Positions 1 through 64,000 of a DNA stretch of 64,000 bases are shown piece after piece. The notes under the pieces were generated by a model that worked only from the letters and a program-made list of their open reading frames with translations, had not been told where the DNA came from and made no database searches. Numbering within the stretch: position 1 is the stretch's first letter; each line of letters begins with the position of its first letter. This DNA is from Podarcis melisellensis (Eukaryota): NCBI GenBank assembly GCA_964234715.1, contig OZ174282.1. One strand, given 5' to 3'. The position numbers and the translations under genes were made by a program.

Positions 1-384
1 TCTCTCCGAATAAGTTTGTTTCCTTTCTTCTTCTTTTTTGCTATTTCTAACCCTCTTCTTACATTCATCACTTAGGAGCATTATGTAGCTGCAGTTAGAG
101 CGGAGCCGGCGTCATAACAATCTGGCATGGGAGTCTGACAAAATGTCATCCCTCCTGAAGTTCTAAAGTGGCAAACATTTATCTTCAGCTGAGCAAAATG
201 CGATCATTTCCCCTGCTTGATTCCCAGCTGCTTATAGATATTTTAAATATAAATGACACATCTTGAATTCACTAAAAGTACAGCATCTTCCAGTATGTGC
301 TCCCAGCAAGATAGGAAAATAATCAGCAGCAGTAACACTAAGTAGTAATAGTAATAGATTACAAAGTGCTTGTTTAAAGGAGGA

Positions 385-411
385 CACACACACACACACA
401 CACACACACAC
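385..411. repeat. (AC)n microsatellite
   Basis: Direct reading. Confidence 0.95.
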
Positions 412-3400
412 GACATTCATTGTAGTTGAAATGCATGCCTTCCCATCCCATTCCCAAGAGGTAAATGCAATTTGTATGAATAAGGTCGCTCCCACTGTAA
501 GGAAATGTCTTTGCACATTTAAAAATTGTCCATTTCCTACGACTAAGCTAACATGGCAGGGTGCACATCATGGCTGTGCCTGCTCTCTGGGTTTCCCTTC
601 ACCCCCATTCGCAAAGATGACTCTGAAGAACCTCTGCAATGCTGATTGGGGAAACCACATTCCTTCTTATTCTTGGCTTGCTTACCATTATGAATTGTTT
701 GCATCCTGCATTGCGTTTTGTTGGTTGTTTCAAAATGTACTGCACCTGGAGCTCAAACAAATAAGTAAGCAAACTATGTAGGCTTGAAAAATTAAACATT
801 TGTAGTTTTAGAAATTAAACTACTTTGCATAAAGTTTTTTTCATGTGCACCCGGAATGTTCCGCTTGTCCCCTCTTGCCTTCCCTTCATCATCTGCTCCT
901 TGTTCCAAGCCCCACCATTGGCCATAATTAATCTGGCATGGATCTGATCCTCTGACATGACCTTTCTAATTATTTGTCTTACCTGGAAGATAAATGAAGC
1001 GATTACATAGGAGGATATTGTCCTATTAAAACACGTATGTCTCAAAACTAGCCATAATTTTCCCTTATGGTCAATTATGTTCTGCTAATAGACCATTAAA
1101 CCCCTCCTCATGCTAATGCTCTGTCTCATTTACATATAAGAAAAGGTGAAAAATGCAGGAAACAGATGATGAATCAATTGAAGGTGCTGATATACAATGA
1201 CATTTCTGGGACATCTGGAATGTCTGGCTCTTGAAGTGGATGAAAACACAGAGACACAATAGTGTGGCTTTAATGTGGGTTATGTGGCTGCACACTGTAA
1301 CTTTAAAATGTAGGTGTAATACCATATTTTCTGTACAAGATTAAAGCCTTTCTCTTTGACCAGTCACTGAGTGGTTTGTGATGGGTTATCATGGTCCAGA
1401 TATAGATTATCATGGCCATATATAGTAGGTCCCCCCCCGTTGCCCCACACAGTCAGGGAAATTTGGTTGTCCACTACACCTGTGGTGACATCCCCCTCCC
1501 CGCAAGACAAACAGTAATAGCTTCATTAACTACACTTTGTGTTGGGAAACCTTGGACCTTCAAATGCTGGCCACTGAACATAATCCTTAGGGCTGATGGG
1601 AGTTGTAGTTTATTGGCACATGGAAGGCCAAAGGTTTTCTATACCTGAACTGCACCTACAGTATTGGCAATTAGATGCCTGCTTAAATCTCCTCTGTTTG
1701 GTCAGGCTTCCTTGAGAGGTGATCAATGTAAGAGTGATCTACTACGTTGCCTAATTGAGCTGATCTATTGATCTGCGCTTTATTTTGTACTTGTATTATG
1801 AATGAAATTTTATTGCTGATTTTATCCTGTTCACTGCCATGATATTTCCCCCTTCACATTGGCAGTATGGACACCTGTGCAAATAACTACATTGCAAATT
1901 GATTGTAAAATGATCATATGCAGCAATATTGCAGCATTGCTTTCCTTCTGTGGACAAAGAAATGTGTGTGCGATTGGGGGTGTGTGATTCAGAGCCCCTG
2001 CTCCTTAACATGGGCAACATTACTCTGGCTTCAAGTTGATGAGACGCTTCCTCTGCTGCTCAGCATTTGGTACGGTGAGACCCCACATCAACTAATCCTC
2101 CAAGCCAACGACCAATGGGAGATGATTGGCAAGACACCCCCTCCCTCACCCAAGAGTGCCTTGTGGAGGGGGAGTATTCCTTCTGATAATGGGGGTGATT
2201 TGGCATCATGACTAGTAGCCACTGGTAGCACAATGGCCCATGATGCAAATGATATGTACAATAATATCATCTCTGATTTTTTTCCCCCAAGGTCTGCCTT
2301 GTTTGTAGCACTACCATGTGCATGCAATAGCACATGTCTGCTGCATGCATCAGCAGTGAGGAGGCTAGTCCACACCCCCCATGCAACAACACCCCCATAC
2401 ATTCTTTCAATGCTGGTGGGGGGGGGGTCATCTGCCCCCACTTACCCTAGAGAGGTAATGTTAATTGGAATGCTACTGCTGTTGAATTTCAGATCTCTGT
2501 CTGCTGTAAATGCTTGTTTGATTTTATTCCTCAATAAGTTCACACATCAGAAGTCTTTAGAATATTACACAGCTGCACTTTATATTTAATTGATGTCTGT
2601 TCTTTTCAGTTTAGATATAGCAACATCTGGCGTGCTTTTTTTTATCCACTAGTAAAATCTCCCAAGGGTACCAAAACCTGCTTGACAAAATACCTTAGTG
2701 ATGAATTCTGCTTTAATAAATGTGCATTCCGGAGATGATTCATGGATTATATGATTCCATTCAATTATTTTTCAAACAGCTCGTGCTTCATTTCATCAAG
2801 GATTTCAATCAACACTGACTGATTAATCACCATACCACTAGTAGCCTTTTTGTTTAATAAACACTCATAATGAGCATGTTCAGTCTTGGCATATATAAAT
2901 GTCACTGATATAAAACTGAAAATCTATTAAAAATGAGAGAGTGGTCACAAGGGGTGTTTTATAGCTGCCCTTGAGCTGTGAGTTTTGCCAATTTAAGCTC
3001 TAGTGGTAGATTGTAGTAGAGAGGGGGGAAGATTCAGAGGACAAAATTTCAAGAAAAACTTCCATTTGGGGGATAAAAAATTGAATTTATAGCCAGCCTT
3101 TCAAATTTCATGATTCATAAATATCTGCATAACATGCCCAATTTATGGATGAATTAGGATTTAAGGATCAGGGGGTGTAGTGACAAAAGCAAAATACTGG
3201 GGAGTTAGCAATGAAAGAGATGGTTGCTGTGGATTTTTGTCCCATTAAAAGTTGAACATGGGTTGGAAAGGATGTATTAGTGACTGCAGAGCTGAGTTGA
3301 AATTTCTCATAATTCTGAGAAAATTTCTGAGAATTTCCTTTGTCAAGCCTCCCCAAAAGATGGACACCTGCTGAATATTCTCCAAATATTCGCCACCATT

Positions 3401-5946
3401 TTGTGCATGCATTTCCCCAGAACAACCTAGAATAATGTTATGATCTGGGCATTGTGGGGAATGAACAGAAAGAAAGAAGCTGTGCCACTATTGAGAATGA
3501 TCGGAAGATATTGGTAAACTGGTCTCTCCCGCACCATCACATTTTAATGATTGCCCTTTCTATGGTTTTAGCTTGTTCTGTTTTAGCTGTGTAAGCCATC
3601 TCGAGTCCCAGACTAAAGAAAAGGCAGGATATAAATAATAAATAATATAGAGGAGGAGGAGGAGAAAGAACGAGAAAGAGGAGAACCCAAAATTGCTCAG
3701 AGCCACCCTTCCCTAGGTAATATACATGTGTGGTATGGTGATGGCAAAAAGCTTGTCATCAAGCAAAGTTCAGTAGCATCTTCTGTCAGTGTTAGAGCAA
3801 GATCAGCTAGTAAGAATTGAACTTCAGATGCTGAAAACTGTAGTATGAATGGAATAATAATCAATAATGTGATTGTGCTTTATCAGCCCACAGAAGGAAG
3901 GTTAAAAATCTCCACCTTTCTTTCTTTTTTTTACCCAAGCAACTAATTTTCACTTTCAGCTTAAATGTCAATTTATCACTTGGAGGCATTGCTAAATTAT
4001 GTAAGCAAGGGCAATAAAGAGAATGTTGTAAGTAGCTTGGAGATAGTTGTATAGCATCATTTCATGTTAGCTGCCATTACCTTTCCACTAAAAAGGCTAT
4101 ACGTTTTCTCCTTTAGTAACTCTTTTGTGACCAAATCAATAGAAAAACCGACTCCCTGTAATTCCTCAGACCAAGTTTAATGCACGCCTGAGTGCTTGTA
4201 GAGCCTGTAGAGCCTTTTATAAATAATTAACACACTTACCTCCTGGTATGCTGGAGATCTATCTATCATGATTGGTATTTGACAGTTCAAGGCTGCATTG
4301 AAAGGCTGGAGCATTTCATATATCACATGACTGCAGAATGCTGCTACCTATAAATGGTGACATAATCGGATAGGAAAGTGCAACTCTGAAAAGTATTTGT
4401 GTGTAGGAGCTAACCTTGGGTTCTCACCATGGAGTGGCTGGTTAACTTATGCTGAACTCTGACAGCTGCTTTGCTCATCCATTCCTCTATGCATGCTATG
4501 TTTTTGTTTTGTTGAATTACGTGTTCTAGCAGTTAGCTACTAGTTCACCTTGCCAGTTTTGGTCTATAAAGCTATAAAGCCCTTTACATCTTGGGACCAG
4601 GATACCCTAAAAGGTTGCTGCAATATACCCAATCACCTATTGTGCTCTGCAGGCGAGGGCCTTCTGCAGATACCATCTCCTTGAATATCAGACAGGAAAC
4701 ATCTCTGTTGCCTTTTTAGTACCAGCTTTGACTGACCACAGTCAGCATGGTCAATGGGAGTTGTAGTCCGACAATGTCTGAAAGGCCACAGGTTACTTAT
4801 TCCTACTCTAAACTCCGGCTTGTTGCTAACTCTCCCAGTGCACTGAAGAATAAAATATCTAAATAGGTAAAGTATGTAATTTCCTGCCACAGAAGGTGGA
4901 AACTCTCATAGGAAGTGACTCAACAGATGCAGTCCATTTCCTGAATAATTGTACGGGGAAGGGGAGATGGCAACCCCCATGTATCATGCTTTTTTTGTTC
5001 TGTACAAGGCTTCCAAGGGTAGAGTGAAGCGGAATCCTATGTGTTCCACACACACTCCCATGATCCAAAGTGGTCCACTCAACACAACTCCATAACCTTG
5101 TTCAGCTTCATGGATAGACTAGATCTCAGATACTTTGAGCAAAGTGCCCAACTCTCCTGTAAAGATTTTGGAGCACATAAATTAACAATAACTGGGAACT
5201 TACCCACTTTTCTGAACATACCAACAAGAGTATGTTTGTATTTCACCTCGTTACATTACCTTCTTTGGCTTACTTTTATATCCAGCTGCACTTTTTAAGG
5301 CCAGGGGCATTTAATGAACAGTTCTTTTGCACTTCCCACTGTGCCAAATTCAATGGATATGCGTAAAGATCGGGGGGGAGAACAACAGCCATCGGTTTAC
5401 CAGAAAAACATTATAGGGAATAAGGGAACGATTCCATAAACAGCAATTGTCATACCAAACCCAGTGCACACTTTGATGTTCCCATTATGACAGCAATTAA
5501 GCATATGGAGAGTTTAGTTTTCATCATTGGCTCAGAATGAGAGAGCAGATTCAATCTAAACGTGTAATAAGAGTAAAATTGGTCAGAGACGTAACCCTAT
5601 AATATGCTCAGAAATTAGATGTTGTCGGCTGTTAGGTTTTGGCCGGCTTTGCCATTGAACGGATGCCATTCAGAGATGCTGGCAGAGATCCTTACTGACC
5701 AGTACACTGGCTCAGTGGAAAACATTCAGTCCCTCAGATTTATATAACTGAGAGAAATAAATATGCCCACATTTTGCTTTCCTATTCAAATTCCTTCTCA
5801 GAAGGGGAAAACATGAAAACAGGGCAAATAGCAGGTTTATAATCTCCAGATGACTGGAGAAATTCCACGCAAAATGTTGACACTGCACGCAGAGTTACGG
5901 CATAATATTTCACTACAAATATGTGGGTATTCACCTTTGTTGGTGA

Positions 5947-6110
5947 AATATAAGAACATAGGAATAGCCCTGCTGGTGGCAATCACTGCCTCCTGTGGCA
6001 GCATTCCATAGTTTTAACTATGTACTATGTAGCTAAGAACTTTCTTTTCTCTGTCCTAAATCTTCCAACATTCAGCTTCATTGGATGTCCCCCAGTTAAT
6101 GTGTTATGGG
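5947..6110 (-). mobile_element. Old CR1-like 3' fragment
   Basis: ataagaacataggaatagccctgctgg tail, plus ctgtcctaaatcttccaacattcagcttcattggatg. Confidence 0.55.
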
Positions 6111-6359
6111 ATTCTCCACCCCTGTTGTATTTGAAAAGGAGTCTTCTGTTTGCAGGGGTGGCCAGTTCAAGCCCAGTCTAGAGATAAAGAACCATCAACA
6201 AAAGACAGTAGAAATTGCAAGTAGGAAGGGATTGAGGGCAGTGGGGTAGGGCATGGGCTAGGCATTAAAATGAAGAGCAGCAGGATGAATTTCTGGAAAC
6301 TTGCATTTTGAATTCTACCCTATAATGTGTTACAATGTTGCTATGCATGAACTGTTCAC

Positions 6360-6437
6360 TGCATGACCAATTTTATATCTAGAAAATCTAATGATGGAAA
6401 GGTGATTAGATTTTCTAGATATAAAATTGGTCATGCA
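6360..6437. repeat. Perfect 33-bp inverted repeat with 12-nt spacer
   Basis: tgcatgaccaattttatatctagaaaatctaat (6360-6392) is the exact reverse complement of 6405-6437. Confidence 0.97.
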
Positions 6438-9294
6438 AATCTAAGGTCCGCTGCCTCTCGGATGCTGCATTTTTCACTGACGAAACATTGTATAAATCTA
6501 AGGCCTTATTGCCTTTTGGAGGCAGCGTTTTTCAAACAATAAAACATCACAGTGTGAAATTCAAAATACAGCTTTCTTGGTCACACTTTTGCTTGGATTC
6601 ATGAACATAAAAACTAATTGACTGCACTAACTCCCCTTCTTGAAATAAATAGTGTTTGAAAAAGGCAATCCTTAAATGAATGGGAATTTCCTTCCACCAA
6701 CTGTTTTTTAAGACAAACAAGGGTGGCTCTCCTAAAAACTAGTGTGAGGAAGCAAAGGAAAGACAGAGGCCATGATTTGGGAATCAAAGGTTAATCAACA
6801 TTTTAGAGGACCTTAATATACTGTTGCCAAAAGCTTGAGGGAATGGGGAGCAGGGGCTACAGCGTTCAGTTAATCCGTTTGCAGAAAGTTTGCATGGATG
6901 CCATACAATGTCTGCTCAGTATTGAGCATGCATTTTGGTTTGTTTGCACAAAGTTTGCATTGTGGTACTACAGTGTCGTCTCTTTATTGATCATGCATCC
7001 TCATTTGTTTGCATAAGGCTTCTGTGGAGGTTATACAATGTACACTCTTTATTCATCCTGATTTCTTTGTGTATATATGACTTTTCATCAATCAATTGTT
7101 TCCCCACACTTTCTAGCACATTGTACCATTAATTTTCTTACTGCAAAAGTCCTTTTTTTAAAAAAAAAGAAGAAGGGTTTTTCTTTTCTTTTGCAAGAGT
7201 GCTGTTTTAATTGCAGAAACCTAAATTGGTTTGTATGCAGTTGAATTGCTCCTGCAAAATAGTGACAGTCTGGAAATGACTAGGTCATTTTAATTTGTTT
7301 ATATAAAACATTTATTTATCATTCTTCTTCCCACAGTGTGCAATCCATTGATATTCATTAATACAATTAAATGAAAGAAGAAGTAAAACCCTTCAAAATA
7401 TTTTCATTAAAAATAATAAGATGAAGCCATAATGATTTAAAATGCCTGTGTGGGTTGAAATGTTTTATCCTGGTGGTGAAAAAATTGCAGTGTGGGCATC
7501 AGGCCAACCTTTTCTTTGAAAATGTTTCATACTCCAAAAGGTGAATAATTCTTCTCCCTTGAGTACCTTTGATTAAGACAGTCTCCAAAAAGAGCCTCAG
7601 CAGAAGATCTTAAAGCACAGACTAGCTGGTATAGGAAGAGGGACTCCTTGCTGTGCCTCAAACCATTGGGGCTTTGGAGGTCTGCACCATCACCTTGAAT
7701 TGGACATGGAAGTAAAAAGGCTTCCAATGAAGTTCTTTAGAAATTAGCATTATCCACATACGTCTAGCAGTTGCAGCCCTGGTCTGCACCAACTAAAGCT
7801 TCTGCATTGTCTTCATGGGCAGCCCCTTGAAGCTTGTAAAAGTACTTAAGGCCACCAAAATCTCTAGCGACATAGCTGGATGTAAGATTCTAAGAGTACC
7901 TCCAAGCTGTGTACCTACGCTGTCATGGACCATACAACTGTGCCCAAGCCACTTTCGTGGTCCATAGAACCATCTACCAACAGTGCCTCCATCTTATCAG
8001 GACTCGCTTTCAATTTATTGGTCCCCCTCCTGCCCATTACTACATTCAGGCACCAGTTCAGCACCTTCATACCCTCATCTTACCCATCAGTTGAAGAACA
8101 TTCAGTGAATCCTATAGGACTCCCCCCCCCCCCCAATTGATATAGGTATCATGGAGGTGAAGCAAAAATTCATAGTACTGCTTTCAGGTGCTGCCTCTAC
8201 AGGTAGGGGAGGAATTGCAATATAATTATGTCCCCACAATCACATCCCCACAGAAGAATATCATGGCTGAGGATAACAAAAACCCTGGCAAGATTGAAGA
8301 GGAAAATAGGCCATCCATCAGGGCAAATATCGCAGTTTCTTTGCCAAAATGTCAGTGCTAGGAGCTGGATTGAAATGGTCAAGATAATCCATTACACCCA
8401 AGAAAGCCTGAAGATGATATTTTTGGGGAGCACTTGCAACCCACTGAAGTCATCCCCAAAGAGAAGAAACCTTGCTCTGAGTTTCTCTGTTTGATACAGA
8501 TAGCGGTATTGAATAAAACAGGTCATGTAGGGAAAGCAGATTTTATTATCATAATTCCATTTCCTTAATTCCACTGCTATAAACATGCTCAGCAACTTCA
8601 ATAACCAAGAGCAGATTGTGTCAGAGAACATCTACGGAGGAGGATCCCATAAAAATGTGCTTTGGGCTAAAACAGAAAATGAGTGTAATCAACTCTAAGG
8701 CTGACAAACACTGGCATAGCCTTAGAATCACAGGTTCAATGGATACCTTTTTATGATGGCCGTTCCAAAATATATAAATCCAAGGCCTATTGCCTTTCAG
8801 AGGTGGCATTTTTCAATCATTGCCACTGAAGTATTGCATGTAAAGATGGGGGGAGGGGGCTAACAGCAGCACAACATTCTTGATATTTCTCAACATTCTT
8901 CAGCCTCGCTTTTGGGTACAGTAGTGATACATGGATTCTCTGGCCTGACACCAAATTTCTTCAATTATCTCAATTACTCATTAGCTGATTCTATGCCTTG
9001 CCATTTGTCGCCTTCCCACACGAACAGAAAATCGGTCTGCTCAAATCACATCTCTCTGCTAGTTATGTTAGATAGCAGCAGTGACTGTGCTTTATTATAC
9101 CAATAGCCATTGAAGCGACAGTGAGGGAAACTGGGGGGGAAAGGAAGGAAATGCCCCAGAGCTTCATTAGATGTCCAGGTAATATAGTTGGTTGATGTGA
9201 CCAGAACAGGAAGCAGGGATTTTAATAAAAAGCCAGCTTGCCTTCATTTTCATTAAATTAACAGAGCAAACACAAATATGCTAATTAATATTAA

Positions 9295-9580
9295 TATTTT
9301 TATAAGTTACCCATCCTTCACCAGCAGGTGCCAGGACAGGTTATAACAAAATAAAATTCAGAATTAAAAACAGTAAAGACAAATTACAGCGTCAGGAGTG
9401 AAAGCTGTAAAGTGAAGTTGCTAGGTGTGCCTCTGAAGGGAAGGAATTCCACAACTTAGGGGCTGCCACAGAGAATGCCCTCTTCTGGGCTGCCACCCTC
9501 CCTTAGCTTCTGATGATGGTAGAGCTATTGCATAGGGGAAGGAGGGCTTTGTTGACCTTAACACCTGAGAGCACCTGTAT
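9295..9580 (-). mobile_element. Old L2 3' end
   Basis: aggaattccacaacttaggggctgccacagagaatgccct is the reverse complement of the L2 RAFSVAAP-LWN region, followed by an L2-like 3' UTR. Confidence 0.6.
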
Positions 9581-10600
9581 CTTTTGCTTCAGCTAGTTTA
9601 CCTGTTTCTCTGTTTGGCCCTTAGGATTGTCCACAGCCCATTCCTCCTCCATGGACCAGACCATACTATGGCCCTGGTCCACATCCCTATTGAGTTCTTT
9701 TGCCAGGCTGGAACGTGTCCTTGAACACATTTATGTGATTAAATAAACTCTCCTTAATTCACACGTTTAAAAGTCTGTTGGAGATTTATGCTGGTGGGAT
9801 TTAGTGTTAAAAATTCTTTCAGAATTCTGGACATTTTCAATGCACAGCTTAAGTTTCCTAAAATAACCACCATCATTTCACATTGAGATACATCATGGTA
9901 TTTCATTATTGAAATGAATGAATGTTTTAAAAAGGTATGTCTTGGCATGACACAAAAGTGCCACCTTTTTGAGTTCACCCCAGGGCGGGGGAATTGATCC
10001 ATAAATATCTCCTCCTTCTGGATCAATCAGATCCTCATAGCCTCCTGCTCACTCCATGCTGCAAAGCTTCATAGCCTCTGCACATGCTGAGATTCACTTT
10101 CTTCTTTTTATTACTTGCTAGGGCCCAAGAAGTTGAGCATTACTTCCGATATGTGAGAAGCCTATGAGATACATCACCATTCAAGCACAAGCATGCCCTC
10201 ATCTGCCTGTGCAGAGCAATGATTCAGTGGTGGGGGCTTAGTTATGCAAACAGATTATGTGGCCGTGTATTCTACTTAACAGAGGATAGTCCTTGTTTGA
10301 ATCTGAAAGTGTCTTCTGTTTGAGGGCTATTCCAATCCAGGTCTGGTGTAAAGCTTAGAAGTCATAAGAAACGAAAGCAGGAGTCTTGAAGTCTCCCATC
10401 AACAGTTAGAAATACCTGATCATCAGAGTGAGCAAGCACACATGCTCCCTGATGCTTTCCCTACTATGGTGAGAAGCACTGCATTTCTATTACTTCTGAA
10501 TTTTGTGTCTATACATAGGAATTATTTCCTATGTCCTCTTTGACTTTCTTTTATTTCTTTCTTTTTGGCAAAGGGGTGTTGTCAAAGTTCTACACAGAGT

Positions 10601-10875
10601 TGTTGTTGTTTAGTCGTTTAGTCGTGCCCGACTCTTTGTGACCCCATGGACCAGAGCACTCCAGGCACTCCTGTCTTCCACTGCCTCCCGCAGTTTGGTC
10701 AAACTCATGCTGGTAGCTTCGAGAACACTATCCAACCATCTCGTCCTCTGTCATCCCCTTCTCCTTGTGCCCTCCATCTTTCCCAACATCAGGGTCTTTT
10801 CCAGTGAGTCTTCTCTTCTCATGAGGTGGCCAAAATACTGGAGCCTCAGCTTCACGATCTGTCCTTCCAGTGAGC
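10601..10875 (-). mobile_element. BovB (RTE-clade) LINE 3' end
   Basis: (CAA)n tail and tagtcgtgcccgactctttgtgaccccatggac...tatccaaccatctcgtcctctg...catgaggtggccaaaatactggag typical of BovB; 12-bp TSD TCTACACAGAGT at 10589-10600 and 10876-10887. Confidence 0.93.
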
Positions 10876-11335
10876 TCTACACAGAGTAGATTCATTGAAA
10901 TTAAGAAACTTGACTAACTTAGGTTCATTCATTTCAGTGGGTTGACTCTGAGTAGGACTGAGATAAAATCTCTCTCTCAATGCACAAGTGACAGAGAAGG
11001 GGAAATTTGCCAGGTGCACATTTTTTGCTGTAATCATTTTTATTAAGGTTTTCAGTACTGCAATACAATATATAAAAAAGAGAAACCGATACAAAATAAG
11101 ACAAAAGCAACAAATAAATAATGGGCAGGGGGTTACATACATGTACCTGATGCAATTGACTCATCTGGAAAATACATATTTAATCAAATAGAATGAGAGA
11201 ATTGAAAATGTGAAGAAGGAAGTTAGAAATAAATAAAGAAATGTTGCTTATCTAGTTATGGCAAAACAATTCTCTACAGTTTTAAAGTAAACCCTTTGTT
11301 CTTTTTCAAATGGTGGCCTTTCCTCCATCACTATA

Positions 11336-11577
11336 CAGTGGTACCTCGGGTTACAGATGCTTTAGGTTACAGACACTTCAGGTTACAGACTCCGCTAACC
11401 CAGAAATAGTACCTCGGGTTAAGAACTTTGCTTCAGGATGAGAACAGAAATTGGGCGGTGGTGGTGCGGCGCTAGTGGGAGGCTCCATTAGCTGAAGTGG
11501 TACCTCAGGTTAAGAACAGTTTCAGGTTAAGAACGGACCTCCAGAACAAATTAAGTTCTTAACCCGAAGTATCACTG
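11336..11577. mobile_element. Tc1/mariner (Tigger/pogo-like) MITE
   Basis: TIRs CAGTGGTACCTCGGGTTA / TAACCCGAAGTATCACTG flanked by TA on both sides; internal repeats of the TIR motif. Confidence 0.88.
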
Positions 11578-12220
11578 TACAGCACTAGTTAAAATTTCAT
11601 TAACTTTTCCCTGTGACTGAAAAAAAATAAATAAGGTTGTGACCACTTTCCTTCAGACTTCTTACAACCCTTCAGTTCTCAATCCTTGTAAATAACTGTT
11701 GATTAATTCATTTATAAGTGGGTGAGTAAGCAGCAGACAATAGTTTTCCTTAAACTCAAAAACCAAATAGGATTGTTGGAGCACTTAAAAAACCATTTAA
11801 GTGCTCCTCAGACTTTTCATCATTTAGGCCTATTTCTAAACACATGTAAAGGTCTTTAAGTTATAAGAAGGCAGCATTGTTGTGCTTACAGGTTTATACT
11901 TAGCTTAATGGCCACAAACTTTTTTTCCATATGGGATTAGTGAATAACAGCACTCTAGTAATAGAAAGCAACCTTAACTCTTCAGCTGGCAGCTAATTTT
12001 TCAGAGACATGTTTGGAATTGAGGATGGCTAAAGGCCTAGCAATATTAGCTTCACACGTTGACTTTCTCACACAAAGACAAATGGATATTTAATCCTTTA
12101 ATATATACAGTATATATAGCTACAGAGTCTCTCATAGAGGTCTCTCAGTTGTACTCCTCTAACAGCTTTTAGCTCAGGGATGAAGGAACTTTTCTTGTCT
12201 GAGGGCTACATTACACTGGA

Positions 12221-12463
12221 TAGGGTTGCCATATTTCAAAAAGTGAAAATCCAGACACAAGAGCTTTTTTGGGCAGGTGTGTGTGTGCAAAAACTCTTTA
12301 AAAATTTAAGATTTTTAAGGGAAATCGCCAAAAATGACACTGCCAACAAGGGTTGCCATATGTACGGGTTTTCCCAGACGTTTAAGCAATTTCTGCCTGG
12401 ACACAGTTTCCAACGACTGATTGCAGGCTATGGCCTGGCAGTTCCAGATGTATGGCAACCCTA
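12221..12463. mobile_element. hAT-type MITE (TAGGGTTGCCA termini)
   Basis: TIRs TAGGGTTGCCATA / TATGGCAACCCTA; 8-bp flanks ACACTGGA / GCAGTGGA (6/8 match); extra internal TIR copy near 12349. Confidence 0.8.
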
Positions 12464-13068
12464 GCAGTGGACAACCTTCTGTGGTTCAGATGGCAGTGAT
12501 GGTGGGTGGGGCTAGAGCCTGCAATTCAAGCCAGGCAAAAAGTATTTGAGAGTGTGGAGGGAGCTGTAGCCTAGGGAGAGGGGAAAGGAATGGAAAGATA
12601 GCAGGAGCTGGAGGGCTGCTGCTTGTCTGCAGGTTGGAGGTTCTCCTCCAGTGACCTAGCCTAGTCCGTTGTTACATGAAGACATGGAGGGGAGGTATCA
12701 GTCTTGGGAGCCAAGAATCATAAGGTGTTTGATATATGTGTGGAGAGTTCTTAAGAGACCCCTCTCCTCCTTTCCCCATAGTTATAATTCAGAGTTCCCT
12801 GGGAAGAGGGATGGATTGTTAAACCACTCTGAGAATTGTAGCCCCCTTTTTGAGGAGAAGAGGGGTCTCCTAACCACGCTCAGAATTCTTAACTAACTGC
12901 AACTACCAGAATTCGGGGAAAGCCATGGTCGTTTAAAGTGGTATGATGATGCTTTACATTTATAGTGCAGATGGGGCCTACAGAGTCTAATAAATAAATA
13001 TCCTATCTGACCTATCTCACAATGTAAGTTATTACCTACTCATTTCACCAGGTACAATTGCAAACACA

Positions 13069-13190
13069 GGGTGGTATTCAACTATATTTACTCATTGTAA
13101 GTAGACCCACTGAAATTAATGAACATAACTAAGTTAGGGCTGTTAATTTCCTTGGTCTCTTCTGAGTAAAACATAGGTGAACACCACCCA
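13069..13190. mobile_element. ~120-bp hairpin MITE (dispersed family)
   Basis: gggtggtattcaacta...taggtgaacaccaccc inverted ends; relatives at ~16128-16252, 49674-49792 and 10573-10965 (the last split by BovB). Confidence 0.6.
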
Positions 13191-13794
13191 TATATCTAAC
13201 AATAAGATGGGGGGAGAGCTTGGGTGCATGCCACCTCAATTTCTCCAGTTTATTCTCTCACATGTTTGTTCAAACTCCTGAAAAAGGTTGTTCTTTTGAG
13301 CAGATTTACATGCATGGCTCTTCAATTATAAAGACAGAAACCAGTTTTCCCCTCCCCCATCTCACTTTGGGTAAGTTTAGAACTTCTCAGCTGGCCATTA
13401 AACTGATGCAAGTTGAAAGGTTGCCATTTCATGTGTGACTGCCTCTACTGTGGGGATTTCCCAAAATGCATTTTTGCACTTGCAGTGTTGTCAGGAACTA
13501 TGCTTTCAGCAGTTCTGAGAAGATAAAAAAGTAATAAGAGCCACACACATTTTCTAACTCAGTTGCCACCAGGGCCATCAGAACATTCCCTAACCAGCAC
13601 CCACATGGAGTATACAAATAAGGAGTGCAATTTTTGAAAGTACTATCTGCAAATCTTGCAGTAAATAAAACTTCAGTTGGCAGCCAGAAAGCAAAAGGAT
13701 CCTTCTTTACATGCATCCTTGTGTGCTGCTGCAATAATCCATCTACCAATTCAACTCTTCAGGTAGTTAAACGAATGTTAGAGATCTCAAAGCC

Positions 13795-16020
13795 CCCGCC
13801 ACTTAATGGATCCAATTGGCTTCCAGAGAGTGGTAGGGGATGTTTTATACCAAGTTGATGGCCTTTCAGCTGATTCCCTGGTGGCCCGCTGGAATGCGGA
13901 GTTAACCAGGGCTCTTGACTGTCTGGCTCCGAAGCGCCCTCTCCGATTGCATGGGGCCCAGACAGCCCCGTGTTTTTCCCCGGAGCTGAGGGTGATGAAA
14001 CAATCATTGAGATGGCTAGAGCGCTGGTGGCAGAAAACTCATTCTGAATCAGACCGGACACGGGCTAGAGCTCAACGTCGAGCCTACCAAGTGGCAATGG
14101 CGACGGCGAAGAGGGCCTTCTTCACCGCCTCCATTGCATCTGCAGAAAACAGTAGCAGGAGACTTTTTCAGGTGGTTCGCAATCTATCGGAACCACCTGC
14201 ACCACCGGGGCCTGGTAGGGACCCCAAGATCTCCTGCAATGCTTTTGCAAAGTTCTTTGCAGATAAAGTCACTCAGATTCAGAAGGAGGTAGACTCCACC
14301 GTGGGAGCAGGGCCAGGGTGGGAGAGTGCTAGAGTTCTGTCTAGTCCTGTTACATGGGATGGATCGATTCCAATCTGTTACTTCCGAGGATGTGGACAGG
14401 CTGCTTAGACAAGTGAAACCGACCACCTGTCTCCTTGATCCTTGCCCATCCTGGCTGATAAAAGCAATTCGGGAAGGGCTGGGCAATGGGCTCTGCGGGG
14501 TGGTGAATGCTTCCCTCTGTGAGGTAGCCTTCCCAGACCTGATGAAAGAGGCGGTCATTAAATGGCTTCTTAAAAAAACATCTTTAGACCCAGCCAATTT
14601 GGCCAACTATCGCCCAGTCTCAAATTTACCATTCTTGGGCAAGGTGATTGAGCAGGTGGTTGCCAAACAACTCCAAGCACGCCTGGAGGATGCAGACCAT
14701 TTGGATCCCTTCCAATCGGGATTCAAGCCTCACCATGGGACTGAAACTGCCTTGGTCGTGCTGGTTGATGATCTCCAGTGGACTAGGGACAAGGTGAGAG
14801 CTGTTTCCTAGTTCTGTTGGATCTCTCAGCGGCCTTTGACACCATCGACCATAGCATCCTTCTGGACCATCTAGAGGGGCTGGGAGCTGGGGGCACTGTT
14901 ATACGGTTGTTCCGCTCCTTTCTCCTGGGCCGTGTCCAGAAAGTGGTGGTGGGGGATGAGTGTTCAGACCCCTGAGCTCTCACTTGTGGGGTGCCTCAGG
15001 GTTCCGTCCTCTACCCCATGCTTTTTAATATCTATATGAAGCCGCTGGGAGAGATCATTAGGGGGTTTGGGCTGGGTGTTCATCAGTATGCAGATGACAC
15101 CCAGCTCTACCTCTCCTTTAAATCAGAACCAGTGAAGGCGGTGAAGGTCCTGTGTGAGTGCCTGGAGGCTGTTGGAGGATGGATGGCGGCTAACAGATTG
15201 AGGTTGAATCCTGACAAGACAGAAGTACTGTTTTGGGGGGACAGGGGGCGGGCGAGTGTGGGGGATTCCCTGGTCCTGAATGGGGTAACTGTGCCCCTGA
15301 AGGACCAGTCCAAAATGACTCCCAGCTGTCCATGGAGGCACAGGTTAATTCTGTGTCCAGACAGCTGTCTACCAGCTCCACCTGGTACGCAGGCTATGAC
15401 CCTACCTGCCCGCGGACTGTCTTGCCAGAGTGGTGCATGCTCTAGTTATCTCCCGCTTGGACTACTGCAACACGCTCTACGTGGGGCTACCTTTGAAGGT
15501 GACCCAGAAACTGCAATTAATCCAGAATGCGGCAGCTAGACTGGTGACTGGGAGTGGCCACCGGGACCACATAACACCAGTTCTGAGAGATCTGCATTGG
15601 CTCCCAGTACGTTTCCGAGCACAATTCAAAGTGTTGGTGCTGACCTTTAAAGCCCTAAATGCCCTTGGTCCTGTATACCTGAAGGAGCGTCTCCAAACCC
15701 ATCGTTCAGCCCGGACACTGAGATCCAGTGCCGAGGGCCTTCTGGTGGTTCCCTCATTGCGAGAAGTAAGGTTACAGGGAACCAGGCAGAGGGCCTTCTC
15801 GGTAGTGGCGCCCACACTGTCGAATGCCATCCCATCAGATGTCAAAGCAATAAACAACTATTTTACTTTTAAAAGACAACTGAAGGCAGTCCTCTTTAGG
15901 GAAGTTTGTAATGTCTGATGCTGTACTGTTTTTAATATTCAGTTGGAAGCCGCCCAGAGTGACTGGGGAAACCCAGCCAGATGGGCGGGGTATAAATAAT
16001 AAATTATGATGATGATGATA
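13795..16020 (+). mobile_element. L2 LINE, 5'-truncated ORF2 with frameshifts and stops, 3' tail intact
   Basis: Fragmented ORFs with [71 protein letters not shown] and LHWLPV; ends gggtataaataataaattatgatgatgat. Confidence 0.95.
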
Positions 16021-18314
16021 TTGGGGGGATGTGCTGACCTCACCTTCCACCCCTTACCTGTGCATGTTTAGCACTAATGTCTGCAAGGAAAATCTAACCA
16101 CATTTAACTGAACATGGATAGAATCCCTAGGTTGTAACCAACCAACCAACTTGTATTCAGAGTAGAAATATTGAATTTAATGGACGTAAGTTGGTAATGG
16201 GCATAAATTTCAATGGGTGCACTCTAGTTATAGTTAGTTGAATACAACCCCAGCCTTTGATTGGGAAACCTGGTTCTGGGTCCAGAATATAAGCATCATT
16301 TCCCGTCCTCGTGATGAGGGAGAAATCTGAATCAGTCCATATTTAAAGGTTAATCTACCTAATTTGCACTTTCTGATACAGAGTTAACTGCAGCATAGCC
16401 ATCCTTTGAAATTCACATTTCTCTGAATTTTGCATTGCAGTTCATTGCAGTGATGTGTACACAATTACATATACTAAAATGCACATTTAAATTGATATAT
16501 TGGTGAAAGTAACCTACAAAATGCATTGTATATGGGGGAAATGGTCTGTGGACTTGTCTGTACAGTAGTAGGCAACACTGAATATAAAAATGCATACATT
16601 AGGAGAAATTTGCACTGCTCTGGACCTATGATGTTATTCTCATCAAGTCAAGCAGTTAGTTTATTTAACAGATGTTTGGCGTACAATTTCCCAATGCTTG
16701 ACAGTAGACTTATTGGCCGATAGTTGGACGGCAGCTTTTTCTCACCCTTTTTAAAGATTGGAATAATTATAGATTGCTGCCATGAGTTAGGCATAATACC
16801 AGATCTATCTATCATAGTGAACCTTTATTTTATTTTTTATTATAGTGTAAAAGAAAGAACTGGAGAAAACAACAAAAAACATTGTGGGGTTATTTTCTGA
16901 AATTCTATGGACAGCTGTCTCTCCATTTTAAAATGTGTGGTTCTGAATTTTCTGTTATTGGGTGACTCCTGCATTGTAAAAATAGCCTATCATTCGCAGC
17001 ACAGTCTTCGGGGAAGGGAGAAAGAAGGAAGGAGACTGTTGGCCCCCTGCAGAGGGAACAAACACTCTGTTTTAGCAAACCACTTCAATGCAAACTGCTT
17101 CGAAACAGAGCCCCCTCAGATGCACTAGAGAACTTCCTAGTATAGCAGATCTCTATGGTTCCACCTGTCACTGCTGATCAGCTGTGAACACTTTTCAAAG
17201 GAGAAGTGGAGAGCTCACTTTAAGCTCCTGATTGTTCTTTTGTAGCTATATCCTTCCTTGGCCAACAGATGAGGTCAGTGTGGTTTGGGGGAAAATGACC
17301 TTGTGGGCCAAATTGGGACCTAATTAGGCCCAAGGGCTGTAAGTTCCCCACTGTTAACACAGGGTAAATCAGGCTGAGATGTAGGTTTGATTCTAAGATC
17401 TCATGTGAAATGAGACATAATGTGAGACAAGGTCATTTCCTTCCTCTCCTCAACTCACTCTCAGACCCACAAGAATGTGAGAATCTAGCTATGTCTGGTC
17501 TCCAAGCCATGACCTCAGACCAAACTTTATAGCCCTCCTCTCCATCTCACAGACATCTGGAAACCTTTGTCTGGTTGAAATTGATTGATTTCTGCAGCTT
17601 ACTGAATTTCTTAGTGCGCCCTTATGAATCAAATGCGAACTCCAATTCTTTGCCTTTCTTATTGTAAATTGCTGAAAATTCTTGGTCACGTTTATGGGAA
17701 ATTTGTGACTGAATAGTCTGAATAGATCTGAATAGACTAGCAAAGCAAATGGATTGATTATTTGGGTCATCAGCTTGCTGTTGAGCTGTTGCCAGTGCTG
17801 CCTTTGCTTAATTTTTTTTTAGATACAGTATAATAATTCAGAGGAATCTTTACATTGTAAAGTAAGTATCTATGTGTCTTATCATGTGCATGAAACCTCC
17901 AAAAATTAGATGAGCCATAAACTTTTGTCACAGCTGCAGTGCCATACACTGGATAGTCATTACTGGAATGGAATTGATGAAATGCCAAAACTAATCATAA
18001 TGAAAGGGTGTGGCGATCTGTAACCCATCATCATCACCATCATTATTTTAGGACATTGGCATTTTGAATATGCAGCCACAGCCCCATTAATCCTAATGGG
18101 TGATTCAGATGCCCGGGGCATGCTTTTATACTGGAGTAATGACAGCTAACAGCTATATCGTAATTCAGAGGACAACAAAATGAAATGTAAATACTTGGAA
18201 AATTCAGAAAATGCAACTCATTTGCTATGACAATGGATTCCAGCTAGATGGGACGGAGTAGACACATATAGGCAGAAGCTCTAGTGGTCATATCCATACA
18301 ACAAATGTAAGCCA

Positions 18315-18641
18315 GGCCATATCTGCAGCATACATTTAAAGCAGTATTATACCATTTTAAATACTCACGGCTTCCCCACAAGGGTTCTAGGAAGCATAGT
18401 TTGTTAAGAATGCTGAGTTGTTAAGAGATTCCTAATTCCACCACAGAGCTACAATTCTCAGAGGTTTAACAATCAATCTCTCTTCCCATGAAACTATAGG
18501 AATTGTAGCCCTGTGGGTAGAATAAGGGTCTCCGAGAAACTCTCAGCAACCTTAACAACAGCTGATGGGATATTTTAGGGAAAGACATGACTGTCCAGGT
18601 GGTGTAGTAGGGCTTTAAATGTATGGTATGGATGTGGCCCC
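18315..18641. mobile_element. Palindromic MITE (long inverted arms)
   Basis: ggccatatctgcagcatacatttaaagc / gctttaaatgtatggtatggatgtggcc; partial second copy at ~12720-12980. Confidence 0.65.
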
Positions 18642-18737
18642 AATTTAGAACCTGTTCATTCTTATGATTTTTAGGCTCCTTGGAAAAGAGACCTGTCCTG
18701 CAATAAACTGTAACATGCCATAGATGGTACTAAATAG

Positions 18738-19072
18738 GGGCAGTGTGTCTCGTTTTGCTGCTTGAGGTGGAACAGGAAGTGCTACTTTGCAATGCCGCCA
18801 GCTACCTGCTCCTGCTGCTGCCATGAACCTTGTTGTATCTGCCACTGGCGGAGAAGCGGCACTGCCGATGGTACTGATTTTGGGCAAGTTCATGCTAATT
18901 TTGCTTGAGATCTCACTCAAAATGTATGCGCTCTTGCCCGAAATGGGCGCTGCTGGCAGTGGTGCTTCTCTGCCACTGGCAGAAGTGGTGCGGCACCTCT
19001 GGGTGTGCCGCCGGGGTGCTTTTGCCACCTGACACTGCAGCCTCACCTTGGCTAATAGCTAGGCTGTCTCTG
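18738..19072. mobile_element. GC-rich MITE-like element with internal palindrome
   Basis: CpG-rich island; imperfect inverted repeat at 18839-18982 centred on GAGATCTC. Confidence 0.5.
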
Positions 19073-19668
19073 GTGCGCCACACACACACACACACACACT
19101 GCATTAATGGTAAAAAGCTTTCTTTCACTATATCATCACTGCTGACAGGAAGGTCCAGAGAAAAAGCATGTACTAGAGGAAGCTGCTCTATAAACCAGAA
19201 CAACCAGCAAATCATATTTTCTAGTAAGTAAAAAATGCCATCTTGGAAGTGGTACAGTCCACTTTGCTTTCTCAGACAGCTATCACCTTGTTTTCCAGAA
19301 AGCCTGAATTTCTAAGAGGAAAGGAATTACGGGGTTTTGATTTGGAAAGCTGATTTTTCAGCAGAGTTCATATGAGCAGCAAATTCTTTTGGAGGAACGA
19401 CAAGGGGAGTCTAATAGATTTTGGCATAAACAAAGTGAGTAAAAAGAGGGAAGGAGAGAATGTGAAACTTAAACAGCAATTAGCTGTGGCTGACCCAGGG
19501 GGGACGATAACGACACAGCAAAATGCCTACTTCGCTCCCCAAATGGAATCCCTAATGGTGCAATTTTATCTTCCAGCTCAGCAGATGGTCAATAACCTTC
19601 CCGGGAGATTGTATTTCTTACCTTCCTTCATTTGCTTCTCCAGCAGAGAAATTACAGTTCAGATTTCA

Positions 19669-19670
<2 letters not shown>

Positions 19671-19712
<42 letters not shown>
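19671..19712. repeat. (AT)n microsatellite
   Basis: Direct reading. Confidence 0.95.
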
Positions 19713-19714
<2 letters not shown>

Positions 19715-19859
19715 TTTTTGGTAAAGAAAAAGGTGTTCTTCCCCCACCCTTAAATCTATGTGCATTAGCATGGTCTGCTTAAAGATGTGAGGGGATCGTG
19801 GCCTTCGTGCTACCCCCTGTTAATCCAAACAAAATGATTGAGAGAAGCATCTGTATAGA

Positions 19860-20830
19860 CGTGGAGCGGGGGGAGTAGAGCAAAGAATGTGAAATTAAAA
19901 TGTAAATCAAAAAGTAATTGGCTTTTTGTGCATAGTTTAGATAAGATTTACTTTTGAAAAATGGCTTTGTGTTGGAAACTCAGCGGGCCCATCTCCATGT
20001 GGCACGTTCACACTTAATAATGGCAACCAATCTAGGCCATAAATATTGCAAACAACGCCATTTGAATGAGAAGCCCTATGAACCATAATAAACCCCCCGT
20101 GATTAATTCCAAAATGGCTCTGTTCGTATTAGACCTGCGGTGGCCTCCCTGATGAGATCAATACAGTGTAGCCGAGTGGTTCTGATAGAAGCGTTATTAT
20201 CTTTTAATCTTCAGGAGAATGGCAACTTTCTCCTGTTTCTCTCTCTCTCTCTCGAATACTTTGCCTCACTTGCGCTCTTTTTTTCTTTTCTCAGAGCAAC
20301 CTTGAAGGTGCTCATTTTGAGGTTGGTTCTCTTTTTCTCCCCAGCCCCACCCGCAACATCTCCTGAAATGAAGATACATTAGAGCCTTTTCAAGGATTTA
20401 TCAATAATATGACACGGTCACTGTTTGCAGAGCCAACAGCTAAAAGGCACATTTGTATGCTGAGACTTACAATTGGTCACAATGACCTTCCCTGTCAGCC
20501 TCGATTTCTGCAGCAGACAAATGCCTTCAGTGAATGAGCGGTAAAAGGACAGACATTTGCAAAGGGGTGGGGGGGAGAGGGAGGGAATTGGCGGGGAGAA
20601 GGGGAGGGGAGACGGCAGCATATTGTTCTCCAAGAGGCCAGAAACAACTTGTTAGAAGCTCGGCGGCATACATTATGCTTAGCACAGCCATCTCATTCCT
20701 TGACATGTAGCCTCTGTTAATGGCAATACACGGCCAGTTTACAGTTTCCTTTGGTTAAACAATGAGATTAAAGCTGGCATTAAAGGTGCAGCTGCAGAGG
20801 AACCAATTAGGAAGCAGAGGCTTGCTCTGC
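19860..20830. promoter_or_regulatory. Candidate conserved non-coding element / enhancer cluster
   Basis: Complex sequence without recognisable transposons, with retained CpGs and clustered TAAT/CCATAAA/ACAAT/TGACCTT motifs; conservation not verified. Confidence 0.3.
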
Positions 20831-21527
20831 TCTGGACTCCTGGAATCCAAATAGCATGATGTAGCTAAATGATCAGTCCCCTTTCTCCTCAGTCCCAAAT
20901 ATTTTGTGTGTGTGCACACACACGCACAAAATTTTATTTGGGAAAATAGTGGGGTCGCGGCCAGGGGGGAGTTGACTGCACAACCACAATTCCCCTGCCG
21001 CAATATAGGGAGGGGAGAAAAGAAAAGGATATAAAGAAAATGCTATTTTTAAAGGGCAGGGTGAAAGTGGTAATAGTCGATTTCCAGAGAGGAAAAGCAG
21101 ACCATAGAGAGAGAAATGTCTAGAGCACATTAATGGTGCACATAGTCCAGAACAGCTGTGTGATATCTCATCAACACCTAGGGAAATAGTACAGCTGTTT
21201 CAATATGCAGAATAAGTCAGGTTTTTTTGAGCTCTCAAACAAATTGGGGGGGGGGGTGAACAGAGATGACATGGGAGGAAAAAGTCTTGCTCACCACATC
21301 CTGCAGATGTTCTGTAAAAAGTGAGTGAGCAAATCATGGCTATTCCACATCAAATGCCCAGTGTGGAAGAAACCCTTCCCTTTGTTTCAGATAAAATGTG
21401 ATTATTTCTCTGACACACTTATCTTTGTGGCTAACATCAGCTTCTACCCAGTGAAGTTCTGTTTAGATGGCCATGAAGAATACATATGTGTGAGGCTCAT
21501 GTCCCCTGGGCCATACCTAATCTCTAC

Positions 21528-21944
21528 TAGGGACTGGGTGGAGGGTGGCTTGGTTCAAATTTCAATGTGAACGTACCTAATTCACACATTCCAAAATTAT
21601 ACTCAAACTGATACCCAGCTATCTTACTCAACTTGCACTTCCTCAAATTTTTGATGCTGTTCTCCAAAGAAACAAAGTGCAAAAAAGGACACACTAGGAT
21701 AAAGTGTGCTAAGAAATACATGTATTAATGAAAATAAATACATAAATGCATTGTAGTAGGGGAAATCACATTAAAATGTGTAAATTAGGATAATTTCTCA
21801 ATATGTTGCTGATTAATTTTCATGAGAGCTTTTTGTTTTTTAAAAAAATCTGAAACTGACGTGGAAATGTGGAGAAATGAACTTATGACTGAAAAAAAAA
21901 TGGATCCTGAGAGAAATAGAAATTGACAAATTCACTGATACCTA
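21528..21944. mobile_element. Old AT-rich non-autonomous DNA transposon (TAGGG...CCTA ends, hAT-like)
   Basis: tagggact...gataccta ends; similar internal AT-rich text at ~16313-16620, 29139-29441, 38070-38520 and 40330-40505. Confidence 0.45.
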
Positions 21945-22865
21945 GTCATGCCCACTTTTGTACTTTTGATATATCAGGTCAATAAATATTTATAGTTTGT
22001 TGCCATAGGCCATTGCAGATTATATATACTGGTGGAATTGCCATTGCCAACGGTCACCTTAAAGAAAGGTGATCATGTTGTCAGATTCCTCAAGTCATAG
22101 GATCGAAAAATAGCTGGTGGCTTGGAATGTTGCCTTTGTGGGTTTTGCTATTATTTCAGATATGAAGAGGACTGATAAGGGATCACTGGAAATTTCTGTG
22201 TAAGCAAATGGTCTCTAGCAGGCTCCCACTAGCAATGCTAAGTGGTTTTGCAAGTGTAATCCCTCTTTTTAGTTTTGTTCCCATTTAATTGAATTAGGAA
22301 CACATAACAACTAAAAGAGGTTACTTTCATGTCCTTTACTCTGTGGTATGTATTTGCCGCATAATGATTTTCATAAAGAAAAAAAAAAGTGATGCTGTGC
22401 TTGGCAAAGAATGCTTTTTTTGGTCCCCCATAACAATTATAATTCATATTCATGTCCCTGCTTCATGCTTTAAATTTTAATCAGTGTTAATTAAAAGTAT
22501 TTTTTCCAGGCTCCTTTTTTCATTTTAATTTGTGAAAACACATGCGGACTTTCTGACAATGGTTAAGCCTTCAGAGAGATGTTGCTACCAATTGTGATAG
22601 ATGTCTACAATAAATAAATAAATAAAGACCAAGTTGTAGCCCGTCCAAAATCACTGGAGGTTCTTGCTGTCTACTCAACTTTTGCTGACTTTATTTACTG
22701 ACATTAAAAAAAAATTGTCTTTCTCCTCCCATTTCATTCTTATAACAACTCAGTGCGTTAGGCTAGGCTGAGAGTCACACAGTTGAGTTTCATAATGGAA
22801 TTGGGATATGAACCCACAAACAATTCTGTGTATTCATCTTCTCTATATGTTCTTTTCTAGTGTGG

Positions 22866-23001
22866 TAGGACTGGGGAACAGGTGGCCCTCCAGATGTCAT
22901 TGAACTACAACTTCCATTATGCCTGACTCCTGGCCATGATGGCTGGACATGTTGGAAGTTATGGTCGGAAACATCTGAAAGGCCGCAGGTCCCCAGCCCT
23001 G
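22866..23001. mobile_element. Short palindromic hAT-like MITE (dispersed family)
   Basis: ggactggggaacaggtggccctccagatg...actacaacttcc...catctgaaaggccgcaggtccccagccctg; relatives at ~1538-1648, 4650-4810, 26901-26980, 38768-38870, 49275-49395 and 58556-58696. Confidence 0.7.
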
Positions 23002-23147
23002 TGACCTAGATTTGAGTTGTGTGAATGGATGTCATGCTAGAGCAGTCAGAAGTATAGCGTTCCCTTTTCGCTGAGGCTGATGGTCTTCCAAAACCTATGG
23101 GGGCCATCTGGTTGGGAAAGGCTTCAAAGGTGTAGAGGGACAATTAT

Positions 23148-23230
23148 GTTCTGGTAACCGCTAGGTTAGATTACTATAGCGCATTATATGTGGGGCTGCC
23201 TCTGAAGACTGTTCAGAAACTTCAGTTGGA
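23148..23230 (+). mobile_element. Short L2 ORF2 fragment
   Basis: Translates [26 protein letters not shown], matching L2 [23 protein letters not shown]. Confidence 0.7.
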
Positions 23231-24461
23231 AAAGAAATCCCAGAACTGTGCCTAAAAATGCAGCACAAAAGAAAGTGTGGATAAGCCCTTATCGGTATTA
23301 TTTTCACCCCACTTAATAACCCTTTTGGATTCTCAAAACATTTCACAATTAAAAGCACCAAAAATTCCAATAAATATTGTAGGCAGTGTCATGACTGGGC
23401 TATTGTCCTCCCCATTATATTTCTCTTTCCATTCTCTACATTGTCTCTCAGAACTAGCAGCTGTGGTACCATGTCTTGTGTACTTTTCCTACTTAATTAA
23501 CTTAGCACATATAGAGATTTCATTCATAAGTTGCTCTCATGTGGTGTATCCGAAGTTGCTATGGTTTCATGGCTCTATTAGCCCTGCGTGTTTTCAAGTC
23601 CCAGAAGAAATGAACGAGAAATTCTAAGAGACCTTTTTTGTTGAAAAGCTGACATTCTTGAGAGATTGCAACAAGAGATGTTTGTGCTATGTTTGTGTTT
23701 GTGTGTGTGATTTCTAAAGAGTGTTCTTGGTTAGGAGTAACCCTTACAGACTTAGATAAAACCGATCACTTCTGTTTTTATGGATGAAAGTTCTCTTGAT
23801 GATCTACTGAGGAAGTCTCTAACACTTTCCCCCTTTACTCCGAGAGGTGAAGATTAGGTAGTGGTAATTGGAACTTTTTAAATTGGTAAGAATGTGCTGA
23901 TCTATTCATGTTCCAGCTGAATTTTTTTTTATCAGATCCTATTGAAAGATTCTCATTAGATTTCCTTTCTTCCATCTATACTTGTTTAGAGAAAAGTATT
24001 AATCAGCCCAGAGATGCAAACAGATATAAAGAAGCAGAGGGAAAGTAGATATTCCAGACTGTAGAAATATGTAGTTTGATCAAGTTGGTTGGCTAAACTT
24101 TTTTAAAAATCCACCAATTCATTCATAGCAACTACTTTAACATATTAGCTCCTGGAAATGACTTACTTCAAACATCTTTTGATCATTTCTCATGGTGATT
24201 CTTATGGCACCTGAAATCGTATGAGCTTTGGGTTTTCTGACAACATTCTTTGACCCCAGAGGCACATTTGGGGATGTACTGGAAGACTGCCACATATAAA
24301 ATTTTGTTAATATGGATGAGATCTATCAATTATTGTTAGTGCATGGAAGTTCATTAATAAGGTATTCATCGTACCAGGTTCTTAGGCAGAGCTATGAAAA
24401 TGTATTTATGAATTGACTGGCTTTTTATCAACATATGATCTGCATTCAACTACTAGCAACT

Positions 24462-24835
24462 CTAAGATGAGTCCTGCTGGACCAGACCAAAGGTTTGTCT
24501 AGCCCCACACCCTGTTTCTCACAGTGGGCAAACTAATGCCTTTGGGTAGCCCACAAGCAGGACACAAGCGCAATAACCCACACCTGTTCCCCAGTGATGG
24601 GAAATTCAGAGGCAACCTCAGCACTTTGAGGCAGCATATGACCATCATGATTTGCAGCCATTGATATCTTTTATGAATTCATCTAATCTCCTTTTACAAC
24701 CATCCAAGCTAGTGACAATTGCCCATCTTGCAGCAGCATGCAGCTAACTGAATGCTAGGTGAAGAAGTTCCTCCTATTGTCTGTCCTAAATCTCCCACCA
24801 TTGAGTTTCACTGAATGGCCAGTTCGGGATTCTAT
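24462..24835 (-). mobile_element. Old CR1-like 3' end
   Basis: taagatgagtcctgctggaccagaccaaagg...catctaatctccttttacaaccatccaag...ctgtcctaaatctccca; same family as 5947-6110, 26615-26860 and 52205-52640. Confidence 0.6.
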
Positions 24836-26145
24836 TATTTGCATATGTAAATGGAATTAGACTAAGCAGTTCAATAGGGTTCTATTTTTAAAGCTCTTTA
24901 GGTCCATTGCCTTCCCCTTCTCCAACCAAAGTTTCATGGATTACTCTGTCTCCCTTCTGCTTACTCTTTTGTCTACCTTTTATTTGTTCTCTTTTGACAT
25001 GGCTGTGTTGGTGACTGTAGCATTGTGATTCCATTTCCTGCAGCCACTCTAGCTTGAAGCCACATTGAATATCTAGCATGGAACCATGTTTGACCCTTCG
25101 TTTGGTCAGCTTGTGCTTTGGTCAGCCCAGTGCCAATGTGCTGGGCTAGTCCAAGATATTTTGCCGCCTGAGGCACAAAGGACAGGAAAGTGTCCTTGCC
25201 CAGGTTACAAGTACAGAAGCTGATCAGACTGATGATGGAACAGTCTACTCTGCTATACCTGAAGGTAGCAGTCTAGTTTACAGGGTGCAGGGACACAGGG
25301 AACACAGTTTTGTCCTCTAACACATTGCCACCATTCTTATTCCTTACCATCTCCTGCCTAAGATGGCTATCTCATGCTACGTCATGGTAAGGCTTCTTTA
25401 ACCCTTATGCAACTATCAAGAAAAAAGCTGCCATTGGAGGGATTCCTAAAGGATGTTGTAGTGAACCTCAACTCTGGATGTCAAACATGGCCACCAGGCC
25501 ACTTGGGTCTCTCCTCAGGCCACACCCTCTCTCTCTGGGCCATGCTCCTCACTGCCCTTGCTTCACACCCTTATTTAGTGTTTTTGCCTGCCTGGAATGC
25601 GCCCTTGAACTCTGATAATGACACTTGCTTCCCTGGATAGAGGGAGTGTGTGTGTGTTGAAACTAGTCTAGTGCAAAAAGCAGCATTCATTTTAAAATCA
25701 GATGCACCACCTATTTTGGCCACCACTTGCATGTGGCCCCCAGAGGGCAATGTAGCCTTCAGGCAGAAAGAAGTCTTCCTATCTGGCCTGAATTTGCACC
25801 AGAGCAAAGTCAAAAACAACAGCATTGTAAATACCCTCATTCTCTTTCTGGATATGGAGCTCTCTAGCTCTGTTCCTGAAGGTTTTTCGTTGTTGTTGTT
25901 TTGTACTGCTTTCCTGTGCAAGAAGCCAAAGCAATCATCCCTGCAATGAATAAGAGGACTGAAGCTGCAAGAGGAAACCAAAGATCTGGGTGGAGTGTCA
26001 AATTGCACTGCTGCTGTGGTGGTGAACATAGCAATACAGGCTCCAATAAACAAGAGGAATGCTGTGCTGGTAAATGAGAGAGGGAAGTAGGTTATAATTA
26101 CTTTAAGCACAAAAGGAGGCAAAAGTATTGGTTTTGAAAGCAATT

Positions 26146-26180
<35 letters not shown>
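26146..26180. repeat. (TG)n(AG)n compound microsatellite
   Basis: Direct reading. Confidence 0.9.
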
Positions 26181-26614
26181 ATGCATTTGTGTCATGATAA
26201 CAGCAAGGAAAAGAGGGTGAAAGAGGCAGACAGAAGTAGCATGCAGGGGATGGAACTAGGCGAGGGAGGCCATCAAGTCATGTCATCCACACTCAGGACC
26301 TGCAAAGTGGCTTGAATGGAAACTGGCATTAGAGACAGTAGGGGTTTCATTTATCGAAATAGGAAAGGCAGAAGGTGCCAGCAAAAGAATTTTTGTTGTT
26401 TGTTTGTAGAAGGGGCGGGGGGGGGGGGGAGAGCAGACAGCAGGGAAAAGAAAGCATATATTGGAATAGTAACTCAAGTATAACCAGCAATAATCATAGT
26501 ACTGCTTGACACTCACTCAATGCATAGAAGCCCACCATCACTGCAGAAAGTAGATGAGTATGTTTAAGCTTATTTCACTGATTTGCAAGGTTGTGTAGAG
26601 GGAATAAAACACAC

Positions 26615-26860
26615 CCAGAAGTCTAGCAAATTCCTTATGGAGGATATGGCTTTCAGAGCTTAATGGCTATGCTCTACCTCCACTGTCCGAGGCAGAATGC
26701 CTCTGAATATCAGTTGCTGGGAATCACAGATGGGGAGAGTGTTGTGGTGCCCAGGACCTGCTTGCAGGTTTCCCATAGGCATATGCCAGGCCAGTGTGAG
26801 GAACAGGATGCAAGACTAGGTGAGCCTCTGGCCTGATCCAACAGGGCTCTCCTTCCATTC
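26615..26860 (+). mobile_element. Old CR1-like 3' UTR
   Basis: aaattccttatggaggatatggct...ccagtgtgaggaacaggatgcaagactagg...ggcctgatccaacagggctct; reverse complement resembles 24462-24660. Confidence 0.55.
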
Positions 26861-29800
26861 TTTCCCCCTCCCTTTTTTGGGCGGCGGCTTAGTTTTAAAG
26901 CAGGTTTAGGGAACCTTTAGCCCTCCAGATGCACCAGAACTACAACTCCCACCATCCCTGGCCGTTGAACACGCTTCCTGTTTTTAAATGAGCAAGGTTG
27001 CTGAGCTCTTGATTTAGGTGTTTCACTTGCAGACACAAGACACTTTGCAGCCTCCCAGACATCTTTCTTGGACTGGAATGCAGAGGTGACTTTTGAAAGA
27101 GGTAGAAACTGCAACAGTGGTGCCTGTATGAATTCTGAAATCTGAAACTTAGAAATCCCTCCATCATTGTTTATAACTTTATTTAGAGCTGTGATTAATA
27201 TCCATTTGACAAGTTGTTTCAGTATTGGCTTTATACAAGTTGCATTTATTTATAAAAGTTGCAGCATTATGTATAACTATCAGAAAGTTCTCAAATGAGA
27301 ACTTGGAGCTCGGAAAAGGGGGGAGATTTCAGGGGAGAGGTTTTGAGGAGTTATTAGGGGCAAAAGTGGGCTTGTGTGCTATGAGGTAAGGATGAGGGGA
27401 AATCCTGGTTTTTTGGGGGGGGAGGAGGCCTTGTTAGTGGTGGCCAGTGCTGCATGTAGTTCTTAAATATGTTTGTCTTGCCAGAACTCTTTAAGGTTAT
27501 CCCCCCCATGCCCCAGTTGTAATTAGAATACAGTGTTTTTAAGGGGTGGGTTGGCAGCCCACCTGTAGCAGCCACCACACCCCTGATTGCCCAGTGATGT
27601 TGCTAAGTTCTGTGGCATGCTGGGTAAAAATAAAGGGGGGTGTCAAGTAGCAGCCATTAAAAAAGAGGCCACAAACTAAAACAGTGTTAAAAAGTAATGT
27701 GGTTTTTCTTTTCTTTTAAAAAAGACCACTACTGCCAACACAGTGGCATGCCCAATGTCTTTAAAAAAACAACAACCTTTAAATATCTCCCTCCCCCAAA
27801 ATCTCCCACCAAAATGTCCTTCAGTTCAGCACCTACAAATGAGTATTCTTTGTTCAGTACTAAATGGGTATTTTCATCCAGTGCTCAAAGTAAAGCTATT
27901 GAATGCATAATAGCAATTTTAGTTAACAATAAATGTTATGTAAATAACCTAAAACTAACAGTCCTATGAAAATTGCAAAACAAATTATGTCAATATTTCA
28001 AGTCAATAAAATATTCAACAGTTTGGGGACAAAATCGGTATTTTGGGAATGCACGATAATGTTCCTCTAAACTTTTTTTTCCAATTGAAGAACTTTTACT
28101 TTTTTTCACACTCATTCACAGCTTTTGTTCCTTTGATATGTTACTGCTTTGATACATTCCCTCCACTTGGATGTAACTTCTTTCTCCTTTTGCTGCATGA
28201 CCTTCATCCAGTCAGGGAGCATGAAGCCACTTGTAGAGTAAATAATAATCACAGTGTTATGTAGGAAAGGATGTTTTGTGTGTGTGACTATATCACTGAA
28301 GGCAAACAAAAGTGACTGTGGATGAGTATCACATCTCCTGGATTCCTCTCGAGGCCAGTCAAGGGGGATTCCTGATTCCTTTAACTCTGAATGGGAGAAC
28401 ATTTTGTCACAGTCCCTGAAAAGTTTCTGAAAGGGAACTTCTTGCACCTACAGAAAATGCTCATAAAAAGCAACACACACCCTTTTAGCTCATTCCTGGC
28501 TTGATGGTGTGTGAAACCTCAGAGATGAATGATCTCCATAGGACCGCTCTTGGAAAGAAGGCAAATTGTAATGTGAGCTGAATGGATTCAGTTTTATGAT
28601 CCTCTTTGCCATTTTGTGTGACATTTTTTAAACTTAAATTGATAATGGAATCTTGCAGCAGGCATAAAATATGAATTAGCAGAGGTCTGGAGAGAATGCA
28701 AACAGAAAGGCAGGCACAGAAAGCCCCTCCGAGAAATTCAAATGAGGTGTGTACTGACACAGTTTGTTGCTGAGGTATCATACAATTATCGTCAAGGTAA
28801 TAAAGCACGACAGAATATTTTCGGGGTACTTTAAAGTCAATGGAACTAATATTGTTGACAGTGGTAGTTCACAGGGCAATAGAAAAGAAGAAGTCACAGT
28901 TCCGTCAGCAGGGAATATTTGCTGAGTTGTTCTTTCAGCTCTTTCTTCTTGTAGGGTTTCTCTTCTAGTCTGTTTTGTTTTTGTTTAGTAATGAGCAGAG
29001 TATCTAGTTCTCAAGTTTTTCAAGGTATATTTGAAAGCATGTGGTAAAATCTCAGAGGCTGAGTTTCTAGTCATTGTCGCAAAGCTTCAGTGGCTACATT
29101 ATGGGATTCCACTCTAGGCATCCACAGTGAAAGGATATCAGGGGATGGGATAGGAAAAGAATTCTACCTGAGGAGAATTCTGTGGCCTAATTCTGTCCCA
29201 TTTCTGTTTTGCCTGCACATTTTCAGTGGTTTATAATACATTTCTCCTTAAAATGTACATTTTCTACACTTTACACATACTTTTGAGCATAGGTTTTGTG
29301 CACCAAAATGGCATTGTAAAATCTGGAGAAGTGCAGAATTTGACAGAGAGCTCCATTCTAATCCACAAGAAAGTTTGGGAGGGTTGGCTTGGGTCAGTCC
29401 ATTGTGAATATTGGTCCAAATGAAGTCTTTCCCCATCCATAAGAGCGTAAAAGTGTTAAGCTAAATTAGTGGTGGGGAACTGGATCCAGCCAGCAAGCCC
29501 CCACTTCTTGCAGGCCAATTTTGATAGGTAAGTGGGACCATTCATCTGCCCATCAAAGGAGGTCACAGCTGATCCGTGGTTACAGAAAAATCCTTTGAAG
29601 GTGTGCTTTCAGCATCAGTTGATTGGTACTGAGAGGCAACCTTTGATCAGCCTTTATAAGGAGTCCCTTCAGAGTTTGTTTCAAGGGAATGGTTTGAATC
29701 AGATACATTCCTTCCAAACGCACCATTTTCCATTCTGCAGATAAATTAGCCCTATGTTTATTTATTTTATAAAATTTATATACTGCTTGATTGCAAAAAC

Positions 29801-30849
29801 AAACATCTAAGTGGCTTAGGAAGGTGTCTTGCGCTACTTCTTTCAAATGGAACATTCCCCCCATCCCTACAGACATCTGCAGGGGAAGAAATGCTCCAGT
29901 TGGAGGAAGAGGTTGATATTCTAACACTGTATTCCTGGGTGGCAGATATGAGCACCCACCCACAAATTAGAGGTCCCAGTTCAAGGTGAACATCCCCATT
30001 GAGTTTGATTTGATTTGGTTCTCACACTCCACTTCCACAAACATTTGCAGACAGAAATTGAGGATTTCCCAGTGAAATGACCCTCAACTGTCTAGGAGAG
30101 GCTTCATGGAGTCCCAAATAATTCAGACTATGTGACAGCCCAAAGACCAACAGCTGCAGCTGACTGTACCACACTTTGCTGTGTAGCTTGTGTCAGTTCA
30201 GAGCAGCCTAGGAGCAGTTACAATGACCCATGATCTCTGCTTGCAGTCCACAAAGATTGCAGTGGAAATTATGGTGCCATGTGATCTCTGCCTGTGAGAG
30301 ATGCCACACAGTGCTCTCAAGTATTTATAGCTGTGAATTGTGGAGCTTGCTAGCCCCTTGATCCTTGGCTGCAAAATGACAGCTCCATGCAGCCCAGGTG
30401 AGGTGTTCTGGGATTCTCAAAGGTTGTAGCTGGAGATTGCATAGCTGACATACCCCATGATTCCCATCTGCAATCAGTGACCCCATGATCTCAGCAGCAC
30501 TTTTGTCAATTGCGGTCAGGGGATATACGGCAGATGGCGTCTCCTGAAGTAGATGGAGCTGTCTGTTCCATTTGTGTGGTCTCCAGTTGCTCTCTCCTTT
30601 CTTGAGGTAAGGATGTGAACTGGAAGGGTGTTAGACGCAGGGAGGAGTCAGATGCTTCAGTGTTCAAGTGGAATGCTCCAAAAAAATTCCCTTTCATTTT
30701 TTAAAGTGTTTGACTTGAACATTCCACTAATTGACTTCTAGAGTATGTGTGTACGTGTGTGTGTTAAACAGACCTAAAGGGGTTGTTTATTAGGATGCTT
30801 TGAATGAATCAAATAAAGCGACATTCAAACAAAAATACATATTAGTAGT

Positions 30850-31020
30850 GGCCTTACACTGAGTCAAACCCTTGGTCCATCTACCTCACTATTGTCTACA
30901 ATGACTGGAAGTGGCTCTCCAGGATCTTGGCAAATGTATCTTTCCCATTTCTACCTGGAAATGATAGGGAATGAACTTGGGAACTTCTGTATGCCAAGCA
31001 GATGCTCTACCACTGACTTA
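30850..31020 (-). mobile_element. tRNA-derived SINE with CR1-like tail
   Basis: Minus strand agtcagtggtagagcatctgcttggcatacagaagttcccaagttcattccc contains pol III A/B-box-like motifs; degraded + copy at ~40580-40745. Confidence 0.6.
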
Positions 31021-31385
31021 CAAAAGTAAACAACTTGGATGAGATGTTTTGACCATATAAATTGGAAAGAAAAACAAACTACCCTGCCGACTGCAATGTC
31101 AAAGTCTCAAGAAAAGCTGAGCTAATGTTCACATATTTTTCTTCTTTGCACTTTTGTCAATATACTGCCAGTTCAGATAAGGACAGGGAGTGCAAATTGC
31201 TAATCCCTTGTTTTACGAAAGGCCAATGACTCCTTCATCCAAGTGCTGGAACATCATGTATTTTGTTGTCCATAATGCACACATGACTCATTTGTTCATG
31301 GTCTGGCCATAAACCCTAAACATGAGGGTCAGAAGTGGGCTAAAATACCGTATGTGTATCTTTGAAATGTACTGAGGTTTCCAGA

Positions 31386-31448
31386 ACCACCACCACCTCC
31401 TCCTCCTCCCCCTCCTCCTCCTCCTCCTCCTCCTCCTCCTCCTTCTTC
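31386..31448. repeat. (ACC)n(TCC)n(TTC)n compound microsatellite
   Basis: Direct reading. Confidence 0.9.
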
Positions 31449-33685
31449 ATTTCACCTGAACAAAAGCTTACAACTGGGCAGCTCCACTTCATACGACTAA
31501 GAGACCAATTTCTGGATCTACCCTGCCTAGATGTCAGTAGACCAGGGTTGGAGAACCTCAGAAATGAAGGCCAAATCTAATCTTCCAGGCCTTTCATCTA
31601 GCCTTTGGACAGTGACTTGGCATTGGGGGAAGCGGGGGCTGGTGCAGCCACCGCGGGCTGCCTCTGTGCCTAGCCCCCCACATGCCCTGAGTGCCATGTG
31701 ACCACCCCGGATGTCAGTAGCATATGCTCCACCACTGCCTTTGGAACCCTCCCCTGTCTGCAGTCCCCACTGCCCCTGCTTCACACTGTCAGGTCTTCCT
31801 CCTCCCTAAAATGAAGTCAAGGGTCACAGATCCATGGGGGCTATGGGGCTGCAGATTGCTCACCCCTCCTTCAGATACCAGGTGAAACCAGCCACATTAT
31901 CCAGCACCTTTTGCATGGATTTAATTATGTGACTCTTTGTGATATTGTGCTTATAACACACTGCTTTTATGCTTGGTTCTAGCTTGATTTATTTTGTATT
32001 TTGTTCTTGTATTCTTGAAATTGTGTATGTAAGCTACCCTGGAGACTGCTGATGGAAAGATGGGGGTCTATTTTTAAGAATTTATTACAACTCACCCTTG
32101 TGACAGCAGCATCATAGCTGATGGAAATGTGAGAAAAATGAGCAAGCAGAGATTCATTGCAACCCATTGTCCAGATAAAAATGTCCTATGTGCCGACAAT
32201 TCATGGGGGACAGGATGGTTTCATACAATGGAAGACAAGTACAACCAAGGGACGGAGAGACACCAGGTTGATCTTGACCTTTCTGAACATTAATGGGCTG
32301 CTCAAAATGTCAAATTAAATCACGAGTCTTTTCAGTTGACTTCAGCAGTCATTAATAGAGGGCCTACCATCAGTAGCCATTATCCATGATGCCAAGGGAC
32401 AGGATGGCTGCAGCTCGACTCATTTCATAAGTGAGCATCATAATATATTCAGTTTGACCCATATGTTCCCCATATTTAGTTGTTATTTCAGTAGTTCTTT
32501 GCATGCATGACTATGATCTCCAACAGAGGCGAATGGCCCTGGTACTTAGGGAGAAAAGCTAGGAGTCTGTTTTCACTCTCCCCCAGCATCTGCTATCTGA
32601 GGTGGTTGCTTCACTTGTAGGTAGGGTGGCCCTGACCTGATGTGGTTGGAGCAACAGGAGAGCAGTCAACCAATGGCTTCAACTTAGTCCCTTTGGCAAA
32701 TGCATCAAAAAAGAACTGAGTGACATGTAGGGTCAACACAAGGTGCACCTCAGTTGTGCCGAAAGTAAACAAAGCAAAGATATGGCTCAGAAAGAGAAAT
32801 GCAGCCAATAAAATATTCACTTCTACATTCCTAAGGCTGTCATATAAAAGGAGACATGGAGAGGTAACTTAAAGGTAGAAGGGGGATCACATAGCTTGAA
32901 GGGAAGATCAGGGAATTGAAAGGTAGTATGCAGTCTTGGGACTCGGGAGCCAAAGTGCCATTTGAGATTTGGGGTAGAGCTGGAAGGGTTGCTTTTCACC
33001 CCCCCCCCCCAAGAGAGGTAGGGCTTGTTGGGCTGGAAGAGACAGAACAGGGGAATTCATCCTCTGAGGTAAGTTCTCTTGGAATGTACTTCTGAAGGGT
33101 GAAATAAGGAAATGCTTCATGCAACCCTCCCTCTGGGACATATTTTGTTTTTTGGAATATGTACCTGAAACCAACCAACTAGACAAAGAAAGTGGAAATT
33201 TCCAGATAGCTTGATTGCTTAGGCAAAGACTGGATTTTATGAGCACATCTCTTCATGTTCACAGAATCACAGTATTGTTGAGTTGGAAGGGACCCCAAGG
33301 ATAAGGTATCCTGGTATGTATAACGAAAGTCCCTAACAATATGTAAGCTAAGGAAAACTGTAATGAGTTTAGGTTCTCTGGGCTATCAAGCAGCAGCTTG
33401 GTAATCTTGCTACATTGCAGTAATGGGTTTAATGTTCAATCTCTGATCAAATTAAAAGGAACAAAGATTTCATATAATAAATGAAAAACTAAGTATACTT
33501 TTGTTCAGCTTTAAAATAATAAATGTATCCAACTGGGAAAAGGTAAGTCACTTCCATTCCTCTACCTACTTTTTGGCCATACGGTTCCCATAAAGTTCCC
33601 AGCAAAGGAATGCAACCCTTGGAATGCAAAGGTTTCCCACTACTGTTGTAAAGGCAGCTTGGTACGAAATGCAAAAAAGTGACCA

Positions 33686-33911
33686 CAGTGGTACCTCGGG
33701 TTACAAACTCTTCGGGTTACAAACTCCGCTAACCCGGAAGTAGTTGCTCCAGGTTGTGAACTTTGAACCAGGATGAGAATGGAAATCGTGTGCCAGCGGT
33801 GTGGTGGCAGCAGGAGGCCCCATTAGTGAAAGTGCGCCTCAGGTTAAGAATAGTTTCGTGTTAAGAACAGACCTCCGGAATGAATTAAGTTTGTAACCCG
33901 AGGTACCACTG
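33686..33911. mobile_element. Tc1/mariner (Tigger/pogo-like) MITE, second copy
   Basis: Perfect TIRs CAGTGGTACCTCGGGTTACAAACT / AGTTTGTAACCCGAGGTACCACTG; flanks CA/TA; homologous to 11336-11577. Confidence 0.88.
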
Positions 33912-34736
33912 TATTTTAAAATGTATGCCGTGTAGAAAAACAGTGCAAAACTAAAAGGATGCATGGATTTCACACCTCTCAATTGTTTAACTCAGAGGTC
34001 TTGCTAACCATAACTTGAGAGATTTTTGGAAGCTTATTCCCTTATAACTTCAAGACTTATATTTCAAAACTTGAATAGGAAATCACTTGCATCAAGTTCA
34101 AGTAATACAATAGTTGCAATGCTGGCACTTTCAACCCTGACATGTTATGTTCTCCTTAGGAGGGAAAAGGCCCATTAAAACATTTCTCCAATTATTAACA
34201 TTTTCTGCACTGTCTAGACATTTAGGATGCAGGAACACACTGTTTATATGTCTGCCTTGTCTTGCTAAATGTACACATTTTAAGTAAAAACAGCTCAAGA
34301 TTTTCCCCTTCTACTACAATATAACCTTTATTCACATTTTCCTCCCAGTAAAGAACCAGACAAATCCCAACAGGCTTAAGACTTAGGTTTGGCTCCAGTT
34401 CGATCAGATAGTCCAACTTCTCTGTCTCTTTTCCTGAATTTCATATGTCCAAAGTGGAATTGTGTCAAGTCCAAGGTTAAACATGATATGCAAATTCATT
34501 CCAAATAAGGGCCAAAATATATCTGACATGAAGATGTGTTGTTGTTGGTGATGGTTGCTGCTGTGGCAGTGTTTTAAGCTGGCCGTTGTGGCTGGTTGCT
34601 CTTGTTGCTGCTGCTGTGCCTAATTAACAGCATTTTGGGGGTGTTGCTTGGCTCCTATTTTTAAAGAAAAATTATCATTTCCCTCGCGTAAAGTCATTTT
34701 CTTTGTTTGTTTAAAACCATTTCTAGTTCTGAATTG

Positions 34737-35099
34737 GGTAAAGGTAAAGGACCCCTGGACAGTTAAGTCCAGTAATGGGGTTGCGGCGTCCATCTCGTTC
34801 CAGGCCAAGCGAACCACCATTTGTCCACAGACAGCTTTCTGGGTCACGTGGCCAGCATGACTAAACTGCTTCTGGTGCAACAGAACACTGTGATGGAAAC
34901 CAAAGCACACAGAAACGCCATTTACCTTCCTGCCGCAACAGTATCTATCTACTTGAACTGGTGTGCTTCCGAACTGCTAGGTTGGCAGGAGCAGGGACCG
35001 AGCAATGGGAGCTCACCCCATCACGGTGATTTGAACCTCTGACCTTCTGATAGGCAAGTCCTAGGCTTTGTGGTTAACCCACAGCACCACCCGCGTCCC
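34737..35099 (-). mobile_element. Sauria SINE (full length)
   Basis: Minus strand starts gggacgcgggtggtgctgtggg and ends with the (CCTTTA)n tail (ggtaaaggtaaagg on +); internal gtccacagacagctttctgggtcacgtggccagcatgac. Confidence 0.88.
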
Positions 35100-36003
35100 A
35101 AATGTGTGTAAGAAACATAATTAATAAATAATGCATCCATTCCAATTTGAAAACAAGACTAGGTAATTTGGAGCCTCAAAATCTGGGGGGGGGGGGGGGA
35201 ATTTGGAGAAGAAATTTGCAAACATCCCTCTAGCAACCAGAAAATATTCCCAACTCATTTTGCAACACTGAAGAGAGCAGGGAAGCCTCTGCTTGCATGG
35301 ATCACTGCACTTGCCTCGACAGCCAGCATACTGCATAACTTTGTGGTCCAAATCACTTTGATCAAACCTTCAAAATGAGACTCCTAAAGAGCTAATTCAT
35401 CTGTCAGTTCAACCTGCAAGGTGCTTTTCTTCTCTCATTACGTTTTGAAATCAAACCTCTCTTACAATCCTTACACAACTTTCATTTCCTTAAGCATCAG
35501 CAAGGTTCCACATTTCAAAAGCTCTTCACTCAACTACAAAAGGCAGCACATCATATTTATTTCTTAATCAAATGTGGGGGGGGGGAATAAAAGCGGCAGG
35601 ACTCTCGCTGAAACCTGTGGGTAAGGGAAAGGAAGTTTAAAAAGAAAGAAAGAAAATTATTCATATACTAAATCCCTAGCTTTCCTTTATCTTTGACACA
35701 AAGGAATAACATAACATGGTCAAAAAGATAAAACAATGTTTTTCATGAAACAATCAAGGTGAGAGCTTTGTTGTTGGCATCTGTCTGGCTTAAGAGACAA
35801 TGGAGTGCATTTCTGGAGGTAAAGTCAAACCGTTGCGTTTGCAGTGACCTCCCTTGGGCACAAGGCTGGGCAGTGTGTATGGAGGTTTTAGGCTGCCCAG
35901 ATGACAAGACCTCTCCCTCAGCCTGGCTGATTTGTGCTGCAAGGGAAAGCAGAGCAATACATTTGGCACCAGCTTGGCTGCAGGAGTTGCCAGAAGGAGG
36001 CAC

Positions 36004-36287
36004 ACAGGGTGGCGCTGTGGTCTAAACCACTGAGCTCCTTGAGATCGCTGTGACAGGGTGAACTCCTGTTGCTCTGTCCCAACTTCTGACAACCTAGCAG
36101 TTCAAAAGCACACCAGTGCAAGTAGATAAATAGATACTGCTGCGGCGGGAAGGTAAACGGCGTTTCCATGCGCTCTGGCTCCATTGCACTAGAAGCGGTT
36201 TAGTCATGCTAGCCACATGACCCAGAAAGCTGTCTGTGGACAAATGCTGGCTCCCTTGGCCTGAAGAGCAAGATGAGCACCACAACA
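36004..36287 (+). mobile_element. Sauria SINE (3'-truncated)
   Basis: gggtggcgctgtggtctaaaccac head; body is the reverse complement of ~34780-35010. Confidence 0.85.
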
Positions 36288-36530
36288 TCATTCCACTGTC
36301 TTGGGGACTCAGCTCTGCATTTGTGTAGGGTTTACTCCTTGGCTTTTTCTTCTCCCCAAGATGTCTTGCAAGGCAGGATATTTTTTCTTCCCAGGTTCAT
36401 GATCCCCATCTGCCCATCACTTCTTCCTACAGCACATGCAGAAGCTGCCTTCTTGACCATTGGACCCACTGTTGGTCTGTCTGCTCAATCCACTGGAGCC
36501 TTTCTTCGCTGAAGGATTGAGATTCATCTA

Positions 36531-36986
36531 TGTGGCATTCATACGGAGCCCCCGGCTGTCTCACGGACTATTGACTCGTACACCACTAATCCACTGCCAC
36601 CAACCAGGTCCTCCTCAGTAAATCACTTAGTCTCAGTCAGGTTCTTAAGTTAACAATGAAGATTGTAGTTTATTGCAAACACAAATAAACTTTAAATGCA
36701 TTCGAAACGCTGTTACCCTTTACCCTCTTAGTCTTATTTTATTCTGTCTCTAACTTCTACCTCCCCTCACACAAGAACCAACTGCACTAACTCTCTCTCT
36801 ATTTCAATCTGTCTGCCAACTGCTTTCCCAACTGCCTTTTCCTAACCAACCAACCAAACAACTAACCCTCGGGCTAAGCCCTTTTATAAACAGGTAGGCT
36901 CTGCCTCTGGCTTTTCTATTGGTCTGCCTATTAACTCTTTCTTTCCCCCTGTACAAACATTTTCAAAAGAATGGACAAATGCCACA
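36531..36986 (-). mobile_element. Solo LTR (Gypsy/ERV-like), 456 bp
   Basis: Ends TGTGGCATT...AATGCCACA (9-bp inverted repeat, TG...CA); 5-bp flanks ATCTA/ATCTG; on the minus strand CCAAT (~36920), TATAAAAG (~36885) and AATAAA (~36670) occur in U3-R order. Confidence 0.85.
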
Positions 36987-37112
36987 ATCTGCTACCCTCA
37001 CCTGGTGTAGTCAGAACCATTCCTGGGGTGTGGTCGCTGTTGCATGCTGACAGCCTCTAGAAGCCACAGGTGAGAGCTGAATGCAGGGTGAGAACAAGGT
37101 TGGATGAACTAG

Positions 37113-37253
37113 ATGAAGACATCTGAAGGCAGCCCTGTTTAGGTTTAATGTCTGATGCATTACTGTATTTTAATATTTTGTTGGAAGCCACCCAGAGTGG
37201 CTGGGGAAGCCCAGCCAGATGGGCAGGGTATAAATACATCATCATCATCATCA

Positions 37254-37296
<43 letters not shown>

Positions 37297-37311
37297 TACT
37301 ACTACTTCTTC
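37113..37311 (+). mobile_element. L2 3' end with compound trinucleotide tail
   Basis: Closely similar to 15875-16000 (ttggaagccacccagagtggctgggga...gggtataaata), followed by (CAT)n(TAT)n(TAC)n(TTC)n. Confidence 0.88.
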
Positions 37312-38166
37312 CCCAGAAGGGGCCTGACATGTCTCCCACCAGAGGGGGGACTACCCCTCCCCTAGCTCCCCATACACCCCAATGAGAGCCTTTGAGCTTA
37401 TAAAATTCATTGTTCTACTCTTGGAATCCAAAAAGGTGTTTGAGAAAGAAGTGCCCCCCTCCTAAATAAATAAATAAAATGGAGGTAGGGGAATTCCTTA
37501 ACAGTTTTCTGGGAGATCTAAATCATATTCTCAGTTTTGCATACATAACATATAGAGAATATTTTTATCTGCTTAGATGTGAAATACTAACAGATGGGGA
37601 AAGTGACATGCAAAGAGAGCAAATAATTAGGAAAGATGGATGGTGGTATTTCAAAAACCCCAGCTTCAGCATTGTTGGAGATTTTCTAATAGCTCTTAAA
37701 GAAAATTCTAGGTTCTCCCCCACATTCTTAATAACACGTTTGTGACAATACGTCTTGTTTTGATGTTTCTGCCCACCAACCATGATATATCTAAACAATT
37801 TACAATTATTATCTCATGCATTTTCCCAACATTTATGACTCACTCTCTTCCAATACTTCAGGTCTAAAATAGATCTTGACTTTGCTTTCTGATGTTATTT
37901 GGCTTGAATAATCTAGTTCCAAAAGTATATTTCAGGCAATGGGCCTGTGGCTAATTTCAGAAGAGCCATACCCTCCTGTGACATAAATGGCTGTACCTGG
38001 AAGACTTTGGACCCAATTCTTAAATGTGTTAGAAGGCAGGGGGAAGCCTGAAATTTGTATGATCGTGATCTAACACTGTGAGGAGGTGACTATATCAGTT
38101 TTTGTTTCTCTCATTTTTTCAGTCTTCAGCTCCCCACATTTCCATATCAGTTTGCAAGTTCTTTTT

Positions 38167-38220
38167 TTCCTTCCTTCCTTCCTTCCTTCCTTCCTTCCTT
38201 CCTTCCTTCCTTCCTTCCTT
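38167..38220. repeat. (TTCC)n microsatellite
   Basis: Direct reading. Confidence 0.95.
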
Positions 38221-38572
38221 TACAAAAAAAAATACTTCATAAAAATGCATTCAATTTTTCTAACATTTTTGCAAAGCAAGTTCCCTAATACAATGCATTT
38301 TTACATGTTATTTTCACTAATTCATGCATTTGTATTCACATTTTGCCTTTGCATGTGCATCTTTGTGCACATCCCTTGGCAGGCAAACTGCATTTCAAAA
38401 TAATTCAGAGAAGTAAAAATGTTGAAAGCTGGCTGTGTGTCGATTCATATATCACTTTGGAAAGTGGGAATTAAGTGGTGTGGCAATAAAATTGCTAGCA
38501 CAGATGCAAAGCTAAGCAGGGTCCACTATGGTTTCAAATTGGATGGGGAACGGCGTTTTGAGATCCTTGCAT

Positions 38573-38628
38573 TGCAGGGGGTTGGACTAGATGACCATTA
38601 GGGTCCCTTCCAACCCTATGATTCTATG
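38573..38628 (+). mobile_element. Very short CR1 tail
   Basis: gcagggggttggactagatgacc...gtcccttccaaccctatgattctatga. Confidence 0.75.
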
Positions 38629-38989
38629 AAATGTGAACTGAATTGAAATTGTCCTCCAAATGGCGCTTGAACTGGAAACCCATGGGTCTGGGGCAATAAG
38701 ATTTTAGAGCTGCTCTGCCCACCCAGAGATTGGCCATTGGATAGCTTTGATCAAGAAGGACTATAAAGTAGGGTTGGGAAATTTGTGACCCTCTAGCTGT
38801 TGTTGGAATATAACTCCCATCATCTTTGACCATTGACCAGACCTTGTGAGGGCTTTTCCACATTTCCACTTGTCTGAGCAATTTTCTGCTTGTCTTGTGC
38901 TTTCTAGGCACAGGTCTGATCTGAGCAGTTTTGCCTTCCCCCAGAAAACCCACTCTTTAGTGCTAAATCCTGCAGGCACCCCATTACAA

Positions 38990-39480
38990 CCTTGTCAAGC
39001 CTCTTGCCCCAAAGTGGAATAAATTCAACTGGGCAGTACTTCTTAAATTCCGTTGGGTCCAGGGTGCCCCCCAAGAGTGGCTGCAATATCAAGGGGGCAG
39101 GCACCACCACCTTCACCACACTTTGAACACACACAGTCATATCCCCAACTAGCCTTTATCAGGCATGAAGGGCAAGGGTCAACAGAGCATGCTGTTGGGC
39201 ATATACTTGCAAGCACCTTGCCCATGCCACTAGGCTGCAAAAATGGATTCTGATCCCATAAAGGACAAAGCTCACTTGGAGCTGCTTGAACTAGTCCACA
39301 ATGGAGACGAACAGTTTTGTCTCAAAAGTGCCCAGTAAGCAATTCAGAGAGGTTCTCTGAGTTGTCCAGACCCTATCCAACCAATATAGGTGCCAACAGC
39401 TTATTGATCACTTTGAAGAGCTCTGCTGGGTGGTTACTCAAGGATGCCCCCCATGCTGCTTTCATGACAATTCAGTAGGC
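38990..39480 (-). mobile_element. Old L2 ORF2 fragment
   Basis: Minus-strand translation PTACSVDPCPSCLIKASW matches L2 PTTCLLDPCPSWLIKA at 14420-14466. Confidence 0.7.
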
Positions 39481-41774
39481 ACGGTTATGTGCTCTAACAT
39501 GCTTCAAATCATCCCAGAAATACCCCCCTTTGCCCCCCTTCCAAGTGAGAAAGAGGCATTATCAGAGTTCAATGACACATTGCAGCTGTGCAAAAAGCCA
39601 CAAGGAAAGCAGGACGGGAGAGGGGTGTTACTTGGGCAGGTGCATGGCCTTGGGAGAATCCTGAAGGCCATGTAAGAGAAGCCAGGGGTGCTACATTTGG
39701 CCTTCAGCCCTGCAGTTCCCCGCTCCTGTTTTAGACTAAGATGAAACAGCAACAGATTTGAAATCTGCCAAAAGACGACGACAAAAATATGTGGGGTGGG
39801 GAGAGAAGATGGGAGTCGTGTCAGCTGTGCACTGTGCCAGGTGTTGACTTCATTAGCATTGCAAATCCCACAGTCGGATACACAGGAGATATTCTTTTCA
39901 GGAGAAGTTTAGATGGAAATGTAATTAGAACCTGTAAAGTAAGTGCTAGGAAGCGCCGTCTTGTAAGGTTGCGTATTAATATGAGGCTGAGTCAAAACTG
40001 TTCTTACCATTTCGTGTTCTTTCATATATATATATTTTAAAAAATGTCATCAGTGTTTTTATCTCCCTCCCCTTGCCTTGAAATTATGGTAATTTCAGTT
40101 TGACTGTTTTAAACACAGTAGGTCTGAGAACCTGCAGTGAAATTTCACTAGAAAATGCAGCACTTGGTGGGTACTGCGTCTTTTTGTGTGTGTCAAGAAC
40201 AGCAAGTACAGCAAACTTTTTTAAGTCTTGAAGTCGTTCTGGAAAATAGTAATGAGATGACATGGCAAAGCATTCTGGGAATTATACATTTGTGGTGAGC
40301 ACCATTCAGAATGAAGCTTAGCGCCAAGGTCACACTACAAATCTTTCCCCTAACATATGCATTTTTGTAAACAGTGTTTGGTTTGCGAAATTCTTTGTAA
40401 AATTTGGATAAGTGCCAATTTTGTTTTGCGTATTATTTTGGAAAGTGTGCGTTTGAGAGATTTGGGTTTAAATGAGACCTGTATCAAATTTCTCCTCCAT
40501 CCCTGGTCTGGACAAACTGGTTGAAGTGCTCCACTTCAGAATTGTGGCTCTTGAGATTCTTCCTCCATCCCTTGGTTATGGCTCACATGCAAAACACATA
40601 ATTCACAAGCAGAAGGTCCCAAGTTCAAGCTCTAGCTCAAAGGATTGGGCAGCACCCCTGGGAAAGACCGGTGTCACAAATCCAGGAGATTTTCTGCCAC
40701 TCAGGATAGACAATATTGGACTGGATGTTTCAGTGATCTCATTCATACTTTGGGGTAAAATTTCACCACCACCTACTTCAATTTCTAAATGAAATCAGTA
40801 GAACTTAAACATGCTTAACACTGTCTGGATTCTATCCATCATCTGCCGATCTATTTATCTATCCTCTAGGCCAAAAAAACAAGCACAGTAAAGAAAGGCT
40901 GAGTCATAATAATAAGCTGCATCTCCGTTAGAGACTTTTCTGTGATCAAATTAGAGGGAAAGTGTTAAGTGCAAGGGAAGCAGGGAGGTGTTCACTTGGG
41001 AATAGCTTGGTTAATATACGGGGCTGCTTTAAACCCACTGCAAGTGTAATTTACGCTTTGACCTTTCTTCCTGCCTTTGCCAGCCAGGTTTCCTAAGCAT
41101 TCCAGTAAGACCTGACAGATTAATCATCTGCTTCGGACCACAGCCCACTAGAGACATAATATGCTGAGCCTGCTTTGTTTGACAGACCACAGCTCCAGCG
41201 CTATGCTTGAGGGCAGCTTGGCAGCCACTTCCTGCTAGGAATGGAGATGGCGTGCAAAGGAATGTTGCTTAAACACCATACATTCTTGCCATCCCTGTTT
41301 AACCAACTTCCTTTCAAGGGAATAGGATCCAGCTGAAAACACAAGACCCTTGGGTCTGACCTGTTCACAAGAAAATTTTACGGGGGGGGGGGGTGTGCAT
41401 CTTCAAGCAGATATGATATTCAAATTAAGAAACATGGTTGTTGTTTTTAAAAACCTGCTTCTGCAATATAATTAAAATGATGTATCACACCCCAACAGTG
41501 CTCACCATCAATTCCCCTTTTTTATTTTTTATAACGCTTGGCACTGAGTGACTAGGCAGCAGCCATCTTGATTTCCTACTATGATCCCAAGGGCTGCCTT
41601 TTTAACTTTCCACACTTCTCCAGAGATATGCTATACCAGGGACATTTGAAGCCCTGGGCTGTCCTCTGTTGAAAAGAACTCTTGAGCAATAGGCAGCTTT
41701 ATATAGGAATATCAGATCTGTCTCAATTGTAAGCTCCGCTTTTATTAAAAGGTGCCTCTTCAAGTAAAGGGCCC

Positions 41775-42204
41775 TGATCGTGTCCAGAGGAGGGCAACCA
41801 AAATGGTCAAAGGCCTGGAAACGATGCCCTATGAGGAACGGCTAAGGGAGCTGGGCATGTTTAGCCTGAAGAAGAAGAGGTTAAGGGGTGATATGATAGC
41901 CATGTTCAAATATATAAAAGGATGTCACATAGAGGAGGGAGAAAGGTTGTTTTCTGCTGCTCCAGAGAAGCGGACATGGAGCAATGGATCCAAACTACAA
42001 GAAAGAAGAATCCACCTAAACATTAGGAAGAACTTCCTGACAGTAAGAGCTGTTCGACAGTGGAATTTGCTGCCAAGGAGTGTGGTGGAGTCTCCTTCTT
42101 TGGAGGTCTTTAAGCAGAGGCTTGACAACCTTGGCAGTTTCCTGCTTGGCAGGGGGTTGGACTTGATGGCCCTTGTGGTCTCTTCCAACTCTAGGATTCT
42201 ATGA
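41775..42204 (+). mobile_element. CR1 LINE 3' end (young)
   Basis: Open frame RVQRRATKMVKGLETMPYEERLRELGMFSLKKKRLRGDMI...FLTVRAVRQWNLLP; ends tcttccaactctaggattctatgat. Confidence 0.93.
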
Positions 42205-42279
42205 TCCACTCCAGCAATCTTTTGCTCCAATGGAATGGGGGAGATTCTGGTTGCCCTGGGAATTCTGCCATAGAGTCTG

Positions 42280-42462
42280 CTGAACTGTTCAGCAGTGGAA
42301 TGGACTACCTTGGAAGGTGGTGGACTATGTTTGATGGAGGTTTTTAAGCAGAGGTAGGATGGCTATCTGACAGGGATTCTTTAGCTGTGATTCCTGCATT
42401 GCAGGGGATTAGATGAAGTACCTTTGGGGGTACCTTTCAATTCTACAATGCTACATTCTATG
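42280..42462 (+). mobile_element. Older CR1 3' end
   Basis: ctgttcagcagtggaatggactacc...ggagtttttaagcagagg...ttctacaatgctacattctatga, similar to 42050-42204. Confidence 0.75.
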
Positions 42463-42659
42463 AGTCAGAATGTGGCAGTGCAATAGTATTGAGTAAGAGT
42501 AGGCTGGCCCTATGTACAACCCCCCTTTTGCAGGGGTTGGGAATATCACACTCAGGGGCCAAATGCAGTTCTCCAGACATCCCTATCTGACACTTAGGAC
42601 TTTCCAAAGTTAGAGATACAGATCGGATTGTTGTGACCAGTGTACACGCCTATCAGATA

Positions 42660-42960
42660 CTCCTTTTGAAAACTGAGAAATTCATTTGAGTCCACAGAGG
42701 AGATGTCTGGAAACGGTTTAGCCATTTTTGCTCCTGCTGTCGGAAACTCATCTCTTACTCTGGTGTCCCTTGAGGCTTCTCCGTTAGGACAGTTCTACAA
42801 ATAAATCCACTTCCCTGCTTATGGCTCTTTCTATTCTCCTTCACAACTGTCCAGAATATCAGGTGCTGAATAAACAGAGGTTGACTAAAAGATCAATGAA
42901 GCTCCATCTGGCAAAACTCCAGACTGTACAACCGTGTCACTCTGAAGAACTTTATTTAAA
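42660..42960. mobile_element. Possible degenerate Penelope-like (GIY-YIG C-terminal) fragments
   Basis: Minus strand FICRTVLTEK...FRQQEQKWLNRFQT..(fs)CGL and plus strand LAKLQTVQP...EELYL resemble the recalled E-x-x-W-I-x-x-L/F-x-T-x-x-P-x-G-L-N motif; similarity judged by eye only. Confidence 0.3.
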
Positions 42961-44698
42961 AACACAACGTGAAGGGCATACATATGAGTCCAAGTTCCTG
43001 GAACACCCGACTTTCATGCAAAAGAATAAAAGCTTCTACAAAGGGAGAACATTTTTGTATAAAGATTTCTGGCGGTTTGTCAATAAATTACAGCTAACAG
43101 TAGGCTGATGCCCACTATCTGATTTGGAATGGGGGTACTTATTCCAGTTACCTTGGAGAGCATCTTACATTGGATGCCCTAAATTAATTCAGGTTAAAAC
43201 TGAACCCATTCTGAATCAGTTCTATTGAATTCACAGCGATGTATTTGGGAATGTGATGGGGCCTGGAAGCATGGCTGAAGCATGTGCCTCCAACACTTTG
43301 CATTCCTTATCAGAGGTGGGGCATCAGGGTCCTATCTGGCCAGGATGAGTGCAAGGTGAAGTTTAATGAAGGCCTAAGATGTGGCTGCTGTGCGTGAACA
43401 ATGTATCTGATGAGGAAAGATATCCTGTGTCTGAACCCTGGGAAGGCAGATTCCTTGTGGGTGGGTGGCTCTTGTACTGAGAAGATAAGGATGGGGTTGC
43501 ACTCATTCTGAAGAAGCAGGTACATTGTTTGGAGGTACTCTTTGTGCCAACCTTGTCACGTGACCTCTGTAGCTATGAATGCCTATTTTCAGCTTTGTCA
43601 TTGGCCTCATCCAGCGGGGCTGTTCTAATGTTCTTATGTAAGTACTTAGGTTTCTCAATTGTTTTGGATATTGCTAAGCATGTGCAGTATATCAGAAGCA
43701 TCCAAGGGTCAAGGGAATTACAGCCCCCATAATCCCCAAGCTATAGCAACATATAAGACTATTGTGAATGAAACCTGATGAGTTCCTGGCCTTATTGGAA
43801 CCCTCTCTGTAATTGCCTCCTGTTGACATTTCAGGTTCTATAGTTTTGTCCTAGAAGCAGAAATAGGTCTGAATAAGCTGCCCTCCCCCCAAAAAAGAAA
43901 CCTCAGTGGGTGAATCTATAGGGCCCCTGATTTGAGCCTAGGGTTCCTACTTGTTAAGATAAGCCAATCACTCAGGGCTGAGCCTTCGCCGTAGGTGCAT
44001 GAAAGGGCAGAGTGCAAGGGGGGTGTCCAGTTTTGAAGCAGAGGTTGCTCACACATCTCTCATTGACTTCTGAATTGGGAAGGTGGATTAAGGAGTACAA
44101 GATGTTAACCAGAAGATTGTCAGAAGTAGCCAAAGCCACTATGTCTTCCGTTCTATGACTACAACAATGCAGTGTTTCACCCAGGAGATTATCTTGGCAA
44201 AGGAGGGTTCACAGAAGGTAGGAAAGAAGGTTTGGGAAGGAACTGGTTAGACAGCCATAATATGTCAAATTCTTCCAAGGTACAGGCAGGATCTCCAGGG
44301 CCAGCTGGCAAGTCTAAAGGAGCAGATGCAGGGGGGTGCAACCGCTTGGCGGCACTGGGCATGGAGCCTTAGGAGCGCTGCAGGGGGGAACCACAATTAT
44401 TATTTAGAATGTGGCATGAGATGTGGGGGCACTGAATTTTGGCATCACATGGGAAACTGCTGAAATTTGAGACTCCAAGATCCACCAAGGCAGACTCCAA
44501 GGAAGAATTTCAGCACATTGTATTGCAAGCACTCTTTCAGGGAGTAGGTGTTTTCCTAACAAAGATCTATCATTTAATGCTAAGGTATTATACCACTCTG
44601 ATATTATACCACTGTACAGGAGAGATTAAAATGCTTAGGCTATTTCTCTTGCCCTGTATTACAGGTTTTTTTTTTCATTTTACTAGGTTTTCTTCACC

Positions 44699-44724
44699 AC
44701 ACACACACACACACACACACACAC
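44699..44724. repeat. (AC)n microsatellite
   Basis: Direct reading. Confidence 0.9.
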
Positions 44725-46340
44725 CATATTCTTTTGGGACATTTGATTGGCATGGTTCCTTTAAGTAGAACAAATCAATATGAGCTCAGCCCTGGGATGT
44801 ACAGAATGCTGATAAGGAATTAGTAGGAAAGGCCAGGTAAGGTTTGGTTTAAACTGTAAAAAAAAAAAGTTTCCTAGAATCCTGCTAATTAGCAGTGGTG
44901 GAGTAATGGTCCTTTATAGTGACTTTAAGGATTTAGAATAACATGCTTAACCTGGAAAGGCACATTAAATGAAATGAAATGAAACGAAATGATGAAACTC
45001 AAAAAGCTGAACTGCAATTATGTTTTCCAGTTTCAAATTGCAAGTTAAAAACAACAACACAGTTTTGGTGTTATGAAACAAAGACCTTCTTTATTTTGAT
45101 TCTGTTTGACTTGTCCTGGCTGCTATTACACAACATGTTTTCCTTTTGGTTTGTTCTTTTCCCTTTCTGGATTAGCTCATAGTTGACTGCAGTCAAGCAG
45201 GGATCATAGATGGTAAGACAATTAAGTAGCCAATTAAATGTGTGTGTGTGTATGGTGAAGGCACATGAAAGCAGTTGTAAGTGAGGACAATGCTTCCTGA
45301 ATCAGTCCCATGGGAGATACAGCCAATGGGATGGGAGTGACACATGACCAATTAGATTACCAAGAATGGATTGTGTCAATTGAGAACATGAATTTGTAAA
45401 TTGATGTCGACATTTCTCAAGAAAGGATGGTGTTTGTTTGGTTTCTCCCCCCCCCCAAAAAAGGGGCACTACGCTGTCAAAATCACTCCCTTGACAAGTT
45501 AGGGATGCTTTCTTTGGTACTGTTCATGATCCTTTGGCTTAGATCATAATAACAGTATTGATTTATTAAAAAAACCAACAACAACCCATGAACATGACAT
45601 GGTTTGGGGCTGGCTTTATGAAAATCTAAGGTTTTATTCACAACATCAGGAGGTTATACACCAAAATGGGTGGAGGCAGAGCCAAAGGATGTTGGCACCA
45701 CCCCTTTTTACTTTTTATCCCATCCCATCCTCTCTCTCCCTCTCCCCCAGTTCCTCTCTTTCTGCCATCCATTTCCCCCCATGTTACCATCTGCAGAAAA
45801 GTAAGCTAAAGGCTACATATGGACTATAGCATTGAGTCCTTTCAATTAAATTTCATAGGTCTCCGCTTCTCATTTCCAGTTTGCAAAATACAGCTAATTG
45901 AAAAAAATATGAATTTTTGCAGAAACACCTTATCTCATTTAGTAATACTGTGTCTCAGTGTATACGTGACCTTCCTTGCACACTAGCAAGCTTTGTTCAT
46001 TGTACAGTCAAACTACAAACAATGTTGAGCTGAGATACATGACAAAAGCTCCATAGAACTACAATCATGGTTCCCCCTTTTTAAAAATCAAGACTTTGCT
46101 AGCAGTCCACATGATTTATAAGGCTCTGTAAGTCTTCCTTGCTGTTGACATACATGCATACATTGCATTGCCCATTCTGTTTTAATACCAAAGCCTCTGG
46201 GACAAAAGCTGAATGGAAAAAGCTTGTCAAATACCAAAGGAAAAAGCAGTATTTCAACAGAAATTGAATATGGCAATCTTGAAGTGCAGTATGGATCAAC
46301 AGACTGGTATATTTGTGCTCTAGAAAAGATGTTTAGTTAA

Positions 46341-46539
46341 AGGGGTATAACATATTTCAAAAAGTAAAAACAAGGACACCCCCAAAATTATTGAGTCCCC
46401 CCCAAAACACACACACCAAAAACCACAATTTTTCAATTGACTTGCCTAAGATCCACTCTTTTGGAAATCCCCCCTGGACGTCAATTCCGCCTTTGAAAAC
46501 CGGTAAAGTCCAGGAAAATCCAGATGTATGGCAGCCCCA
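46341..46539. mobile_element. hAT-type MITE related to 12221-12463
   Basis: catatttcaaaaagtaaaaacaaggacac...ccagatgtatggcagcccc matches both ends of the 12221 element. Confidence 0.65.
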
Positions 46540-47456
46540 GGTATGACCCAGTCAATGCATATGGAGCGTTGCTTTAGAAGAAAATTTCCACGTGATATGT
46601 CTCTGGGACACTTTTCAGGAATTCCATCTTTTAAATATGTACGTGTGTTTATTGATTACTACTGTAATAGTGGTACTCAGGTACTTAAAACCGACTGCCG
46701 CATTCCACAAGTCTGGTCTAAGACATTTTGCTCCCTGAGGTGGAATTGCCCCATCAGTTCAACCGCCACAACTCAAGGTACATAAACAGCTGTGCCTGGT
46801 GCAGAAAATCACACAACTGCCTCTCCATTTCCCTAGCAGTAAAAATCTAACAGTAATAAATAAAGGAAGGGAGCATTTGCTATCCTTTCAGGAAACCCAA
46901 AACTGTTTTTTGGGCGGCAGCTGTCTTACTCTGCCTAATGAAAAAGCTGGCCCTGCCATGTCAATTACATTCTTGCATGGATCTTTACATTCTCTCCTGT
47001 GAGAATGGTCAATTCAGTCAACAGATTCAGAAAACAAAAACAAAACCCTGATCTGCCAGGCCTGGAACCACCATCATTTCAGAGTGAAGGTGGATGCCTG
47101 AACAATTCCATCCTCTCCTTCACCATGTCAAAGTTCATGGCACATTAAAAGCTTTGGTTAGAAAATTTATCAGTGCAAAACTGTGTGCAAATGGCCTCTC
47201 TGGTATGGGGTGTGGTTGAGAGATTGCTTGTTATTGTTACTGCACAGCTGATAGACGGAGAAAGTAATTTAAAAAATAATAATACAACATAAGCAGCTTA
47301 AAACTCTCCTGTAGAACAGGTCTGCTTGCTTATGGACCACAAATCAAAGGGAAGTTTGGATGTACTGGGGCTGCAGGAGGCTCAAAAAGCTGCTTAGTTT
47401 GCTGTGGCTTCAAAAATGGTGGTTTTGTCAAGTATCTGATAGGCCACAACAGATGA

Positions 47457-48324
47457 TTGCGTGGACAGGCAGAGTCCCCAGATCCCGCGCGGTCCCCCCG
47501 TCATGTGGAATAACGACTCAAGACAACGTGCTATGGGATTAAATTGGCCACAACTTTATTAAATTTCAAATGTGGGTAGACCTTGGCTCAGGCATTGGGC
47601 GTTCTCCCTCCCCAGTCCCCAGCCGGGGACCTAGGGAGCATCAGGGTTATCCAGTGTGTGTGTGTGGGGGGGGTGGGCCGGCTCTGGAGAACATATGTTC
47701 AAGCAGAGATAGCCGCCCCCGTAACGCCGCCGCCGCAGGGGAGAGCAATGACGACCTTTCGGCGTACGGTCAAAGCCTCCCTTCAGAAAACCCCTTTAAC
47801 GGGGAACCCTGGTATCGCCACCACAAAGAGGAAGATGGACAAAAGGATTCCGCCCAAGGCCTGATACCGCCAAAGTTGTGACGTTTTGCTACGGGAAAGG
47901 CGAAACCTGCCAATGCAGGGAAATTCCTTTCCGGCCCTTTAACAGCGACCTTAACATAGCAGCGCCCGCATACCTGTGAAGAAAAGTTAATCTGCAAAAC
48001 CTGTGAGGAAAAATTAACCTGCAAAATAAGACATTAACTGAGGGTGGGTAGGGTGGGAGAAGCTCTGGAGCCAAGTGAGAATTCCCAGGTAAGATCTTCC
48101 CTCCTTTGTGTGGGCAGGTAATCCCTCCCCTACCTGGCCTGGTCTCCTTGGCAACTCTTCCCCCAGGTGGGATTGGACAACTGACTGAGGTAGGCGGAGA
48201 CCTCCAGATATCCCACCTGAGGGAAGGCAAAGCCAAGGCAAAGCGGCTGTTGGAGCCGCTCCAGATCTAGGGCCTGCACGTGTCCACGCAAAGGGCACCC
48301 CCCGTTTTAAGCGGGGAGCGGTCA
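47457..48324 (-). mobile_element. ~870-bp CpG-rich LTR-like / putative DIRS-Ngaro-type non-coding element
   Basis: Abrupt GC/CpG-rich island; minus-strand AATAAA (tttatt at 47555-47560); TTGCGTGGACA at 47457-47467 inverted with TGTCCACGCAA at 48281-48291; ATTG at both boundaries (47456-47459, 48324-48327); homology to the 58943 element. Confidence 0.65.
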
Positions 48325-51300
48325 TTGATGGATAAGTTCTGGTTTGGTGCACTGCAAGTTTGTAGATCTGGCCCATGGCTGGAGATATGCTACAGAAAGG
48401 AAGATATCAGCTAACATTTGGATTTATTGTACATCTGAATAATACAAATTCCCATATTTCTTTTGGGGAAATAACTTAATCCTTCAGTGGCTCCGCACCT
48501 CTGACTCTGAAATGCATAGTACAATCCAAGCAGGTTTTCTCAGCAGCACGTACCACTGAGCTCTGTGTAGTTTACTCCTTAGAAACTGCACTTCCTCTGC
48601 TCAATGGGTTGACAGTGGTCTTATTCTTTAGAAGGAGTTATATATTTTTCTACTTGGGTCAGATGACTTGGCCTCGGAGGACAGCTGCTTATGAATCCCA
48701 GATGGATTTTTAATCATCGTTATGGTGCAGTGTTGTATGGATAGTGAGAGCCTATTATGAAATAGTTTTAGGAGTCAATAGGCTGTTTCCATTCTGGAGA
48801 ATTTCATTAAATGCAGTTTGTAGCTATTTGGATTATATTATACTAAACATTTAAAGTAGCCTCACTCTCACTGGCTTCAGAGTAGTCTAGAGAGCCACTT
48901 ATCCGTATCATAATTGAATGTTTTCAAATCAATATAAATTTTCAGAGTCTTTCCTGATCAGCCTACAACTTCATAATAATTTTATTTATAATAATATATT
49001 TATGGTAAAATTATAGTGAGCTAATAATAACTTTAAAAAATGCTAGTAAGAAGCTAAATTTATTTCTGGTGGAAGCTAATTTCAATTCCTGAAAAATAAG
49101 TGAGGTCAATTTGGAAATGATTAAAATTGTGCTTTCAGAAGCCTTCTCTTAGTCAGATGAATGGCTTGCCAAGGCTAAATAAAATCTATCTCATGCAGTT
49201 TCATAAAAATATAGGAGGACAGTGGTCTTTCCTGAAGTGACATAGAACTGGAGTAACCCAAAGCATAGGAGTAACAGTGTTCTCCATACGTTCTTGACTA
49301 CAACTTCCATAATCCCTGATCATTTCCCATGCTGGCTGGGGCTGCTGAGAGTTGTTGTCCAACCACATGGAGAGCACCATGTTGACTACTCCTGACTTAG
49401 GAAGAATCCCTTACCAGGTGCAGAGTCAAGCCTAGTTCTACCGTTGTCACTCCTGCTATGGGGACATAGTGAACATCCAGCAGACCAGAGGCAGACCAGC
49501 TCTCCATTTCCTATCATTGCATCATCATAACAGGCAATGCAGCATAGAACTAAGACTGTCAGACCAAGACCAGAGTTCAAATCTCTCTTCAACCATGAAG
49601 TTCACTTCATCAGTTTGCCTGCTCCAGAAAAAAAAGGGCTTAGAAAAAGCTTGCTCATTTCATTTAGAAATAGAGGGTTGTATCCAACTAAGTTATATTC
49701 TACTTAGACCTGCTGGAATTAATGTATCTAAATTAGCCATAGCCATTAATTTGAATGGGCCCACTCTGAGTAGAACTTAGTTAGCTACCATCCACAGTTT
49801 TCATTGGCTGTGCTGCCAACCCCAATGCATTTTTGGTGCAAAAAATGAGAAATGCACAACGCAGTAGCCCTCTTTCAGTGTTCAACGGCATCCTGGAGAG
49901 CTCATATTGTGTCGTGGCATGGGTGCATCATGTGCCGCCTGCAAGCCCATCTCTCCTCTCCTGTCCTTGGTGCGTTCAAAGCAAAGACCTGACTGCATTG
50001 CAGCTGAATCCTTCCCACAATCAGCAGCACAGTGCAATCAGTCTTCCCAATCAGTGCTCTGTGTTGAGCAGAATATGGTTAGAATATTCCTGCTGGCTTT
50101 GTCATGGAATGCATGAAGGTTGAGAGAGGAGAAAATGAGGCCAGTGTATGCAAGAATGTTGAGAGTGGGGGCTTATGAATATATACCCCTTTCCTAGTTT
50201 GACCCGCTCTCCCCATCTTCTGAAGGACTGAAAATGGTTAGTGGTATCCTTACATACGTTTATGTTACCAAATGTCACCAGAGGAGAGATGGTGAGAGGA
50301 TGGAGACTTGATAACAGCTCCACTTCTTTGGAACTGCCTTCCTGGAGAATTCCAGTTCCAATCCCTAAATTGGAAAGTTTCTGGGAAACTCTGCCATATG
50401 TTCTTGTTTAGAAAGACCCTTTGAAATATTCTGGACATTTTAGAATTTGCATGAATGCAGCCATTTATATGTTCTGTCCCATGAGGCGTTAGAATAATCA
50501 GGATTCTTTTGGATACTTAGGGGGTAGTCAGTTTAAGATTCTGTTTAAGGCTTATTTTACATTTGCTTTCTGGTTTTGACATCCTGGTGCAATTACATTA
50601 AGCCTTGGAGTTTGTTTATTAAGAATGCATCAGTAAAGCTGGGAAAAAACACACAAAACTTTCCAAGTCTCTCAGTGCAAAGAGCCTCAAGAGAACCAAA
50701 CACATAGTCCCAGAATCCTACATGGAGACAAAGCGAATTTCACATAAAAACATGCTATTCAAAAATGTTGATTGCAAGCTCAGTGTAATTAGTGTGGCTT
50801 GAGTATCCATTGCTAATTGTTCTCAGCCATCGTGAAGTCTGGGCATTCATGAACAGCCACCGCATTCAGTTTTAATTACTGAGTGAGTTGTTATCATAAA
50901 CATCCCTCGGTGATTACTAAACCCCAGCAACGGAAGCCTGTTTTAAGAAGATTTAGGCACACACACACACATACACACACATTGTTGAACATTCTGGGTT
51001 AAATGCCATTTAAAAACCCAGAGTAGGCCTCTTGCTGAAAGCTGCTCATTAGGAAATATATCATCCTGTCTATAGGAGAAATAACTTTGCAATTTTCCTC
51101 CCACACGTGTTAAGAGTCTATCCTGAGCAGCGCAAAATATTGTCATGCAAGGGAAAACCATAGCATTACTTTTAAGAAACAAAAACAAAAACAAAAAACC
51201 CTACCTAGGCTTTGATTTTTAATCTGGCTGTTTGTGAATGTGTAGGCTGGCCTAGCACGGGGGTCGCAGAGCCATTTTAATTTCATGAGGAAGAAACTGA

Positions 51301-52204
51301 AAGCCATTTGGCTGGAGGGGCATTATCCTGCCGGAATTGAGTATACATGAATATCTCATTTCAGGCAAAGCAAGGTCTGGGATTTTATTTGTTAGTAAGA
51401 CAGGGCTAGGGCTTCTGACAACACAGGGGGTGGCAGCTTGCCATTTTTAAAAATACATGAAATGGTGCCTTTGTTCTGTGGTATGCAGTACTAAAATAGA
51501 GACAACAGTCAAATCCCTAACCCACCACCCACCTCAGTTGCCGTATAAATATAGCATGAATTCTGGTTAGTTGGATGTTGTTATCTGAGACTGCAATCTG
51601 TTTGAACTCCGAACAGGGTTGTAAGTCCAATGGACCTGATCGATGAGTGACAGGCATGTCCCTTAAAAAAAAAACAGCCATGTGAAGTGGAGATAGTGGA
51701 ACTAAGAAATGAATCGAGGTGATCCAGGGAAGGCTGTCATGTTTCCATGCCAGATCGCATCCTTCGCAAGTCAGATCAGGGACTCCCCAAGCTTCTGAGT
51801 CGCTAGGGATATCGAGAATGCTGACAGAAACAGGAGTGTAAATTACCAATCTTCACTTACCCCATATTTGGAATGGAAAATCGATCTATTGAATGCAATT
51901 AATATTTGTGGTACTTGTATTTTTTTAGTCTGCAAATGATTCATAATCATGACTCCCCCTCCATTTGGATTGTGCTTTCTTTGCATTGGACTGAATGGTG
52001 TGAAACAATTGTGTAATTAATTGTGTAAAATTATGCAGACAGTGAAGCAAATAATGCAGGTTTTTTGCTAGAAGCTGAACTGCAATGTTGCTAAAACAGG
52101 ACTGCACGGGACGAAAACAGGACTGAATGAAGATCAATGCGTTCTTACATCCCTGCAGGTTGCACTGTGGCCTTGGCTGTCCAACGAAGTGAAGGATAAA
52201 TGGG

Positions 52205-52640
52205 AAGGGGATTGATAGAGGAATACAAAATTTTACACGGCATGGAGAGAGTGTATAAAGAGAAGTTCCCCTACTTAATGAAGGGTCCTGCAATGAAGCT
52301 GAAAGGTGGGAGATAAAGGACAGGATACAATGAACCACATAGAAAAGTATGGAATTTGCTACCAGAAGATGTAGTGATGCCCATCAGTCAGATGACTTTT
52401 CAAAGGGTCTAGACAATTTCATGGAGAACAAGGCTATCAGTGGTCCCTAGTTATAAAGGCTGCATGCTTTGTTCAGGATCAGGGGAAGCATGGTTCTAAA
52501 TACAAGTTGCTGGGGAACATATATGGGAGAATGCTCATGGGCAGCTAGTGGGCCTCCCATCTGGTTGGCTTCTGTGGAAACTATTAGTGCTCAATTAATT
52601 AGGCCTTTCATTTGAACCAACAAGGCTCTTCATAAGTTCT
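52205..52640 (+). mobile_element. Old CR1-like 3' end
   Basis: catggagagagtgtataaagagaag...tatggaatttgctaccagaagatgtagtgatg...aagggtctagacaatttcatggag...caaggctcttc. Confidence 0.6.
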
Positions 52641-55477
52641 TCCTCAGACTTGGGTAGTGGCTTGCACTGGTGAAGAAAAAAATGCATAAGAAAGCAAAAA
52701 CTTTCAACATGCTGAAGTTTCTTTCAATAGCAATGAGATGTGTTATTTTTTTCCCCTTGAGCAGAGCAGCCAGCTTGGTTTCTGTGGAACAGCTCTGTTA
52801 GTCTCCACCGAGTAGAATTGTGAGTGACAGAATTAAAAGAGAAAAGGCTGTTTCATATTTTCCCTACAGGCGTATATAAAACATGCTAAAACCTCCCTCA
52901 GCTGGCACCACACCAAACATTAATCTCAATTTACTGTGAGTTTAGCTCCCGTCTCATCCGTGGCATCTGTGCCAGGCATGGCTGGGAATTGGAGTAACAC
53001 CTGATTTACCATGTTCAGAACTGTCCTGGACTTGGAAGGGATTAAATTGTGCCACTGAAGCGCATCATAGCATGACAAACAAAATGTGTATGGATAAATA
53101 TAGTGAATTAAACTGGAATCTCAGTCACCATGCCTGCCCATTGCTGGTAGAATCCTCATGTCCGCTTTTCACCATCCTCTTCATCCTTAATTCAATGCTC
53201 TCCTGCTGTTTACATTGGCCAAAGCAGACTGTCTCTATGAAAGAGACCAATACTTTAACAGCTATGAAACGGAGACAGCTCACCAAGCCCATGGCAGTTG
53301 CCATCTTGCCTTGCCGAAAGCCCAACCTTCGTAATGTATGTTTTAAAAACTGCTGATTTTATTTATCATTTGGGGGAAAAATAGGCTTGTTTGTTTATTT
53401 TACTAGTAAAGTTAATTTACATTTTGCATAAATTGCTTAGAAGTGGTGTAAAAAGCCTGTTAAATAAAGAGAAATCCTGACATCAGTTTTGTCTCCTCTT
53501 TAACACTCTGGGTCTGAACCTTTCAAACTTTGGGCGAAAAGCGTGAGATGTTTCAAAAGTAGTAGTAATCTGTACTTTTGAGATGTTAGTTATTATGCGG
53601 ATCCAGTTTAGAAATGCTCAAGATCATCTTGCCAAAGCCAAGCCAGTAAGACTCGAAATGCAGCCTCTTTTTCTAATGCAGATGCGTCTTTTGTCTGAGC
53701 AAGCCTTCCTCTGATGCATGAATGAGCCACCTGAACTTTCACCTCCTCCAGGTAATGTATTGCTTTTCAAACTCAATCACATTTGATTACCCTTCAAGGG
53801 TTTGGCTTCTGGCTCTGCCTGCTCTTCCGCAAGACCTGGAGCCACACAGTGAAACGGGATGCTCTCTCTCTCTTTTTTTTGAATGGCATCTGCTTTTATA
53901 GCTGAGTTGTAATCATAAATGAATATCAGCCAAGCAGTCTTTTCTTATCTATATTTATTGCTGAATTGGTTGGTAAATAATAGGCTTTTGCCTTAGTTCA
54001 TTGCTTTTTGAAATGAAGCCTCTTTAGTAAAGATTGTTAAGTAATTGCTGCTGCAGCTATTCAAAGTGTGTTGGGGGGAATAAAATGAAAATGAAATTTC
54101 CAATAGCTAGAATTCATATATTAGTGCAAGTGTAAATATGCTGTAAATTGAGGTTTGTTTGAACTTTTTCACACAATATTGGGGGAGGAGAAGATGGTTG
54201 TATTTACACAAGTAATATTATGATTATTAATGGGTTATTTAAACAGGGCAATTGTACTCCAAGAATAGCATACACCAGCTTTAAGCTCAAATAAATTTCC
54301 CTCCAAAACTTCACATTGGTGTTATCTTTTATCTTTTGCAAATTTTGATGTCAAGTATTGTCTAGTTAGAAAACATTCAAGCAAGCAGAGACTGACTATT
54401 CTCTGTGTAATTTATATCAAACTTTGATGTCTTATATTCCATAAGCAGCCTACAGAACTACTTGTTTGTAGCCAGGATAGAAATATTTCAAGTAAATAGA
54501 TTGACATCTATCAGATGATGGAAGCACTTATAACTTTATCCCAGTGAGCACCATGCTCACAAGTACACAACTGATAATACACAGTTCAACTAAAGGGCGA
54601 ATATCAACAGCCCCCGAATTATTCTCTGGTTCTGATTTCTATCCAAACTGGAGAAAAATTCTCTTCCAATCTGTGCTCTTTGCCATCTCTTTAAGCCATG
54701 TTTTCTTCAGGGACTATTTGCTGCCTTGTGGTGCTGGAGAGGAAAGAGGAGAACTTCTGCCCTTCCCTTCAACCACACCTAGGACAACTAGGGGCAGCAC
54801 TCAGGCTGTTGTGCCAAGCCATAGTGATGGGAAGGACTGATGAGTAGAGAGAAATTAGAATCAAACATGAAGCCAACTTGAAAAAGTTGGGTTTAAACTA
54901 CTGAGCTGCTTTTAGAATATTCCTGAAATGTGTCTGTTATGGTGATGGAATACTCTCTTGCCTAAGTGTTGGTTATTTTCACATACAAGACACCGGTGGG
55001 ACAATTCAAGATTCAGGTTGAAATGTCATTGTTTAATACTATGGGAATTATGCAAATATTTACTTTAATAGCTATGAAACTCTGGTGCCATTGCTAATGA
55101 AGGACAGTTTTCCAGCCACTCCTAGTCAAATAGAGCCAAGTGGAGAATTTATTGAAAACATTTCCAACTTTGCTTATCTTAAGCAATGAGAACAGAAAGG
55201 GACTCCACATTCTTGTGCACAAAGAGAAATCGCAGATGCTTTGTAAAGAATGTCATATAAACACAGGACTTAAGGTCCATTTCTCCGTGATGTCCTCTGT
55301 ATATTTTTTATCCACCCCACAGTTTCTATTCAGTGTCTATTCTGCTGCACTCATTTCCTGATGTGTACCAATACTGTACATTCCCCACTATCTTGCAGCC
55401 AGTTGCAAATGGCAAGAAAATCCCCGGTTTTTCCATTCAAATCTTAAATTGTGAAATTTCAAGTTGGGTTTAGATGT

Positions 55478-55772
55478 GGAATGTTTGAAGTAAGGAGCAA
55501 ACTTGTTTCCTCCTGCTCTGGAGGGTAGGGCTTGAACCAATGGCTTCCTTGTTACAAGAAAGGAGATTCTAACAAAACATCAGGAAGAACTTTCTGACAG
55601 TAAGAGCTGTTTGACAGTGGAATGGACTCCCTTGGGAGGTTGTAGACTCTTCTTCATTGGAGGTTTCTAAGCAGAGGTTGGATGGCCTGTCATGGATGCT
55701 TTAGCTGAGATTCCTGTGTTGCAGGGTTTTTTTTCCCCTGTGATCCTTGGGATCCCTTCCAACTCTATGATT
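55478..55772 (+). mobile_element. CR1 3' end
   Basis: aggaagaactttctgacagtaagagctgtttgacagtggaa...cccttccaactctatgatt, similar to 42020-42204. Confidence 0.85.
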
Positions 55773-57009
55773 CATTAATTCTAACAGATGCCCACAGTCA
55801 AACCAAAGAGGGTTTACCCCTTGTTTGACAGTGGGGATGAACCTGCCCTAGAATCTTAGGGTGAAGGGTGGGTAATAAAAACAATTGTAACAACAATTAC
55901 AATCATTGTAATAATAATGATAACAATAATAACAATCACCATCTATTTGGTAATAACATTCACAAAGAAAAATCTAGAGGTGAAATTTAGGAAGCAAATT
56001 AATTTTGCAGATCTAGCTTGAACATTATTTCTAGAACTCAGTTTAGCCTATCCCTCCCCCCCTTCCTACTCTTTTCCGTAAGTTCTTTCCACCAGTTCCT
56101 CCCCTGTTCTTTTTCTTCACAGTCACTGCATATCGATATTCCGATCCAAGCTTCTCACAGTAGGATCCAATTGACATGGTTATTTACAGCAGATTTCCAC
56201 TTGTAAACACACAGAATTTAATTGTCTTTCGTGTTTTGGAGGCTGCTTTCATAGCAGCCCTGTTAAATCTCACAGCACAATTTCTCTGATGACACAAATG
56301 TGAGTACAATTTGCTCCAAATTTTGGAGATGATGGGGAGCTTCTTCTATAATTTGAACTCCCAGGAGATATTGATGTTATCCAAGTTTCTCTGTATGGGG
56401 TCAAGGGGAGGGAGATCCTTTGTATCACCCCCATATTGATTCATTCAGAATTTTTTTTAAAAAGCTACAGTTGCTGTGTGTTTTTTTAAAAAGAGTATCG
56501 GCTGAAGTGGTGATTTGGCTTTCCGTTCAGCCATAAAAGGGGAAATCTGTCAGGATAGTTTGGATGTAAAATATCTGTTTTCTGTGTTCATGAGACAGAT
56601 GGGAAATGTGATCCCCAGCACTAACCTTGCAGGTGGTACTAAGTAGCCAGCTGCCACCTCCTCTGCCTCTGCTCTTTTGGCTTGGACATTATTTTCTCAG
56701 TTCAAGGAAGGACAAACTTGGCTTGTGATTACTAAAGTGACCATAGGCCAATTGTATTTTACAAGGCCCAGTCTAGACAAATAGTTCATCATGTTGGTAA
56801 AATGTTTCTGGAAAATATCAGTTTGGAATGAAAGCAGGAAATCATGATCACACGTTCTCTCTTTCTCTCTTTTTAAAACCCTACGGATGGAAAACCAAAA
56901 AGGTCTAGGTTACTTTTACCTTCTAGTACCTTCTAGATTCTAATATTTAGGAATATTCGAACATGCAATATCCTCTGCAGTCTGAAGCAACACAAGGTTA
57001 ACAACAGAG

Positions 57010-57662
57010 GTGGATGGCCACACTGACTCAGCCCCGGACACACTGACCAGATACTTGAAAGCTGTGGCTGGATGGTTTCATGGGAGCCGATTGAAACTAA
57101 ATCCTTCAAAGAAAGAGGTCCTCTGGCTGGGTTGGGATGGTATGGGGATGAGGGAACAACTCCCTTTTCTTGTGGGGGCCCAATTAGTGCCATTGCCTTC
57201 CGTTAAGAGTTCGGGTGTAATCCTTGACACCTCCCTTTCCATGGAGGCGCAGGTTACAGCAACAGCCAAGGCGACATTTTTCCACCTTCACCGCATCAAG
57301 CAGTCGGTCCCTTACCTTTCCCGCCCTGATCTGGCCACAGTGATCCATGCAACGGTCACCTCCAGGCTTGACTACTGTAATTCGCTCTACGCGGAGCTGC
57401 CCTTGAAGCTGTCCCAGAAACTCCAGAGGGTGCAGAATGCCGCAGTGAGGCTCCTCACGGGGTGTCTGCCATGGGAGCATATTCACCCAGTGCTTTTCCA
57501 GCTGCACTTGCTCCCGGTGGAGTACAGGGTCAGATTTAAGGTGCTGGTTTTGACCTTTAAAGTCCTTCACAGCCTAGGACCCTCGTACCTATGGGACCGC
57601 CTCTCCCGGTATGCCCCACGGAGGACCTTAAGGTCCATAAATAGCAACACCCTAGAGGTCCT
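57010..57662 (+). mobile_element. Internal L2 ORF2 fragment (post-RT region), truncated at both ends
   Basis: Open 218-aa frame with RLKLNPSKKEVL, SRLDYCNSLY, LQRVQNAAVRLL and RVRFKVLVLTFK, homologous to 15190-15750; no L2 3' tail. Confidence 0.9.
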
Positions 57663-57829
57663 GTAGAAGTGCACCTGGAAGGGCAACATTATGCAGACCC
57701 CATATACTATATGCACTTGACCTGAGCATATGTCCCACACGTACTGAATGGAACTTTCTTCTATGCACAGGATTGTTTTGTAAGATCGGTTTCAAAAATG
57801 CATTCCGTCATGCTTAATTCACTGAGTGG

Positions 57830-58067
57830 ATTTTTTAATTTATGGCATTTATATCGCACCCTTCTCCTCTCCCCAGAAAAGGGTAAAGGTGGCATATATG
57901 GCTCTACCACTCTCCCTATTATCCTCAGAACAACCCTGTGAGGTCGGATAGGTTGAGAGTTAATAATTGGTCCAAGAGTGGTCAGTGAACTTCATGACTA
58001 AAGAGGGATTTGAAGCTTGGTTTCACAGGCCTTAGTCTGGCACACTAACCACTTTGCAACACTGGCA
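57830..58067 (-). mobile_element. tRNA-derived CORE/MIR-like SINE
   Basis: Minus strand starts gccagtgttgcaaagtggttagtgtgccagactaag (A box) with a B-box-like gcttcaaatcc; core atcctcagaacaaccctgtgagg; L2-like tail; fragments at ~22730-22815 and 49535-49605. Confidence 0.7.
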
Positions 58068-58555
58068 TGATAAGCCTCACATCCCAATCTTCTCATTTCA
58101 GATACATGTGTAACAGGTATAATATACTATTTCAGAACATGGTGAGTTTTTGGGTGATGTGTTACTTTTCAGAGTAGTAGAAATGGGTGCTTCAAGTATA
58201 TGTTTGCATAGGTGATGGGAGCACCATAATGCACACAAAAGGATAGACTTTCACATGGTAAATGAGCATCCAATGCAGTCATGGATATGTGTTCCTGTCC
58301 TTTAAGTAAAATCAATGCTGTAAAATGCTACTTCTGCTTAGCATTTGTGTGTTTCCTTTAGATAGTGCTGTGAAGTCTATTGACCACATCTGAGCAGGAA
58401 TATGTGTTTTCCTCATAATTCTCTGTTCTGTAACCATTGATCCAAAATGCATGGCATAATAATGGGTTTTTAGAATCTGTTTCCATGGAAATCTTTGTAA
58501 TGCTAGCAACACTGGTAAATGAGCTCACTGTGGTAACTAGATTCTGCACAGTGTA

Positions 58556-58696
58556 CAATGGGGGTGGGGGACCTGTGGCCCTCCATAAGCTGCTGGACCC
58601 CAGGACCCAGCAGCCCCAGCCACTTTACCCTGTCACCAGAGTTTATGAGAGTTACAGTCCCACAACATCTGGAGAGCCACAGGCTCCCTATTACTG
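58556..58696. mobile_element. Short palindromic hAT-like MITE
   Basis: ggggacctgtggccctcca...acatctggagagccacaggctccc inverted ends; same family as 22866-23001. Confidence 0.65.
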
Positions 58697-59340
58697 ATGC
58701 ATAAAGACAGGAAAATTATTGTTGAATGTTTTGCACGTGGAAGCAGCTTCATGGGAGAATTCAAATAAATTGAGGAGGAGAAAGAAATACAATTAGCAGC
58801 ATTGGCAGGGTATTTTTGTTTTAAAAAATGTATTAAAATGTACAAATATGCACCTTTTTAATGCAATTGTTTCCTCAGCTAATGTCTCTTTCCTGAATTA
58901 GTCAAGAATTACCTACTTAAAGTAAAAAGCAACATTTCCAGTTGCGTGTCGAGGTCCCCAAGCCACCCCTCAAATAACTCACAACACAAACATAATTTTT
59001 GTTTAAGGTTTTTCAACTTTATTGAAATACATAAATGTGAGTGGTTGCTTAGGCATTGGTTATGACAATCTGTTCCCCCGCCTGGGGACAGAACTGACTT
59101 CCGGGTACCACCGAAAGCCAGTATAAGGGAAAAACAATATTGGGGAGAAGGAGCTGAGTCACAGACCCTCACCTCTCCCCGCATGCTCCCCAGGGCTTGC
59201 CGGCCCTAGGCCCATTCCAGGGATTCAGACAAAAAGATGGCAAGCCCCTGAATTCCTTTAATGGAATTTCCCTTTCCGCAGCAACCATGGAGGGGCAGGC
59301 CCAGCCAATCCTAACCCCTCCTCCAACCAATTGATAACCA

Positions 59341-62300
59341 ATGCCTAAGCGCAACCTTACAAGTTGCGACGATTTGCTACGCAGTAGGCAAAAACCAAAT
59401 GGCCTAGCCAATCGGCCAGATGGACTAAATTCTTACCAGGCCCCTGCCCCAACAGTAGACGACCCCATGACAGGCATAGCAAGGTCAACACAAACCGATA
59501 AAATTAGGGCGGGTTGGCGGGTGTTCCGTAGCTCGCAGCGAAAGAGCACAGGATTTAAAACATCTGATCCCATTGTATTAAAAAAAAGACTCTGGAATGA
59601 AAAGAAGGAGAAGATCTTGGAGAAAATAAGAGAAGGAGAGAGAAAACTGAGATCCAGGCCTAAATCGAAGGAAGTATTGAGAGAAGTGAAGTTTTTCCAG
59701 GCACAATATTCGAAACTGATAAATCAAGAGGTGGAATGGAAAATTAAACAAATGAAACAAAGATCCTTTGAATCTGCAAACAAATGTGGAAAATTGTTAG
59801 CCTGGCAGTTGAAAAAGAGACAAAAACTTAACACAGTTACAAATCTAGAGATTGAAGGGAGAATGGTTCAGAAACCCGATGAAATCAGAAGGTCCTTTCA
59901 GAAATATTTTAAAGAACTCTATTCTCAAAGGCCACAAAAAAGCTCAGAGGTGGACCAATTTGTTATAACTAATGGATTACAAAAAATACCCCAGGAAATG
60001 AGAGCAACCCTGAACTGTAATATCACAACCCAAGAAATTGAATGCGCCATCCAGAACCTCCAACTGGGCAAATCTCCGGGACCTGATGGGCTTACTTCCA
60101 AATATTATAAGGTACTGAAGGACTCATTGACACAACCATTGCTGGAAGTTTGCAACCAGATTATGGAGGGGAGGAAGGCACCGGAAACGTGGAAAGAAGC
60201 CTTCATCACGTTGATCTTAAAACTAGAATCTGAAAAAACTCAACTTAAAAACTACCGTCCTATCTCACTCCTAAATGTGGATTATAAAATTTTTGCAGAC
60301 ATTTTGGCAAGTAGGTTTAAGAAAGTCTTAAATGAAGTTATTCATAAGGACCAAGCAGGCTTTCTCCCTGGTAGGCATTTATTTGACAACACAAGAAACA
60401 TCATTGACATTTTGGAGTTTTTACAGATTAATTCAAACACAAGAGCGGTGTTGATCTTTATTGATGCGGAGAAGGCCTTTGACAACATTTCTTGGCTGTT
60501 TATGAAGAAAAATTTGGAAAGGATGGGAGTAGGGCGGGGGTTTGAAAATGGAATAGAAGCAATTTATTCAGAACAAAAGGCCAAATTGATAGTAAACAAC
60601 GTGGTGACAGAGGAGTTTAAAATTGAAAAAGGGACACGACAGGGGTGCCCTCTATCTCCTCTGCTGTTTATTTCAGTCCTGGAGGTGCTACTGAACATGA
60701 TTAGAAACGACCGGTTGACACAGGGAATTGTGGTCGGAGAGAAACAATATAAACTGAAAGCTTTCGCAGATGACTTGGTATTAACATTACAGGAGCCAGC
60801 CTCTAGTACTAAAAGAGCGTTAGAATTAATTTCTGATTTTGGTCGGGTGGCGGGATTCAAGCTGAATAAACAAAAAACTAAAGTTTTAGCAAAAAACTTG
60901 ACAACTACTGAAATAGAGGAGTTCAGAAAAGAAACAGAACTAAATGTGGTTAAAAAAGTAAAGTACCTAGGGGTGCACTTGACCTCCAAAAATTTGAATT
61001 TATTTAAGGACAACTATGAGAAATGTTGGTCAGAGATAAAAAGAGATTTGGAAACATGGTCAAGATTAAAACTTTCCTTGTTGGGCAGAATAGCTGCTAT
61101 AAAGATGAATGTATTGCCGAAAATGCTATTTTTGTTTCAGTCCCTCCAGATCGTGGATAAGGTGGAATGTTTTGGAAAATGGCAGAGGGATTTATCCAAA
61201 TTTGTCTGGCAGGGCAAAAAGCCCCGAATAAAGTTTAAAATACTAACAGATGCGAAAGAAAGAGGGGGGTTTGCCCTGCCGGACTTGAGGTTATATTACG
61301 AAGCTGCAGCCCTCTGCTGGTTGAAGGATTGGATCCTATTGGAGAACACCGATGTCCTTGACCTGGAGGGATTTGATAATGCTTTTGGGTGGCATGCATA
61401 TTTGTGGTATGACAAGGTTAAAGTTCATAAATTGTTCAAAAACCATATTGTCAGAAGGACAATTTTCATGGTCTGGTCAAAATATAAAGACTTATTGGAG
61501 AGTAAAACTCCGAGGTGGCTCTCACCGATGGAGGCTAAAGCACGTAAAAGACTCAATATGGAGGCCCACTGGCCTAAATATTGGGAAATAATTGAAAAAA
61601 TTGGAGATAAATGGAGGTTACAGAGTATGGAAAAGTTAAAAAACAAGGTGCGAGATTGGTTGCATTATGCTCAAATCCAGGAAGTTTTTAAAGCAGACAA
61701 AAAAGTGGGTTTTCAGGAGGAAAAATCGAAACTAGAAACAGAGTTGCTTGAGCCAAAATCCAAGCTAATTTCGAGAATGTATAACTTGCTGCTTAAATGG
61801 AACACACAGGATGAGATTGTCAAATCCTCTATGATAAAGTGGGCACAGGACTTGGGGCATAACATTATGTTTGAAGACTGGGAAAGGTTATGGAACACCG
61901 GAATGAAATTTACGGCATGTACTGCCTTGAAGGAAAACATTATGAAAATGATATACCGGTGGTACATGACCCCAGTCAAGCTTGCAAAGATATATCACCT
62001 GTCTGATAATAAATGCTGGAAATGTAAGGAAGAGGAAGGGACATTTTTACACCTCTGGTGGATCTGCCCGAAAGTGAAGGCCTTCTGGGAAATGATACAT
62101 AATGAACTAAAAAAGGTGCTGAGATTCACCTTACCTAAGAAACCGGAGGCCTTCCTTCTGGGCATGGTAGACCAGAGGATGGTCAAGAAAGATAGAACTT
62201 TCTTTATGTACGCTACTACAGCAGCGAGGATTCTGTTGGCAAAGCACTGGAAGACACAAAATCTACCCACATTGGAAGAATGGCAGACGCAGCTGATGGA

Positions 62301-62421
62301 CTATATGGAGTTGGCTGAAATGACTGGCAGAATTCGAGACTCGGGAGAAGAAGAAACGGAGGAAGTTTGGAAAAATTTTAAGGACTATTTGAAAAAGCAT
62401 TATAAGTTGTATGAATGTTAA
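59341..62421 (+). CDS. L1 ORF2 reverse transcriptase plus C-terminal CCHC; first ~77 codons come from the flanking element and TSD, not from L1
   Basis: Motifs KSPGPDG, YRPISLLNVDYKIFA, IDAEKAFD, GTRQGCPLSPLLF, FADD, KYLG and CWKC-x8-HLWWIC; no APE endonuclease motifs. Confidence 0.9.
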   Translation: MPKRNLTSCDDLLRSRQKPNGLANRPDGLNSYQAPAPTVDDPMTGIARSTQTDKIRAGWRVFRSSQRKSTGFKTSDPIVLKKRLWNEKKEKILEKIREGERKLRSRPKSKEVLREVKFFQAQYSKLINQEVEWKIKQMKQRSFESANKCGKLLAWQLKKRQKLNTVTNLEIEGRMVQKPDEIRRSFQKYFKELYSQRPQKSSEVDQFVITNGLQKIPQEMRATLNCNITTQEIECAIQNLQLGKSPGPDGLTSKYYKVLKDSLTQPLLEVCNQIMEGRKAPETWKEAFITLILKLESEKTQLKNYRPISLLNVDYKIFADILASRFKKVLNEVIHKDQAGFLPGRHLFDNTRNIIDILEFLQINSNTRAVLIFIDAEKAFDNISWLFMKKNLERMGVGRGFENGIEAIYSEQKAKLIVNNVVTEEFKIEKGTRQGCPLSPLLFISVLEVLLNMIRNDRLTQGIVVGEKQYKLKAFADDLVLTLQEPASSTKRALELISDFGRVAGFKLNKQKTKVLAKNLTTTEIEEFRKETELNVVKKVKYLGVHLTSKNLNLFKDNYEKCWSEIKRDLETWSRLKLSLLGRIAAIKMNVLPKMLFLFQSLQIVDKVECFGKWQRDLSKFVWQGKKPRIKFKILTDAKERGGFALPDLRLYYEAAALCWLKDWILLENTDVLDLEGFDNAFGWHAYLWYDKVKVHKLFKNHIVRRTIFMVWSKYKDLLESKTPRWLSPMEAKARKRLNMEAHWPKYWEIIEKIGDKWRLQSMEKLKNKVRDWLHYAQIQEVFKADKKVGFQEEKSKLETELLEPKSKLISRMYNLLLKWNTQDEIVKSSMIKWAQDLGHNIMFEDWERLWNTGMKFTACTALKENIMKMIYRWYMTPVKLAKIYHLSDNKCWKCKEEEGTFLHLWWICPKVKAFWEMIHNELKKVLRFTLPKKPEAFLLGMVDQRMVKKDRTFFMYATTAARILLAKHWKTQNLPTLEEWQTQLMDYMELAEMTGRIRDSGEEETEEVWKNFKDYLKKHYKLYEC

Positions 62422-62760
62422 AAAATGCTCCTTTTTAGGAAGGTATAGCTTCAGTATCGGCAAATTTCTGAATTGATAAATAAGACACTATAAGACAGAA
62501 GTGAGGTAACGAAATATTTTTATTGTGTGGAAATTAAAAATTAATGCAATTGTATCGAAATGTTTACATCAGATAACACGATAAAATGGAAGATATATTG
62601 GTATGTATAAAACAAGTCAACAAATTGCTGAGGTTTTGGTTACACAGGGAATGTAGTGCTCGGGAGATGGGGGAAGTCCATTGGATTCATGGAAGTATGT
62701 ATTTGAAAGTGGAAATTTGTTTATTAAAAACCTAATAAAATATTTATAAAAAAAAAAAAA
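59572..62760 (+). mobile_element. L1-clade LINE, 5'-truncated (no endonuclease domain), young
   Basis: TSD TAAAACATCTGATCCC at 59556-59571 and 62761-62776; L1-type TT/AAAA target; uninterrupted ORF2 to stop at 62421; 3' UTR with AATAAA at 62734-62739 and A13 tail at 62748-62760. Confidence 0.96.
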
Positions 62761-64000
62761 TAAAACATCTGATCCCTCCCACCAAATTGCAACATAGAAT
62801 TTACTCCAGCAACCCAGCCATCCAATCGTTGCCACAGGCTTCCATAGGAATCCTGCCTGGCAACAGGGGTTGCCTGGTAAACCCCACTGCAACACGTGCT
62901 CTCCATGAGGGAGAACATGCTTTATGCCCACACCACTGCCACCCCAATGGAGAGAGCTGGAAATGTTGGTTGTGTGTATGCCTGTGTTTGCTGTATGTTA
63001 ATGAGAGAAAAAGAGAGAGAGAGATTGATTGTGTAACTGCATATAAATTGGCCCCTGCTGGCATGTGACCCTTGGAAGGGTGGTTGACCATCAGTGCAGA
63101 CCTTGGGCTGGAAAGAGTATATAATTTCTATATGTGACAGTGCAATACTGGAAGTAATTATCTACAAACATACACACCTCAGCACAACCACTGTTACGTA
63201 TGCACTCTGCATCCATCTGCAATTAACAGTGATTTTTTTAAAAATAAAAAACTTCCTCAGTAAACAACTGGAATGAGCCTTAAAGTACCCAATCTACTCT
63301 GCACTGCAATGTAGCTCTTCATCACACTCCCATTATTTTCCTCCTACTTGTGCTTTACTGCTCTCTTACCACCTCCGTTTTATAACCCCACTTTAATGAG
63401 TCATTATTAAACTTTTCCCAGCCTAGACCAACTTTAAAAAAATGACTCCTTGCAGGCAGACAGTCTATAGCATCCCCTGGTGAGTGACTTGCAGGCTCTG
63501 GAGTTCATAATTATGGGAATGACAAAGAAAACATATAAACACTTTTTATAGGAATCCTCTAGTGGCTGTGGCCTGGCATGTAAAACGTCAGCAGACTTTA
63601 TACCTTTAGGGATTATTTGCAGGGGTGGGAAGTTGTTGTTCCTCTAACTTTTTATTCTGCTTAAAAAATGAAAAACAAAAACAAAACCTCACTGTGTTAA
63701 GCTTGAAAATGTGGATCATATTGATGTGGGGGACTTTTGCAAATTGTATGTGACTTCCCCCCACCTCATCTGCTCCTGAAGATTCCAGCCAGGAGAAAGG
63801 ACATTAAAACATGAATGTGTGCATAAAATATCCACTTAAATCAAAGCAGCATAACAAGTATTCATCACCACATTTTGCTGATGCACAGGTTAGTGTTATC
63901 TGTAGTCTTACAAAGCAGTGAATTCTTTGCTAAAGAATCTTATACGAACTTGGACGTGCTGGATAAGCGATTCAAGAGCTGAACTGTTAGATGATCTAAA

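What the first reader, a model, noticed from the sequence alone, without database searches (positions are those of the whole stretch)
47456..48327. Non-coding element whose ends form a nested hairpin only when circularised: candidate non-autonomous tyrosine-recombinase (DIRS/Ngaro-like) element
Seen: the ~870-bp CpG-rich element has no classical TSD, but ATTG occurs at both boundaries (47456-47459, 48324-48327). Its 11-bp inverted repeat is asymmetric: one arm is terminal (TTGCGTGGACA, 47457) and the other lies ~33 bp inside the opposite end (TGTCCACGCAA, 48281). Joining the ends through ATTG gives TGTCCACGCAA-agggc-[ACC-CCCCG-ttttaag-CGGGG-agc-GGT]-ca-TTGCGTGGACA, a compact outer stem enclosing an inner hairpin, with the junction at its base. 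Known: DIRS/Ngaro retrotransposons integrate via tyrosine recombinase, probably from circles, without TSDs, and integron attC and CTX phage sites are folded ssDNA substrates of tyrosine recombinases. Inference: this is a solo or non-autonomous YR-mobilised element whose attachment site is a folded circle junction.
Basis: partly seen in the sequence, partly recalled or inferred. Interest (0 to 1): 0.75.

Follow-up and report, generated by a model that had tools for sequence, protein, structure and literature searches.

The report
Non-coding lizard transposon with hairpin ends
This is one decayed copy of an 871-base non-coding jumping gene found in thousands of copies in wall-lizard genomes; its ends look most like those of tyrosine-recombinase retrotransposons (Ngaro/DIRS), but a rolling-circle (Helentron-type) origin is not excluded, so it belongs to known kinds, not a new class.

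Summary
The unit 47456-48326 is a discrete, CpG-rich, non-coding dispersed repeat. Contigs from two other lizard species pile up by the thousand inside it and break off at 47456/47457 and 48326 into unrelated flanks.

- **Ends:** the family-defined unit starts and ends with ATT.
- **Inverted repeat:** it is genuine, 11 nt perfect and 36 nt at 75%. One arm is terminal; the other is followed by a 35-nt extension carrying a hairpin.

- A perfect 4-bp direct repeat (GATG) also flanks the unit, so a target-site duplication (TSD) is not excluded from this one copy.
- The same arms pair in the linear strand.

Best reading (about 0.5): a non-autonomous "A-core-B" unit of the lizard Ngaro/DIRS-order tyrosine-recombinase retroelements. 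It lacks both split direct repeats and an internal complementary region.

Main rival (about 0.2): a non-autonomous Helentron (HINE), whose published end architecture fits equally well.

The same scan has noted look-alike elements elsewhere in this genome. The folded-ssDNA attachment-site mechanism remains speculation.

The parts
47456..48326 (-). Whole 871-bp non-coding unit. Family-defined boundaries; sense strand taken as minus.
   Evidence: contigs of runs X1 and X3 lie only inside; loose ends at 47456/47457 and 48326; flanks unlike each other; no coding signal.
47456..47458 (+). Terminal trinucleotide ATT, left end.
   Evidence: A at 47456 is shared by the 47456 pile: 21 contigs in X1 (a pile of 20 starts at 47457) and 28 in X3, the only left-end pile listed there.
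48324..48326 (+). Terminal trinucleotide ATT, right end.
   Evidence: 30 (X1) and 37 (X3) contigs end their match exactly at 48326.
47457..47492 (.). Left arm of the inverted repeat; sits at the terminus.
   Evidence: I1; pair classes.
48256..48291 (.). Right arm of the inverted repeat; subterminal.
   Evidence: I1.
48292..48326 (.). 35-nt one-sided extension. It holds a 9-bp hairpin (48296-48304 paired with 48312-48320) and is itself nearly palindromic.
   Evidence: The family majority G at 48297 restores a pair.
47555..47560 (-). AATAAA on the minus strand, 99 nt before the 3' end, followed by a GU-rich stretch. On the plus strand it reads as a TATA-like box.
   Evidence: It lies in one of only two blocks conserved with the diverged relative.
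47793..47809 (-). Motif GGGT-N4-CGTTAAAGG at a hairpin tip.
Evidence: one match in the window, 0.02 expected.
47866..47895 (-). Core block that pairs with the poly(A)-signal block at 47540-47570.
   Evidence: 12-bp helix, -15.5 kcal/mol, 0 of 300 shuffles as good., I14.
47972..48025 (.). Two tandem 27-nt units.
   Evidence: D1 (89% alike). Depth dips and variant loose ends here.
47654..47677 (.). (GT)n followed by a G run.
   Evidence: repeats skipped at 47648-47683.
47452..47455 (.). Flank GATG, left copy of a possible 4-bp target-site duplication.
   Evidence: printed flanks.
48327..48330 (.). Flank GATG, right copy of a possible 4-bp target-site duplication.
58942..62922 (-). Diverged relative (e2), split by an L1 insertion at 59572-62776. 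It shares the terminal TTGCGTG, the two conserved blocks and a hairpin near the other end. Its right end is approximate.

Best explanation
The element is one somewhat decayed copy of a young family with thousands of copies. It is a non-coding, non-autonomous mobile element of wall lizards, derived from the genome's tyrosine-recombinase retroelements (order DIRS, most likely the Ngaro lineage).

Read on the minus strand it has three modules:
- **A**, about 255 nt. It opens with AAT, a 9-bp hairpin and one arm of the inverted repeat.
- **Core**, about 210 nt, holding the 27-nt tandem units and a block that pairs with the poly(A) region.
- **B**, about 400 nt. It holds the conserved hairpin motif, a CCAAT/AATAAA region and the other repeat arm, and ends in AAT.

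Proposed mechanism:
- Inferred: a partner element supplies reverse transcriptase and recombinase.
- Inferred: the DNA copy is closed so that the end of B meets the start of A.
- Inferred, from the published DIRS model: the recombinase crosses over at the shared trinucleotide with an ATT/AAT in the target, leaving that trinucleotide at both ends and no true duplication.

Shown: the joined ends form a strongly self-complementary site (repeat arms around the hairpin). This copy has one A and one B, with no split repeat and no internal complementary region. It is therefore either a recombined 'A-core-B' remnant or a form whose palindromic junction does the job of those repeats.
For: - **Discrete, abundant unit.** Family-level boundaries and heterogeneous flanks; summed depth is 23,000-337,000 inside against 48.5 for a single-copy flank contig in run X1.
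- **Terminal trinucleotide.** The unit starts and ends with ATT. This is the signature of tyrosine-recombinase (YR) retroelements: 23 of 28 DIRS1-like elements begin and end with NTT, most often ATT (PMC3266345). [quoted passage not shown]
- **One-sided extension.** 35 nt follow the right repeat arm and none precede the left, as in most metazoan DIRS1-like termini, where rE is 26-50 nt.
- **Link to lizard Ngaro repeat B.** The motif GGGT-N4-CGTTAAAGG occurs once in the window, inside the element, with 0.02 expected. A 12-bp core-to-poly(A)-block helix is present. Earlier follow-ups describe both for lizard Ngaro repeat B.
- **Conserved blocks.** The AATAAA block and the core block are the only stretches conserved with the diverged relative e2.
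- **Hairpin strand bias.** Hairpin mismatches in e1 and e2 are C-A on the plus strand, that is G.U on the minus-strand RNA.
- **Rare forms without the core.** Joints 47858>48070 and 47872>48076.
- **Precedent.** Isolated AB repeats of Ngaro elements are known (PMC8547959).
- **Non-coding.** Family variants fall 4/6/4 over the three codon positions of the longest internal frame.
Against: - No reverse transcriptase or recombinase gene was seen with these ends.
- The Ngaro label for repeat B rests on earlier AI notes that I could not re-examine.
- Split direct repeats are absent.
- A separate internal complementary region is absent: best internal score 32 against shuffles at 27 +/- 4.
- No end-to-start back-joint is among the joints listed for two genomes.
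- The inverted repeat (36-45 nt, 67-75%) is shorter than published DIRS1-like ITRs of 66-316 bp.
- GATG flanks the unit on both sides, so a 4-bp duplication is possible.
- The whole end architecture also fits non-autonomous Helentrons.
Confidence: 0.5

Rival explanations
1. Non-autonomous Helentron (HINE). A rolling-circle DNA transposon, read on the plus strand and moved by a Rep/helicase/endonuclease partner. It inserts inside TT without a duplication.
For: Every structural hallmark published for HINEs (PMC4067079) is present on the plus strand.
- 5' inverted repeat within 0-2 nt of the end.
- Its partner begins 46 nt from the 3' end (published range 38-60).
- Palindrome 6-11 nt from the 3' end (published range 8-35).
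- Microsatellite and tandem repeats in the middle.
- T runs at both boundaries and T-rich flank consensus. One group of copies reads TTTT before 47457.
- Very high copy number.
- Deletion derivatives that keep both ends, for example joint 47479>48258.
Against: - No Rep/helicase gene was seen.
- The element shares a motif and a helix with what earlier follow-ups call Ngaro repeat B.
- An AATAAA plus GU-rich block on the opposite strand is conserved in the diverged relative.
- Hairpin mismatches are G.U only on the minus strand.
- A at 47456 is shared by most copies, which suits a fixed ATT better than a bare TT.
Confidence: 0.2
2. Solo LTR, or LTR-like unit, of an integrase-type retroelement that makes a 4-bp target duplication (GATG here).
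For: - Overall layout on the minus strand is LTR-like: tandem 27-nt repeats upstream, CCAAT, AATAAA, then about 100 nt to the end.
- TG and CA lie 2 nt inside each end.
- A perfect 4-bp direct repeat sits directly outside the family-defined unit.
Against: - The sequence shared by the family runs 2 nt beyond TG and beyond CA at both ends, so the flanks next to TG/CA are not variable.
- The ends are AATG...CAAT, not an inverted pair.
- One repeat arm is 35 nt inside the end.
- Flank consensus shows no primer-binding site or polypurine tract (agreement 0.36-0.40).
- The locus is GAT-rich. The chance of GATG/GATG is matched by the chance of ATT/ATT, so this copy does not decide.
Confidence: 0.1
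3. DNA-level tyrosine-recombinase element (Crypton-like, non-autonomous), excised and re-inserted as a double-stranded circle with no RNA step.
For: - Same short core at both ends.
- No terminal inverted repeat pair at the very ends.
- Palindromic junction.
Against: - Thousands of near-identical copies need a replicative route.
- A poly(A)-type block is conserved.
- Earlier notes link it to a retroelement repeat.
Confidence: 0.05

Closest known systems
DIRS1-like retrotransposon termini (lITR ... rITR-rE, trinucleotide ends; Piednoel et al. 2011, PMC3266345)
   Same: It begins and ends with ATT. The left repeat arm is at the terminus. The right arm is followed by a 35-nt extension. The junction is self-complementary.
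   Different: It has no genes and no separate internal complementary region. The repeat is only 36-45 nt and imperfect. The extension is itself a hairpin.
Ngaro retrotransposons and their solo AB repeats (PMC9210276, PMC8547959)
   Same: A and B modules are of comparable size. B carries a poly(A) signal. Isolated A-B units lie scattered in the genome. Earlier notes in the same genome describe Ngaro elements with an SGNH ORF.
   Different: This copy has no A1...B1-A2-B2 split repeat. The published descriptions of Ngaro ends that I read do not mention a terminal inverted repeat plus hairpin. The copy number is in the thousands.
HINE / DINE-1, non-autonomous Helentrons (PMC4067079)
   Same: Subterminal inverted repeats with asymmetric offsets, a 3' palindrome, a central microsatellite and tandem repeats, T-run boundaries, no obvious duplication, high copy number.
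   Different: The host is an amniote. A poly(A)-type block is conserved on the opposite strand. The element shares a motif with a retroelement repeat. No Rep/helicase partner was seen.
Folded single-strand recombination sites (integron attC, CTX phage attP)
   Same: A stem made from two imperfect arms, with the exchange point at its base.
   Different: The likeness is one of shape only. Nothing here shows a single-stranded substrate, and the recombinases are unrelated systems.

Membership tests
Ngaro-like (order DIRS) | Split direct repeats A1 ... B1-A2-B2 | tested here: not met
   Self-comparison finds no internal copy of either end. No end-to-start joint is listed in two genomes.
Ngaro-like (order DIRS) | Encodes RT/RNase H and a tyrosine recombinase, or shares its ends with an element that does | not testable with these tools
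The only link is a motif and a helix described in earlier notes.
Ngaro-like / DIRS1-like | Insertion without a target-site duplication | tested here: inconclusive
   ATT at both ends fits a crossover core, but GATG also flanks the unit. Paired flanks of other copies were not obtainable.
DIRS1-like | The same trinucleotide (NTT) at start and end | tested here: met
   ATT at 47456-47458 and 48324-48326, with boundaries fixed by other copies. Compared against PMC3266345 Table 3.
DIRS1-like | Inverted terminal repeats with a one-sided extension | tested here: met
   36 nt at 75%, with a 35-nt right extension and no left one. The repeat is shorter than the published 66-316 bp.
DIRS1-like | Internal complementary region matching both termini | tested here: not met
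   Best internal match scores 32 against shuffles at 27 +/- 4, maximum 39. Only the right terminus itself resembles it.
HINE (non-autonomous Helentron) | 12-15-bp subterminal inverted repeats at asymmetric offsets, plus a 3' palindrome | tested here: met
   10-11 nt perfect core; offsets of 0-2 nt and 46 nt; palindrome 6-11 nt from the end. Criteria from PMC4067079.
HINE (non-autonomous Helentron) | Insertion inside TT, and a Rep/helicase partner with the same ends | tested here: inconclusive
   TT is present at both boundaries and the flanks are T-rich. No partner could be searched for.
Solo LTR of an integrase-type retroelement | TG...CA at the ends, with variable flanks directly outside | tested here: not met
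   The sequence shared by the family extends 2 nt beyond TG and beyond CA.

The most novel reading that the evidence does not exclude
A lineage of tyrosine-recombinase retroelements in lacertid lizards has dropped both split direct repeats and the internal complementary region. In their place it uses a self-complementary junction: a terminal/subterminal inverted repeat around a palindromic 35-nt extension. A single-stranded cDNA would then splint its own ends for closure and present a folded recombination site. This design would let an 871-bp non-coding unit reach thousands of copies.
Probability: 0.15. Interest if true: 0.7.

Novelty: new member of a known kind. Interest (0 to 1): 0.4.

Why it matters
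Non-autonomous derivatives of tyrosine-recombinase retroelements are rarely described, and their integration step has never been reconstituted. A young family with thousands of copies, sharply defined ends and a compact palindromic junction would be a convenient natural substrate for three questions:
- where the recombinase cuts;
- whether the short trinucleotide core is all the target needs;
- whether the junction acts as double-stranded or folded DNA.

If it turns out to be a Helentron derivative instead, it would be, as far as I know, the first Helentron-type family reported in an amniote. For genome annotation, the family makes up roughly a few megabases of wall-lizard DNA and could easily be mislabelled as solo LTRs.

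Tried and rejected
- **My first reading, a solo ERV LTR on the minus strand.** Dropped because the family-shared sequence runs past TG and CA, and the flanks show no PBS or PPT.
- **Other copies in the window.** None apart from the diverged e2.
- **Rfam.** Nothing at gathering level for the window or at E<=1 for the element. So no hammerhead or other known RNA.
- **Word-based protein search with the 115-aa minus-strand ORF.** No hit. Only proteins 0.55-1.75 times that length were candidates, so this says little.
- **Pfam on the window's long ORFs.** Only LINE reverse transcriptases, and the YADD motif confirms LINEs. No Ngaro or Helentron protein to use as a seed.
- **Exact 26-mer scan of metagenome contigs.** Nothing.
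- **The look-up of encoding contigs.** Closed, so no further lizard DNA, no orthologous empty site and no long copies could be fetched.
- **Internal complementary region.** Not found.
- **Coding test of the 103-codon frame that starts at element base 2.** No third-position bias.
- **Literal sequence strings in the paper library.** Only unrelated primer hits.
- **RNA reads of run X23.** They cover both strands at low depth and cross both boundaries, with no start or end pile. They give no orientation.
- **First junction fold.** It dropped one base by my error. It was redone correctly.
Full report
**What is there.** The window is lizard DNA: GC 42%, CpG observed/expected 0.23. Earlier notes of this scan call it a wall-lizard genome.
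- The stretch has CpG observed/expected 0.59.
- It has no ORF with a detectable relative.
- It has no Rfam match.
- The only relative in the window is a strongly diverged one at 58.9-62.9 kb.

**It is a discrete, very abundant mobile element.** I laid Logan contigs from two other lizard species on 47100-48700.
- 3,460 and 3,048 contigs matched, all inside the element.
- Identities run from above 99% to below 90%.
- Loose ends pile up at 47456 or 47457 on the left and at 48326 on the right.
- The loose flanks agree with each other only at 0.36-0.40, which means many independent insertion sites.
- Summed word depth inside is 23,000-337,000 in X1. A 7.2-kb contig covering the right flank without a single difference has depth 48.5.
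- The tool warns that depth is not a copy number. The order of magnitude is thousands of copies.

The unit is therefore 47456-48326, 871 bp. On the plus strand it starts ATTGCG and ends GTCATT.

Where the window copy differs from the family majority, the majority letter usually restores a CpG (47471, 48281, 48297). So this is a somewhat decayed copy of a young family.

**The repeat and the fold.**
- The 11-nt inverted repeat is real and extends to 36 nt at 75%. Over 45 positions it gives 30 Watson-Crick pairs.
- A perfect partner of the terminal 11-mer arose in only 6 of 20,000 shuffles.
- The right arm is followed by a 35-nt extension that carries a 9-bp hairpin. In the family consensus the hairpin has a single C-A mismatch.
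- This is simple arithmetic from a terminal/subterminal repeat. In the fold of the linear strand the same arms pair as a panhandle. 'Only when circularised' is therefore too strong.

**Is there a target duplication?** This copy cannot say.
- ATT lies at both ends of the unit.
- GATG lies directly outside both ends: 47452-47455 and 48327-48330.
- The locus is rich in GAT.
- Under a crossover-core model the GATG match is chance. Under a duplication model the ATT match is chance. The two chances are about equal.
- The models predict different empty sites, but I could not fetch an orthologous site.

**Why I favour a tyrosine-recombinase retroelement derivative.**
- Published DIRS1-like elements begin and end with the same NTT trinucleotide, most often ATT. 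Most metazoan ones have no left extension and a right extension of 26-50 nt after the right inverted repeat (PMC3266345). [quoted passage not shown] The element matches these points.
- Earlier follow-ups in this genome describe a lizard Ngaro repeat 'B' that carries a poly(A) signal, an invariant GGGT-N4-CGTTAAAGG hairpin tip, and a core segment that pairs with the poly(A) region. I found that motif once in the window, inside the element, with 0.02 expected. I also found a 12-bp core-to-poly(A)-block helix; 0 of 300 shuffles were as good.
- The only two blocks conserved with the diverged relative are those two pairing partners, including AATAAAGTTG.
- Hairpin mismatches in both elements are C-A on the plus strand, that is G.U in minus-strand RNA. 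This is weak support for an RNA-level role on the minus strand.
- Two single contigs skip about 205 nt (47858>48070 and 47872>48076). This suggests modules A (about 255 nt), core (about 210 nt) and B (about 400 nt).
- Isolated AB units of Ngaro elements are known (PMC8547959).

**What does not fit.**
- The defining Ngaro split repeats are absent.
- The defining DIRS1 internal complementary region is absent. Only the right terminus, being nearly palindromic, resembles it.
- No end-to-start joint appears among the joints listed for two genomes.
- No partner gene was seen.

**The main rival.** Read on the plus strand, the element meets every structural hallmark published for non-autonomous Helentrons (PMC4067079):
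- a short inverted repeat at the 5' end, with its partner about 46 nt from the 3' end;
- a palindrome a few bases from the 3' end;
- a central microsatellite and tandem repeats;
- T runs at both boundaries;
- no clear duplication, and high copy number.

Deletion derivatives that keep both ends and reported tandem arrays also suit it. Against it stand the conserved poly(A)-type block on the other strand, the link to a retroelement repeat, and the fixed A before TT. Also, I know of no Helentron reported in amniotes (own knowledge).

An integrase-type solo LTR is unlikely. The family-shared sequence runs 2 nt past TG and past CA, and the flanks carry no PBS or PPT.

**Verdict.**
- The folded attachment-site mechanism is speculation.
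- The same scan has flagged look-alike elements elsewhere in this genome (s1-501933, s1-517317, s1-517314). This is one more member of a family already noticed, not a new kind.

Noticed in passing
window 59341-62776: A full-length L1-type LINE sits inside the diverged relative e2. ORF2 is open for 1,026 aa (RVT_1, E 4e-38). It has an A-rich tail and is bracketed by a perfect 15-bp target duplication, AAAACATCTGATCCC, at 59557-59571 and 62762-62776.
   Followed up: partly
window 58930-58941 and 62957-62968: A perfect 12-nt inverted repeat (CAACATTTCCAG / CTGGAAATGTTG). The left arm abuts e2's left end; the right arm lies about 35 nt beyond e2's apparent right end. Either e2 landed in a host palindrome or its true ends differ from e1's. 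Unexplained.
   Followed up: partly
window 13800-15900, 41750-42200, 57010-57660: Broken LINE reverse-transcriptase fragments. They carry the NYRP and YADD motifs (RTE/L2/CR1-like), with several frameshifts.
   Followed up: partly
window 47456-48326 (run X23): RNA reads from the same species label cover both strands of the family at low depth and run across both element boundaries into unrelated flanks. This points to read-through transcription of copies rather than element-defined starts or ends.
   Followed up: no
window 47479>48258, 47479>48069, 47529>48059 (tables 5 and 5c): Single contigs in other species join the first ~25-75 nt of the element to its last ~70-270 nt. These are miniature deletion derivatives that keep both termini.
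   Followed up: no
window 48014-48325, minus strand: A 103-codon open frame starts at the element's second base (ATG). Family variants show no codon-position bias (4/6/4), so it looks accidental. Earlier notes in this genome report 'LTR-encoded' frames that start at the first bases of repeats and may deserve the same test.
   Followed up: partly
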